A stretch of DNA of 48,504 bases from Mycobacteriales bacterium. Lineage in GTDB: Bacteria > Actinomycetota > Actinomycetes > Mycobacteriales > DASULA01. Where the stretch lies: contig DASULA010000489.1 of the NCBI GenBank assembly GCA_036278435.1, positions 1 through 48,504 of the forward strand. Direction: 5' to 3'. Both the position numbers and the translations under genes were made by a program. The notes under the pieces are model-generated. The model was not told where the DNA came from. It saw nothing but the letters and a program-made list of their open reading frames with translations, and did not search any database. Positions 1 to 48,504 of the stretch are shown one piece after another (the first letter of the stretch is position 1; each line of letters starts with the position of its first letter).

Positions 1-94
1 CCCGCCGGTGGCGCCGGCCCACCGGCCCGTGCCCCACCCACCGGATGCTCACCGCCGAACTGACCACCCTCGGCCCACCCACGTGGAAACCCGC

Positions 95-289
95 ATGACC
101 CGGCCCAACCCGTACCCCCGTCCGGCGCCCACGAGCCCCCCGGCGGAGGCACTTGCCGCGTTCGGGCAATGGGTGCTGTCCCTGCACCAGCTCGCCGAAG
201 ACCCGCACTGGTGCACCTGCGGCCAGAACGTGGTCCTGTGCCCCTACCGCACCGGCGCCACCCGCTACCTCGGCCCACCCAGCAGATAA
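95..289 (+). CDS. small hypothetical protein (64 aa, Cys-containing: ...HWCTCGQNVVLCPY...)
   Basis: ATG at 95 lies inside ORF 8..289. TAA stop at 287-289 is followed 5 nt later by a perfect 14-bp hairpin. No family recognised. Confidence 0.3.
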   Translation: MTRPNPYPRPAPTSPPAEALAAFGQWVLSLHQLAEDPHWCTCGQNVVLCPYRTGATRYLGPPSR

Positions 290-293
290 GACC

Positions 294-326
294 GGCCGGC
301 CCGGTACGGAAGGTACCGGGCCGGCC
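294..326 (+). terminator. stem-loop GGCCGGCCCGGTAC-GGAAG-GTACCGGGCCGGCC (14-bp perfect stem, no U-tract)
   Basis: Inverted repeat read directly, immediately downstream of the stop at 287-289. Confidence 0.45.
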
Positions 327-434
327 CCAAACTCGCCTCCTCACAGACCCCGGATGGGGTGCCCGGCCACCTGGGCTCTCCGGCCGACGCGAGGGCGGAC
401 CGGACACCCTGGATCTCGACCCGTGGAGGACGAC

Positions 435-746
435 GTGCACAACACATCCGCCGACCCCATCGCCGACACGCTGGACCTACTGCCCGCGGGCACCACGGAC
501 CGGCACACCGTGGAGTCGGCCCATCAGGTCCGGCCGTTCGGACTCACCCTCGCCGTACCGACGCCCGACGCCGTGGATCTGACGCCGATCAGCTACGACC
601 CGCAACGGCAGATCGCCACGGTCGGTGACACCCCGGTAATCGACACGCCCATGCTGCCGGACATGACCGTCACCCAGTACCAGACCACCGTGGATCACCA
701 GCGGATGACCGACAAGCGGTTCGACCGCCCTACTCCGAAGAACTGA
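435..746 (+). CDS. putative graspetide (ATP-grasp target RiPP) precursor peptide, about 103 aa
   Basis: C-terminal part of ORF 153..746. GGAGGA at 425-430 precedes GTG 435 (alternative GTG 423). Leader-like ...VRPFGLTLAVP...ISYDPQRQIATV... and a Thr/Asp-rich C-terminus (MTVTQYQTTVDHQRMTDKRFD). Stop lies 4 nt before the ATP-grasp-like ORF. Resembles the TIGR04186-type precursors from memory. Confidence 0.55.
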   Translation: MHNTSADPIADTLDLLPAGTTDRHTVESAHQVRPFGLTLAVPTPDAVDLTPISYDPQRQIATVGDTPVIDTPMLPDMTVTQYQTTVDHQRMTDKRFDRPTPKN

Positions 747-750
747 AATC

Positions 751-2085
751 GTGTCCGGGGACACCGTGCTCGTGCTGACCGCCCCGGACGACCCAACCGC
801 TGACCTGGTAGTCCGAGAACTGGGACGGCGCGACACTACGGTGTTCCGCGCGGACCTCGCCTGGTTCCCCACTCGACTCACCATGACGGCGCGGGCAGGC
901 GGACCGTGGACCGGTGTCCTCCGCCTGCCCGACCGGGCCGTTCGGCTCCGCGACATCATCTCCGTCTACTACCGACGCCCCAACTCCTACGCGCTGTCCG
1001 CAGTCCTGTCCGAAGGCGACCGAGCGTGGGCGGACACCGAGGCACGCCACGGGCTGGGCGGTGTTCTCACCGCCCTGGACTGTCTGTGGTTGCCCGACCC
1101 GGTCACAGCCGCCCGAGCCGAGTTGAAACCTGTGCAGCTCGCCGCCGCTGCACAGGTAGGACTCCACATACCCGATACCCTCATCACCAACGATCCGACC
1201 GAGGCGGCGGACTTCGTCGCCTCCCAGCCCGGCGGCGCGGTGTACAAACCGCTGTTCGGACGGCCCACCACCCACGACGGGCAGCCCGAGTCGCTGTACA
1301 CCACCACGGTCACGACCGATGCGATCACCCCGGCCGTCGCCTACACCGCCCACATGTTCCAAGCCAAGGTGCCCAAGGCGTACGTGCTGGTCGGCCAGGC
1401 CCGTGATCGGCTCGCCGCGATCGGCTACCGCCCGACGCTGGTTGCAGCCGACGGCCTGGCCGGATGGCCGGACGGCGCGCCCTACGACCGGATCCTCGGC
1501 ACCTGTTCCACCCGCCGGGTCCCAGCCGCGTGGCTGGCCCAGATCCGCGCCGGCGGGATGATCGTCGCCAACGTAGGGCAGGGTGTTGTGCCTCTGCGGG
1601 TCGATGCCGGCGGCTCGGCGTCCGGCTGGTTCCTGCCCGGCCCGGCGTCGTTCATCGAAGCCCGGCCCGCGGACGCACCCGACGGCATGCCCTTCGACGC
1701 GGCGGTCGATCTCGTCTACGCGCAGGGGGACAGCACCCGGTCTGCCGATCCGTTGGTGGGGATTGGCGATGAGGCTTTCTGGTTCGTCGTTCACGTCGTC
1801 ATGCCGGGCCACGTCTGGTTCGAACTACACGAGGACGACAACACGACATACTGCCTGGTCGACCCGATGACCCGATCCTGGTACCGGGCGACCCGGGCTG
1901 CTGATCGGATGACGGTCACCCAGGCCGGCTCCCGGCGGGTCTGGGACGACCTGGCCGCGATCCACGTCCGATGGGAGGCGGCCAACCACCCCTCCCATGA
2001 CCGACTCGGCCTGACCGTCACCCCCGCCGGCAGGCACACCCTGTGGGTTGACGAACCCGGCCGCCGCGCGTGGACGCTGGTCTGA
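751..2085 (+). pseudogene. chimeric ORF: N-terminal about 210 aa of an ATP-grasp RiPP maturase fused in frame to the C-terminal about 235 aa of a PIMT-like O-methyltransferase (probable internal deletion)
   Basis: The N-terminus MSGDTVLVLTAPDDPTADLVV...YKPL...HMFQAKVPKAY looks like a SAV_5884-type ATP-grasp. It then switches abruptly at about nt 1383 to ...LVGQARDRLAAIGYRPTLVAADGLAGWPDGAPYDRILGTC...IRAGGMIV (PIMT motifs II/III). No glycine-rich SAM motif I and no ATP-grasp C-terminal subdomain are present. Confidence 0.5.
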
Positions 2086-2095
2086 TGCGGGTGCC

Positions 2096-2124
2096 GGCAC
2101 CGGCCCGACGAGCCTTCCGGTGCC
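2096..2124. terminator. hairpin GGCACCGG-N13-CCGGTGCC between convergent genes
   Basis: 8-bp inverted repeat between the stop at 2085 (+) and the holA stop at 2149 (-). Confidence 0.3.
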
Positions 2125-2148
2125 CGAAGTCCCGGGGTGCTGGTGGGT

Positions 2149-3117
2149 TCAGTGCAGGGCGCGGGCGGCCAGGATACGGCGGATCGCCAGTTCCAGGGCG
2201 TAGGACGGGTCCACCGCGACGCCCTTCACGTCGGCGTTCACCTCGGCGGCCACTCGCATCGCCGCGCCCAGGCCAGCCTCGCTCCAGCCGCGCGCCTGGC
2301 TCTGCGCCCGCTTCACCTTCCACGGCGGCATGCCCAGGCCGCTGGCCAGGTCGTAGGGGTTCCCCCGGCCGGCCGAACTCACCCGGGCGATCGACCTGAT
2401 CCCGTCGGCCAGGGCGTCGGCGATCAGTACGTGGGCAACCCCCACCGACAGGGCCCAGCGCAACGCCTCCAGCGCTCCCGGCCCGTCGCCGACCACGGCC
2501 CGGTCGGCCACCGCGAAGCCGGTCACCTCGGCCCGCCCCCGGTGGTATCGGGCCACCGCGTCGGCATCCACCCGCCCGCCGGTGTCGGACACGAGCTGAC
2601 CACAGGTGGCCGAAAGCTCCCGCAGGTCGTTGCCGACCGCGTCCAGCAGGGCCGCGGCGGCATCCGGGGTGATCGAGCCGCCAGCACGGGCCACCTCGCC
2701 CCGGATGAAGTCGATCCGGGCCTCCATCCGGGTCACCTTCCGACACTCCACGGTCCGGGCCCCGGCCCGGCCGAGCGCGTCCAGCAGGGCCTTGCCCCGG
2801 GCCCCGCCGGAATGCACCACCACCAGGTGCACGTCCTCGGCAGGGTCGGCGAGGTAGGAGCCCAGCGCCGCGGCCAGGTCCTTGCCGACGTCCTGCGCGT
2901 CCCGCAGGACGACCACCCGGGCGCCACCGAACAGAGTGGGGCTGAGCAGGTCGTACAGGTCGCCGGGAGTGACCGACGAGGCGGTCAACTCCCGCACATC
3001 GCACTGCGGGTCGCCGGCACGCCCGGCGGCGACGACCTCGGCCACGGCGCGGGACGCGAGGAACTCCTCCTCACCCACCACGACGGTCAATGGTCCGGGC
3101 ACGCTGCGCGCTGGCAT
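2149..3117 (-). CDS. holA: DNA polymerase III delta subunit
   Basis: ORF 2149..3207. Typical HolA layout (…VVVGEEEFL…LFGGARVVVLRDAQD…, C-terminal helical domain). Start chosen at MPARSVPGPLTVVVGEEE. An alternative GTG at 3207 overlaps the comEC stop. Confidence 0.85.
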   Translation of the reverse strand: MPARSVPGPLTVVVGEEEFLASRAVAEVVAAGRAGDPQCDVRELTASSVTPGDLYDLLSPTLFGGARVVVLRDAQDVGKDLAAALGSYLADPAEDVHLVVVHSGGARGKALLDALGRAGARTVECRKVTRMEARIDFIRGEVARAGGSITPDAAAALLDAVGNDLRELSATCGQLVSDTGGRVDADAVARYHRGRAEVTGFAVADRAVVGDGPGALEALRWALSVGVAHVLIADALADGIRSIARVSSAGRGNPYDLASGLGMPPWKVKRAQSQARGWSEAGLGAAMRVAAEVNADVKGVAVDPSYALELAIRRILAARALH

Positions 3118-3203
3118 CCGCCAATGGTGGCACGCCCGCCGGTCCGATCGGCCGGCGGTCGCGACCGCACCGGACCGACCGGTGGTGGTCCGGCGCGAGC
3201 GGA

Positions 3204-5579
3204 TCACCGCCGGACCGCCGGACGCCCAACCACCCGGTGCGACCGGGTCACCATCACCAGGTTTCCGTGCCGGTCGCAGGCGGCGATGTCACCGTCGCGG
3301 TCGGTGCGGTACACCCGCATGCCCAGCCGGGCCAGCTCGGCCAACAGCACCGGCGAGGGGTGCCCGTAGTCGTTGCCGGCGCCGACGGAGATCACCCCGA
3401 CCCTGGCCCGGGTCGCTGCCAGGAAGCGCGGATCGCTGTGTGCCGATCCGTGGTGAGGCACCTTCAGCAACTCGGCGTGCAGGTCCGTTTCCCGGCCCAG
3501 GATCTCCTGCTGGGCCTCGACCTCGACGTCCCCGGTGAGCAGCAGGGTGTGCCCGCGGTCGGTCACCCGCAGCACCAGCGAGGAGTTGTTCGGGTCCGAC
3601 CTGGTCCGGTGGAACGCGTGCGCCGGTGCCAGCACCTCCAGCCCGACCCCGCCCAGTCGCCAGGTCTCCCCCATGTGGACCGGCAGCAGCGGGATCCGGT
3701 GCGTCGCCGCCGCCCGCCGGACGTTGTCCCACTCCCAGGTCGGCTGGTGCAGTGGACCGGTCTCGATGGCGGCCACCTGGCGTCCGCGCAACACGCCGAC
3801 GACTCCGCCGGCGTGGTCGGCGTGCAGGTGGGTGAGCAACAGCAGTGGCACCCGGCGCACCCCGAGCCGGCGCAGGCAGTGGTCGACCAGCGCCGGGTCC
3901 GGGCCGGTGTCAACGACCACCGCGCTGCCAGGTCCGGCGTTGAGCACCAGCGCGTCGCCCTGACCCACGTCGCAGGCCACCAGCATCCAGCCCGCCGGCG
4001 GCCAGGTCAGCAGTACCGACCGGGCCGGGACGGTCACCAGCAGTGCGGCCACCGCGGCGGCGAGCACGCCCCGCCGCACGGCCCGGAACCGCACGCAGGC
4101 CAACCCGGCCACGGTCATCGGCACCAGTAACCAGAACCCGGTCCAACCGGACGGCCACGGCAGGGCCGCCAACCGAACCCCGCTGGCCTGCCGGCCGACC
4201 GCCGCCAGCCAGGCCGTGGGCAGGCCCGCCAGCCAGGCAACCGCCCGGGCCGCGGCGGGCGAGGCCGGGCCGAGCACGGTGGCCAGCACACCCAGCACGG
4301 TCGCTACCGGGACCGCGGGCGCGGCCAGCAGGTTGGCCGGTATCCCGACCAGGCTCACCCGCCCGGCCAGCGCGGCGATGATCGGCGCGGTGGTCAGATA
4401 GGCCGCGGCCGGCACCGCAACGGCGTCGGCCAACCAGGGCGGCACGCCGGCCCGGCGCAGCCCGGCACCCCAGCGCGGCGCCAGCACCAACAGCGCCCCG
4501 GTGGCCCCCACCGACAGGGCGAACCCAGCCGACCTGGCCAGGTCAGGAGACAGCAGCACGAGCACCAGTGCCGTGCCCGCCAGGGCCGGCACGCCCTGTC
4601 GGGTCCGGCCGGTGGCCAGTGCCAGCAACGCGATCGCGCCCATCATCGCCGCCCGCAACACGCTCGGCGACGGACGCACCAGCACCACGAACCCGGCGAG
4701 CGCCAGTCCGGACACCGCGGCGGTGAACCGCGGATCGGCGCGAAACAGCCGGCACAGCAGCAGGACCGCGCCCACCACGATCGTGACGTTGGCCCCGCTC
4801 ACCGCCAGCAGGTGGGCGAGCCCGGCAACCCGGAAGTCGGCGGCGACCGTGGGGTCGAGCCCAGAGGTGTCTCCGAGCACCAGACCGGGCAGCAGGCCGC
4901 GTTCGGCGGTTGGCAGTACGGTGGCGGCGTCGCGCAGACCGTGGCGCAGCCGCCCGGCCGCCCGCTGGACCACCGACGGCGGGCCCACCTGGCTCGGCGG
5001 TCCGCGGACCGAGAGCACGGCCACGGTCAGGTCGCCGGACCGGGCCGGAACCACCCGACCCGTCACGCGCAAGTGTTGGCTGGGTAGCAGGCCACTCCAA
5101 CCACCGGCCGGCGCGAGCACCAGGACGTCGGCGCGCAGCCGCCAGCCCCGCCCACCCGAGCGGACCCGCAGGGCACGGGCCGGCACCGCCACCCTGGGCA
5201 CTCCGGTCACGCCGTGCGGGCGCAGTGGCCGCGGATCCGCCCGCACCACCAGCCACACCGTGGCCGCCGCGCGGACGCTGGCCAGGCCGCGCAGCGGCGA
5301 GGAGCCTCGGGCGTGCACCCGGACTCCGACCAGCACGGCCGCGATCGCGGCGCACCCCAGCGCCAGCCCGGCCGCCCGGCGGGTCGGCCGGTCGGACCGG
5401 ACCAGTGCGCCGGCCACGGCGGCGCAACCGCAGCCGACCAGGATCGAGCCGGTCGGCGACCAACCCAGGCCCAACCAGGTGACCAACCAGGCCGCGACCG
5501 CCGCCGGCAGCAGCCGTAGATCGAGCGGTGGCCCGCCCACCTGCCCGGCCCGGGGCGGCTGGCCCGGGGTGGCGGTCAC
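3204..5579 (-). CDS. comEC: ComEC/Rec2 DNA internalisation channel with C-terminal metallo-beta-lactamase domain
   Basis: Polytopic membrane region followed by ...DVGQGDALVL...LLLTHLHADHAGG... Start placed at GTG 5579, which forms a GTGA overlap with the comEA stop. The longer ORF to 6272 overlaps comEA. Confidence 0.85.
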   Translation of the reverse strand: MTATPGQPPRAGQVGGPPLDLRLLPAAVAAWLVTWLGLGWSPTGSILVGCGCAAVAGALVRSDRPTRRAAGLALGCAAIAAVLVGVRVHARGSSPLRGLASVRAAATVWLVVRADPRPLRPHGVTGVPRVAVPARALRVRSGGRGWRLRADVLVLAPAGGWSGLLPSQHLRVTGRVVPARSGDLTVAVLSVRGPPSQVGPPSVVQRAAGRLRHGLRDAATVLPTAERGLLPGLVLGDTSGLDPTVAADFRVAGLAHLLAVSGANVTIVVGAVLLLCRLFRADPRFTAAVSGLALAGFVVLVRPSPSVLRAAMMGAIALLALATGRTRQGVPALAGTALVLVLLSPDLARSAGFALSVGATGALLVLAPRWGAGLRRAGVPPWLADAVAVPAAAYLTTAPIIAALAGRVSLVGIPANLLAAPAVPVATVLGVLATVLGPASPAAARAVAWLAGLPTAWLAAVGRQASGVRLAALPWPSGWTGFWLLVPMTVAGLACVRFRAVRRGVLAAAVAALLVTVPARSVLLTWPPAGWMLVACDVGQGDALVLNAGPGSAVVVDTGPDPALVDHCLRRLGVRRVPLLLLTHLHADHAGGVVGVLRGRQVAAIETGPLHQPTWEWDNVRRAAATHRIPLLPVHMGETWRLGGVGLEVLAPAHAFHRTRSDPNNSSLVLRVTDRGHTLLLTGDVEVEAQQEILGRETDLHAELLKVPHHGSAHSDPRFLAATRARVGVISVGAGNDYGHPSPVLLAELARLGMRVYRTDRDGDIAACDRHGNLVMVTRSHRVVGRPAVRR

Positions 5580-6466
5580 ACCGTCACCCGGTCCCGGATC
5601 TGGGCGAACTTCGCCGGACCGATGCCCGACACCTGCCGGAGTTGGTCTACCGACCGGAACGGTCCGTGTTCGGTCCGCCAGTCCACGATCCGCTGCGCCG
5701 TCACCGGGCCGATGCCCGGTAGGGCGATCAGTTCGGCCGCCGTGGCCGCGTTGAGGTTGACCGGACCGCCGGACACCCCGCCGGACACGCCACCCGACAC
5801 GCCGCCGCCGGCGCCGGCGCCCTGGGCGGCAGAGCCGGCGGCCGGCATCGGGATGCCCACCACCACCTGCTGGCCGTCGGCCAGCGGGCGGGCCAGGTTG
5901 AGCAGGCCGAGGTCGGCCCCGGGCAGCAACCCGCCGGCGGCCCGGATCGCGTCGACGACCCGGGCGCCGCGGGGAAGGGTCACGATCCCCGGATGGCGCA
6001 CCCGGCCGGCCACCGCCACGACCATCGTGCTCACCGACTCCGGTGCCGACGGTCGACCGGCGGCCGGAGCCGGGGCTCGGCCCGCCGCACTGGCCGAGGT
6101 CGGCCCGGCACTCGCCGACCCCGGCAGGGGCACCGGGTCTGCCACGGGTCGGGCCCGCCAGGTGAGCACCCCGACCAGGCTGGCCGCGGCCAGCGCGACC
6201 GCGAGCAGGGCGAGCACGCCCCGCCGCCCCGGATCGACCCGCCAGGTCCGCCCAGTCCGCCAGGTCCGCCATGCCCCGGTTCCGGCCGGCTCAGCCGGGC
6301 CGGCCGACTCGGGCGTCGCGGGTTCGGGGGCCGGTGCGGTCGGCGGGTCACCGGATGGTGGGTCACCGGATGGCGGTGGGCCGGGCCGGAACAACGACTC
6401 CAGCCTGGTCCGCACATACGTTGGGTCGTCGTCTACCGGGCGGGTCCGGCGGGTGGAGGCGAGCAT
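5576..6466 (-). CDS. comEA: ComEA (SLBB domain plus tandem helix-hairpin-helix DNA-binding domain)
   Basis: C-terminus ...VNLNAATAAELIALPGIGPVTAQRIVDWRTEHGPFRSVDQLRQVSGIGPAKFAQI... Start at ATG 6466 (MLASTRR...). Confidence 0.85.
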   Translation of the reverse strand: MLASTRRTRPVDDDPTYVRTRLESLFRPGPPPSGDPPSGDPPTAPAPEPATPESAGPAEPAGTGAWRTWRTGRTWRVDPGRRGVLALLAVALAAASLVGVLTWRARPVADPVPLPGSASAGPTSASAAGRAPAPAAGRPSAPESVSTMVVAVAGRVRHPGIVTLPRGARVVDAIRAAGGLLPGADLGLLNLARPLADGQQVVVGIPMPAAGSAAQGAGAGGGVSGGVSGGVSGGPVNLNAATAAELIALPGIGPVTAQRIVDWRTEHGPFRSVDQLRQVSGIGPAKFAQIRDRVTV

Positions 6467-6595
6467 GGGTTCGACGGTCGCAGCGGCGGCCGGCCACCGA
6501 AAGGCGGCAACGTGGAACTGTGGACAACTGTCGGACCTGTGGATACCGCGCCGTGGTGACGGCGCGCCACCGGTAACAATGAGAAGATAGGGCGC

Positions 6596-8245
6596 GTGCC
6601 CACCGTGCAGATTCCGGAGCGCATCCGGGAAACCGCCCATTCCCTCGACACACCGGCTCCTCCGCCGCTCTCGGAGCGGGTGTCGCTGTCACTGGCCACC
6701 CCGGGAGTGCGGGTGGTGGTCGCGGTCACCGGATTCGGGCTGTTGCTGAGCGGGGTCTTCCTCTTCCTGCCGCTGGCCGGCACCGACCTGTCCGCGCAGG
6801 TGGCGCGGGCTCATTTCACCAAGGTCTACGGCAGCCAGCCGATCGACTTCCGTTGGTACAGCGGAGCGCAACAATACGGTTACAGTCTGTTCTCAACATG
6901 GATTATGGCGGTCGTGGGAACCCGGGGAGTCGGGGCACTTTCCGCTGTTGTGTCGTCATTCGCATTTGCCCTTCTTCTGGTACGTACCCGAGTTCGCCGT
7001 CCGCTGCTCGGCGGTCTGATAGGCGCCTTCTGCTTCGTGTCGAACCTCGTCAGCGGGCGGATGACGTTCGCACTGGGCGTCATGTTCGGCCTGCTCGGGC
7101 TGGCCTGTCTGACCCTCACCGGGCACCGGCGGACCCAACTGGTCGGCACCGGTCTGGGCGCGTTCCTGGCATCGGCGGCCAGCCCGGTGGCCGGGTTGTT
7201 CTCCGGACTCGCCGGGACCGCCCTGGTGCTGACCGGTCGTCGCCGGGAGGGCATCGTCACCGGCGTGTCCGCGGCCGTACCGATCGGCGTGCTCAGCACG
7301 GTGTTCGGCGAGGGCGGCTGGATGAACTTCAACCAGCTCGACATGATCAAGGCGGTCGGGCTGAGCCTAGCCGCCACCCTGCTGGTGCCGTCGAAGTACC
7401 GGGTGGTGCGTGCCGGCGCGGTGCTGTCCGCGGCCGGCATCCTGGTGTCCTACCTGGTGCACACCCCGGTCGGGTCGAACTCCACCAGGCTGGCGATCAT
7501 GTTCACGCTGCCACTCGTCGCCGCGACCATGCAGGTCAACTCGGTCCGGCACGGCACCGCGCTGCTCGTGGCGCTCACCGCCTGGCAGCCCCCGCTGATC
7601 GTCGGCGACCTGGTCGACGCCGGCGGCCCGGCCGCGCACCGGCCGTACTACGCCCCGCTGCTCACCGAACTGGAACGCCGGGAACCGCTCGGCCGGGTGG
7701 AGGTGCCGCCCACCCGGGACTACTGGGAATCGGTGTACGTCGCCGACACAGTGCCGCTGGCCCGGGGCTGGATGCGGCAGGTCGACATCGAGCGCAATCC
7801 GCTGTTCTTCGACGGCTCGCTGAGTGCGGTGTCCTACCAGCGGTGGCTCTACGACAACGGCGTCGAGTACGTCGCACTGCCCGACACCACGCTGTCCTGG
7901 GTGGGCCAGGGCGAGGCCGACCTGATCCGCACCGGCCTGCCCTACCTACGCCCGGTCTGGAGCAGCCAGCACTGGATCCTCTACCAGGTACTCGGCGCTC
8001 GCACCGCGGTGGAGGCACCGGGCCGGCTGGTCGACTCGACCGCGACCGGGATCACGCTCCAGGTGAGCCAACCCGGCACGGTGCTGGTGCGGGTGCGCTT
8101 CACCCACTGGCTGAGCGTCGAGGGACCGGCGGCGTGTATCGAACCGGCCGGGCGGTGGAGCCGCCTGGTCGCCAGCCAACCGGGCATCTACCACATCGGC
8201 AGCCGGCTGCAACCCACCCAACCCTCGCGCTGCGCGGGCGGTTAG
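6596..8245 (+). CDS. polytopic integral membrane protein with C-terminal extracytoplasmic domain (GT-C-like?), function unknown
   Basis: ORF 6596..8245. Many hydrophobic segments in the first ~330 aa, then a soluble C-terminal ~200 aa. No family recognised with confidence. Confidence 0.6.
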   Translation: MPTVQIPERIRETAHSLDTPAPPPLSERVSLSLATPGVRVVVAVTGFGLLLSGVFLFLPLAGTDLSAQVARAHFTKVYGSQPIDFRWYSGAQQYGYSLFSTWIMAVVGTRGVGALSAVVSSFAFALLLVRTRVRRPLLGGLIGAFCFVSNLVSGRMTFALGVMFGLLGLACLTLTGHRRTQLVGTGLGAFLASAASPVAGLFSGLAGTALVLTGRRREGIVTGVSAAVPIGVLSTVFGEGGWMNFNQLDMIKAVGLSLAATLLVPSKYRVVRAGAVLSAAGILVSYLVHTPVGSNSTRLAIMFTLPLVAATMQVNSVRHGTALLVALTAWQPPLIVGDLVDAGGPAAHRPYYAPLLTELERREPLGRVEVPPTRDYWESVYVADTVPLARGWMRQVDIERNPLFFDGSLSAVSYQRWLYDNGVEYVALPDTTLSWVGQGEADLIRTGLPYLRPVWSSQHWILYQVLGARTAVEAPGRLVDSTATGITLQVSQPGTVLVRVRFTHWLSVEGPAACIEPAGRWSRLVASQPGIYHIGSRLQPTQPSRCAGG

Positions 8246-8260
8246 CGCCACACCCGGCCA

Positions 8261-8437
8261 GTCCCCGGTGACGCCGTCGATCCGCTCCCGGAGGAGGTCG
8301 GCGTGGCCGAGGTGGCGGGCGGACTCCTTGATCAGGTAGAGGTGCGCCCACCGCAGCGTGTACCGCTCGCGGCGCCCGAACGAGTCGTCCAGTCCGAACC
8401 CGGCCATCACCACCCTGGACCGTTGACCGTGAGTCAT
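8261..8437 (-). pseudogene. C-terminal fragment of a DinB/DUF664-family protein (remnant)
   Basis: ...RERYTLRWAHLYLIKESARHLGHADLLRERIDGVTGD matches the conserved DUF664 C-terminus. Only about 230 nt of space lies between the flanking genes, and there is no N-terminal half. Confidence 0.45.
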
Positions 8438-8478
8438 CGTCGGACCGTAGCCACGGCGTACGAACAGTCCGGCACTGG

Positions 8479-9327
8479 TCAGCGACGCACCACGACCACG
8501 CCCACCACGCCGGGGCCGACGTGCGCGCCGACCACGGCCCCGATCTCCGAACACAGCAACTCACCCAGCCCGGGCAGCCGGCCGCGCAGCCGGTCGGCCA
8601 ACAGCGTCGCGCGGTCCGGCGCGGCCAGGTGCTGCACGGCCACGTCCACCGGCATGCTCCCGGCCAGCCGCGCCGCCAGGGCCTCCAACCGGGCCAGTCC
8701 GCGGCTGGCGGTACGCACCTTCTCCAGCGGCACGATCCGCCCGTCCCGGACATACAGGATCGGCTTGACCGACAGTGCGGTCCCCAGCAGCGCCTGTGCC
8801 GCGCCGATCCGGCCACCGCGACGCAGGTGTTCCAGGGTGTTCACGTAGAAGATGGTCGAGGTGCGGGCGGCCGTGCGCATCGCGGCCACGGCCACCTGGT
8901 CCAGGTCGGCGCCGCCGGCACCGGCCCGCGCCGCGGCCAGCACGCTGAACCCCAGCCCCATCGCCGCCGACCTGGAGTCGACCACCCGGATCGAGCCGTG
9001 TGCCACCTCCTCGGCGGCCCGACGGGCCGAGTCCCACGTCCCGGACAGCTCTCGGGACAGGTGCACCGAGACGATGCCGGTGGCGCCGGAGTCGAGCACC
9101 TGGCCGTAGACCGCCCGGAAGTGCGCGGGCGTCGGACGCGACGTGGTCACGGTCCGGTGCCGGGCCAGCGCGCGGGCCACCTCGGCCGGCGTGATCCGGG
9201 TGCCCTCCTCGCCGGCCTCGCCGTCGAGCACCACGAACAGCGGCACCACCCGCACGCCGAGCCGTTCGGCGAACCCGTCGGGAAGGTAGGCCGTCGAGTC
9301 GGTAACCACCGCGATCCGCCTGCCCAT
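8479..9327 (-). CDS. DegV family fatty-acid-binding protein
   Basis: MGRRIAVVTDSTAYLP...TSRPTP..F...IVSVHLSRELSGTW...TLEHLRRGGRIG... is a typical DegV pattern. Confidence 0.85.
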   Translation of the reverse strand: MGRRIAVVTDSTAYLPDGFAERLGVRVVPLFVVLDGEAGEEGTRITPAEVARALARHRTVTTSRPTPAHFRAVYGQVLDSGATGIVSVHLSRELSGTWDSARRAAEEVAHGSIRVVDSRSAAMGLGFSVLAAARAGAGGADLDQVAVAAMRTAARTSTIFYVNTLEHLRRGGRIGAAQALLGTALSVKPILYVRDGRIVPLEKVRTASRGLARLEALAARLAGSMPVDVAVQHLAAPDRATLLADRLRGRLPGLGELLCSEIGAVVGAHVGPGVVGVVVVRR

Positions 9328-9357
9328 GGCGCCCCCGGGAAGTGTCTGGAGTCAGCG

Positions 9358-12201
<2,844 letters not shown>

Positions 12202-12289
12202 CGGACGGCTCCTGGTCGGGAAGGACGCGCTGCCCAAGTCGTCCGGGCGGTCACCCGGGGCCCGAACGGCGCTGGCGTGTCGGGGCACG

Positions 12290-12315
12290 AAAAAAGCCCT
12301 CGCTGTCGCAAGGGC
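12290..12315 (-). terminator. intrinsic terminator (GCCCTTGC-GACA-GCGAGGGC followed by T6 on the minus strand)
   Basis: Hairpin plus U-tract read directly, downstream of the SGNH gene stop (12378) and upstream of leuS. Confidence 0.5.
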
Positions 12316-12377
12316 CTGCCGCGCTGGCATGGTACGCGCTCAGCGCGGCCCGATAAGGAGCAGGCGTACTACACGGG

Positions 12378-13196
12378 TCATGTGTCCATGTTACCGCGTG
12401 TGGCCGCCTCATTGCCTCCCACCGCGGACTCCGGCGGCGGTCCCGTATCGGCCGGCGCGGTCGCGGTCCACGCGGCCCGCACCGCCGCGGCAACGGCCGC
12501 GCCGACCTCGGCGTGAGTGGGCCAGTCCCAGTGCATGCCGTCGGGGTTGCCGGCCCCAGCCGCCAGCCGCGGCGCCACGATGCCAGGCAGGTCGACCATG
12601 GGCACGCCTTCCCGGGCACCCCACGCCCGCGCGGCGGCCACGGCTGGGCGGTGACCCGCCGTGACCCGGCCGTAGAACGGCGCGTCGTGCGGCGGTGGCA
12701 GCACGCCGATCACGGGCACACCCGGGTGCAGGGTGCGCACGCCGTAGACGCAGCGGGACAGGTAGAGGTCGGTCAGCCGCTGGGGCAGAGTGCGCCAGCG
12801 GCCCCGGGTCAACCGCGCCCCGACCGGTTGGCAGCGCCGGTACGCCGAGCGGGCCGCCCGCCGCAGCGGCGCCGGACGCAGGTAGGCGATACCCTCCCGC
12901 AGATACGTCGGCAGCACCGCGGGCAGGTAGTCCATGCCGCCGACCGCGAGCACCACCGCGGCGGCCCGGGGCAGCAGCACCGAGTACACGCCCGGGTCCC
13001 GGGTCATCGCCCACCACGCGTCCCGGGCGGTCCAGCCCATCCTGGCCACCACGTCCACCCGGGCGCCCAACTCCCGGGCCAACACATTCGGGTACAGCCC
13101 GGACTCGGTGAGCAGTTCGGCCCGTTCCGGGCCGTGGAACGCCAGCGAGTCGGCGAGCACCAGCACCCGCGCCGGGCCACCCGAAGGGGCGGTCAT
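12378..13196 (-). CDS. SGNH/GDSL-like hydrolase family protein
   Basis: ...ARVLVLADSLAF... near the N-terminus and ...NPDGMHWDW..H... near the C-terminus (SGNH blocks I and V). ATG 13196 forms an ATGA overlap with the upstream stop. Confidence 0.7.
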   Translation of the reverse strand: MTAPSGGPARVLVLADSLAFHGPERAELLTESGLYPNVLARELGARVDVVARMGWTARDAWWAMTRDPGVYSVLLPRAAAVVLAVGGMDYLPAVLPTYLREGIAYLRPAPLRRAARSAYRRCQPVGARLTRGRWRTLPQRLTDLYLSRCVYGVRTLHPGVPVIGVLPPPHDAPFYGRVTAGHRPAVAAARAWGAREGVPMVDLPGIVAPRLAAGAGNPDGMHWDWPTHAEVGAAVAAAVRAAWTATAPADTGPPPESAVGGNEAATRGNMDT

Positions 13197-13966
13197 GGCG
13201 TCGCCGTGGCCGCCGGGCCGACGGTGGACGGCCCGTCGAGTGCCTCGGCGTCGGCCGGCTCGGGCGCCTCCTCGGCCTCGGCCACGTCGGCGGGCACCGG
13301 CGGCGCCGGCGGGGTGACCGCGCCGACGTTGTGGGAGCGCAGTCGCCACCCGCCGTCGTCATGCCGAAGTTCGCTCCAGTGGCAGTTGGCCAGTGGCGCG
13401 ATGGTCCGCCAGTGCGGTTCGGGCAGGCCAAGCAGGTATCCGATCAGCGCTAGCCCGGTCGCACTGTGGGTGACCAGCACGACTGGCCCATCCGGTGCGA
13501 CGCCGGCCGCGAGGTCCATCCGGGCGGTCAGCTCGGCCAGCCCGGCGGCGGCCCGCTCGGCCACCTCGCTGCGCAACTCACCGCCGCCGCGCCGCCCGGC
13601 GTCCCCGGCGATCCACTCGGCGTACTCCCGCGGGTAGCGCTGCCGGACCTCGTCGCGGGTCAACCCCTCCCACCGGCCCACGGACCGCTCCCGCAGCCGG
13701 CGGTCGCATCGGACCGGCAGCCCGACCAGCGCGGCCAGCGCCTCGGCGGTCTGGGCGGCCCGGGCAAGGTCGCTGCTGACGATCGCCCGCGGGCGCACCG
13801 CGGCCAGGTGGTGCGCGGCGGCGCGGGCCTGGGCCAGGCCCACCGCGTCCAGCGGTGGGTCGGACTGTCCCTGGAAGCGCCGCTGCATGTTCCAGCCGGT
13901 GCGCCCGTGCCGCCACAGGATCACATGGTCAGCCGTGATGGCCGCCCTGGGATCGGAATGGCTCAC
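13193..13966 (-). CDS. histidine phosphatase family protein (GpgP-like position next to rsfS)
   Basis: ...ILWRHGRTGWN...(RHG motif)...VLVTHSATG... GTG 13966 lies just after the rsfS stop. Confidence 0.8.
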   Translation of the reverse strand: MSHSDPRAAITADHVILWRHGRTGWNMQRRFQGQSDPPLDAVGLAQARAAAHHLAAVRPRAIVSSDLARAAQTAEALAALVGLPVRCDRRLRERSVGRWEGLTRDEVRQRYPREYAEWIAGDAGRRGGGELRSEVAERAAAGLAELTARMDLAAGVAPDGPVVLVTHSATGLALIGYLLGLPEPHWRTIAPLANCHWSELRHDDGGWRLRSHNVGAVTPPAPPVPADVAEAEEAPEPADAEALDGPSTVGPAATATP

Positions 13967-13973
13967 CCGCCGC

Positions 13974-14396
13974 TCACCCGCGTTCGGGGTCGGCGTGGCG
14001 CTGGGCACCCTCGACCCCCTGGCCGTCCCGGTCGGCGTGCGCGTCGCGGAACGCGATGACCGGGCAGTCCTTCCACAGCCGCTCCAACGCGTAGAACGTG
14101 CGCTCCTCGGAGTGCTGGATGTGCACGACCACGTCGAGGTAGTCCAACAGCACCCACCGGCCCTCACGCTCACCCTCCCGGCGCACCGGTTTCGCCCCGA
14201 CCCCACGCAGCTTGAGTTCCACCTCGTCGACGATCGAGGAGACCTGCCGCTCGTTGGACGCCGAGGCGATGACGAACGCGTCGGTGATGACGAGCTGCTC
14301 GCTGACGTCGAGTATCACGATGTCGCGGGCGAGCTTGTCGGCCGCCGCCTGGGCCGCGGTCAACGCGAGTTCGGTGGCACGTTCGGATGCACTCAC
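13974..14396 (-). CDS. rsfS: ribosome silencing factor RsfS
   Basis: ...DIVILDVSEQLVITDAFVIASASNERQVSSIVDEVE...WVLLDYLDVVVHIQH..ERTFYALERLW... GTG 14396 is preceded by GAGAGG. Confidence 0.85.
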   Translation of the reverse strand: MSASERATELALTAAQAAADKLARDIVILDVSEQLVITDAFVIASASNERQVSSIVDEVELKLRGVGAKPVRREGEREGRWVLLDYLDVVVHIQHSEERTFYALERLWKDCPVIAFRDAHADRDGQGVEGAQRHADPERG

Positions 14397-14557
14397 ACGG
14401 GTCAACCTCTCAGAAACCGCGGCTCTTACTCGATCGGCCGGACCGGCGTCAATCCGCCGTCGGTTCGCCCGCTCCCGCCGACGCCCGCGGGCACGGGCGA
14501 ACCGACGTTGGGCCCGACCGTACATCGTGGTCGTTGGTCGTCGATGCCGTGGGCAGG

Positions 14558-15178
14558 TCAGGAGACGTAAAGCCGGTGTTTGGCGATGTACTGGACCACG
14601 CCATCGGGAACCAGGTACCAGACCGGCTGGCCGGAGACGATCCGTTCCCGGCAGGCACTCGACGAGATGGCCATCGCCGGCACGTCCACCAGGCTCACCG
14701 CGTCGCTCGGCAGGTGGGCGTCGCTCAACACGTATCCGGGCCTGGTCACTCCGACGAAGTGGGCGAGCTTGAACAAGTCGTCCACGTCCTTCCATGACAC
14801 GATCTGTTCCAGCGCGTCGGCCCCGGTGATGAAATACAGGTCCCGGTCGGGAAACTGGTCGCGCAGGTCGCGCAGGGTGTCCAGGGTGTAGGTCTGCCCG
14901 CCTCGGTCGATGTCGACCCGGCTCACCCAGAACCGCGGGTTGGACGCGGTCGCGATCACCGTCATCAGGTACCGGTGTTCGGCCGGGCTGACCATTCGCC
15001 GGGCCTTCTGCCAGGGCCGCCCGGTGGGAACGAACACCACCTCGTCCAGATCGAACCGGGACTGCACCTCGCTGGCGGCGACCAGGTGGCCGTGGTGGAT
15101 CGGATCGAACGTGCCGCCCATGACGCCCAACCGCGGCCGGGTCGGGACTGGCTGCGATGTGCCCACGGCGTTGTCCAC
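14558..15178 (-). CDS. nadD: nicotinate-nucleotide adenylyltransferase
   Basis: ...[15 protein letters not shown]...[10 protein letters not shown]... Exact start uncertain (GTG 15178 / 15166 / ATG 15121). Confidence 0.85.
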
Positions 15179-15267
15179 GAACGGCTCCGTCCACCGACTC
15201 CCGCATGACCTGTCCGCCGATTGATCGTAGTTGAGCGGCGCGCGCGCCGCGTGGCTGGCGGACGGGT

Positions 15268-16689
15268 TCAGGTGGGCAGCAGAGTCCGCACGAACTCGGT
15301 GAGCTGGGCGGCGTTGCGGCACTCGACCATCTCCACCTGACGGCCGTACTCGGTGGCCGCCGAGTCACCGGATCCCCACATCCGGCGGGGCTCGGGGTTC
15401 AGCCAGTACGCGTGCCGGGCCCGGCCGACCAGCCGGCGCAGCGTGGGCAGACCGGTGGGCCGGTAGTTGTTCCGCCCGTCGCCGAGGATCAGCAGCGACG
15501 TCCTCGGCCCGACCGCGTCGGGCCAGCGCTCGTCGAACACCTCGAAGGCATGCCCGTAGTCGCTGTGCCCGTCGAACCACACCAGGTCGGCGTCCCGGGA
15601 AATCCGGCTCACCGCGTCGGCGAGGTCGGCGCCCGGCGCGAACAGCCTGGTGACCTCGTCGCAGGTGTCCACGAACGCGAACGCCCGGACCCGGCTGAAC
15701 TGGTCCCGCAGCGCCGCGGTGAGCATCAGGGTGAAGTGCGCGAATCCGGCCACCGAGCCGCTGACGTCGCAGAGCACCACCAGTTCCGGCTTGTGCGTGC
15801 GGCGCGGCCGGTGCCGAGTCACCACCGGCACGCCGCCGGTGCTCAGCGAGGCGCGCACGGTGCGGCGGAAGTCCAACCGCCCGGCCCGGCCCACCCGGCG
15901 GCGGGCGGCCAGCCGGGCGGCCAGCCGCCGGGCCAGTGGCCGCACGGTCCGGCGCAGTTCGGTCAGGTCCGCGCGTTGGGCGCGCAGGAAGTCCACCTGG
16001 TCGGCCAGTGGGCTGACCGCGGTGCGCGACACCCGCTCGACGCCGCGCTCCTCGGCCGCCCGGCGGCGCACCTCGGCCTCCACGTAGGAGCGGAACGCGG
16101 CGACGCGCTCGGCGATCATCCGCCGGGCCACCTGCTCGGCCATGCCGCCGCGGTCGGCGCCGGCCAGCAGCGCGTCGAGCAGGGACGCGACCAGCGTGTC
16201 GGGGTTGAGCGCGCGCAGCACCCGGTAGCTGAACCACGACTGCCGGGCCGGGTCGGCCTCGGCCCGGCCCACCGCCGACACAGCGAACCGGGCGAACCGC
16301 CGCAGCGCGTCCAGGTCCCCGTCCAGCAGGAGTCCGCGGAGGATCTCCCGGAGTGCGTCGGGGTCGGCGGCACCGGGGCGCGGCGGTTCGGTGCCGTCAC
16401 CGGTACCGTCGCCGGGCTCGAAGCCGGCCAGCACCCCGTCGCCGAGCAGCGGCGGCCACCACAGGTCGAACAGGGTGTCGAAGGTGGGCCGGTACACCGG
16501 CCGCTTCACCAGGGTGGCAGCCAGCCCGGCCCGCAGTTGTTCCCGGTCGAGCAGGTCCACCGCGCCGAACGCGCGCACCGCGTCCAGGTTCTCGCTCACC
16601 CCGACCGGCAGGCCGGCCTCCCGCAGCGCGCCGACGAACCCCTCCACCCGCCCCAGCAGCCCCCCGGCCACCTCCGCCTGTCCGACCAT
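15268..16689 (-). CDS. VWA domain-containing CoxE-like protein (MoxR partner)
   Basis: N-terminus [30 protein letters not shown]... C-terminal VWA with ...[10 protein letters not shown]... (MIDAS DxSxS). Confidence 0.8.
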
Positions 16690-17205
16690 CCGCCACCGCC
16701 GCCCGTCACCGTGCCGCTCCAGTCGCTGGTGCGGTCCTCACGGTAATCGGCTGGACCTCCCACCGGCCACCCGCGACGATGGTCCGATGACGTGGACAGC
16801 ACCCGAGGTCACCCGAGTCGACGAGCCGTTCACCGGAGACGAGCGGGCGACGCTGGAGGGCTTCCTGGAGTGGCAGCGCGGCACCCTGTTGGCCAAGTGC
16901 ACCGGGCTGACCGGCGCGCAACTGGCCGAGCCGGCGGTCCCCCCGTCGAACCTGTCACTGCTCGGCCTGGTCCGGCACATGACCGAGGTGGAGCGCTCCT
17001 GGTTCCGCCGCCGGGTGGCCGGCGAGACGATCGGGCGCCACTACGTGAGCGAGGACCGGCCGGACGCCGACTTCACCGACGCCGACCCCGAGCGGGCCGA
17101 GGCGGACTTCGCCCGGTTCACCGCGGAGTGCGACGCGGCCCGCCGGGCCGTGGCCGATCTGCCACTGGACCACGTGTTCACCCACGACCGGTGGGGCCGG
17201 ATGTC

Positions 17206-17380
17206 GCGCTGGGTGTTCAACCACTTGACTTCCTCCCACCGGCTAAAGGCGGGGGATTCCGCCCCTCGCGGGGGGATCTTCCTGCTTCGCCGCCGACTGC
17301 CCTCGCGGCTCGTGCCGTTTGGGTCTTACGTCTGCTCCACAGGCGAGGACCGCCAGCCCGGCGGCTTTGATCGTGATCGC
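17206..17380 (-). ncRNA. predicted TnpB omega RNA (reRNA) scaffold plus about 20-nt guide derived from the flanking DinB sequence
   Basis: Position only. The tnpB stop lies about 15-18 nt from the right end, and the terminal region carries GC-rich hairpins (e.g. CCCC-TCGC-GGGG at 17262-17273). No covariance model could be run. Confidence 0.3.
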
Positions 17381-18538
17381 GGCGTTGTGATCCCGGTCGA
17401 GGACCGCGCCGCACCCGGGACACGTCCACTCCCGGGCGGCCAGCGGCAGGGAGTCCACCACGACCCAGCAGTCCGAACAGGTCTTCGACGACGGGAACCA
17501 GCGGTCCACGACCACCAGATTCCGCCCGTACCAGTCGGCCTTGTATTCCAGCATCGTGCGGAGCTGTCGCCACGCGGCGTCGGAGATCGCCCGGGCAAGG
17601 GAGTGGTTGCGGACCATGTTGGTCACGGTCAGGTCCTCGATCACGACCGTTTGGTTTTCGCGGACGAGTCGAGTCGTGAGCTTGTGCAAATGGTCCCGGC
17701 GGCGGTCGGCGATCCTGGCGTGCACCCGGGCAACCTTCACCCGGGCCTTCGCCCGGTTCGCCGAGCCCTTGGCTTTGCCAGACAGCCGGCGTTGAGCGAG
17801 CACGAGCCGTTCCCGGTCCCGGCGTTCGTGCCGGGGGTTGGCGATCTTCTCCCCCGTGGACAAGGTGATCAGCGAGGTGATCCCGGCGTCCACACCCACC
17901 ACCGAATCGGTCGGCGGACCGTCATGCACGGTGTCGTCGCACAGCAGGGACACGAACCACCGGCCCGCACTGTCCCGGGACGCGGTCGCTGTCGACGGCT
18001 GGGCGCCGTCGGGCAGCGGCCGGGACCAGATGATGTCCAACGGCTGCGACATCTTCGCCAGAGTGAGCCGGCCATCCCGGAAAGTGAATCCCGAGCGGGT
18101 GTACTCCGCGGACTGGCCGGACCGCTTCCGGGACTTGAACCGCGGGTACCGGGCGCGCTTGGCAAAGAAGTTGGAGAACGCCGTCTGAAGGTGCCGCAAC
18201 GCCTGCTGCAACGGAACCGAGGACACCTCGGAGAGGAACGCCAACTCCTCGGTCTTCTTCCACCCGGTCAACGCCGCCGAGGACTCCACGTAGGACACCC
18301 GGCGGTGTTCGCCGTACCAGGCGGCGGTGCGTTCGGCGAGGGCCTTGTTGTAGACGAGCCGGACGCACCCGAACGTGCGGGACAGCTCCGCAGCCTGGGA
18401 ATCGGTGGGGTAGAAGCGATACTTGAACGCCCGCTTCACTACCCGACCCACGCTCCACATTCTACCGGATCTACTGTGAGAGGGGGAAGCGGCGTTTTCC
18501 TCACCCGTGTGAACGCGGGCGTATCCACGCCGCGAATC
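17226..18538 (-). mobile_element. IS200/IS605-family, tnpB-only (IS1341-like) element, 1313 bp; junctions ambiguous by 3 nt (TGA on the + strand)
   Basis: Single TnpB ORF with no tnpA. No target-site duplication beyond the 3-nt ambiguity. GC-rich imperfect palindromes at both ends. Precise interruption of the DinB ORF. Confidence 0.8.
17243..18460 (-). CDS. tnpB: TnpB RNA-guided endonuclease (OrfB_IS605 plus Zn ribbon)
   Basis: ...KRAFKYRFYPT... The RuvC triad is recognisable (GVDAGI, VIEDL, DRDHNAA), with CSDC...CPGC. Start uncertain (ATG 18460, GTG 18451 or 18442). A TAGAAT -10-like hexamer at 18459-18464 would favour a leaderless GTG start. Confidence 0.85.
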   Translation of the reverse strand: MWSVGRVVKRAFKYRFYPTDSQAAELSRTFGCVRLVYNKALAERTAAWYGEHRRVSYVESSAALTGWKKTEELAFLSEVSSVPLQQALRHLQTAFSNFFAKRARYPRFKSRKRSGQSAEYTRSGFTFRDGRLTLAKMSQPLDIIWSRPLPDGAQPSTATASRDSAGRWFVSLLCDDTVHDGPPTDSVVGVDAGITSLITLSTGEKIANPRHERRDRERLVLAQRRLSGKAKGSANRAKARVKVARVHARIADRRRDHLHKLTTRLVRENQTVVIEDLTVTNMVRNHSLARAISDAAWRQLRTMLEYKADWYGRNLVVVDRWFPSSKTCSDCWVVVDSLPLAAREWTCPGCGAVLDRDHNAAITIKAAGLAVLACGADVRPKRHEPRGQSAAKQEDPPARGGIPRL

Positions 18539-18625
18539 TGATGAGCGAGGAATACGCCCGGCACCTCGGCCACGCCGAGCTGCTCCGCGAACGCCTCGAC
18601 GGCACCACCGGCTCCTGACCACACC

Positions 18626-18943
18626 TCAGCGCGATGAGCCCCCTCCCTCGACGCCGAGTTCCGCCCAGACCTTCCCAGCCGGAACGGTCGCAGCCCCGGC
18701 CCGCACCTCCGCGAGCGCGGCGTCGGCCGCCGCGACATCGGCGGCGTCCTCGGCGTCCTGGAGCACCCGGTCAACCAGAGCACGCACGGTCGCCTTCGTC
18801 ACCGGATCACCGCCGGAGACTCCAACCCACAGCCGCCGGCAGGTCTCGGCGATCGCATCCTCCCGGACCCGCGCCTCGTCCGCAGTGGCACCGGACGACC
18901 AAGGCGCGGAGTCGGTAGCGGACGTGTCGGCCGCGGGGGTCAT
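18626..18943 (-). CDS. hypothetical acidic Ala-rich protein (105 aa) with an antitoxin-like C-terminus
   Basis: ORF 18626..18943. ...AEDAADVAAADAALAEVRAGAATVPAGKVWAELGV... resembles the C-terminal tails of Phd/YefM- or RelB-type antitoxins (from memory). ATG 18943 overlaps the upstream stop (ATGA). Confidence 0.5.
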   Translation of the reverse strand: MTPAADTSATDSAPWSSGATADEARVREDAIAETCRRLWVGVSGGDPVTKATVRALVDRVLQDAEDAADVAAADAALAEVRAGAATVPAGKVWAELGVEGGGSSR

Positions 18944-19119
18944 CGGCGGGCTATCCGTTCTTTGATGTGCTGGTAGATGTGCTCGTCCATCTGCTCGACG
19001 GTGAGCGGACGACCGCTGATGAACGTGGGCAGGGCAGCGTGTTTCCGCTTCGGGACGTCGTGAGTCTCGGCGTCCGGGTCGGTTTGGGGATCCTCCGCCG
19101 GCACGATCTCGCTTTCCAC
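18940..19119 (-). CDS. hypothetical small protein (59 aa), below the ORF-track cutoff
   Basis: Hand translation from GTG 19119: VESEIVPAEDPQTDPDAETHDVPKRKHAALPTFISGRPLTVEQMDEHIYQHIKERIARR*. High GC3. The stop overlaps the next ATG. Confidence 0.4.
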   Translation of the reverse strand: MESEIVPAEDPQTDPDAETHDVPKRKHAALPTFISGRPLTVEQMDEHIYQHIKERIARR

Positions 19120-19178
19120 GCTGTACCTATATCACGGGGGAACGATCACTGGTCGTGCGGCGGTGCCCGCCGTGCTGG

Positions 19179-20057
19179 TCAGTTCAGGCGGAGGTCGGTG
19201 GCGGCACGGGCGTGGTCGCTGGCGTGCTTGAGCAGCACGCCCAGGGTGGAACTCACCGCCAGGGCGTCCAGGGCGTCCACGGTGTCCAGGCCGAGCGCGA
19301 GCAGCGTGCGGGCCCAGTCGATGGTCTCAGCGATCGACGGCGCCTTCTTCAGTTCCAGGGCGCGCAGCGCCCGCACCACCCGGACCAGGTGGTCGGCCAG
19401 GGCCTCGCCGACCTCGGGCACCCGGGACAGCACGATCGCCCGCTCCCGGTCGGCCGACGGGTAGTCCAGGTGCAGGAACAGGCAGCGCCGCTTGAGCGCC
19501 TCGGACAGTTCCCGGGTGGCGTTGGAGGTGAGCAGCACGAACGGCCGGCCGGCGGCGGAGATGGTCCCCAACTCCGGGATGGACACCTGGAAGTCCGACA
19601 GCACCTCCAGCAGCAGACCCTCCACCTCCACGTCGGCCTTGTCGGTCTCGTCGATGAGCAGCACGGTGGGACCGGTGCGCCGGATCGCGGTGAGCAGCGG
19701 CCGGGGCAGCAGGAACTCCTCGCCGAAGATCTCCTGACTGGACTCCTGCCAGGACCCGGCGTCGGCGCTCTGCAACCGGAGCAACTGCTTGCGGTAGTTC
19801 CACTCGTACAGCGCCCGCGCCTCGTCCAGGCCCTCGTAGCACTGCAACCGGATCAGGTCGGCACGGGTGGCCGTGGCGACCGCGTCGGCCAGCGCGGTCT
19901 TGCCCACCCCGGCCGGGCCCTCCACCAGCAGCGGCTTGCCGAGGCGATCGGCCAGGAACACGGTGGTCGCGATGGCGTCGTCGGCCAGGTAACCGGCCGT
20001 GGCAAGCCGGTCGGCCACGTCTGCGGTCGAGGCGAACCGCGGTGCGTACTCCACCAT
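19179..20057 (-). CDS. MoxR-class AAA+ ATPase (CoxD-like)
   Basis: ...LLVEGPAGVGKTALA... (Walker A), ...VLLIDETDKAD... (Walker B). ATG 20057 is preceded by GGGAGA. Confidence 0.85.
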   Translation of the reverse strand: MVEYAPRFASTADVADRLATAGYLADDAIATTVFLADRLGKPLLVEGPAGVGKTALADAVATATRADLIRLQCYEGLDEARALYEWNYRKQLLRLQSADAGSWQESSQEIFGEEFLLPRPLLTAIRRTGPTVLLIDETDKADVEVEGLLLEVLSDFQVSIPELGTISAAGRPFVLLTSNATRELSEALKRRCLFLHLDYPSADRERAIVLSRVPEVGEALADHLVRVVRALRALELKKAPSIAETIDWARTLLALGLDTVDALDALAVSSTLGVLLKHASDHARAATDLRLN

Positions 20058-20364
20058 GACGTCTCCCTGCCGACGGGCCGACCAACGCCGACGCTCCCAT
20101 CCTGCCGTACCCACGGCCCGAACTCACCGCCTCGGTCACGAGAGTGACAGGACCGACAACCGCGACACCACGTCGCCGGTCCGCCGGCCCACGACCGAAC
20201 GGTCCATCACGACGCGACGCTGGCTAAGTGTGTCCTGAATCACATCATGTAGTTTGCCGTATTTCTCGTTGTGACGGATCGCTCCAATCGTCGTCATCAT
20301 CCGGACCGCGTCGATCCTCCCCGCACCCGAGGAGCCGACGCCGTCCCGAGCACCGAGGGGTCCA

Positions 20365-21864
20365 ATGCACGGATTCCAGAACCGGGGGCTGGACGTGCCC
20401 CGGGGCAGCAACCCGCCCACCGGCCGGTTCGGCCGGATGTTTCCCACTCTCCAACCACGCCGCCCAACCGGACTCGGGCCCGCCGAGGCACTCGGGCTTC
20501 CCGGCGGGAAGATGGACGGTGGCCTGACCACCGACGCCCAGGGCAATCCCACGATGGACGCGGGTCTCACCTTCTTCGGCCAGTTCATCGACCACAACAT
20601 CAGTTTCGACCCGACCACCGTGCTGGGCCGGCAGATCGACCCCGAGGCGGTCCGGGACTTCCGCCCACCCCGGTTGGACATGGACAACCTCTACGGGTCC
20701 GGCCCGACCGTCATGCCCTACATCTACGATGCGCCGTCCCACTACACGAAGCTGACCCTCGCACCGGACGGTGTGGACCTGGCCCGCACCGCCGACGGCA
20801 CGGCGCTGATCGGCGACCCGCGCAACGACGAGAACATGATCCTGGCGCAACTGCACCTGGCGTTCATCAAGTTCCACAACCATGTGGTCGACGCCCTGCG
20901 GGCCGGCACGATCACCGACGTGTTCGGCAACCGGATCCCGGCCGAGCCGCCGCCGCCCGCCGGGCAGCCCGCCGGCACCGGCCTGGACGGCCTGCTGGCG
21001 TTACAGGACTACTACCACGACGTGCTGGCCGCCGCTCAGCAACTCGTGCGCTGGCACTTCCAGTGGATCGTGCTGCACGAGGTGCTGCCGGCGTTCACAG
21101 GCCGGAAGATCATCGAGGACATCGAACAGCACGGTCTCCAGTTCTTCACCCCGGCCGGCGCGCCGTTCGTGCCGGTGGAGTTCGCGGTCGCGGCGTTCCG
21201 GATCGGACACCCGACGGTGCGTTCGGACTACGTGGTGAACCCGTCGTTCTCCGCGCCGATCTTCCCGGTCGATCCGGACGCGCCGGCGGACCCCCGGTCC
21301 GACCTGCGCGGCGGGCCGGTCACCGCCGAGTTCGCGGTCGACTGGTCGAACTTCTTCCGGACCGGCCGGCACGGCAGCCCGCAGCGGGCCCGCCGGATGC
21401 TCGCGTCGCTGAACATCAGGCTGCTCACCCTGCCGGTCAGTGCGGTTCCCGGCTCCACTCCCGGCGACCTGGCCCGGCCGCTCAGCTCACTCGCGGTGCG
21501 CAACCTGCTCCGCGGTGAGACCCAGGAGCTGCCCTCCGGGCAGGACGTGGCCCGCAAGATTGGCGAGGTGCCGCTCAGCGACACCGAGCTGGGCACGCAG
21601 GGGCCGGCCCACCTGTGGTACTACGTGCTCAGGGAGGCCGAGGTGCGCCAGCACGGCGAGCACCTCGGGCCGGTGGGCGCGCGGATCGTGGCCGAGGTGC
21701 TGCTCGGGCTGCTGGATGCCGACCCGCTCAGCTACCGCTCGACCTACCCGGCCTGGACACCAACCCTCGGCGGGAAGGACGGGTTCGGCGTCGCCGACCT
21801 GCTCCGGTTCGCCGGGGTGCTCCCCGACCACGCCGACGCGCCGATCAGCGCCGCCGCGTCGTAA
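20365..21864 (+). CDS. animal-type heme peroxidase family protein
   Basis: ...GRFGRMFP...LTFFGQFIDHNISFD...GDPRNDENMILAQLHLAFIKFHNHVV...RIGHPTVR... is the typical An_peroxidase pattern. GAGGGG lies upstream of the ATG. Confidence 0.8.
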   Translation: MHGFQNRGLDVPRGSNPPTGRFGRMFPTLQPRRPTGLGPAEALGLPGGKMDGGLTTDAQGNPTMDAGLTFFGQFIDHNISFDPTTVLGRQIDPEAVRDFRPPRLDMDNLYGSGPTVMPYIYDAPSHYTKLTLAPDGVDLARTADGTALIGDPRNDENMILAQLHLAFIKFHNHVVDALRAGTITDVFGNRIPAEPPPPAGQPAGTGLDGLLALQDYYHDVLAAAQQLVRWHFQWIVLHEVLPAFTGRKIIEDIEQHGLQFFTPAGAPFVPVEFAVAAFRIGHPTVRSDYVVNPSFSAPIFPVDPDAPADPRSDLRGGPVTAEFAVDWSNFFRTGRHGSPQRARRMLASLNIRLLTLPVSAVPGSTPGDLARPLSSLAVRNLLRGETQELPSGQDVARKIGEVPLSDTELGTQGPAHLWYYVLREAEVRQHGEHLGPVGARIVAEVLLGLLDADPLSYRSTYPAWTPTLGGKDGFGVADLLRFAGVLPDHADAPISAAAS

Positions 21865-21903
21865 CCAGCTCGCCCGCCGTGTTCTCGCGGAGGAACCGGC
21901 CCA

Positions 21904-21958
21904 GTGACCGGTTACCCGCGATGTTCTCGCGGGAGAGCGTCGCGGGTAACCGGGTCAC
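21904..21958. terminator. long imperfect hairpin (GTGACCGGTTACCCGCGA ... TCGCGGGTAACCGGGTCAC) between convergent genes
   Basis: About 18-bp inverted repeat with one bulge. It overlaps the proB stop codon and lies downstream of the peroxidase stop. Confidence 0.45.
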
Positions 21959-23079
21959 AGCACGACCAGGTCGTCGCGGTGCACCACCTCGCGCCGGTGG
22001 TTCGGGTCCAGTTCCCCGGTCCGCCGACCCAGCAGCGCGGGCAGTTCGCCCGAGTCGTAGCTGACCAGGCCCCGGGCCACCGCCGCGCCGGCCGGGTCGA
22101 CCAGGTCCACCGGATCACCGGCGTCGAAGTCGCCGTGCACCGCGGTGATCCCGGCCGGCAGCAGCGACTTGCGCCGACACACCACCGCCTCCACCGCGCC
22201 GGCGTCCAGCCCGATCCGTCCACGCGGGACGGTGGCGTGCCGCAGCCAGAACAGCCGGGAGGCGGTCCGCCTCCCGGCTGGATGGAAGAACGTGCCGGCC
22301 CGCCCGGTCAACGCCTCGGCCGCACTGGCCGCGTTGGCCAGCAGCACCGGGATGCCTGCGCCGGTGGCGATCCGGGCCGCCTCCACCTTGCTGGCCATCC
22401 CGCCGGTGCCCACTCCGGACGAGCCGGTGCCGCCGGCGCGCACCCGGTCCAGATCGGCCGGTGTGCGCACCTCGGCCAGCAGCACCGCACCGGCCCGCCG
22501 GGGGTCGCCGTCGTACAGTCCATCCACATCAGACAGAAGCACCAGCGCCTCGGCCCGGACCAGGTGCGACACAAGCGCGGCCAGCCGGTCGTTGTCACCG
22601 AACCGGATCTCGTCGGTGGCCACCGCGTCGTTCTCGTTGATCACCGGCACCACGCCCAGGGTGAGCAACCGCTCCAGCGCGCGGTGGGCGTTGCGGTAGT
22701 GGGTGCGGTGGTGCAGGTCGTCGGCGCTGAGCAGCACCTGCCCGACCAGCAGTCCGTGCCGGGCGAACGACGCCGCGTAGCGTTCCACCAGCAGCATCTG
22801 CCCGACGCTGGCGGCGGCCTGCTGGGTGGCCAGGTCGGACGGTCGGCGGCGCAGCCCCAGCGGCGCCAGGCCGGCGGCGATCGCGCCGGAGGACACCAGC
22901 ACGACCTGCACTCCGGCAGCCCGCCGCGCGGCCAGCGCATCGACCAGCCGATCCAGCCGGCCGGCGTCCAACCCGCCGCCGGCCGCCGCCGAGCCGCGGC
23001 CGGCGGTCAGCGACGACGACCCGACCTTCACCACGACCCGGGCGACGCCGGTCAGGTCTCGCCCGGCACCCTGGCTCAC
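21955..23079 (-). CDS. proB: glutamate 5-kinase (with PUA domain)
   Basis: ...[11 protein letters not shown]...[23 protein letters not shown]... GTG 23079 forms a GTGA overlap with the obg stop. Confidence 0.9.
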
Positions 23080-24584
23080 CCGTCCTCCCGGTCCGGTGGG
23101 TTCGCCGGGTCCTGGAAGGAGTCCGAGTCCGGCCAGTCCTGGGAATCCGGCCGGCCGTGGCCGCGGCGGGCCCGCCTGGCGGCCAGTCGCTCGGCCGCCC
23201 GGGTACGGTGCTCGCCGGCCAGCCGCGGATCGGTGCCGCGTGGTCCGGGCACCACCCGATCGGGCGCCGCGCCGGTCGGCTCCCAGTCGAACGTGACGTC
23301 CCCGATGGTCACCTCGGTGCCGGGCTCGGCACCGGCCCGGGCCAGCGCGTCCTCCACGCCGAGCCGGGCCAGCCGGTCGGCCAGGTAGCCCACCGCCTCC
23401 TCGTTGCCGAAGTCGGTCTGCCGGACCCAGCGCAGCGGGCGGGATCCGGTGACCAGGAACCGACCTGGTTCGGCCGGATCGCGTTGCACCTGGAATCCGG
23501 TGTCGTCCACGGCCACCGGGCGCAGCACGATCCGGGTCGGCTCGGGCGGCGGTTGGGCGGCCCGGTACCGCTCGACCTCGGCGGCCACGGCGTAGGCCAG
23601 GGCGTCCAGCCCGGCCCGGCTCGCGGCGCTGACCATCAGCACGGTGACACCCCGGGCGGCCAGGTCCGGCCGCACCAACTCGGCCAGGTCACGGGCGGCC
23701 GGCACGTCCACCTTGTTCAACGCGACCAGGCGCGGCCGGGTGGCCAGGTCGCCGGCCGCGCCGACCAGGGTGCCCCGGTACTGGGCCAGTTCCCGCTCGA
23801 TCGCCTCGATGTCGCTGAGCGGGTCACGGCCAGGCTCCTCGGTGGCGCAGTCCACCACGTGCACCAGCACGGCGCAGCGTTCCACGTGCCGGAGGAACTC
23901 CAGGCCCAGGCCACGGCCCTGCGCCGCGCCGGGGATCAGACCCGGCACGTCGGCCACGGTGAAGGTGGACTCCCCGGCCCGCACCACCCCCAGGTTCGGG
24001 GCGAGCGTGGTGAACGGGTAGTCGGCGATCTTCGGCCGGGCCGCGGACAGCGCCGCGACCAGCGAGGACTTGCCCGCGCTGGGGAATCCGACCAGCCCCA
24101 CGTCGGCCACGCTCTTCAGTTCCAGCACCAGATCGTGCCGCTCGCCGGGTTCGCCGAGCAGCGCGAACCCGGGCGCCCGGCGGCTGCGGGAGGCCAGCGC
24201 GGCGTTACCCAGCCCGCCGCGCCCGCCCTGGGCCGCGACGAACCGGGTGGCCGCGCCGGTGAGGTCGGCCAGCACCTCGCCGTCGGCGGACTGCACCACG
24301 GTGCCGTTGGGCACCGCCAGTTCCAGGTCGCCGCCGGCGGCACCGTTCTTGTTCCCGCCCTGCCCCTGACGCCCGGATCCGGCCCGGTGGTGCGGTCGGT
24401 GGTGGAAGTCGAGCAGGGTGTGCACGCTGGGGTCCACGACCAGGACCACGTCGCCGCCCCGGCCGCCGTTCCCACCGTCTGGGCCGCCCAGTGGCCGGTA
24501 TTTCTCCCGGTGCACCGAGGTGCAGCCGTGACCGCCGTCGCCCGCGGCGACGTGCAGCACGACACGGTCGACGAACGAGGCCAC
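23076..24584 (-). CDS. obg: GTPase Obg/CgtA
   Basis: [25 protein letters not shown]...[13 protein letters not shown]..., G-domain [10 protein letters not shown], ...DVPGLI... GTG 24584 is preceded by AAGGGGGG. Confidence 0.9.
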
Positions 24585-24706
24585 ACCCACCCCCCTTGCT
24601 GCTCTGTGTGGAATGTTCCTGGTGACGAACGAGGGGCGGGTCCGGAAGAGTCCGGCCCGCCCCTGGTGTCCCCACGCTTCTGTTGACAACGCCCCCGGGC
24701 GCCGGC

Positions 24707-24976
24707 TCAGCCCTCCGCCGACGCGGTGTCCGGGAGCACGCTGACGATCTTGCGGCCGCGCCGCGCGCCGAACTGGACCGCGCCCGCGGCGAGCGCGAAC
24801 AGCGTGTCGTCGCCGCCGCGACCCACGTTGCTGCCGGGGTGGAACTTCGTCCCACGCTGGCGGACGAGGATCTCCCCGGCGTTCACGCGCTGCCCGCCGA
24901 AACGCTTCACACCCAACCGCTGCGCGGTCGAGTCGCGTCCGTTCCGCGAGCTGGACGCACCCTTCTTGTGAGCCAT
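24707..24976 (-). CDS. rpmA: 50S ribosomal protein L27
   Basis: [28 protein letters not shown]... Confidence 0.97.
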
Positions 24977-24986
24977 GCCGGTTGTC

Positions 24987-25301
24987 CTACTTCCCGCTCT
25001 CGATACCGGTGACCTTGACCTGGGTGAGCGGCTGGCGATGGCCCATCCGACGGTGGTACCCGGTCTTGTTCCGGTAGTGGTGGATCCGGATCTTCGGTCC
25101 CTTGGTCTGCGCGACGACCTCGCCGGTGACCTCCACCGCGGCCAGGGCGTCGGCGTCGGTGGTGACGATCTCGCCGTCGACCAGCATCAGGGCGGGCAGC
25201 GTGACGGCCGTGCCCGGTCCGCCGTCGAGTTTCTCCACCTCGACCACATCGCCGACAGCTACCCGGTACTGCTTGCCGCCGGTCTTGACGATCGCGTACA
25301 C
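24987..25301 (-). CDS. rplU: 50S ribosomal protein L21
   Basis: [24 protein letters not shown]... Confidence 0.97.
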
Positions 25302-25420
25302 GAACTACTCCCGCCTGTACTCAACCAGGGTCGGGTGCCCCGACGGGCACCGCGAGACAGCGCGTCAAGGACACGCGAGGGACCAGGGTACCGGACGCGC
25401 CGGGCCAGCACCGACGCGCC

Positions 25421-25444
25421 CCGGCGCCGGTCCCCCGGCGCCGG
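25421..25444 (-). terminator. hairpin CCGGCGCCGG-TCCC-CCGGCGCCGG (10-bp stem, no U-tract)
   Basis: Read directly. It lies between the small membrane ORF stop (25460) and the rplU start. Confidence 0.3.
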
Positions 25445-25459
25445 GGCGGCTGGCGGTGA

Positions 25460-25672
25460 TCACCCCAGGATGCTCAGGATGATCACCGCCGGGATGAGCG
25501 AGATGATGCCGAGCACGAGTCCGGCGGTGGCAAGCCCGGTCGGGGCATCGCGCTTCCTACCGTGACTCAGGCCGAGACCGCCGAGGATCACCCCGAGCAT
25601 TGGCGGCATGTAGCCACTCGTGCGGAAAACCCAAATCCTCGCACCCACCATGGAACGGAATTGGGGAATCAT
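25460..25672 (-). CDS. small two-TM membrane protein (DUF4190-like)
   Basis: ...MLGVILGGLGLSHGRKRDAPTGLATAGLVLGIISLIPAVIILSILG. Start uncertain (ATG 25672 / 25651 / 25609). Confidence 0.4.
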   Translation of the reverse strand: MIPQFRSMVGARIWVFRTSGYMPPMLGVILGGLGLSHGRKRDAPTGLATAGLVLGIISLIPAVIILSILG

Positions 25673-25735
25673 CTGCTCCGGATCGACGGCCTCAGTGCCC
25701 CGGGCGGCACGGTCACCGCCCGGGGCACCGTCCAC

Positions 25736-28546
25736 TCAGGCCGACGCGCTGGTGACCGACATCGGCGGGCCCGCCGGCCGGGTGGCGGCCCGGCGGCGCC
25801 GCCGCCGCGGCGCGGTGTCCACCTCGGCTTCCTCGGAGGCCCCGGACGACGGCTGCACCGTCTCCTCGGGCACCCCGGCCGCGTGTGCGGCCGCCGCCTC
25901 GACGTCCTCCGGTGACAGGTCCGGCTCGATCGCGACCGGTTCGTCGACCGGATCCGGCGTGGACCGCCCCTTCCGCCGCCTGGAACTCTCGGTCACCGCG
26001 CCGTTCCGCCGGCGCGGTTCCTCGGTCGGTCCGGTGTGGATGATCACGCCCCGACCCCGGCACACCTCACACGGCTCGGAGAAGGCCTCCAACAGGCCCT
26101 GCCCCACCCGCTTGCGGGTCATCTGGACCAGACCCAGCGACGTCACCTCGGCCACCTGGTGCTTGGTCCGGTCCCGGCCGAGACACTCGGTCAGCCGGCG
26201 CAGCACCAGCTCGCGGTTGCTCTCCAGGACCATGTCGATGAAGTCGATGACGATGATCCCGCCGATGTCGCGCAACCTGAGCTGCCGCACGATCTCCTCG
26301 GCGGCCTCCAGGTTGTTGCGGGTGACGGTCTCCTCCAGGCTGCTGCCACCCTTACTGCCGATGAACTTGCCGGTGTTGACGTCGATCACCGCCATCGCCT
26401 CGGTGCGGTCGATGATCAGCGAACCGCCGCTGGGCAACCACACCTTGCGGTCCAGGGCCTTGGCCAGTTGCTCGTCGACCCGGTATTCGGCGAACACGTC
26501 GGATTCGGCGGTGTGCCGGTGCAGCCGGGGCATCAGGTCCGGTGCCACGTGCTCGACGTACTGCTCCAGGGTGTCCCAGGCGCCGTCACCGGAGACGACC
26601 AGCTTGCCGAAGTCCTCGTTGAAGATGTCCCGCACCACCCGGATGGCCAGGTCGGGTTCGGCGTAGAGCAGCGAGGGCACCGAGGTGCCCGAACCGGCCG
26701 CCTTCTTCTGGATGATCTCCCACTGTGCCTGGAGCCGGGCCACGTCGCGGGCCAGCTCGTCCTCGCTGGCGCCCTCGGCCGCGGTCCGGATGATCACCCC
26801 GGCGTCGTCGGGCACGATGCGCCGGAGGATGTCCTTGAGCCGCTGCCGCTCGGTGTCGGGGAGCTTGCGGCTGATGCCGGTCATCGAACCGCCCGGCACG
26901 TACACCAGGTAGCGCCCGGGAAGGCTCACCTGGCTGGTCAGCCGGGCGCCCTTGTGGCCGAGCGGGTCCTTGGTGACCTGAACCACCAGGGTGTCGCCGG
27001 ACCGGAGGACCTGTTCGATCTGGCGGGGTCGCCCGTCCAGCCCGGCCGCGTCCCAGTTGACCTCACCGGCGTAGAGGACGGCGTTGCGCCCCTTGCCGAT
27101 GTCCACGAACGCCGCCTCCATGCCGGGCAGCACGTTCTGCACCCGGCCGAGGTAGACATTGCCGGCGTAGGAGGTGGAACTGGCCCGACTGATGTAGTGC
27201 TCGACCAGGACATCGTCCTCGAGCACGGCGATCTGGGTGCGGTCGCCGCGCTGGCGCACGACCATGACCCGGTCCACCGCCTCCCGGCGGGCCAGGAACT
27301 CCGACTCGGTCAGGATCGGCGGCCGGCGCCGCCCCTGCTCGCGACCGTCCCGACGGCGCTGGCGCTTCGCCTCCAGCCGGGTGGAGCCGCGAACGGCCTG
27401 CACCTCGTCGTCGCCGGCCCTGGGCTCGCGGACGTGCACCACCGTGTTCGGCGGATCGTCACCGGAGTCAACGTCGCCGCCGGAGGCGGCGCGCCGACGG
27501 TGCCGGCGGCGCTTGGTGCCGGCGGTCGCGTCGCCGTTACCACGCTCACCGCCGCCATCGGCGCGGTCGGTCTGGGCGGTGTCGTCCTGCGGCGGCGCGG
27601 CGGACTCGCCGTCGGCCTCGCCGTCGCCGTTCTCGCCGTCGCCGCCCTTGCCCCGGCCACGGCCACGGCGCCCGCGGCGGCGGCGACGACGGTCGCCGGC
27701 GTCGCCGTCGGAGTCCGCGTCGGCGTCCCGTTCCTCGGTCGCCGGAGACTGGAGGGCTTCGTCGGTGTCCGGCTCGGTGGCCGGCCCGGTGGCCGCCGGA
27801 GCGCCGTCGGCGGCCTTGGCCCGGGTCCGCCGCCGCCTGGTCGGGACGGGTTCGTCCCCGTCCGGCTCGACCGCCTCGGCGACCCTCACGGACTTGGTGG
27901 CCTTGGCGGTCTTGGTGGCCTTGGCCGCGTTCGTGGCGGCGGGGGGCGGCAGCGGAGCCGGGGCCGGGGCGACGAACATCACGGTCGGCGGCGAGGCGGC
28001 CAGCCGCGGCGCGGCCGTTTCGGCCGGCTCACCGGCGCCGGGCTGTTCGGGCGACGGCGGGGTCGAGGCCGGCTCGGTGCCGGCGGCGTCGGTCGCCTTC
28101 CGCGCCCGGGATCGCTTTGCGGGCTCTTTTGTCGCCTTAATGTCTTTTGCGGCTTTAGTCTCGTCCGCAGTCTTCGTTGCCTTGGCGGTCTTAGTTGTTT
28201 TTGTCGCCTTCGCGGCCTTGGCCGTTTTAGTCGCCTTGGTCGGTGGCGCTGCCGCACCGCCCACGGTCACCGCGTCATCCGGTTGCGGCACCGCACCGGA
28301 CTCGTCGGTTCCCGTTCTGGCGGTGGCACGGCGTCGCGCCGCCTTCTTGGCCGGGGCGGGCGCCTCGGCCGGCGCCACGGCGGGCGCGTCGTCCGCGGGC
28401 GTGCCATCGGTCGGCGCCGCGGACTGGGGCGGCACGTCGGCGGACGAGGTCCGCTTGGTCGCCCGGCGGCGACGTGGAGGGGTCGTGTCGGTAGGGGTAT
28501 CGGCGGCAGGGGTGGTCCCTGAGCCGGTTGGCTCGCTGTCGAGCAT
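25736..28546 (-). CDS. rne: ribonuclease E (RNase E/G catalytic core flanked by long disordered Lys/Thr/Ala-, Arg- and Asp-rich regions)
   Basis: S1 domain ...GNVYLGRVQNVLPGMEAAFVDIGKGRNAVLY... Catalytic ...IIDRTEAMAVIDVNTGKF...RDIGGIIVIDFIDM... Zn-link C..C.G.G. Confidence 0.9.
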   Translation of the reverse strand: MLDSEPTGSGTTPAADTPTDTTPPRRRRATKRTSSADVPPQSAAPTDGTPADDAPAVAPAEAPAPAKKAARRRATARTGTDESGAVPQPDDAVTVGGAAAPPTKATKTAKAAKATKTTKTAKATKTADETKAAKDIKATKEPAKRSRARKATDAAGTEPASTPPSPEQPGAGEPAETAAPRLAASPPTVMFVAPAPAPLPPPAATNAAKATKTAKATKSVRVAEAVEPDGDEPVPTRRRRTRAKAADGAPAATGPATEPDTDEALQSPATEERDADADSDGDAGDRRRRRRGRRGRGRGKGGDGENGDGEADGESAAPPQDDTAQTDRADGGGERGNGDATAGTKRRRHRRRAASGGDVDSGDDPPNTVVHVREPRAGDDEVQAVRGSTRLEAKRQRRRDGREQGRRRPPILTESEFLARREAVDRVMVVRQRGDRTQIAVLEDDVLVEHYISRASSTSYAGNVYLGRVQNVLPGMEAAFVDIGKGRNAVLYAGEVNWDAAGLDGRPRQIEQVLRSGDTLVVQVTKDPLGHKGARLTSQVSLPGRYLVYVPGGSMTGISRKLPDTERQRLKDILRRIVPDDAGVIIRTAAEGASEDELARDVARLQAQWEIIQKKAAGSGTSVPSLLYAEPDLAIRVVRDIFNEDFGKLVVSGDGAWDTLEQYVEHVAPDLMPRLHRHTAESDVFAEYRVDEQLAKALDRKVWLPSGGSLIIDRTEAMAVIDVNTGKFIGSKGGSSLEETVTRNNLEAAEEIVRQLRLRDIGGIIVIDFIDMVLESNRELVLRRLTECLGRDRTKHQVAEVTSLGLVQMTRKRVGQGLLEAFSEPCEVCRGRGVIIHTGPTEEPRRRNGAVTESSRRRKGRSTPDPVDEPVAIEPDLSPEDVEAAAAHAAGVPEETVQPSSGASEEAEVDTAPRRRRRRAATRPAGPPMSVTSASA

Positions 28547-28703
28547 CCGGACTGATCTCCGTTCGGCCCCCGGGCGCGCGTCACCGCGTCACGATGCTCG
28601 CCTCCGCAGGCGTTACCACGCCTCGGACACTCGGCCGCTCGGGGGCGGCGTTCTGGCGGCCAGACGGTGCCCGACCGCACAAGTTCTCGGGTCCCGGGGC
28701 TGG

Positions 28704-29525
28704 TCAGCCCACGGGGGTGGTACCGACGGACGGCGCCGAGAGCCGCGCCGTACGGACCGGCGCCAGCGGATCGGCGAGCCGGCCACTGCCGTCCAGCCGA
28801 CCCTGCGCCATCCGGGTCACCCACGGTGGCACCGGTGGCACGAAGCCAGCGACGGCACGCAACGCGGCAAGCACGTCGTCGGGTCGCACAGCGGGCGTCA
28901 CCTGCCGCACAACCAGTTCGAGTATCGCACAGGCCGACGGAACACCCCCACAGGCGTGGGGAATCGCGCAACACGGCGTCGCGGACGAAGCCGGCGCCAC
29001 CGGCGACGCGCCGGGGTCTCCGATGGTGGCCGAATCGGCCGTACCCAGAGTGACGACAGCAGCCCGGGCGTCGATCTTCCGCCGACCGCTCTTGGTCAGC
29101 CGCTCCACCTCCACCGACTCGCTGGCTTCGAACCGCTCCACCGCGCCGCGCAGATCGTCCACGGCCACTCCGGGCAGCGCGATCCGCCACGCGCTGGCGT
29201 CGATCCACCCGGCCAGCGACCCCGGTCCGGCGTCGTGACACTCGACCACGTCCAGCCCGGCCGGCAGGGCCTGGTCCAGGGCGGCCCGGAGCAGGTCACA
29301 GTCGACCCGGTCGGCCAGGCCGATCTCCAGGTACTCCGCCTCGCTGGCCACTCCGGTCGGTGCCGCACCCAGATAGGAGACCTTCGGGTGTGGGGTGAAG
29401 CCGGCCGAATAGGCCATCGGGACGCCGGCCCGGCGCAGGGCCCGCTCGAACGCCCGGGCGAAGTCCCGGTGCGAGGTGAACCGGAGCCGGGACCGTTTGG
29501 CATAACGGATCCAGACCCGCTGCAC
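28704..29525 (-). CDS. TIGR03936-type radical SAM-associated protein (DUF2344)
   Basis: ...VQRVWIRYAKRSRLRFTSHRDFARAFERALRRAGVPMAYSAGFTPHPKVSY... Start uncertain: GTG 29525 is favoured by similarity to homologues as remembered, and the ORF could extend to TTG 29645. Confidence 0.7.
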   Translation of the reverse strand: MQRVWIRYAKRSRLRFTSHRDFARAFERALRRAGVPMAYSAGFTPHPKVSYLGAAPTGVASEAEYLEIGLADRVDCDLLRAALDQALPAGLDVVECHDAGPGSLAGWIDASAWRIALPGVAVDDLRGAVERFEASESVEVERLTKSGRRKIDARAAVVTLGTADSATIGDPGASPVAPASSATPCCAIPHACGGVPSACAILELVVRQVTPAVRPDDVLAALRAVAGFVPPVPPWVTRMAQGRLDGSGRLADPLAPVRTARLSAPSVGTTPVG

Positions 29526-29700
29526 GATCGGCCGGGCCGGCGGCGTGTTCGGACGTCGCTGGTTCAGGGTTCGCTCCTGGATGATCGGGTTCTGCCCCTC
29601 GTCGAGGCAGGAAATACCAACATGACAGTATCCGTTCTCAGGCAAACAGCACCATTCAGCCTCATTACTCTGGGCCGCGAGGCGCTCGGCGGGCGGCGGC

Positions 29701-31644
29701 TCAGCGGGTGGTCAGGGTCTCGGACCTGACCGCGAGCGGGAGGAGCTTGCGGCCGGTCGGGCCGATCTGGATCTCCGTCCCCATCCCGGGGCAGACACCG
29801 CAGTCGTAGCAGGGGGTCCACCGGCAGTCGTCCAACTCCGACCCGTCCAGGGCGTCCTGCCAGTCCGACCACAGCCAGTCCTTGTCCAGGCCGGAGTCCA
29901 GGTGGTCCCAGGGCAGCACCTCGGTCTCGCCGCGCTCGCGAGTGGTGTACCAGTCCAGGCTCACCCCGTGGCGCGGCAGCACCTCGGCACAGGCCCGCTC
30001 CCAGCGTTGGAAGGAGAAGTGCTCGCTCCAGCCGTCGAACCGGCCGCCGTCCTGTCACACCCGGCGGATCACCCCGCCCACCCGGCGGTCACCGCGGGAC
30101 AGCAACCCCTCCACCAGGCTGGGCTGGCCGTCGTGGTAGCGGAACCCGATGTTGCGTCCGAGCGAACGGTCGGTGTTGATGGCTTGACGCAACAGCCCGA
30201 GCCGCCGGTCCACCGTGGCCGGATCGCACTGCGCGGCCCACTGGAACGGCGTGTGCGGCTTGGGAACGAACGCGCCGATCGACACGGTGCAGCGGATGTC
30301 CCGGCTGCCGGTCGCCTCCCGCCCGGCCCGGATCACATCCTGGGCCATGCCTGCGATCTCCAGCACGTCGGAGTCGGTCTCGGTGGGCAGCCCGCACATG
30401 AAGTACAGCTTCACCTGCCGCCACCCGTGCTGGTACGCGGTGGTGACGGTGCGGATCAGGTCCTCACGGGACACCATCTTGTTGATCACCCGGCGCAGCC
30501 GCTCGCTGCCACCCTCCGGGGCGAAGGTCAGCCCGGAACGCCGTCCGTTGCGGGACAGCTCGTTGGCCAGTGTCACGTTGAACGCGTCCACCCGGGTGGA
30601 GGGCAGGGACAGGCTGGTCTGGGTGCCCTGGTAGCGGTCGGCCAACCCCTTGGCGATCTCGCCGATCTCGGAGTGGTCGGCCGACGACAGCGAGAGCAGG
30701 CCCACCTCCTCGAAACCGGTGGCCTGAAGGCCCGCCTCGACCATGTCCCCGATGCCGGTGATGCTGCGTTCCCGCACCGGTCGGGTGATCATGCCGGCCT
30801 GGCAGAACCGGCAGCCGCGGGTACAGCCCCGGAAGATCTCCACCGACATCCGCTCGTGCACCGACTCGGCCAGCGGGACCAGCGGTTGCTTCGGGTACGG
30901 CCACTCGTCGAGGTCGCTGACCGTGCGTTTGTGCACCCGGAACGGCACGTCCGGCCGGTTCGGCGCCACCCGCTGGATCCGCCCGTCGGGCAGGTAGTCC
31001 ACGTCGTAGAACCTGGGCACGTACACCCCGCCGCCGCGGGCCAGCCGGGCCAGCACCTCCTCCCGCCCGCCGGGCCGGCCCTCGGCCTTCCATTGCCGCA
31101 GCACGTCGGTGATCTCGCCCACGGCCTGCTCACCGTCACCGAGCACGGCCGCGTCGATGAACTCGGCGATCGGCTCGGGGTTGAACGCCGCGTGCCCGCC
31201 GGCGATGACCAGCGGATGCTCCAGCCCGCGTTCGGCGGCGTCCAGCGGGATCCCGGCCAGGGCCAGGGCTTCGAGCAGGTTGGTGTAGCCCAGCTCGGTG
31301 GCGAAGCTGACGCCCAGCACCTCGAACGCCGCGACCGGCCGGTGCGAGTCCACCGTGAACTGCCCGATCCCGTGCTCCCGCATCAGCGCCGCCAGGTCCG
31401 GCCACACCGCGTAGGTCCGCTCCGCCAACGCGTCGGAGCGCTCGTTGAGCAGTTCGTAGAGGATCATCACGCCCTGGTTGGGCAGGCCGACCTCGTAGGC
31501 GTCCGGGTACATCAGACACCAGTGCACGTCGACGGAGTCCCAGTCCTTCACCGTCGAGTTGAGCTCACCGCCGACGTACTGGATCGGCTTGCCGACCCTC
31601 GGCAGCAACGGCTCCAGGCGGGGGAACACCGACTCGACGCTCAT
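29701..31644 (-). pseudogene. TIGR03960-type radical SAM protein interrupted by an in-frame TGA (30055-30057)
   Basis: CxxxCxxC in ...FRGCTRGCRFCQAG... ORF 30055..31644 ends ...GGVIRRV*. The same frame continues QDGGRFDGWSEHFSFQRWE...LPWDHLDSGLDKDWLW...CRWTPCYDCGVC... to the stop at 29701. Confidence 0.8.
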
Positions 31645-32582
31645 AGCGCCCCAGCGTAGGCCGTGCCGGGCGCCCGCGCCCGGCCGAGTCAGGGCCGCCC
31701 CCAGCCGGTGTCCCGCCGGGCCGCTGCCGCCGGCCGGTAACCGGGCCGCAACGACCTCGCCAAGCGCCCACAGCGCTCAGCCTGCTATCGCGCCTGAGCA
31801 GCGGCAGCCCTTTCGTCCAGCTCGGCAACGCCGTCGATGCCGCGCAGGGCGACGAGGCGTGCCCGCATGTCAGTCAGGGCGTCTTCGATCCGGACCGATC
31901 GCACCCCGCTGGCGCAGTCGAGGAAGTCGTCCCAGACAGCCAAAACTCGCACCGCCATTCCCTGACCTACGAGTACGTTCGCGGTCGACTCGACACCGGG
32001 TACCGGCGAGTATGGCGTAGCGCTCGTACCGGGCTTCCAGTGCCGGACGGTTACGCGTGGGTGGGGCGACGCGCCGTCCTGGCTCGGCACGGCTTCTACG
32101 ACGCGAGCGTGATCGGTGGGGGACCCGGGAGTTCGCGCTGACCGCCCTTGGAGACCTCGACACGCTTGCCGGGTGTAGGCCGCGAACGCCCGCCCAGATG
32201 AACCATGTGATGGCATGGGCCACCCCGTTCGCCGCCGACGTCGCCGGTCAGTTGGGCGTCAGCGTCGGTGCTGCGTACCACCTGTGGCATGGATCGTTGT
32301 GCGACCGCCGACATGGCCTGCGACACCGTGAATTCCGGATGTTCGATTTCGATCCGACCACCGATATTGCCCAGGATGAGTCGCGCTGTTGGAGCGTGGT
32401 CGTCGCCAAAGGCACAGATGCACGCATGGAGGATTATGCGAAACCCTGATTGTTGATGGTCGGTGGATCGCTGTCGAATGTCGGGAGAGCAGGCGGTACG
32501 CGGTATCAGGTAATTGACAACACCGTCGGGTTCACTCGTACAGGTGATCAAACAGTAGTGCCGTCGATGTAGAATTGGTGGC

Positions 32583-33866
32583 ATGGATGCCCTGACCTGT
32601 TCGATTCCCCACACCGATACCGGTGTTGGTGTGGAATCAGGTAGCGGGGTTCCGGTTACCGGATTCGACCCTGTTGAGGTAGCTGGATTACTTTCCGGGT
32701 TCGACCCGTCGGGTTTGGACGCGGATTCGTTGTTGACGGTGTTGGCCGGGTTGGAACGGATAGTGGCCGCCGCGCACGCCGCGCAGGTCACGGCGTTGGC
32801 CGAGTTCACCCGCCTTCGCCCGCCCAGCCCGGGTCGTCGGTTCGGGGAGTTCGTAGCCGATGAGGTCGCGGTGGAACTGGGTCTGACTCGGCGGGTGGCG
32901 GAGAACCGGGTCGCCCAGGCGGTGGAGATGACCACCCGCGTCCCCGCCGTGCTGGCCGCCCTGCGAACCGGGGTGGTGGATCTGTACCGGGCGAAGGTGA
33001 TCACCGATGCCACCTACCGGTTGGACGAGGTGACCGCCGCGCAGGTCGCCGACCAGGTGGTCGACCGGGTGCAGGGGCGTAACGCCTGGCAGGTGCGTGA
33101 CCTGGTGCGCCGCACCGTCCTGCGACTCGACCCCGCCGGTGCCAGACGCCGACACGAACGGGCCCGTACCGACCGCAACGTGATCCTCACCCCACTCGAC
33201 GACGGGATGGCCGAACTGGTCGCCCTGCTGCCGGCCGAGCAGGCCACCGCGGTCTACCAGCGGGTCGACGCCCTCGCCCGAGCCAGGCGGGTTCCCGGGG
33301 ATGAGCGGGGTACCGACGCGCGGCGGGCCGACGTGTTCGTCAATCTGCTCCTGGGGCGTCGCGACGCTGGTGTGACCAGTGAACCCGGGGTACGGCCGTT
33401 GGTACACGTCACCGTGGCCGCCTCCACCCTCACCGGCGCCAACAACAACCCCGCAGTATTGGACGGCTACGGACCGATCTCCGCGGCGTACGCACGGGCG
33501 ATCGCCGCGGATCCCACCGGAACATGGAAACGGCTGGTCACCGACCCGGTGGACGGGTCACTGGTGGAACACTCACCGAACACCTACCGGCCACCGGTCG
33601 CACTCGATAACTTCATCCGCGCACGGGACCGCACCTGTCGGTTTCCTGGCTGCCAACACCCCGCTCAACACGCGGATTTGGACCACACGATCCCCTGGCC
33701 CAAAGGACCCACCACGCAGGGCAACCTCGGCGCACTCTGCCGCCACCACCACCGCCTCAAACACCAAACACCCTGGCAACTCACCCAAACCAACGGACAA
33801 TTCCACTGGACCAGCCCAACCAGACGCCGATACACCACCGGACCCGAAAACCACGACCCACCATAA
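32583..33866 (+). CDS. DUF222 / HNH endonuclease family protein (13E12-repeat-like)
   Basis: N-terminal DUF222-like helical region. C-terminus ...RDRTCRFPGCQHPAQHADLDHTIPWPKGPTTQGNLGALCRHHHRLKH... Confidence 0.8.
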   Translation: MDALTCSIPHTDTGVGVESGSGVPVTGFDPVEVAGLLSGFDPSGLDADSLLTVLAGLERIVAAAHAAQVTALAEFTRLRPPSPGRRFGEFVADEVAVELGLTRRVAENRVAQAVEMTTRVPAVLAALRTGVVDLYRAKVITDATYRLDEVTAAQVADQVVDRVQGRNAWQVRDLVRRTVLRLDPAGARRRHERARTDRNVILTPLDDGMAELVALLPAEQATAVYQRVDALARARRVPGDERGTDARRADVFVNLLLGRRDAGVTSEPGVRPLVHVTVAASTLTGANNNPAVLDGYGPISAAYARAIAADPTGTWKRLVTDPVDGSLVEHSPNTYRPPVALDNFIRARDRTCRFPGCQHPAQHADLDHTIPWPKGPTTQGNLGALCRHHHRLKHQTPWQLTQTNGQFHWTSPTRRRYTTGPENHDPP

Positions 33867-34262
33867 CAACCACCCCACACCAAGACATGTCACACAACCC
33901 CCGACCCGCCCTGGTCGGGTAGATCCGACATGCCAAAGTCAACCACCGTCACCCGGACCAGACGACAACACGCCACCCCCGGCACGGTCACTACCTGCAC
34001 CACACGCCACGTCTATTCGCGGCGGCGGAGGCAGCAGGGGTTGGGTTCACCGTCCGCGGCCACAGTTTTGACATCCTGGGCCGCCACGGAACCGAACTGC
34101 CCCGTTGGACTGAGTCGACCCAGTGACGATCACGGTTGCTAGATCTGTGCCAACAGGATAGCCTCCGTACTGTGACTCGCCGCTATTGGTAGTTTAGTGT
34201 GCCGGCCCTGGTTGGGCATGGCCGTTTCCCCATGTAGACGGTCACGTACCCCCAGAGCCGGC

Positions 34263-34298
34263 AAGAGGCAGAGGTTCACCCTCTGCCTCTTCACTTTT
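34263..34298 (+). terminator. intrinsic terminator / possible attenuator: AAGAGGCAGAGG-TTCAC-CCTCTGCCTCTT then CACTTTTCC
   Basis: Perfect 12-bp stem plus a T4 tract read directly, 44 nt upstream of the DAHP synthase pseudogene ATG. Confidence 0.5.
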
Positions 34299-34341
34299 CC
34301 GCCATCAAGCGGTCCGGCTCATAGCGTCCGGGCTGGAAAGG

Positions 34342-35285
34342 ATGACCGTGTCCGAGACACCCCAGACGCACGACCAACGCATCCGCCAGATTCGCCCGCT
34401 CGTCTCCCCGGGGGCTGCTCCGGGACCAGCTCCCGCTGACTCCCGAGCTTGCCGAAACTGTGCTCGGCGGTAGGCGCGCGGTCCACGATGTCATGACCCG
34501 TGCCGACGATCGCATGCTTGTTATCGTCGGTCCATGTTCGGTGCATGACCCAGCGGCGGCGCTGGACTATGCCGGTCGGCTCGCGGAACTCGCCCGGACG
34601 CTGGTCGGCGACCTGGTAGTGGTGATGCGGGCCTACTTCGAGAAGCCGCGCACCACGCTGGGTTGGAAAGGGCTGATCAACGACCCCCACCTGGACGACA
34701 GTGGTGACGTCAACACCGGCCTTACCATGGCCCGCCGGTCGGGATCAAGAATTGGACCGATGGCGGTGTGCAGGCAGCCGTTGACGCGGTCCGCGTCGCC
34801 GCCGCACCGCACGTGTTCACGGGTGTGACGGAACACGGAGTCCCTGCCATCTACAGCACCGAAGGCAATCCCGACTGCCACATCGTCCTGCGTGGCGGAG
34901 GCGGCCGGACCAACTACGGCGCCGATTCGGTCGCCGGCGCGCTGGGGCTGCTGCGCGACGCTGGGCAACCTGAACGGGTTGTGATCGATGTCAGCCACGA
35001 CAACAGCGGCAAGGATCACCGCAAGCAACCCGCGGTCGCCGCGGCGGTGGCCGCCCAGGTGCGGCGGGCCAGCACGGCATCATCGGCGCGCTGCTGGAGA
35101 GCTTCCTGGTGGAGGATCGCCAAGACCTCGTCCCTGGGCAACCGTTGCGCTATGGCCAGAGCATCACGGACGCCTGCATGAGCTGGGACACCACGCGGGA
35201 CGTGCTCGGCAACCTCGCCGAAGCCGTACGTAGCCGACGGGACCCAGCCCCGGCTGTCCTCGCCATGATCGGATCGGCCAGGTAG
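34342..35285 (+). pseudogene. class I (AroG/F/H-type) DAHP synthase, disrupted by two frameshifts and an internal deletion
   Basis: Three frames carry consecutive DAHPS segments. Frame 1: MTVSETPQTHDQRIRQIRPLVSP. Frame 2: LLRDQLPLTPE...VIVGPCSVHDP...MRAYFEKPRTTLGWKGLINDPHLD...GLTMARR. Back in the first frame: PVGIKNWTDGGVQAAVDAVR...HIVLRGG...VIDVSHDNSGKD. Third frame: HGIIGALLESFLVEDRQ...YGQSITDACMSWDTT... Confidence 0.8.
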
Positions 35286-35290
35286 CCGAC

Positions 35291-36445
35291 TCAGGCGGTG
35301 CCGGCGTCGCGGGCGCGCATGTGCACGTTGAGGAGCAGGCCGACCGCGATCCAGTTGGCGAACATCGACGAGCCACCGTAGGAGACAAACGGCAGCGGGA
35401 GGCCGGTGACCGGCATGATGCCCAGCGTCATGCCGATGTTGACGAAGCTCTGGAACGCCCACCAGGACGCCACCCCGGAGGCGACCATCCGGCCGAACAT
35501 GTCCGGCGAGCGACCGGCGAGTCGCAGCGTGCGCCAGAGCATGACACCGAACAGCAGGATGATCGCGCCCGCGCCGAGGAACCCCAGTTCCTCACCGGCG
35601 ACGGTGAACACGAAGTCCGTCTGCTGTTCGGGGACGAACTTGCCGTTGGTCTGGGTGCCCTTGAACAGCCCGGTGCCGGTCAGGCCACCGGACCCGATCG
35701 CGATCCGGGCCTGGGTGATGTTGTAGGCCAAGCCCTGGGTGTTCTGGTTCGGGTTGGTGAACGCCTTGAACCGGTCGATCTGGTACTGCTGGAGCAGGTG
35801 CAACTGCACCACCGCGATGCCCACCAGCACCCCGGCGGCCAGCATCCCGAGGAACCAGCGCCCGGACACCCCGGCCACCGCGAACATGCCGAGGATCACG
35901 AACACGAAGACCATGGCGGTGCCCACGTCTGGTTGCAGCAGGATCAGCGCCATCGGCACCGCCGCCAGCCCCAGCGCGAGCGGCACGTCCGCCCCGGGAC
36001 GGGAGTCCTCCCGCGAACCGCGTTCGGCGAACAGCAGCGCCAGGCCCACGATCAGGGCGACCTTGGCGAACTCCGACGGCTGCACCTGGAATCCGCCGCC
36101 GAGCACGATCCACGAATGCGCGCCGTTGATGGTGCTGCCGACCAGCAGCACCCCGATCAGGCCCAGGCACGAGGCGACGTACATGACCGGCGTGTAGACC
36201 CGGAGCTTGCGGTAGTCCACCAGTGAGACCAACCCGCCGATCACCAGGCCGATCACCAGGTTGAGCAGGTGCCGCTTGAGGTAGGACGTCGGGTCCTGGC
36301 CGGCATCGAGCAACCGCGGTCTGGTCGCCGACCAGACCAGCACCGAACCGAGCAGCGACAGACACAGCGGGGTGCCCAGCAACACCCAGTCCACCCGCCG
36401 CCAGTAGCTCACCCGCTCGCGGGCGAGCGGCGCGACCCCGATCAT
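35291..36445 (-). CDS. rodA: rod shape-determining SEDS glycosyltransferase RodA (FtsW/RodA/SpoVE family)
   Basis: 10-TM SEDS pattern (...GAHSWIVLGGGFQVQPSEFAKVALIV..., ...PVTGLPLPFVSYGGSS...). ATG 36445 forms an ATGA overlap with the mrdA stop. Confidence 0.85.
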   Translation of the reverse strand: MIGVAPLARERVSYWRRVDWVLLGTPLCLSLLGSVLVWSATRPRLLDAGQDPTSYLKRHLLNLVIGLVIGGLVSLVDYRKLRVYTPVMYVASCLGLIGVLLVGSTINGAHSWIVLGGGFQVQPSEFAKVALIVGLALLFAERGSREDSRPGADVPLALGLAAVPMALILLQPDVGTAMVFVFVILGMFAVAGVSGRWFLGMLAAGVLVGIAVVQLHLLQQYQIDRFKAFTNPNQNTQGLAYNITQARIAIGSGGLTGTGLFKGTQTNGKFVPEQQTDFVFTVAGEELGFLGAGAIILLFGVMLWRTLRLAGRSPDMFGRMVASGVASWWAFQSFVNIGMTLGIMPVTGLPLPFVSYGGSSMFANWIAVGLLLNVHMRARDAGTA

Positions 36446-38739
36446 CGGGGACCGGGCCCGGTGCGCGGCGAGCCGTCCGGCGGCAGCGCCGGTGTGTCGC
36501 CCGGCAGCGCCGCGAAGCCGTGCGGGCTGGAGCCGGGGCTGGCCGCGGTCGGGCCGACGGTCGGGCCAGCGGTCCCGGTCTGAGTCGGTGAACCGGACGG
36601 CGCGGACGTCCCGGATGGCGAAGGGCCGCTCGCGGTGGGGGTCGGAGCCGGAGTCGTCTGGAGCTTCGGGAGCGCGGTCGGCGGGGTGCTGTGCGGCAGC
36701 GCCGGCTTCTGGCCGTTGAACCCGTAGATGCCGTCCAGGATCTCCCGGGCCATCGGGGCCGCGGCCCGCGAACCCAGGCCGGCCTGCTCGACCATGCCCA
36801 CCACCACGAACCGCGAGTTGTTCACCGGTGTCCAAGCGGCGAACCACGAGGTGTCCTGCTTGCCGAACACCTCGGCGGTGCCGGTCTTGCCGCCGACCGG
36901 CGCCTTGTCCAGCGGGAAGCCGGGGAACGCGACCTCGCCGGACACGCCCAGGCCCTTGCCGAACGACAGCGAGTCCCGGATGAACTGGAGCACGTCGGGA
37001 CGCACCGGCACCTTGTTGCGCACCTTGGGCGTGATGGTGCGGACCACCTTGCCGCTGGGGTCCACGATGGCCCGGCCGATGGTCGGCTGGTAGATCTTGC
37101 CGCCGTTGACCAGCGCGCAGTAGGCCACCGCGAGTTGCAGCGGGCTGACCGTGATCTCGCCCTGCCCGATGGCCACGTCGGCACTGTCACCGAGGTTGTA
37201 CCGCCACCCGTCGGTGCAGTTCTCCTTGGCCAGTGCGGTGAGGAACGTCCGGCGCGCCGTGTCGGCCACGTTCGGGTAGCCCTTCTTGGCGTTGCCGCAG
37301 TACTGGGCCTTGTTCTGCTCCCAGCGGGCCTTCTTGAACGCCCGGTCGGGGATCAGCCCACCGGTCTGCTGCCCGTCCGGCAGGTCGATGCCCGGCTGGG
37401 TACCGAACCCGAACGCGTGGGCCATCCGCTGCTGGTTCTCCGCGGCCTTCTTTCCGTGGTGGATCCGGTTCTGGTCGGAGTTCCAGGCGTCTACGGCGAA
37501 CTTGTAGAAGAACGTGTCACAGGACTTTGCCAGCGCCTGCCGCAGGCCCACCGCGCCGGGGATGCTCTCGCTGTCGAAGTTGGTCTTGACCGCGTTGCCG
37601 ATCTTGAGTTGGCCCGGGCAGGAGTACTTGCCGTCCAGCTTGGCCTGGCCGTCCATCACGATGCTCGACGCGGTGACCAGCTTGAACGTCGAGCCCGGGG
37701 CGAACTGCCCCTGGGTCGCCCGGGACACCAACGGGATACCCGACTGCTCGTCGGTGAGCGAGTTCAGCTCGGACTGGGAGATCCCGCCGATGAACTCGGT
37801 CGGGTCGAAGCTCGGGTAGCTGGCCAGCGCGACGACCCGGCCGGTGCGCGGGTCCATGACCACCGCCGCGCCGGACGGAGCGGCGTAGTTCCGGCCGTTC
37901 TTCGCGTCGAAGGTGGCCCGGCTCTTGGTGATCTGGTCGAGAATCGCCTTCTCCGCGATGGCCTGCACGTTCTTGTCGATGCTGGTGACCAGAGTGTCCC
38001 CGGACTTCGAGGCGGTCTCGGAGTCCAGTCCCACCACGGTCCCCCGATTGTCCACCTTGACCCGCCGGACCCCGTCGGTGCCACGCAGGTCGGAGTCGTA
38101 CTGCTTCTCCAGGCCGGTACGGCCGACCAGGTCGATGTCGTGCAGGTCGGTGCGCCCGGCCGCGGCGGCGCTGTCCAACTCGGCCTGGGTGACCGGCCCG
38201 ACGTAGCCGATGGAGTGCGCGGCGAGCTTGTGGTTGGGGTACTGGCGCAGCGTCTCGGTGTCGGCGCTCACCCCGCGGAAGTCCTCCCGGTGCTCGGCGA
38301 TGCTCAGCACCACCCGCGGCGTGGTGTCGGTGGCGACCGGCACCGGCTGGTAGGGGGACCCGTTCCAGCAGGGCTTGGGCACGCCCTTGGCGCAGGGGGT
38401 GATCCGCTTGGACAGTTCCGCCGGCGACATCCCGATCAGCGGCGCCAGTCGGCGCAGCACCGCCTTTCCGCCGTCGGATTGGCCGACCAACTCGCTGCGG
38501 TCGACCGACACGACCAGGGATGTCCGGTTCCCGGCCAGTGGCCGGCCCATGTCGTCCACGATCTGCCCCCTCGGGGCGGGCAGCAGCACTTCACGGACAT
38601 GCTGGCGGGTGGCGGTCTGGGTGAGTTTGTGACTGTCCAGGACCTGGAGGTAGTACAGCCTCGATCCCAGCGTGACCAGCAGGGACAGCACGAGAACCCG
38701 CACCACCATCAGCCGGGTCGTCGCACGCCTGAACCTCAC
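36442..38739 (-). CDS. mrdA: penicillin-binding protein 2 (class B transpeptidase) with Pro/Thr/Ser-rich C-terminal tail
   Basis: N-terminal TM plus dimerisation domain. Transpeptidase motifs ...GSTFK..., ...KTGTAE... GTG 38739 is preceded by GAGGAGG. Confidence 0.85.
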   Translation of the reverse strand: MRFRRATTRLMVVRVLVLSLLVTLGSRLYYLQVLDSHKLTQTATRQHVREVLLPAPRGQIVDDMGRPLAGNRTSLVVSVDRSELVGQSDGGKAVLRRLAPLIGMSPAELSKRITPCAKGVPKPCWNGSPYQPVPVATDTTPRVVLSIAEHREDFRGVSADTETLRQYPNHKLAAHSIGYVGPVTQAELDSAAAAGRTDLHDIDLVGRTGLEKQYDSDLRGTDGVRRVKVDNRGTVVGLDSETASKSGDTLVTSIDKNVQAIAEKAILDQITKSRATFDAKNGRNYAAPSGAAVVMDPRTGRVVALASYPSFDPTEFIGGISQSELNSLTDEQSGIPLVSRATQGQFAPGSTFKLVTASSIVMDGQAKLDGKYSCPGQLKIGNAVKTNFDSESIPGAVGLRQALAKSCDTFFYKFAVDAWNSDQNRIHHGKKAAENQQRMAHAFGFGTQPGIDLPDGQQTGGLIPDRAFKKARWEQNKAQYCGNAKKGYPNVADTARRTFLTALAKENCTDGWRYNLGDSADVAIGQGEITVSPLQLAVAYCALVNGGKIYQPTIGRAIVDPSGKVVRTITPKVRNKVPVRPDVLQFIRDSLSFGKGLGVSGEVAFPGFPLDKAPVGGKTGTAEVFGKQDTSWFAAWTPVNNSRFVVVGMVEQAGLGSRAAAPMAREILDGIYGFNGQKPALPHSTPPTALPKLQTTPAPTPTASGPSPSGTSAPSGSPTQTGTAGPTVGPTAASPGSSPHGFAALPGDTPALPPDGSPRTGPGPR

Positions 38740-38760
38740 GGTCGCCTCCTCATCGCCACG

Positions 38761-39264
38761 TCATCGCCGCGCGTCGAGGTCGCATCGGCGGGCGACCACG
38801 GCGACCACGGGTACCACGAACGGCGTCAACATCACGTCATACAGGACCGTCCCGGGCAGCACACCCAGCGTCGAACTGGTCGACCCGGAGCGCAACAGGG
38901 ACATGACCGCGGCATAGGCCAGGAAGGAGCCGGCCGCGGCCACCCCGGTCACCACGACAGGCCAGAAGATGCTGCGCTCGCTGCTGGTGTCCAGCAGCCC
39001 GACCATGAACCCGACCAGGCCGAAACAGATCGCCAACACGCCGACCGGATGCGCCGAGAGCAGGTCGGCCAGCACGCCGGCGCCGAACCCGGCGGCCATC
39101 CCGGCGGTCGCGCCGGCGGCCAACGCCACCCCGACCACGAGCACCAGCACCAGGTTCGGGCCGCCGCCAGGCAGCGGCAGGCGCGCGATCAGAGTGCCCT
39201 GCAGGATGACCGCCAGCACGACCCCGACCGCGCCGGAGGTCAGGCCCAGCGGAGAAACCCTCAC
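38761..39264 (-). CDS. mreD: rod shape-determining protein MreD
   Basis: Small polytopic membrane protein located between mreC and mrdA. Confidence 0.8.
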   Translation of the reverse strand: MRVSPLGLTSGAVGVVLAVILQGTLIARLPLPGGGPNLVLVLVVGVALAAGATAGMAAGFGAGVLADLLSAHPVGVLAICFGLVGFMVGLLDTSSERSIFWPVVVTGVAAAGSFLAYAAVMSLLRSGSTSSTLGVLPGTVLYDVMLTPFVVPVVAVVARRCDLDARR

Positions 39265-39267
39265 GAA

Positions 39268-40140
39268 TCAATCACCGTTCGCTAACCGTTTCGGTTTCCG
39301 CGGCAGCATCGAGTCCCGCGGATCGGTCCGCGGGCCGGTCACCACCACGCCGACCAGGTCCAGCGAGGTCATCTTGACGTAGGGGCGCACGTCGGCGGTG
39401 ACCTGTCCGCCGTGACCGGGATTGACGTGGGTCACCTCCCCCACCGGAATCCCTGGCACGTAGGTCGAGCCGCCGTACGGGCCGGTGACCAGCCGGTCGC
39501 CCACGCTGATCCCGCCGCGCGGGTCCAGCGGGTCGTAGCTGAGCGGGGAAAGGCCACTGCCGGTGACCAGCCCCAGGCTGCCCGAACCTTCCTGACGTAC
39601 TCCCACCGACGAGCCCGGGTCCACCGCGAGCACCACCACGCTGGTGCTGTCGTTGACCCGCTTGACCCGGCCGACCAGACCGTCGCCGTCCACCACGGTC
39701 ATGCCCTCGGCGACCCCGTCGTTGGACCCGACGTCCAGCGTCACCGTCCACTCGAAGCCCAGGGACGGACCGAAACTGATGGTGACCGCCGGCACCACCC
39801 GAAGTTGTCCGGTCCCGGCCAGCAGATCGAGCCGACGCAACTGGTCGGACCGGGCGGAGTCGATCCCACTCAGGCGCAACTGGCGGCGCAGGTCGGCGTT
39901 CCTGCGTTGCAGTTGCGCTATCTCAGCGTGGGTACTGCCGATATGGGGAATGCCGCCCAGGAACCGGCCGACCGGTCCGAATGTCGCGCTGAACCCGCGC
40001 TGAACCGGACCGAACACCGTGGCGACCCCGGACCGGACACCGTCGAAGGACCCGCCCCGGTAGTCCAGGGTCACGAACATGGCGGACAGCACCAACAGGA
40101 CGACGATGGCCAACCGTTGCCGGCGGGTAGGACTCTTCAT
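39268..40140 (-). CDS. mreC: rod shape-determining protein MreC
   Basis: N-terminal TM, coiled coil (...EIAQLQRRNADLRRQL...), C-terminal beta domains (...PGIPVGEVT...). Confidence 0.85.
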   Translation of the reverse strand: MKSPTRRQRLAIVVLLVLSAMFVTLDYRGGSFDGVRSGVATVFGPVQRGFSATFGPVGRFLGGIPHIGSTHAEIAQLQRRNADLRRQLRLSGIDSARSDQLRRLDLLAGTGQLRVVPAVTISFGPSLGFEWTVTLDVGSNDGVAEGMTVVDGDGLVGRVKRVNDSTSVVVLAVDPGSSVGVRQEGSGSLGLVTGSGLSPLSYDPLDPRGGISVGDRLVTGPYGGSTYVPGIPVGEVTHVNPGHGGQVTADVRPYVKMTSLDLVGVVVTGPRTDPRDSMLPRKPKRLANGD

Positions 40141-40158
40141 GACGATCCCGGGTGAAGG

Positions 40159-41196
40159 TCAGCGACGAGGCTCGGACACGAGCACCTGCTGGAGGGCCTC
40201 GAAGTCCTCGACACACCGCCCCGATCCCAACGCGACGGAGTGCAGCGGGTTGTCGGCCACGATGATGGGCATGCCGGTCTCATGTTTGAGCCGCTCGTCC
40301 AGTCCGCGCAGCATGGCTCCCCCGCCGGTGAGCACGATGCCGCGGTCCATTACGTCCCCGGCCAGTTCCGGCGGGCACTTGTCCAGCGTGGTCTTCACCG
40401 CGTCCACCACCGCGTTGACCGGTTCCTCGATCGCCTTGCGGATCTCCTCGGCGCTGACCACGATCGTCTTGGGCAGGCCGGTGACCAGGTCCCGCCCGCG
40501 GATCTCGGCGTGGCTCTCCTCAGCGGTCGGGAACGCCGACCCGATGGCGATCTTGATCTCCTCGGCGGTGCGCTCGCCCAGCATGAGCGAGTACTCCTTC
40601 TTCACGTAGTTGATGACTGCCGCGTCGATCTCGTCACCGGCGATGCGGATGCTCTGACTGGTCACGATGCCGCCGAGCGAGATGACGGCCACCTCGGTGG
40701 TTCCCCCGCCGATGTCCACCACCATGTTCCCGGTCGGTTCGCTGACCGGCAGGCCGCTGCCGATCGCCGCGGCCATCGGTTCCTCGATGATGTAGACCTT
40801 GCTGGCGCCAGCGTTGTACGTCGACTCCTTCACCGCCCGCTGCTCCACGCCGGTGATCCCCGACGGCACGCACACCACCACCCGCGGACCGCGCACCAGG
40901 TACCGGCGTCGGTGCACCTTGCGGATGAAGTACCGGAGCATCCGCTCGGTGGTGTCGAAGTCGGCGATCACACCGTCCTTGAGAGGTCGCACGGCCACGA
41001 TGTTCCCTGGGGTGCGGCCGATCATGCGCTTGGCCTCGATGCCGACCGCCAGGATCTCACTGGTGTTCACGTTGATGGCCACCACGGATGGCTCGTTCAG
41101 GACGATGCCGCGGCCACGCACGTAGACCAGGGTGTTGGCGGTGCCGAGGTCCACGGCCATGTCCCGGCCGAGGAACGACATCGAACTCGAAGCCAT
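40159..41196 (-). CDS. mreB: actin-like rod shape-determining protein MreB
   Basis: ...[36 protein letters not shown]...[11 protein letters not shown]... ATG 41196 (alternative ATG 41181). Confidence 0.9.
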
Positions 41197-41554
41197 CGAG
41201 GAGACCCTTCGCAGGACGGAGGACTGGGCACGACGGAGCAGCACCGTAGGTGCGAGCCGCACGCGAGGAGCAGGGCCGATCGTACCCGTGGTGAGCGCGT
41301 GCACCCGCTCCTCGCCGCGCCGCCCGGCACCGGCCCGGGGTCACGCCGAGCGCGCCCCGGAATCACCGAGCCGTCCGTCTACGGGTCCCGACGTCCTGCT
41401 GCCGGGTCAGGTTTACCCGGCCACCGTGGACTGTCCTACACCGAGCCGGTCCACACCCAGCCGGAACGGTGCCCGGCTGCCTGTCGGGGCCAACGTGGCG
41501 AGGGATGGCAGGGCGCGGGACCAGGATCCCGGCGAACGTCGCCGGCCACCGCGG

Positions 41555-42355
41555 CTAGGTGAGCAGCAGCCGCTCGAAGCGGCGCGCCGCAATCGTTATC
41601 CCGACCAGCCCCATCACCGCCAGGTAGGCGGCGTGCCCGATCAGGGACCACCCGACCGTACCGGTGGTGAGCGCGCGGAGCAGCCCGACCCCGTGGAAGA
41701 GCGGGGTGCACTCCACCGCGATCTGGAGCGGCCGCGGGTAGGTGGACAGCGGGTAGAACGTGGTGGAGAACAGGAACATCGGCAGCAGCGCCAACTGCAC
41801 GAACTCGAAGTCCTGCCAACTGCGTATCAGGGAGGTCGCGGCCAACCCGACCGAGGCGAAGGCGAACCCGATCAGCGCCGCGGCGGGCAGCGCCAGCACC
41901 GCCCAGACCGAGTGCACCAGACCCATGGCCAGCATCACGGTCAGGAAGGCGACCGAGTACAGCAGCCCGCGCAGCAGCGCCCAGGTCATCTCGCCCAGCG
42001 CCACGTCGCCCGCACCGACCGGGGTGGCCAGGATCGAGTCGTAGATCTTGGCGTGTTTCAGCTTGAAGAAGATGTTGAACGTCGAGTCGAACACCGCGCC
42101 GTTCATCGCCGAGGAGGCCAACAGGGCCGGGGCCACGAACGCGGTGTAGCTGATCGGGTGGCCGTCCGGACCGGTCACCTGGCCGACCAGCGCGCCGATG
42201 CCGACCCCGATCGCCAGCAGGTAGAACAACGGTTCGAAGAATCCGGACACCAGCACCAGCCAGGTCCGCCGGTAGACCATCAGGTTGCGCTCGACCAGCA
42301 GCCTGGCCCGACCCGTGCCCACCGCCGGCACCACCCTGGCGATCATCGTGGCCAC
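41555..42355 (-). CDS. ABC-2 type transporter permease
   Basis: 6-TM ABC-2 pattern. GTG 42355 is preceded by GGAGGTGGA. Confidence 0.8.
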   Translation of the reverse strand: MATMIARVVPAVGTGRARLLVERNLMVYRRTWLVLVSGFFEPLFYLLAIGVGIGALVGQVTGPDGHPISYTAFVAPALLASSAMNGAVFDSTFNIFFKLKHAKIYDSILATPVGAGDVALGEMTWALLRGLLYSVAFLTVMLAMGLVHSVWAVLALPAAALIGFAFASVGLAATSLIRSWQDFEFVQLALLPMFLFSTTFYPLSTYPRPLQIAVECTPLFHGVGLLRALTTGTVGWSLIGHAAYLAVMGLVGITIAARRFERLLLT

Positions 42356-42366
42356 CCGTCCACCTC

Positions 42367-43152
42367 CTACACGACCAGCCTGCGGCGGAAGGACAGCCTG
42401 GCCAGCAGCACCCCGCCCACCGCCCACACTCCGAGGTAGGCCAGGTGAATCAGGGGGCGGTTCACCCCGCCGCTGGTCGTCACCGTGCCGAGCACCAGCT
42501 CCCGACACAGATCCACGCCGTGCCACAGCGGTGTGACGTAGGCCAGCGGGCGTACCAGCGCCGGCAGTTGGCTGACCGGGAAGAACGTGCCGGAGAACAG
42601 GAACATCGGGATCAGGCCGAACCGGAAGATCCCGTTGAAGCCGGAGTCCCGTTCCTGGCTGGCGGCGAACGCCATGATCGGCGCGGCGAAGGCCATCCCG
42701 GTCAACAGGGCGGCCGGTAGCGCGAGCACCGCCCACGGCGAGGAGACCACCCCGAACGCGCTCATCACCCCCAGGTACACCACGCAGGTCGAGCCGATCC
42801 GGAAGGCCACCCACCACAGGTGCCCGGCCACCACGTCACGCACCCCCAGCGGCGTGGCCAGCATCGCGTGGTAGGTCCGCTGCCACTTGATGGCGCCCAT
42901 CACCGGGTAGGTCGACTCGAAGGTGGCCACCTGCATGGCGGTGGCGGCCAGCAGCCCCGGCGCGATGAACGCGAGGTAGCTCACCCCGTGCAACCGGGCG
43001 GTGCCGCCCCGGTCGACCAGCGCACCCAGCCCGACCCCCATGGCGGTCAGGTACAGCAGCGGGGTGAGCACGCTGGACACCACCGTGCCCCGCCAGGTGC
43101 GTCGGTAGCTGTAGAGCCAGTACTCCAACGACCGTCCGGTGAACGCTGCCAC
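42367..43152 (-). CDS. ABC-2 type transporter permease (paralogue of the downstream one)
   Basis: Similar length and pattern (...YRRTWRGTVVSS...TPL.YL...). GTG 43152 lies 1 nt after the ATPase stop. Confidence 0.8.
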   Translation of the reverse strand: MAAFTGRSLEYWLYSYRRTWRGTVVSSVLTPLLYLTAMGVGLGALVDRGGTARLHGVSYLAFIAPGLLAATAMQVATFESTYPVMGAIKWQRTYHAMLATPLGVRDVVAGHLWWVAFRIGSTCVVYLGVMSAFGVVSSPWAVLALPAALLTGMAFAAPIMAFAASQERDSGFNGIFRFGLIPMFLFSGTFFPVSQLPALVRPLAYVTPLWHGVDLCRELVLGTVTTSGGVNRPLIHLAYLGVWAVGGVLLARLSFRRRLVV

Positions 43153-43153
43153 G

Positions 43154-44086
43154 TCAGTCCACCAGGGTGCGACCGGTGAGCCGCAGGAAGACGTCTTCCA
43201 GGCTGCTGCGGCGGACCAGCGCGCTGGTCGGCGTGAGCCCCCGGGCCTGTACCTCCGAAAGCGACCGGTCGCCGTTGTCGGTGTAGAGCAGCAACCGGTC
43301 CGGCAGCACCTCGATCCGCTGCGCCAGACCCTCCACCTTCCCGGCCATGTCCTCGTGCTCACCCGGGCCGAACCGCAGCTCGAGCACCTCCCGGGTGGAG
43401 TGCCGGTCGATCAGGTCGCGGGGGGACCCCTCGGCGACGACCCGGCCGCCGTCCATCACCACCAGCCGGTCACACAGTTGCTCGGCCTCGTCCATGTAGT
43501 GGGTGGTGAGCACCAGCGTGACGCCCTGCTGCTTGAGCCGGAACAACCGGTCCCACAGCGCGTGCCGGGCCTGCGGGTCCAGGCCGGTGGTCGGCTCGTC
43601 CAGCAGCAGGATGTCCGGTTCGTTGACCAGCGACCGGGCGATGGTAAGGCGCCGTTTCATGCCTCCGGACAGTGGCTCGACCTGGTCGCCGGCCCGGTCG
43701 GTCAGTTGCACGAAGTCCAGCAGATCGTTGGCGCGCTGGCGGATCAGTGCCCGGGACAGGCCGAAGTACCGGCCGTAGATGAGCAGGTTCTCCCGGACGG
43801 TCAGTTCCATGTCCAGGGTGTCCTCCTGCGGGACGACCCCGAGGCGGGCCCTGATCCGGGGGCCGTCGGTGGCCGGGTCCATCCCCAGGATGCGCAGCGT
43901 GCCGCCGCTGACCGGGGACACGCACCCGATCATGCGCATGGTGGAACTCTTGCCCGCGCCGTTGGGGCCCAGGAACCCGAACGCCTCACCTCGCCGGACC
44001 GCCACGTCGATGCCGTCGACCGCGACGAAACTCCCGAAACGTTTGGTCAACCCCCGGGCCTCGATCAACGGCACGTCATCCCGCAT
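43154..44086 (-). CDS. ABC transporter ATP-binding protein (NodI/DrrA-like exporter ATPase)
   Basis: Walker A GPNGAGKSST, signature LSGGMKRRL, Walker B ILLLDEPTTGLD. Confidence 0.9.
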   Translation of the reverse strand: MRDDVPLIEARGLTKRFGSFVAVDGIDVAVRRGEAFGFLGPNGAGKSSTMRMIGCVSPVSGGTLRILGMDPATDGPRIRARLGVVPQEDTLDMELTVRENLLIYGRYFGLSRALIRQRANDLLDFVQLTDRAGDQVEPLSGGMKRRLTIARSLVNEPDILLLDEPTTGLDPQARHALWDRLFRLKQQGVTLVLTTHYMDEAEQLCDRLVVMDGGRVVAEGSPRDLIDRHSTREVLELRFGPGEHEDMAGKVEGLAQRIEVLPDRLLLYTDNGDRSLSEVQARGLTPTSALVRRSSLEDVFLRLTGRTLVD

Positions 44087-44136
44087 GTCCCCGACGCTAT
44101 CGGGGCGGTACGACAATCGCCTCCAAGTTTCCGACC

Positions 44137-44169
44137 GGAGCCGTCCCGGCCGGACAGGTGCCGGGCTCC
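44137..44169 (-). terminator. bulged GC-rich hairpin downstream of ndk
   Basis: GGAGCC(GT)CCCGGC-N9-GCCGGGCTCC read directly. No U-tract. Confidence 0.3.
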
Positions 44170-44189
44170 GCCACGGCGCGGGCGGGGAG

Positions 44190-44606
44190 CTATTCGCCCA
44201 GGTTCGGGAAGAACAGCGCGATCTCGCGCCTGGCCGCATCCGGGGAGTCCGAGCCGTGCACGAGGTTGTTCTGCACCTGGAGGGCCAGGTCGCCGCGGAT
44301 GCTGCCGGTGGCCGCCCTCAGCGGGTCGGTGGCACCGGCGATCTGGCGGAACGCGTCGATGGCCCGGTCTCCCTCGACCACCATCGCGACCAGCGGCCCG
44401 GACGTGATGAACTCCACCAGGGATCCGAAGAAGGGCTTGTCCCGGTGCTCGGCGTAGTGGGAGTCGGCCACCTGCCGGCCCAGCGTGCGCAGTTCCAGGG
44501 CGACCAGCCGCAGACCCCGCCGCTCGATCCGGCCGATCACCTCGCCGACCAGCCCGCGGGCGACGCCATCGGGCTTGACCAGGACCAGGGAGCGCTCATT
44601 ACTCAC
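44190..44606 (-). CDS. ndk: nucleoside diphosphate kinase
   Basis: ...[18 protein letters not shown]...NLVHGSDS... GTG start at 44606. Confidence 0.95.
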
Positions 44607-44687
44607 CGACAGTGACTCCTCGCGACACGGGCCTGAAGCTGGTCCGGAGCAGCTTCGGGAATTCGCGCCGAGCGTACACAGCGGCGC

Positions 44688-45131
44688 TCAGCGTTCCGGC
44701 GGCAGCCGGGGGGAGAGCAGGTCGTGACGCACCCGCAGTTCGTAGCACCAGATGAGCGCGAAGATCGCACCCAGCACGTACATGGCTCCGGTGAGCAGGC
44801 CGCAGCCGATCACGCCCAGTTGCAGCACGCTGCCGAACACCGCGGCCCACCGTCGCCGCTGCACGAACGCACCGGCCACCAGCAGTGCGGCCAGCACCAG
44901 CAGTGCGGCCAGCTTGGGGCCGGTCAGCCCGGTGCCGAACTTGGCCACCGTGCCGGGCACCAGGATCACGGTGAACGCCTCCAAGCACAGCGTCCCGGCG
45001 AACATCCCGCGCACGGCCCGGGTCGCGCCGGCCAACCTGGCCCGTTCCAGGGCGGCGAAATCCTCCGTCGGGTCGGCGCCCGTCGGGTCGGTGGCCTGGT
45101 CCACCCGGTTGGGGCCGTCGGCATCGCTCAT
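44688..45131 (-). CDS. DUF4233-like membrane protein (conserved between folC and ndk in actinobacteria)
   Basis: ATG 45131 is preceded by GAGGA. Three hydrophobic segments. The position matches the Rv2446c-like slot. Confidence 0.7.
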   Translation of the reverse strand: MSDADGPNRVDQATDPTGADPTEDFAALERARLAGATRAVRGMFAGTLCLEAFTVILVPGTVAKFGTGLTGPKLAALLVLAALLVAGAFVQRRRWAAVFGSVLQLGVIGCGLLTGAMYVLGAIFALIWCYELRVRHDLLSPRLPPER

Positions 45132-45180
45132 ACCCGTCCTCGCTTCGCTCCGGGCGGGCAGGGGGCACCAGACGCACTGT

Positions 45181-45225
45181 GTTGTCTGGTTCGCCGTTGT
45201 CTGGTTCGCCGTTGTCCGGTTCGCT
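45181..45225. repeat. 15-bp tandem direct repeat x3 (GTTGTCTGGTTCGCC, GTTGTCTGGTTCGCC, GTTGTCCGGTTCGCT)
   Basis: Read directly. Located in the intergenic spacer between the folC stop (45241) and the DUF4233 gene start (45131). Confidence 0.9.
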
Positions 45226-45240
45226 CCGCCAAGGCCGCGC

Positions 45241-46698
45241 TCACCCCTGCGCTCCGGTGAGCAGCAGCCGCGCCTCACCGGCGGTGACCACCGATCCGGT
45301 GACCAACACCCCGGCACCGCCGAGTACCACGTCCCCCCGGCTGCTCGACTCCTCGGCCAACCGCACCGCGGACTCCACCGCGTCGTCGATCCGGGTCTCC
45401 ACGGTCACCCGGTCGGCACCGAACGCGTCCACGGCGAGCACGGCCAGATCGTCGGCGGCCATGCACCGCGGCGAGGAGTTCTGGGTGACCACGATCTCGT
45501 CGAGTACCGGTTCGAGGATGTGCAGCATGCTCCGGACGTCCTTGTCCCGCAGCATGGCGACCACACCGACCAGGTGCCCGAACGCGAACGACTCACGCAG
45601 CGCGTGCACGCTGGCGACCATCCCGGCGGGATTGTGCGCGGCGTCGACCAGCACGGTCGGGGCGCTGCGCACCGGCTCCAGGCGCCCCGGCGAGCTGACC
45701 TCGGCGAACGCCTGGCGAACGACCTCCAGGCTGATCGGGCCGGTATCCTCACCGGCCCCGAAGAACGACTCCACCGCGGCCAGCGCGCACACCGCGTTCT
45801 GTGCCTGGTGTGCCCCGTACAGCGGCAGGAAGATCTCCGGGTAGGCCCCGCCCAGACCCTGTATGTCGAGCATCTGCCCGCCGACTGCGACCCGGCGCCC
45901 GGTCACCCCGAACTCCGGTCCCTGCCTGACCACGGTCGCGCCGACCTGGCCGGCCCGGCGCAACAACACCTCGGCCGCCTCGGGTTCCTGGCCGGCCAGC
46001 ACGGCCAGCGCGCCGGGCTTGATGATGCCGGCCTTCTCCCCGGCGATGGCGGCCAGGGTGTCGCCCAGCCGGTCGGTGTGGTCCAGCCCGATCGGGGTGA
46101 CCACCGCGACCTTCCCGTCGGCCACGTTGGTGGTGTCCCACGACCCGCCCAGGCCGACCTCGACCACGGCCACGTCCACCGGGGCGTCGGCGAAGGCGAC
46201 AAAGCCCATGGCGGTGAGCACCTCGAAGTAGGACAGCCGGATGGGCTGCTCGGCGTCGACCATGCCATCGACCATGCTCAGGTAGGGCGCCACGTCGTGG
46301 TACACCTCGACGAACCGGCGCGGGCTGATCGGTTCGGAGTCGACGCTGATCCGCTCGGTCACCGAGGACAGGTGCGGGCTGGTGAACCTGCCGGTGCGCA
46401 GCCCGAAGCCGTGCAGCAGCGTGTCGATCATCCGGGCGGTGGACGTCTTGCCGTTGGTGCCGGCTACGTGGATGACCGGGTAGGCGGTCTGGGGAGCGCC
46501 CAGCAGGTCGACCAGCGCCCGGATCCGGTCCAGCGTCGGGTCCAGCCGGTCCTCGGGCCAGCGGGTGGACAGTTCAGCTTCGACCCGGGCGAGGTCTCGA
46601 CGGTCGTCGGCCCGCGCCACGCTCCGGCCGGTCCGGCCAGACCGACCGAGGTCGCCCGGACTCCCACCGGACCCACTGTGCCCACTGGACCCGGTCAC
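45241..46698 (-). CDS. folC: bifunctional folylpolyglutamate synthase / dihydrofolate synthase
   Basis: ...VIHVAGTNGKTSTARM... (P-loop), ...GLGGSWD.TNV..., Mur-ligase C-terminal domain. GTG 46698 forms a GTGA overlap with the valS stop. A later start (VARADD...) is possible. Confidence 0.85.
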   Translation of the reverse strand: MTGSSGHSGSGGSPGDLGRSGRTGRSVARADDRRDLARVEAELSTRWPEDRLDPTLDRIRALVDLLGAPQTAYPVIHVAGTNGKTSTARMIDTLLHGFGLRTGRFTSPHLSSVTERISVDSEPISPRRFVEVYHDVAPYLSMVDGMVDAEQPIRLSYFEVLTAMGFVAFADAPVDVAVVEVGLGGSWDTTNVADGKVAVVTPIGLDHTDRLGDTLAAIAGEKAGIIKPGALAVLAGQEPEAAEVLLRRAGQVGATVVRQGPEFGVTGRRVAVGGQMLDIQGLGGAYPEIFLPLYGAHQAQNAVCALAAVESFFGAGEDTGPISLEVVRQAFAEVSSPGRLEPVRSAPTVLVDAAHNPAGMVASVHALRESFAFGHLVGVVAMLRDKDVRSMLHILEPVLDEIVVTQNSSPRCMAADDLAVLAVDAFGADRVTVETRIDDAVESAVRLAEESSSRGDVVLGGAGVLVTGSVVTAGEARLLLTGAQG

Positions 46699-48504
46699 CG
46701 GGACGGGAGCCCGTCGAGCTGGGCCTGGATCCGCGCCATCGCGTGCTCGGCGGCGGTCAGCCGTCCGCGCGCCTTGGCCACCACCGCCTCCGGTGCCCGG
46801 CCGACGAAGTCGGCGTTGTCGAGCTTGTCCCGCACGGTCCGGGCCTCCTTGTCCGCCGCGGCCAGGTCCTTGGTCAGCCGGGCCCGCTCGGCGGCCACGT
46901 CGACCAGCGCCGAGGTGTCCACCGCCACCGTGCCGCCGCGCACCGACAGGGTGGCGTGCGCCGCGAAATCCGGACCCTCCGCGGCGAGCCGGGCCAGTGC
47001 GCGCACGTGCCCGTCCAGGCCGGTCAGGTGTGCCGGCAGGGTGACCCGGGCCGGCACCCGCTGCGCCGGCCGGAGGCCCTGGTCGGCGCGGAACTGCCGG
47101 ACCTCGGCCACCACCGCCCTCAGGTCGGCCACGGTGTCCTCGGCGGCCGGGTCGTGCCTGGCCTCGTCCCCGGCCGGCCAGCCGGCCACCAGCACCGACT
47201 CCGAACCGGTGAGCGCGGTCCACAGCGCCTCGGTCACATATGGCGTGATCGGGTGCAGCAGCCGCAGCAGCGCGTCCAGCACGTGACCCAGCACCAACCG
47301 GGTCACCCGGGCCGCCGCCGGGTCGTCCCCGGCGAGTGCCACCTTGGCCAGTTCCACGTACCAGTCGCAGAACTCGTCCCAGACGAAGTGGTACAGCGCG
47401 TCGGACGCCTTGGCGAACTGGAAATCCTCGTAGTAGGCGTCCACCTGGGCCACCGTGCGGTGCAGCCGGGACACGATCCACCGATCCACGATGGACAGTT
47501 CGGCGGCGGCCGGCAGCGGCTCGGCGGTACTGGCGCCGTTGAGCAGGGCGAACCGGGTCGCGTTCCACAGCTTGTTGCAGAAGTTCCGGCTGCCCTGCAC
47601 CCACTCCTCGCCGATCGGCACGTCGGTGCCCGGGTTGGCGCCACGGGCCAGGGTGAAGCGCAGCGCGTCCGACCCGTAGGCGTCCATCCACTCCAGCGGG
47701 TCCTGGGCGTTGCCGAACGACTTGGACATCTTCTTGCCGTGCTGGTCGCGCACCATGCCGTGCAGCGCGATCACCGGGAACGGCGGCACCCCGTCCATCC
47801 CGTACAGCCCGAACATCATCATCCGGACCACCCAGAAGAACAGGATGTCGTAGCCGGTGAGCAGCACGCTGTTCGGGTAGTACCTGGCCAGGTCCTCGGT
47901 GTGATCCGGCCAGCCCAGGGTGGAGAACGGCCACAGCCCGGAGGAGAACCAGGTGTCCAGCACGTCGGGATCCTGCCGCCAGTCCTCGCCGGGCGGCGGC
48001 TCGTCCGGCCCCAGGCACACCACCTCACCGTTCGGCCCGTACCACACCGGGATCCGGTGCCCCCACCACAACTGCCGGCTGATGCACCAGTCGTGCATCC
48101 GGTCCACCCAGTCGAAGTAGCGGCCCTCCAGTTCGGTCGGGTGGATCCGCACCCGACCGTCGCGCACCGCGTCGCCGGCCGCCTTGGCCAGCGGGGCCAC
48201 CGCCACGAACCACTGGAGGGACAGCCGCGGTTCCACCACGGTCTCGCACCGGGAGCAGTGTCCGACCGCGTGCAGGTAGGGCCGGCGCTCGGCGATGATC
48301 CGGCCCTGCTCGCGCAGCGCGGCCACCACGGCCGGGCGAGCCTCGAACCGGTCCAGACCCAGGAACGGGCCGTGCGCGGTGATCACGCCGCGCTCGTCGA
48401 GCACCACCGGGGCGGGCAGCCGGTGCCGCTGGCCGATCTCGAAGTCGTTCGGGTCGTGTGCCGGGGTCACCTTCACCGCGCCGGTGCCGAACGCCGGGTC
48501 GACG
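46695..48504 (-). CDS. valS: valyl-tRNA synthetase (C-terminal ~600 codons; the gene continues beyond the window end)
   Basis: ...VTPAHDPNDFEIG..., ...DWCISRQLWWGHRIPVWY..., KMSKS (GKKMSKSFGN), C-terminal coiled coil. The frame stays open to position 48504. Confidence 0.9.
   Translation of the reverse strand, partial: VDPAFGTGAVKVTPAHDPNDFEIGQRHRLPAPVVLDERGVITAHGPFLGLDRFEARPAVVAALREQGRIIAERRPYLHAVGHCSRCETVVEPRLSLQWFVAVAPLAKAAGDAVRDGRVRIHPTELEGRYFDWVDRMHDWCISRQLWWGHRIPVWYGPNGEVVCLGPDEPPPGEDWRQDPDVLDTWFSSGLWPFSTLGWPDHTEDLARYYPNSVLLTGYDILFFWVVRMMMFGLYGMDGVPPFPVIALHGMVRDQHGKKMSKSFGNAQDPLEWMDAYGSDALRFTLARGANPGTDVPIGEEWVQGSRNFCNKLWNATRFALLNGASTAEPLPAAAELSIVDRWIVSRLHRTVAQVDAYYEDFQFAKASDALYHFVWDEFCDWYVELAKVALAGDDPAAARVTRLVLGHVLDALLRLLHPITPYVTEALWTALTGSESVLVAGWPAGDEARHDPAAEDTVADLRAVVAEVRQFRADQGLRPAQRVPARVTLPAHLTGLDGHVRALARLAAEGPDFAAHATLSVRGGTVAVDTSALVDVAAERARLTKDLAAADKEARTVRDKLDNADFVGRAPEAVVAKARGRLTAAEHAMARIQAQLDGLPSR

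Follow-up and report, generated by a model that had tools for sequence, protein, structure and literature searches.

The window analysed here, i.e., the whole stretch of 48,504 nucleotides from a soil metagenome contig, carries near its start a small peptide gene, closely followed by one long open reading frame (ORF) and then by the convergent gene holA (Table 1). The stop codon of the peptide gene (positions 744-746) and the start of the next ORF are separated by only 4 nt, in a closely coupled precursor, ATP-grasp enzyme, methyltransferase (A-B-M) order. The first-pass annotation had attributed these genes to the TIGR04186-04188 trio of the aspartimide-forming graspetides, an attribution that holds, with the precursor as its weaker point (see below).

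Table 1. Features of the precursor and chimeric ORF region, in window coordinates (L001 is the intact relative used for comparison)
Feature	Position	Strand	Description or basis
Small upstream ORF, 93 aa	8..289	+	Within the block common to the window and L001
G+C-rich hairpin, 14-bp, terminator-like	294..326		Intergenic, 3' of the upstream ORF and 5' of the precursor gene; terminator scan
Shine-Dalgarno-like GGAGGA	425..430	+	4 nt 5' of the precursor GTG start; read from sequence
Graspimiditide precursor gene, 103 aa, GTG start	435..746	+	Translation; intact
Predicted core	672..725	+	Thr80, Thr84 predicted ester donors; Asp87-His88 predicted aspartimide site; Asp93, Asp97 predicted ester acceptors
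Chimeric ORF, 444 aa	751..2085	+	ATP-grasp residues 1-211 and methyltransferase residues 147-378, joined by one hybrid Val codon
ATP-grasp remnant	751..1384	+	Pre-ATP-grasp N-domain and part of the central domain; without the C-terminal ATP/Mg site
Deletion junction TACG|TGCTGG	1384..1385	+	Blastn and base-by-base comparison; L001 2873-3624 missing
Methyltransferase remnant	1385..2085	+	Last part of the Rossmann fold and RiPP-specific C-terminal domain; without SAM motif I
Altered WxxxGxP substrate-recognition motif	1972..1992	+	WEAANHP in the window vs WEAAGRP in L001
3' flank common to the window and L001	2086..2129	+	Homology stops at 2129
holA	2149-3207	-	Convergent to the chimeric ORF

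Upstream of the precursor gene, the small ORF is 80% identical to L001 1459-1737 (tblastn); its 3' ~100 nt are nearly the same in both sequences, and Pfam and NCBIfam searches gave no family match for it. The stem-loop that follows is also found in L001, with changes. At the Shine-Dalgarno-like site, the stretch GTGGAGGACGACGTG is the same in the window and L001, while the region further 5' carries a 34-nt indel relative to L001 and is, therefore, non-coding. On the 3' side, homology to L001 ends 20 bp short of the holA stop codon, and the precursor/ATP-grasp/methyltransferase trio is absent from all 80 holA neighbourhoods (80/80) of related genomes. Promoter, Rfam, and tRNA scans of the window found none of these elements, a phage search gave zero matches, and the sole matches of a plasmid search were distant tgmB and methyltransferase genes. 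A compositional island was ruled out, the G+C content being 0.704 in positions 1-2129 and 0.712 elsewhere (45th percentile).

The precursor gene encodes the peptide that had been read from it at first sight, with a leader containing ...RPFGLTLAVP...YDPQRQIATV... and the core TVTQYQTTVDHQRMTDKRFD. The RPFG motif (residues 33-36, nt 531-542), which is a conserved leader motif among ThfA homologues (bioRxiv 10.1101/2021.05.19.444834), is invariant in the precursors of the window, of L001, and of a more distant homologue in locus L002. The window precursor is 86% identical to that of L001 (dN/dS 0.34). Against TIGR04186, it scores 21.5 bits (E=1.9e-4), below the model cut-off of 25 bits, while the L002 precursor lies above this cut-off with 33.3 bits. 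Although the overall identity is just 47%, the core pattern T80-x3-T84-T-V-D87-H88-Q-x3-D93-x3-D97 is invariant in all three precursors. It consists of a Thr-rich N-stem, a loop with an Asp-Xaa dyad, and an Asp-rich C-stem, and corresponds to the graspimiditide core as defined by Choi et al. (Thr/Ser-rich N-stem, Asp-Xaa loop dyad, Asp/Glu-rich C-stem). The crosslinks of the window core are predicted from this residue pattern. The T-T-x-D-H-Q...D pattern also occurs in a Micromonospora precursor (L166) and, in part, in a metagenome precursor fragment (L165). The precursor subfamily is rare by sequence search, the only matches being the window and L001 precursors themselves. Asp-His sites are predicted in some graspimiditide clusters and have never been characterised (PMC13001092).

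The ORF downstream of the precursor is the hybrid that had been proposed, in which the start of a maturase is joined to the last 60% of a methyltransferase. In NCBIfam, its residues 5-211 match positions 1-208 of the 312 of TIGR04187 (E=1.2e-72), and residues 213-429 match positions 143-362 of the 363 of TIGR04188 (E=1.8e-54). Pfam, for its part, places an MvdD pre-ATP-grasp domain at residues 5-114 and a PCMT domain at 212-277 (profile 109-175 of 210). The NCBIfam and Pfam E-values are far beyond chance. The scores lie far below the cut-offs for a complete maturase (244.8 vs 350 bits) and a complete methyltransferase (185.5 vs 380 bits), and the profile coordinates agree with the claim that both domains are incomplete. 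The switch from one enzyme to the other, located by the first-pass annotation after ...HMFQAKVPKAY, indeed follows Tyr211 (nt 1381-1383), with the exact junction at 1384|1385. Structure prediction gives a comparable picture. The AF2 model, which was built from a crude mixed alignment and used for its per-residue confidence pattern only, shows high pLDDT at residues 1-205 and 310-444, and values <50 at residues 210-215 and 225-252, i.e., in the Rossmann remnant, which is predicted to be disordered. Most Foldseek matches of the ATP-grasp remnant cover only about 207-220 columns of the ~300-residue RiPP ATP-grasp ligases, and a Foldseek search with the chimera model returned zero PIMT structures at E<=1e-3.

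Comparison with L001, which is 84-89% identical to the window, defines the missing segment. Window positions 1-1384 correspond to L001 1452-2872, and positions 1385-2129 to L001 3625-4370; within these blocks, the ATP-grasp remnant aligns ungapped with L001 2239-2872 (66 mismatches in 634 nt) and the methyltransferase remnant, also ungapped, with L001 3625-4325. Both L001 enzymes are full length, with 397 bits over TIGR04187 profile 1-312 (cut-off 350) and 350 bits over TIGR04188 profile 1-362, the latter score being below the cut-off of 380. The missing segment measures 752 bp when L001 is the reference and 759 bp when L002 is. It includes ATP-grasp residues 212-317, with the ExN Mg/ATP motif (with ALDF at 273 and EINPNGQW at 288 both inside the segment), and methyltransferase residues 1-145, with the GxGxG SAM motif (SSSQP at 93, GTGTG at 119, and VDID at 141). 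The catalytic motifs of both enzymes thus fall in the deleted segment, which supports the earlier claim that both were killed; their loss of activity is probable from these motifs. As for the in-frame loss of about 0.8 kb put forward earlier, the deletion itself is seen against both L001 and L002, but its size of 752 bp is no multiple of three. A single reading frame is restored because the parental ATP-grasp and methyltransferase genes (the B and M genes of L001) overlap by 4 nt and are in different frames.

A repeat-mediated deletion was ruled out, as no direct repeat is found at or near the breakpoints at 752-bp spacing. The breakpoints show no microhomology relative to L001, although 1-2 nt of it may have been present at the true ancestral breakpoints, the closest intact relative being only ~85% identical in DNA. 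A metagenome contig scan for close relatives gave enzyme-spanning matches of <=46% identity at best, together with a few short methyltransferase-only fragments (43-82 aa, 52-58% identity).

As the window is a soil metagenome contig, its junction could, in principle, have been created during metagenome assembly or by chimeric library molecules, the true genome having two intact genes; an L001-like allele, known from one 189-bp stretch, does co-occur in the same run. This origin is extremely unlikely, and largely refuted by an independent Logan assembly (k=31) of the same soil run, one contig of which (1134 bp) spans window positions 1200-2333 and crosses the junction with 0 mismatches. The depth of this junction contig (7.4) is that of the flanks (6.2 and 7.7), and there is no loose end or branch at 1384; these run data are assembled contigs, so the same strain may hold a minor intact allele. 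Furthermore, the breakpoints lack a common repeat that might have led a k=31 assembly graph onto a false path, and the two flanks come from one strain, each being ~85% identical to L001 and colinear with it.

The locus is, very probably, a decayed graspimiditide (group 13 graspetide) cluster of A-B-M order, in which the 752-bp deletion fused both enzymes into a catalytically dead hybrid. From an intact cluster, a stem-loop bicycle would be expected, its two Thr-to-Asp side-chain esters (predicted links Thr80-Asp97 and Thr84-Asp93) being made by the ATP-grasp enzyme. Methylation of the loop Asp87 by the methyltransferase would follow, and this residue would cyclise to an aspartimide. A single deletion event, presumably by illegitimate recombination or end-joining, removed the last third (3' end) of the ATP-grasp gene together with the first 40% (5' end) of the methyltransferase gene. 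Since the product has neither the C-domain that binds ATP/Mg nor the GxGxG motif for SAM, both reactions should be impossible, and no cognate enzymes remain for the intact precursor.

The earlier description of the precursor as orphaned stands as regards its integrity and, for the lack of another maturase, within the 48.5 kb of the window. Because only these 48.5 kb are visible, the genome could conceivably encode a further graspetide ATP-grasp enzyme elsewhere, alone or together with a methyltransferase, which would mature the precursor in trans and keep the pathway at work. Such a rescue is very unlikely, considering that the window holds no second ATP-grasp or PIMT-like gene (best other tblastn match at E=0.25), that the precursor search revealed zero paralogous precursors, and that methylation in characterised systems needs an esterified, folded substrate (PMC13001092).

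A natural minimised fusion enzyme, which had been mentioned as the alternative to a deletion, is not supported, as no second protein with the window architecture was found and both catalytic sites are deleted. The same 444-aa chimera has no second copy among 5.8 billion clusters (131 matches), nor among 1.84 billion representative proteins (6076 matches). Other ATP-grasp/methyltransferase chimeras among these representatives amount to two unrelated singletons, one due to a frameshift and one to a separate deletion, with different breakpoints. The locus is a case of ordinary gene-cluster decay, and contains no new enzyme.

The chimera might still serve a non-catalytic role, as a precursor-binding protein involved in sequestration, stabilisation, or regulation. 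Its ATP-grasp portion includes the part responsible for leader binding in MdnC, whose leader-contacting residues 182-195 map within the retained region (PMC7823629), and its C-terminal, RiPP-specific methyltransferase domain is proposed to recognise the substrate (PMC13001092). The ORF is open throughout and has kept its 4-nt distance from the precursor stop codon, its dN/dS relative to L001 is 0.21-0.23, and AF2 predicts its two ends as confident blocks. Nevertheless, this role is very unlikely, for the chimera is a singleton among the 1.84 billion representatives, its measured dN/dS mostly stems from evolution before the deletion, and its Rossmann-fold remnant is predicted to be disordered. 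In addition, the sole uniquely changed family-invariant position (G412N) sits in the WxxxGxP recognition motif (described in PMC13001092), the Gly of which is 93% conserved and replaced by Asn in 0/115 homologues.

Regarding the timing of the deletion, dN/dS relative to L001 is 0.21-0.34 across the parts of the locus. Window-specific vs L001-specific amino-acid changes number 6 vs 9 in the ATP-grasp part, 13 vs 8 in the methyltransferase part, and 3 vs 3 in the precursor. In 35 conserved methyltransferase columns, the window shows one unique departure and L001 two. Relative-rate and conserved-column tests detected no significant excess of changes in the window lineage. With no excess of amino-acid changes in the remnants, the deletion looks evolutionarily recent. 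An open ORF and the lack of dN/dS decay are predicted by a recent deletion, and also by a retained non-catalytic function.

[quoted passage not shown] Fuscimiditide has its esters between T3 and D22 and between T7 and D18, and its aspartimide at D10 (bioRxiv 10.1101/2021.05.19.444834). In contrast to the window, its gene order is B-A-M, and its aspartimide-forming Asp is followed by Gly instead of His. The loop of the window core is two residues shorter (acceptors at +13/+17 vs +15/+19), and, unlike those of fuscimiditide, the window enzymes are truncated and fused, so that no product is expected. The group 13 graspetides, or graspimiditides (amycolimiditide, albusimiditide, SsfA), share with the window the TIGR04187 and TIGR04188 families (its precursor match to TIGR04186 being below the cut-off), the A-B-M order, the Thr-rich N-stem, Asp-Xaa loop, and Asp-rich C-stem, the WxxxGxP C-terminal domain, and an actinomycete host. 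However, the host is here an uncultured actinomycete and no Streptomyces, the closest HolA (79%) being that of a Mycobacteriales bacterium MAG, and the window is set apart by its rare precursor subfamily, its Asp-His site, and the inactivation of its cluster.

An independent internal deletion has likewise fused an ATP-grasp N-terminal remnant to a methyltransferase in Spongiactinospora sp. TRM90649 (WP_277305372.1, 557 aa). This protein keeps ATP-grasp residues 6-152 and a complete methyltransferase (profile 1-362, 381 bits), whereas the methyltransferase is truncated in the window. It is annotated merely as a methyltransferase. Imiditides (type I pamtides) consist of just a precursor and a methyltransferase, which is likewise of PIMT type and has the C-terminal domain seen in the window; an Asp-His site is reported for some of them (PMC13001092). 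Their methyltransferase is complete, and these systems never need an ATP-grasp enzyme, while the methyltransferase of the window is devoid of a SAM site. It would be a long shot to propose that the chimera may persist as a non-catalytic precursor binder, and that recurrent internal deletions could give rise to imiditide-like, methyltransferase-only systems.

For genome mining, chimeric ORFs of this kind raise the issue that they pass keyword and Pfam filters, and can be miscounted as working clusters or taken for new fusion enzymes; comparing HMM coordinates with those of an intact relative constitutes a quick way to settle their status. For RiPP chemistry, a small precursor subfamily emerges from the intact clusters of L001, L002, and Micromonospora, with a compact, fuscimiditide-like predicted two-ester core and an Asp-His site. 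Finally, within this soil sample, the deleted form dominates over the L001-like allele, which hints at ongoing cluster loss in natural populations.

The chimeric ORF lies in a window of about 71% G+C, and joins the start of an ATP-grasp maturase to the end of a PIMT-type methyltransferase. Its residues 5-211 match positions 1-208 of 312 in TIGR04187 (E=1.2e-72), the ATP-grasp ribosomal peptide maturase of the SAV_5884 type (NCBIfam), and residues 213-429 match positions 143-362 of 363 in TIGR04188 (E=1.8e-54), the methyltransferase of the ATP-grasp peptide maturase system (NCBIfam). Both scores fall far under the full-length cut-offs (244.8 versus 350 bits and 185.5 versus 380 bits, respectively). 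Pfam places an MvdD pre-ATP-grasp domain at residues 5-114 and matches PCMT only at positions 109-175 of 210. By translation, NCBIfam, and Pfam, the ORFs and the two partial domains described in the first-pass annotation are correct in every detail. The AlphaFold model has high confidence at residues 1-205 and 310-444, with pLDDT <50 at residues 210-215 and 225-252. Searched against the PDB with Foldseek (E<=1e-3), it matched RiPP ATP-grasp ligases only (CdnC, AMdnB, MdnC, PruB), mostly over ~207-220 columns of targets of ~300 residues, and no PIMT structure. As modelled, neither the ATP-grasp nor the SAM fold is complete.

Features of the window discussed in the text
Feature	Coordinates	Strand	Remark
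Small upstream ORF	8-289		93 aa, no family, also in L001
Hairpin	294-326		14 bp, G+C-rich, after the small upstream ORF
Precursor gene	435-746	+	103-aa peptide
Chimeric ORF	751-2085	+	444 aa
holA	2149-3207	-	Core chromosome, adjoins cluster 3' end
comEC and comEA ORFs	3204-6272 and 5576-6640, respectively	-	ComEC ORF has an Arg/Gly/Pro-rich N-terminal extension of ~450 aa before the ComEC match
549-aa ORF	6596-8245	+	Coding-like codon usage (GC3 0.87); no NCBIfam match
TnpB gene	17243-18622	-	IS200/IS605-family RNA-guided endonuclease, 374 bits to NF038281

Intact counterparts of both enzymes came out of a protein search: an ATP-grasp enzyme of 317 aa (P0003, 89% identity) and a methyltransferase of 378 aa (P0002, 84% identity). 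One 4.6-kb Logan contig, locus L001, encodes the pair, and locus L002 carries another intact trio that is less closely related. The L001 enzymes match their models full-length (ATP-grasp 397 bits, cut-off 350; methyltransferase 350 bits, slightly under the cut-off of 380). With blastn, window 1-1384 corresponds to L001 1452-2872, and window 1385-2129 to L001 3625-4370. Since the coding alignment is free of gaps on either side of the junction (634 nt with 66 mismatches to the left, 701 nt with 105 mismatches to the right), the deletion endpoints are exact relative to L001: 752 bp (L001 2873-3624) are absent from the window, and 759 bp are absent at the same place relative to L002. The first-pass annotation, which had proposed a loss of roughly 0.8 kb that killed both enzymes, had spotted and interpreted the case correctly.

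In L001, the ATP-grasp and methyltransferase genes overlap by 4 nt, in different frames, so that with 752 bp (2 mod 3) gone, what remains of the methyltransferase is read in the ATP-grasp frame. The 444 residues consist of ATP-grasp residues 1-211, a hybrid Val codon (its G taken from Glu212, its TG from Leu146), and methyltransferase residues 147-378. The breakpoint sequences are TACG/AGGTGC (left) and CCCGC/TGCTGG (right). Base-by-base comparison of the window with L001 revealed no microhomology between them, nor was a direct repeat with the right spacing found nearby; the deletion may have occurred by illegitimate recombination or end-joining.

The deleted ATP-grasp residues 212-317, which align to the corresponding part of PruB structure 9BOU, include ALDF (273) and EINPNGQW (288); in the C-domain of ATP-grasp enzymes, these are the conserved acidic and ExN positions. 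As in the ATP-grasp superfamily at large, they would bind Mg-ATP. The deleted methyltransferase residues 1-145 include SSSQP (93), GTGTG (119), and VDID (141), whose counterparts in an alignment with Thermotoga PIMT 1DL5 are the substrate and SAM motifs of that enzyme; GxGxG is marked as the SAM site in a review (PMC13001092).

The source of the window is soil metagenome run X1, with 99% of sampled words, and its Logan k=31 assembly, independent of the window's own, offers a cross-check. A 1134-bp Logan contig covers window 1200-2333 across the junction with 0 mismatches, at a depth of 7.4 (neighbouring contigs: 6.2 and 7.7); among the Logan contigs of this run, neither a branch of the junction contig nor any contig's loose end occurs at 1384. 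As the breakpoints have no long repeat in common, a de Bruijn graph could not invent the join. Judged from assembled contigs, in which a rare intact allele could go unseen, the deletion is present in the sequenced DNA. The same graph contains a bubble at window 1041-1229, where the major allele (depth 11.9) is the window sequence and the minor allele (depth 2.5) carries 16 differences, all 16 being the L001 base. An L001-like strain therefore shares the soil sample with the deletion strain.

The alternative, a naturally minimised fusion enzyme, is unsupported. The window protein is the sole two-domain one among 131 matches in 5.8 billion clusters, and when 1.84 billion representatives were scanned exhaustively with HMMER, the best 150 matches contained two other two-domain proteins, both singleton clusters. 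One (P0230, 694 aa, on a Logan contig) is frameshifted, with ATP-grasp residues 1-218 in one frame and 221-298 in the next, the ORF continuing into a complete methyltransferase. Its locus (L164 881-2965, Logan SRR28521183) shifts frame by +1 around ATP-grasp codon 219, and may reflect a sequencing error or be a pseudogene. The other (P0235, 557 aa, Spongiactinospora sp. TRM90649, WP_277305372.1) joins ATP-grasp residues 6-152 to a complete TIGR04188 methyltransferase, and is a separate, independent deletion chimera; its locus (L163 3001-4674) has two small ORFs upstream and is publicly annotated as a methyltransferase only. With the window architecture unique in these searches and the others being singletons of different origin, a fusion-enzyme family is not supported. 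Where genes overlap and high-G+C DNA offers few stop codons, decay will naturally give rise to long chimeric ORFs.

With L002 as outgroup, amino-acid changes were assigned by lineage. The ATP-grasp part has 6 window-specific and 9 L001-specific changes (window versus L001 dN/dS 0.23), the methyltransferase part 13 and 8 (0.21), and the precursor 3 and 3 (0.34). At the 35 retained-part columns that are >=85% conserved among 115 methyltransferase homologues, the window has one unique departure and L001 two. The former changes Gly412 to Asn in the C-terminal-domain WxxxGxP (WEAAGRP to WEAANHP), and Asn occupies this position in none of the 115 homologues. Change counts, dN/dS, and conserved columns thus give no measurable decay of the remnants, for which a recent deletion would be the simplest reading, although continued selection on the remnant may also explain the missing decay signal.

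The precursor matches TIGR04186 weakly (21.5 bits, E=1.9e-4, cut-off 25). The family is now named graspimiditides, or group 13 graspetides (Choi et al.; PMC13001092). In these, the ATP-grasp enzyme forms Thr-Asp omega-esters, giving a stem-loop, after which one Asp of the loop is methylated by the PIMT homologue and cyclises to an aspartimide (Choi et al.; bioRxiv 10.1101/2021.05.19.444834; PMC13001092). Although the window, L001, and L002 precursors fall to 47% overall identity, all three keep RPFG (33-36), Thr80, Tyr82, Thr84, Thr85, Val86, Asp87, His88, Gln89, Asp93, Asp97, and a C-terminal RPxPxN. The pattern T-T-x-D-H-Q-x3-D-x3-D recurs in a Micromonospora cluster precursor (L166), and its T-T-x-D-H-Q part in a metagenome precursor fragment (L165). 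In fuscimiditide, the esters are T3-D22 and T7-D18, the aspartimide is at D10, and the leader contains RPFG (bioRxiv 10.1101/2021.05.19.444834). With Thr80 numbered 3, the window pattern reads T3, T7, D10, D16, D20: the T3/T7/D10 spacing and leader motif are the same, but the predicted ester acceptors are D16/D20 instead of D18/D22. This spacing and the residue conservation lead to a sequence-based prediction of Thr80-Asp97 and Thr84-Asp93 esters, with the aspartimide at Asp87-His88. In some graspimiditide clusters the Asp is predicted to be followed by His, which none of the four characterised peptides has at this position (Choi et al.; PMC13001092).

The remaining window is core chromosome, with comEC, comEA, degV, leuS, nadD, a MoxR-like ATPase and VWA pair, TnpB, proB, obg, rne, a radical SAM pair, rodA, pbp2, mreB, an ABC transporter ATPase, and valS. 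The TnpB gene, with the MoxR-like ATPase gene on one side and the VWA gene on the other, lies in a region of otherwise housekeeping genes. The mechanical ComEC ORF overlaps the ComEA ORF by ~700 nt, and the true comEC start is probably further downstream. In the small upstream ORF, the last ~100 nt (encoding ...HWCTCGQNVVLCPYRTGATRYLGPP) show ~3 differences from L001, far below the surrounding DNA.

No second ATP-grasp or PIMT-like gene occurs within the 48.5-kb window, and the G+C of the cluster is not distinctive. The closest HolA (79%) belongs to a MAG labelled 'Mycobacteriales bacterium', where holA is directly followed by rpsT and the graspetide cluster is absent; the trio was found in 0 of 80 related holA neighbourhoods. 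Homology between the window and L001 ends at 2129, 20 bp short of the holA stop codon; downstream of the cluster, L001 and L002 carry genes other than holA (regions compared: window 2086-2149, L001 4326-4571, and locus L003 7659-8436). Differing flanks and cluster-free relatives indicate that the cluster occupies different places in different strains; it may be a block that was inserted or is mobile, its left end lying upstream of where the contig begins. The window cluster belongs to a known RiPP family, was probably inactivated recently, and is biologically ordinary.

Follow-up and report, generated by a model that had tools for sequence, protein, structure and literature searches.

At this locus a gene of the DinB/mycothiol-S-transferase (MST) family is interrupted by DNA carrying tnpB, which raises the question of where the inserted DNA begins and ends, what the site read before insertion, and what kind of element is present. 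The window analyzed is an entire metagenome-assembled contig of 48,504 bp. The best explanation overall, and one in which we have high confidence, is that a 1316-bp tnpB-only element inserted 3' of a TCAT within the MST/DinB gene. The features of the locus are as follows.

16787–17224, + strand: MST/DinB 5' fragment, codons 1–146, ending RWVFNH (by alignment to 15 homologues)
17209–17224, − strand: predicted guide-encoding flank GTGGTTGAACACCCAG, 16 nt long, directly 3' of the right end (by TnpB/omega-RNA architecture; PMC8612924; 10.1101/2023.03.14.532601)
17225–18540, − strand: whole tnpB-only IS200/IS605-type (IS1341-group) element, 1316 bp (by conserved ends of relatives and the in-frame join)
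17225–17228, − strand: right-end terminal motif TCAA, transposon-encoded, presumed right cleavage site (by aligned right ends)
17225–17365, − strand: omega-RNA scaffold, ~140 nt, running from within the 3' end of tnpB to the right end (by covariation)
17243–18460, − strand: tnpB coding sequence, 405 amino acids from ATG 18460 or 402 from GTG 18451
18461–18540, − strand: left end, 80 nt, beginning CAGATTCGCGGCG, with a subterminal hairpin at ~18502–18521 nested in 18489–18533
18541–18544, − strand: target site and predicted TAM, TCAT, 5' of the left end in most relatives and belonging to the host frame
18541–18618, + strand: MST/DinB 3' fragment, codons 147–171 and stop

The interrupted DinB/MST gene

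The preliminary description placed a DinB-like N-terminus in the + strand ORF starting at ATG 16787 and the conserved C-terminus at 18541–18618, with a tnpB-only IS200/IS605 element splitting this DinB/DUF664 gene. These assignments hold: a single antisense TnpB ORF lies between the halves, which when joined match PF04978 (MST, formerly DUF664) end to end in Pfam (1–149 of 149, E 1.6e-40) and also match DinB_2. Four histidines that are invariant in the homologue alignment (H64, H146, H155, and H158) become contiguous in one ORF once the insert is removed. The split falls between His146 and Met147 and leaves conserved histidines on both sides. Because H64 and H146 are thereby separated from H155 and H158, the gene has very probably been inactivated by the insertion.

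The host gene also lacks the Leu of a near-invariant (S)L-RW motif, through a one-codon in-frame deletion located 7 codons upstream of the junction. The gene halves had been called undecayed, which in view of this deletion is not entirely the case. Homologue comparisons for the host gene are at the level of paralogues. The closest DinB/MST homologue shares 73% identity and lacks synteny with the window, the gene neighborhoods of P0002 and P0003 are unrelated to that of the window, and the contig of P0001, at 1.3 kb, is too short to compare. The suggested search of relatives for an uninterrupted allele produced nothing closer than this 73% match. No such allele occurs in the window or in the public data searched, and a degenerate empty-site pattern with 0-nt and 3-nt spacings had no match in metagenome contigs.

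Element ends, empty site and target

The ends of the window copy were located by comparison with relatives at 69–78% protein identity. In relatives, all 73 right ends share the terminal sequence GGAGGAAG(T/C)CAA, beyond which they no longer agree. With the window copy included, 74 of 74 finish in CAA (TCAA in 91%, CCAA in 9%), and the following base is variable. The TTG at 17225–17227, taken previously for host Leu147, corresponds on the element strand to the CAA with which the right end (...GTCAA) closes. Since every one of these ends finishes in CAA and the next base varies, the TTG belongs to the element, whose length is 1316 bp and not 1313 bp as originally given. Relatives likewise finish in GTCAA, and not in the GTCA proposed at the outset or in GT.

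At the other end, about 70 of 80 related loci have TCAT directly abutting the left end on its 5' side, 12–20 nt before a conserved stretch of GTGGATAC, a hairpin, and AGGAAACG. L010 and L024, two copies from one genome, are identical from TCATCTAAAG onward and differ upstream. The relatives' left ends were located with a pattern that requires TCAT, so the 100% TCAT in the left-end logo is circular and was not used; the evidence comes from reading the aligned left ends by eye. These left ends make C the first base of the element and place the target at TCAT, instead of a target or TAM ending in CATCA or TCA. Thus, the concern that other copies might show different ends proved partly justified, as related elements have GTCAA as right end and TCAT as left flank.

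The element begins CAGATTCGCGG and finishes GGAGGAAGTCAA, and since neither is the reverse complement of the other, there are no terminal inverted repeats. Its flanks (...CTCAT and GTGGTT...) contain no target duplication. It is filled by the 1.2-kb tnpB, with no other credible ORF and no tnpA inside, in agreement with the earlier statement that tnpA and target duplication are lacking. Its GC content is 67% (measured on 17228–18540) vs 71% for the window. Subterminal hairpins at both ends (GCCCGCG-TTCACA-CGGGTG at the left, CCCCCGCC-TTTAG-CCGGTGGG at the right) are conserved with covariation in relatives. It is this family alignment that provides the evidence for the hairpins, and not the folding of either end as a single DNA sequence, which did no better than shuffles (z-scores −1.2 and −0.9). 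The element belongs to the IS200/IS605 family, IS1341 (tnpB-only) group, and is an ordinary member of this known family that here splits a DinB/MST gene.

Removal of the 1316 bp yields the empty site AAC CAC|ATG AGC, in frame within a 171-codon ORF (junction GGGTGTTCAACCAC|ATGAGCGAGGAATAC, contiguous CACATGAGC). The claim that a nucleotide-level reconstruction of the empty site is possible is sustained, although the version offered, AAC CAC TTG|ATG, was 3 nt off. Compared with homologues, the 171-amino acid product has no indel at the junction. It has the H-x-x-E-E-Y spacing (His +2 residues) found in 104 of 106 homologues, and the CAC|ATG join restores their conserved Met. CAC ATG occurs at the equivalent site in the homologue genes P0001 and P0002, with P0001 reading CAC ATG A. 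The 171-codon join rests on family ends and homologue spacing, without a true empty site.

An element of 1313 bp (17228–18540, or 17226–18538 in another register), with an empty site of CAC TTG ATG AGC (CACTTGATGAGC), a right end of GTCA, and a target of AGTGGTTGAACACCCA, is improbable. Its in-frame join likewise gives a full-length PF04978 match, the TGA at both junctions makes the register look ambiguous from the window alone, and the 172-amino acid product is as long as many homologues. However, this agreement in length is owed solely to the one Leu codon that is also missing upstream in the host gene. The 172-codon join puts His +3 residues before EEY, a spacing absent from all 106 homologues, and the TTG that it assigns to the host lies within the CAA common to all 74 right ends.

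A further join, CAC TTG AGC (171 amino acids, element 17228–18543), was considered and rejected: it needs a right end of GT, where the family invariably has ...CAA, and CTCA instead of TCAT at the left flank, and it changes the conserved Met to Leu.

On the + strand, the TCAT at 18541–18544 reads ATGA and consists of the host Met147 codon and the first base of a Ser codon. As the reverse complement of ATGA, TCAT corresponds to a start codon, often one that overlaps the stop codon of a coupled gene. Most relatives are inserted exactly at the ATG(A) start of a host gene, often at such an overlap, and carry an outward Shine-Dalgarno motif. This motif is located in the first ~15 nt of their left end, 9–13 nt from the host ATG, and the right-end TCAA is TTGA on the host strand, regenerating the TGA stop of the upstream gene. 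The left end of the window copy is without the outward Shine-Dalgarno-like motif found in most relatives. Compared with these relatives, the window copy is an atypical intragenic insertion.

Members of the clade may have adapted to sitting within the ATGA 'syntax' of host genes, a suggestion that we make tentatively and with a little less than even confidence; the pattern may also reflect mere survivorship of harmless insertions. Under adaptation, insertion between ribosome-binding site and start codon may come at little cost to the host, and the window copy may be a variant without the Shine-Dalgarno motif in a rare, gene-destroying internal ATGA. If this is true, the TAM and ends of the clade would be matched to the starts of host genes and to their stop/start overlaps, and a selfish RNA-guided element would be lowering its cost by mimicking translation signals. 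No description of nesting at ATGA starts was found in the literature searched, coverage of which was incomplete.

TnpB, omega-RNA and predicted guide

The tnpB gene is the single ORF of the element and is antisense to the host gene, with its stop at 17243–17245. Of its two possible starts, GTG 18451 is the more likely, favored by homology to relatives and by the database gene call P0121. A TAGAAT hexamer occurs just upstream of GTG 18451 and is unsupported as a promoter. The protein contains the Pfam domains OrfB_IS605, Cas12f1-like_TNB, and HTH_OrfB_IS605 (PF01385, PF07282, and PF12323) and scores 375 bits against the NCBIfam model IS200_TnpB, 362 bits against guided_TnpB (cutoff 100), and 215 bits against IS607_TnpB. 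The RuvC D-E-D motifs recognized at the outset (GVDAGI, VIEDL, and DRDHNAA) are present, as is the CxxC..CxxC zinc ribbon, and all of these align with their counterparts in ISDra2 TnpB (structures 8h1j and 8exa, E 1e-71). The key residues, in 405-amino acid numbering, are D191, E275, and D355/D357, along with cysteines 328, 331, 347, and 350. Substitution of the catalytic residues, which had been named as a possible refutation, was not seen on alignment. The TnpB ORF is intact, and the protein is probably an RNA-guided nuclease. Its nearest relatives among 5.8 billion proteins are 77–78% identical.

The structure of the omega-RNA scaffold is conserved across relatives. The RNAalifold consensus from 74 sequences has 47 pairs, 13 of these with compensatory changes. 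In a control count, 98.6% of cells were paired and 72 cells had double changes vs 8.6 in shuffles, with none of 500 shuffles reaching the observed values. The window copy retains 32 of 35 consensus pairs, the remaining three being unpaired. The right-end subterminal hairpin (~17231–17256) is located within the scaffold. A scan of the whole window returned no Rfam family at the gathering threshold.

Both the position and the length of the guide are predicted from established TnpB/omega-RNA architecture. With the right end moved by the family comparison, the predicted target becomes GTGGTTGAACACCCAG in place of AGTGGTTGAACACCCA. At up to 3 mismatches, GTGGTTGAACACCCAG matches only the native flank within the window.

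Mobility, alternatives and known systems

The element would be non-autonomous and would have inserted by single-strand 'peel-and-paste' immediately 3' of TCAT, a site that by chance was the internal ATGA of a DinB/mycothiol-S-transferase-family gene. Its movement would require Y1 TnpA supplied in trans. Most tnpB elements are without tnpA and need it in trans (PMC8612924; 10.1101/2023.03.14.532601). Transcription continuing past the right-end TCAA would append the guide GUGGUUGAACACCCAG, read from the flank, to the omega-RNA. A TAM abutting the right-end flank constitutes the donor joint that is targeted by TnpB (PMC8612924; 10.1101/2023.03.14.532601). By analogy with characterized TnpB systems, and with TCAT as the predicted TAM, the TnpB-omega-RNA complex would here cut the scarless donor joint TCAT|GTGGTTGAACACCCAG, which is the restored intact allele, and such cutting would favor retention of the element by recombination.

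A recent event and a possibly active nuclease, as suggested at the outset, are inferences from the sequence. A relic is the unlikely alternative, but it has to be taken seriously: the limits drawn here would be correct, but the element would have lost mobility and function, the genome would have no cognate TnpA, and TnpB or omega-RNA would be unexpressed or inactive. That the ORF is still intact would in this case be due to chance or to inactivation having happened only a short while ago. The element is present in a single copy, and its TnpB has no close relative in the 5.8 billion proteins. No second copy occurs in the window, no other copy was found in any collection searched, and exact-sequence look-ups of TnpB (from both starts) and of the neighboring VWA protein returned nothing on record. 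A promoter scan of 17100–18700 found no sigma-70 consensus, and three of the 35 scaffold pairs are unpaired. The codon deletion in the host gene could mean that the insertion was not very recent. No tnpA occurs among the called genes of the 48.5-kb contig, the part of the genome that was covered. Against a relic stand the open frame of 402–405 codons with all catalytic and zinc-binding residues kept, the retention of the other 32 scaffold pairs, and the agreement of both end motifs and hairpins with the family consensus.

It is very improbable that the protein is a domesticated or IS607-type TnpB, acting as a nuclease-dead RNA-guided regulator or with a serine recombinase partner. The IS607_TnpB match and a tnpB standing alone without a transposase would agree with such a role, but the IS200_TnpB and guided_TnpB scores both exceed that of the IS607 model, the D-E-D motifs are intact, and the subterminal hairpins with TCAT and TCAA are typical of Y1-mobilized elements. 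In addition, the same ends recur in dozens of relatives inserted at different loci, and the clade is therefore mobile. An assembly artefact, in which reads were joined chimerically across a repeated IS, is scarcely credible. The window is a whole contig unmatched elsewhere, as expected for metagenome assembly; yet both junctions fall exactly at the family TCAT and GTCAA boundaries, and the flanks are parts of one gene, in a single frame and correct order, which a chimera would not yield. Repeats also usually break contigs rather than insert precisely.

The value of the locus is modest: it provides a nucleotide-exact tnpB-only example with a predicted TAM (TCAT), a TCAA right end, an omega-RNA scaffold, and a predicted native guide. 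It also adds a new actinomycete TnpB, at 77–78% identity to its nearest relatives, with parts defined for testing as a compact editor in high-GC hosts. The locus illustrates that junctions read from one copy can be 3 nt off when TAM and right-end motif share bases.

The IS1341 group has been defined, along with a length class of 1252–1393 bp (PMC9956272), into which the 1316 bp of the window element falls. The element shares with this group (PMC9956272) a single tnpB between left and right ends and the lack of tnpA, inverted repeats, and target duplication. The group is catalogued by ISfinder; the window TnpB is at most 78% identical to any protein in the collection searched. The ISGst elements of Geobacillus stearothermophilus are likewise non-autonomous, keeping ends, tnpB, and omega-RNA; their TnpB targets the donor joint of TAM and right-end flank, and they are mobilized in trans (10.1101/2023.03.14.532601). 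They differ in host phylum and TAM, and they have been tested experimentally, whereas the window element is known from sequence.

ISDra2 TnpB of Deinococcus radiodurans (8h1j, 8exa, and 8bf8; PMC8612924, PMC10097598) aligns over nearly its full length (E 1e-71) and has the same RuvC D-E-D and zinc ribbon. In both systems the scaffold RNA shares sequence with the 3' end of tnpB and extends as far as the right end. However, ISDra2 has tnpA and the TAM TTGAT, while the window element, again as read from its DNA, is without tnpA and has TCAT as its probable TAM.

IS608 of Helicobacter pylori is the mechanistic model of peel-and-paste by Y1 TnpA, with the motifs TTAC and TCAA. The window element resembles IS608 in its insertion 3' of a tetranucleotide, in its right-end TCAA, and in the distance of its subterminal hairpins from the boundaries (~20 nt inward at the left, ~10 nt at the right). 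It differs in its target, TCAT instead of TTAC, and in being without TnpA. By analogy, the tetranucleotides GATA (left) and GAAT (right) might serve as 'DNA guides' that pair with TCAT and TCAA.

Ends of the element and the gene it interrupts

The boundaries of the element were determined by comparison with 80 loci encoding TnpB relatives (69–76% identity) from Streptomyces, Actinomadura, Spirillospora, and related genomes. All 80 are tnpB-only elements of ~1.3–1.45 kb, and their right ends are almost invariant (...GAATCCCCCGCCTTTAGGCGGGGGAGGAAGTCAA). A CAA terminus is present in 74 of 74 aligned right ends, including that of the window (TCAA in 91%, CCAA in 9%), and is followed by A, C, G, or T without preference. 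This invariant CAA and the sequence of the window (...GGGAGGAAGTCAA / GTGGTTGAACACC, slash at the junction) place the right end at 17225. At the left end, ~70 of the 80 loci have a flanking TCAT followed by C(G/A)G, located 12–20 nt before a conserved block composed of GTGGATAC, a hairpin, and AGGAAACG. Sequences upstream of TCAT are unrelated between loci, and two copies in one genome (L010 and L024) are the same from TCATCTAAAG onwards and different before it. The left end in the window reads CTCGCTCAT / CAGATTCGCGGCGTGGATACGCCCGCGTTCACACGGGTGAGGAAAACG. The GC content of the insert is 67%, versus 71% for the window.

From ATG 16787, + strand: 5' fragment of the host gene, reading MTWTAPEVTRVDEPFTGDERATLEGF...RWVFNH
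17225–18540, − strand: whole element, 1316 bp, delimited by the conserved ends of relatives
18541–18544, − strand: TCAT preceding the element (ATGA on the + strand)
18541–18618, + strand: 3' fragment of the host gene, 25 amino acids, C-terminal part

The preliminary description, which proposed a 1313-bp insert and a target motif (TAM) ending in TCA, was right about the kind of event but off by 3 nt in register: by the right-end comparison, the TTG at 17225–17227 that it translated as Leu147 is part of the element. With this shift, the predicted empty site, TAM, and guide all change. The splitting of a DinB/DUF664 gene by one antisense TnpB is real, as the joined product matches PF04978 (MST, mycothiol-S-transferase, the former DUF664) along the whole Pfam model (1–149 of 149, E = 1.6e-40) and a single credible minus-strand gene lies between the halves. 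DinB_2 is a further Pfam match.

Excision of 17225–18540 yields ...TTC AAC CAC/ATG AGC GAG GAA TAC... (FNH/MSEEY) and an ORF of 171 codons. Among the 120 best homologues examined, His followed by two residues and EEY occurs in 104 of the 106 that fit the test pattern, and His followed by three residues in none; the 171-codon join has the two-residue spacing and restores a conserved Met. CAC ATG is found at the junction position in the genes for two MST homologues (P0001 and P0002). Aligned with 15 homologues, the 172-amino acid join proposed earlier has one residue too many, precisely at the junction (HLMSEEY versus consensus HMI-EEY). It reaches the "right" length only because the Leu of a near-invariant SL-RW motif is also absent from the host gene. 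This in-frame deletion of one codon, located seven codons before the junction (17189–17200; GRMS-RW versus xMSLRW in nearly all of ~106 homologues), is either lineage-specific or the first sign of decay of the interrupted gene. A third join, CAC TTG AGC, was rejected, as it is at odds with both family ends and would put another residue in place of the conserved Met.

A 716-codon open frame (16391–18541, + strand), antisense to tnpB, begins before the MST start, spans the entire element, and reaches a stop at 18539–18541; a truncated MST, if still translated, would gain a junk tail of ~440 amino acids from it. The frame is probably no more than a result of the scarcity of stop codons in high-GC antisense frames. 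The interrupted gene is bracketed by a MoxR-type AAA ATPase / VWA (CoxE-like) pair, which is adjoined by a 499-amino acid protein (20365–21864, + strand) with an animal-haem-peroxidase domain match (PF03098, E = 1e-11). Elsewhere in the window, 31800–35400 has a lower GC content (62–67% versus 71%), few GC3-supported genes, and a DUF222-domain protein (32583–33866, + strand, E = 1.4e-28). In actinomycetes, the DUF222 family is often associated with HNH endonucleases, and this stretch may be a further segment of foreign or mobile DNA. The ORF at 751–2085 (+ strand) combines an MvdD-type pre-ATP-grasp domain (residues 5–114) with a protein-L-isoaspartate O-methyltransferase (PCMT) domain (residues 212–277), a pairing reminiscent of graspetide-type RiPP tailoring enzymes; the call may be two genes merged.

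TnpB and the right-end RNA

TnpB is 402 (GTG 18451) or 405 (ATG 18460) amino acids in length, with its stop at 17243–17245. The start is probably GTG 18451, as MGRVVKRAF fits both the starts of relatives (MARQVKRAF) and the database gene call (P0121). A TAGAAT hexamer 7 nt upstream of this GTG (18451–18466, − strand) would fit a leaderless transcript; a promoter scan found no consensus promoter. TnpB contains HTH_OrfB_IS605, OrfB_IS605, and Cas12f1-like_TNB domains (Pfam), and has NCBIfam bit scores of 362 for guided_TnpB (cutoff 100), 375 for IS200_TnpB, and 215 for IS607_TnpB. Residues 8–374 align with the solved structures of ISDra2 TnpB (8h1j and 8exa, E = 1e-71). The catalytic motifs recognized earlier, GVD(191)AGI, VIE(275)DL, and D(355)RD(357)HNAA, lie opposite those of ISDra2, and all four zinc-ribbon cysteines (328, 331, 347, and 350) are kept.

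A 220-nt alignment of the 74 right ends gave a consensus fold of 47 pairs, 13 with compensatory double changes. In the non-coding-RNA part (35 pairs), 98.6% of cells are paired, and double changes occur in 72 cells versus 8.6 in shuffles; none of 500 shuffles attained any of the observed measures. Sliding the partners by 1–3 columns reduced pairing to 35–64%. The window copy retains 32 of the 35 pairs. Judged from this alignment, the predicted right-end RNA is the expected omega-RNA scaffold of ~140 nt (about 17365–17225), overlapping the 3' end of tnpB and stopping at the right end; no Rfam model detected it.

Insertion sites of related elements

We reconstructed the empty sites of 63 relatives and classed the ATG(A) of the TAM by coding signal, with ATGA sites in the same flanks as controls. 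Two classifiers were used, with 90 or 120 nt of upstream sequence, and their figures differ slightly. Start-like sites have coding signal downstream in frame and none upstream in that frame, and simple starts have no upstream coding signal in either frame.

ATGA sites of relatives and controls
Class; relatives; controls; classifier
Start-like; 73%; 16% (of 1272); 90 nt
Start-like with host SD at −17 to −8; 62%; 4.6% (Fisher p = 5e-32); 90 nt
Stop/start overlap; 24%; 0.7%; 120 nt
Simple start; 49%; 16.5%; 120 nt
Internal Met; 3%; 21%; both

Most of the related elements sit exactly at the start ATG of a host gene. In 62 of 64 elements, an outward SD-like motif lies in the initial ~15 nt of the left end (CGAAGGAGnCCCG / ATGA). 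In an annotated example, L085 (1327–1330, 2711–2715) on the Streptomyces plasmid NZ_CP108007.1, PGAP starts rfbB at the CAT within the flanking TCAT, and the upstream thymidylyltransferase gene has as its PGAP stop codon the TCA of the right-end GTCAA. The right-end TTGA thus restores the upstream stop, and the downstream gene receives an SD from the left end. The element in the window is an exception on both counts, having an internal ATGA and a left end without an SD; the SD is also missing from two related loci (L034 and L043). Much of the site bias could come from survivorship of harmless insertions. The literature searched, which was incomplete, contained no description of SD-bearing left ends and no paper that connects TnpB, TAM, and TCAT.

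Age, predicted mechanism, and class of the element

The earlier proposals of a recent insertion and an active TnpB are plausible and no stronger, because the collections searched contained neither an uninterrupted host allele (the closest MST homologue shares 73% identity and is not syntenic) nor a second copy of the element (the nearest TnpB is 77–78% identical, the sole 100% match being the window's own contig). A dead relic is a live alternative. No second copy occurs within the window, exact-sequence look-ups gave no match, and the empty-site pattern was not found in metagenome contigs.

In the established model, Y1 TnpA excises the top strand and the flanks are rejoined scarlessly; TnpB, directed by an omega-RNA, then cuts the donor joint, in which the TAM abuts the right-end flank from which the guide is transcribed, biasing inheritance toward retention (PMC8612924; 10.1101/2023.03.14.532601). 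By this model, the predicted guide would be GUGGUUGAACACCCAG (17224–17209), which within the window matches nothing but its own flank, and TnpB would cut at TCAT/GTGGTTGAACACCCAG, the repaired MST allele. Mobility would require TnpA in trans. The contig is core chromosome (holA, comEC, leuS, proB, obg, RNase E, PBP2, mreBCD, ndk, and valS), and its called genes include no TnpA.

The tetranucleotides just 5' of the subterminal hairpins are GATA(C) on the left (18524–18529, − strand) and GAAT(C) on the right (17257–17262, − strand), a difference that parallels TCAT versus TCAA. IS608-style elements carry internal DNA guides for recognition of cleavage sites by TnpA, and the difference would be expected if both tetranucleotides were such guides. 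The element has subterminal hairpins, and neither inverted repeats nor a target duplication; it is inserted 3' of the tetranucleotide TCAT and finishes in the related TCAA. This anatomy is that of the IS200/IS605 family, specifically its tnpB-only IS1341 group (definition from PMC9956272). The element is a real, well-delimited but ordinary tnpB-only IS insertion, of a kind already known.
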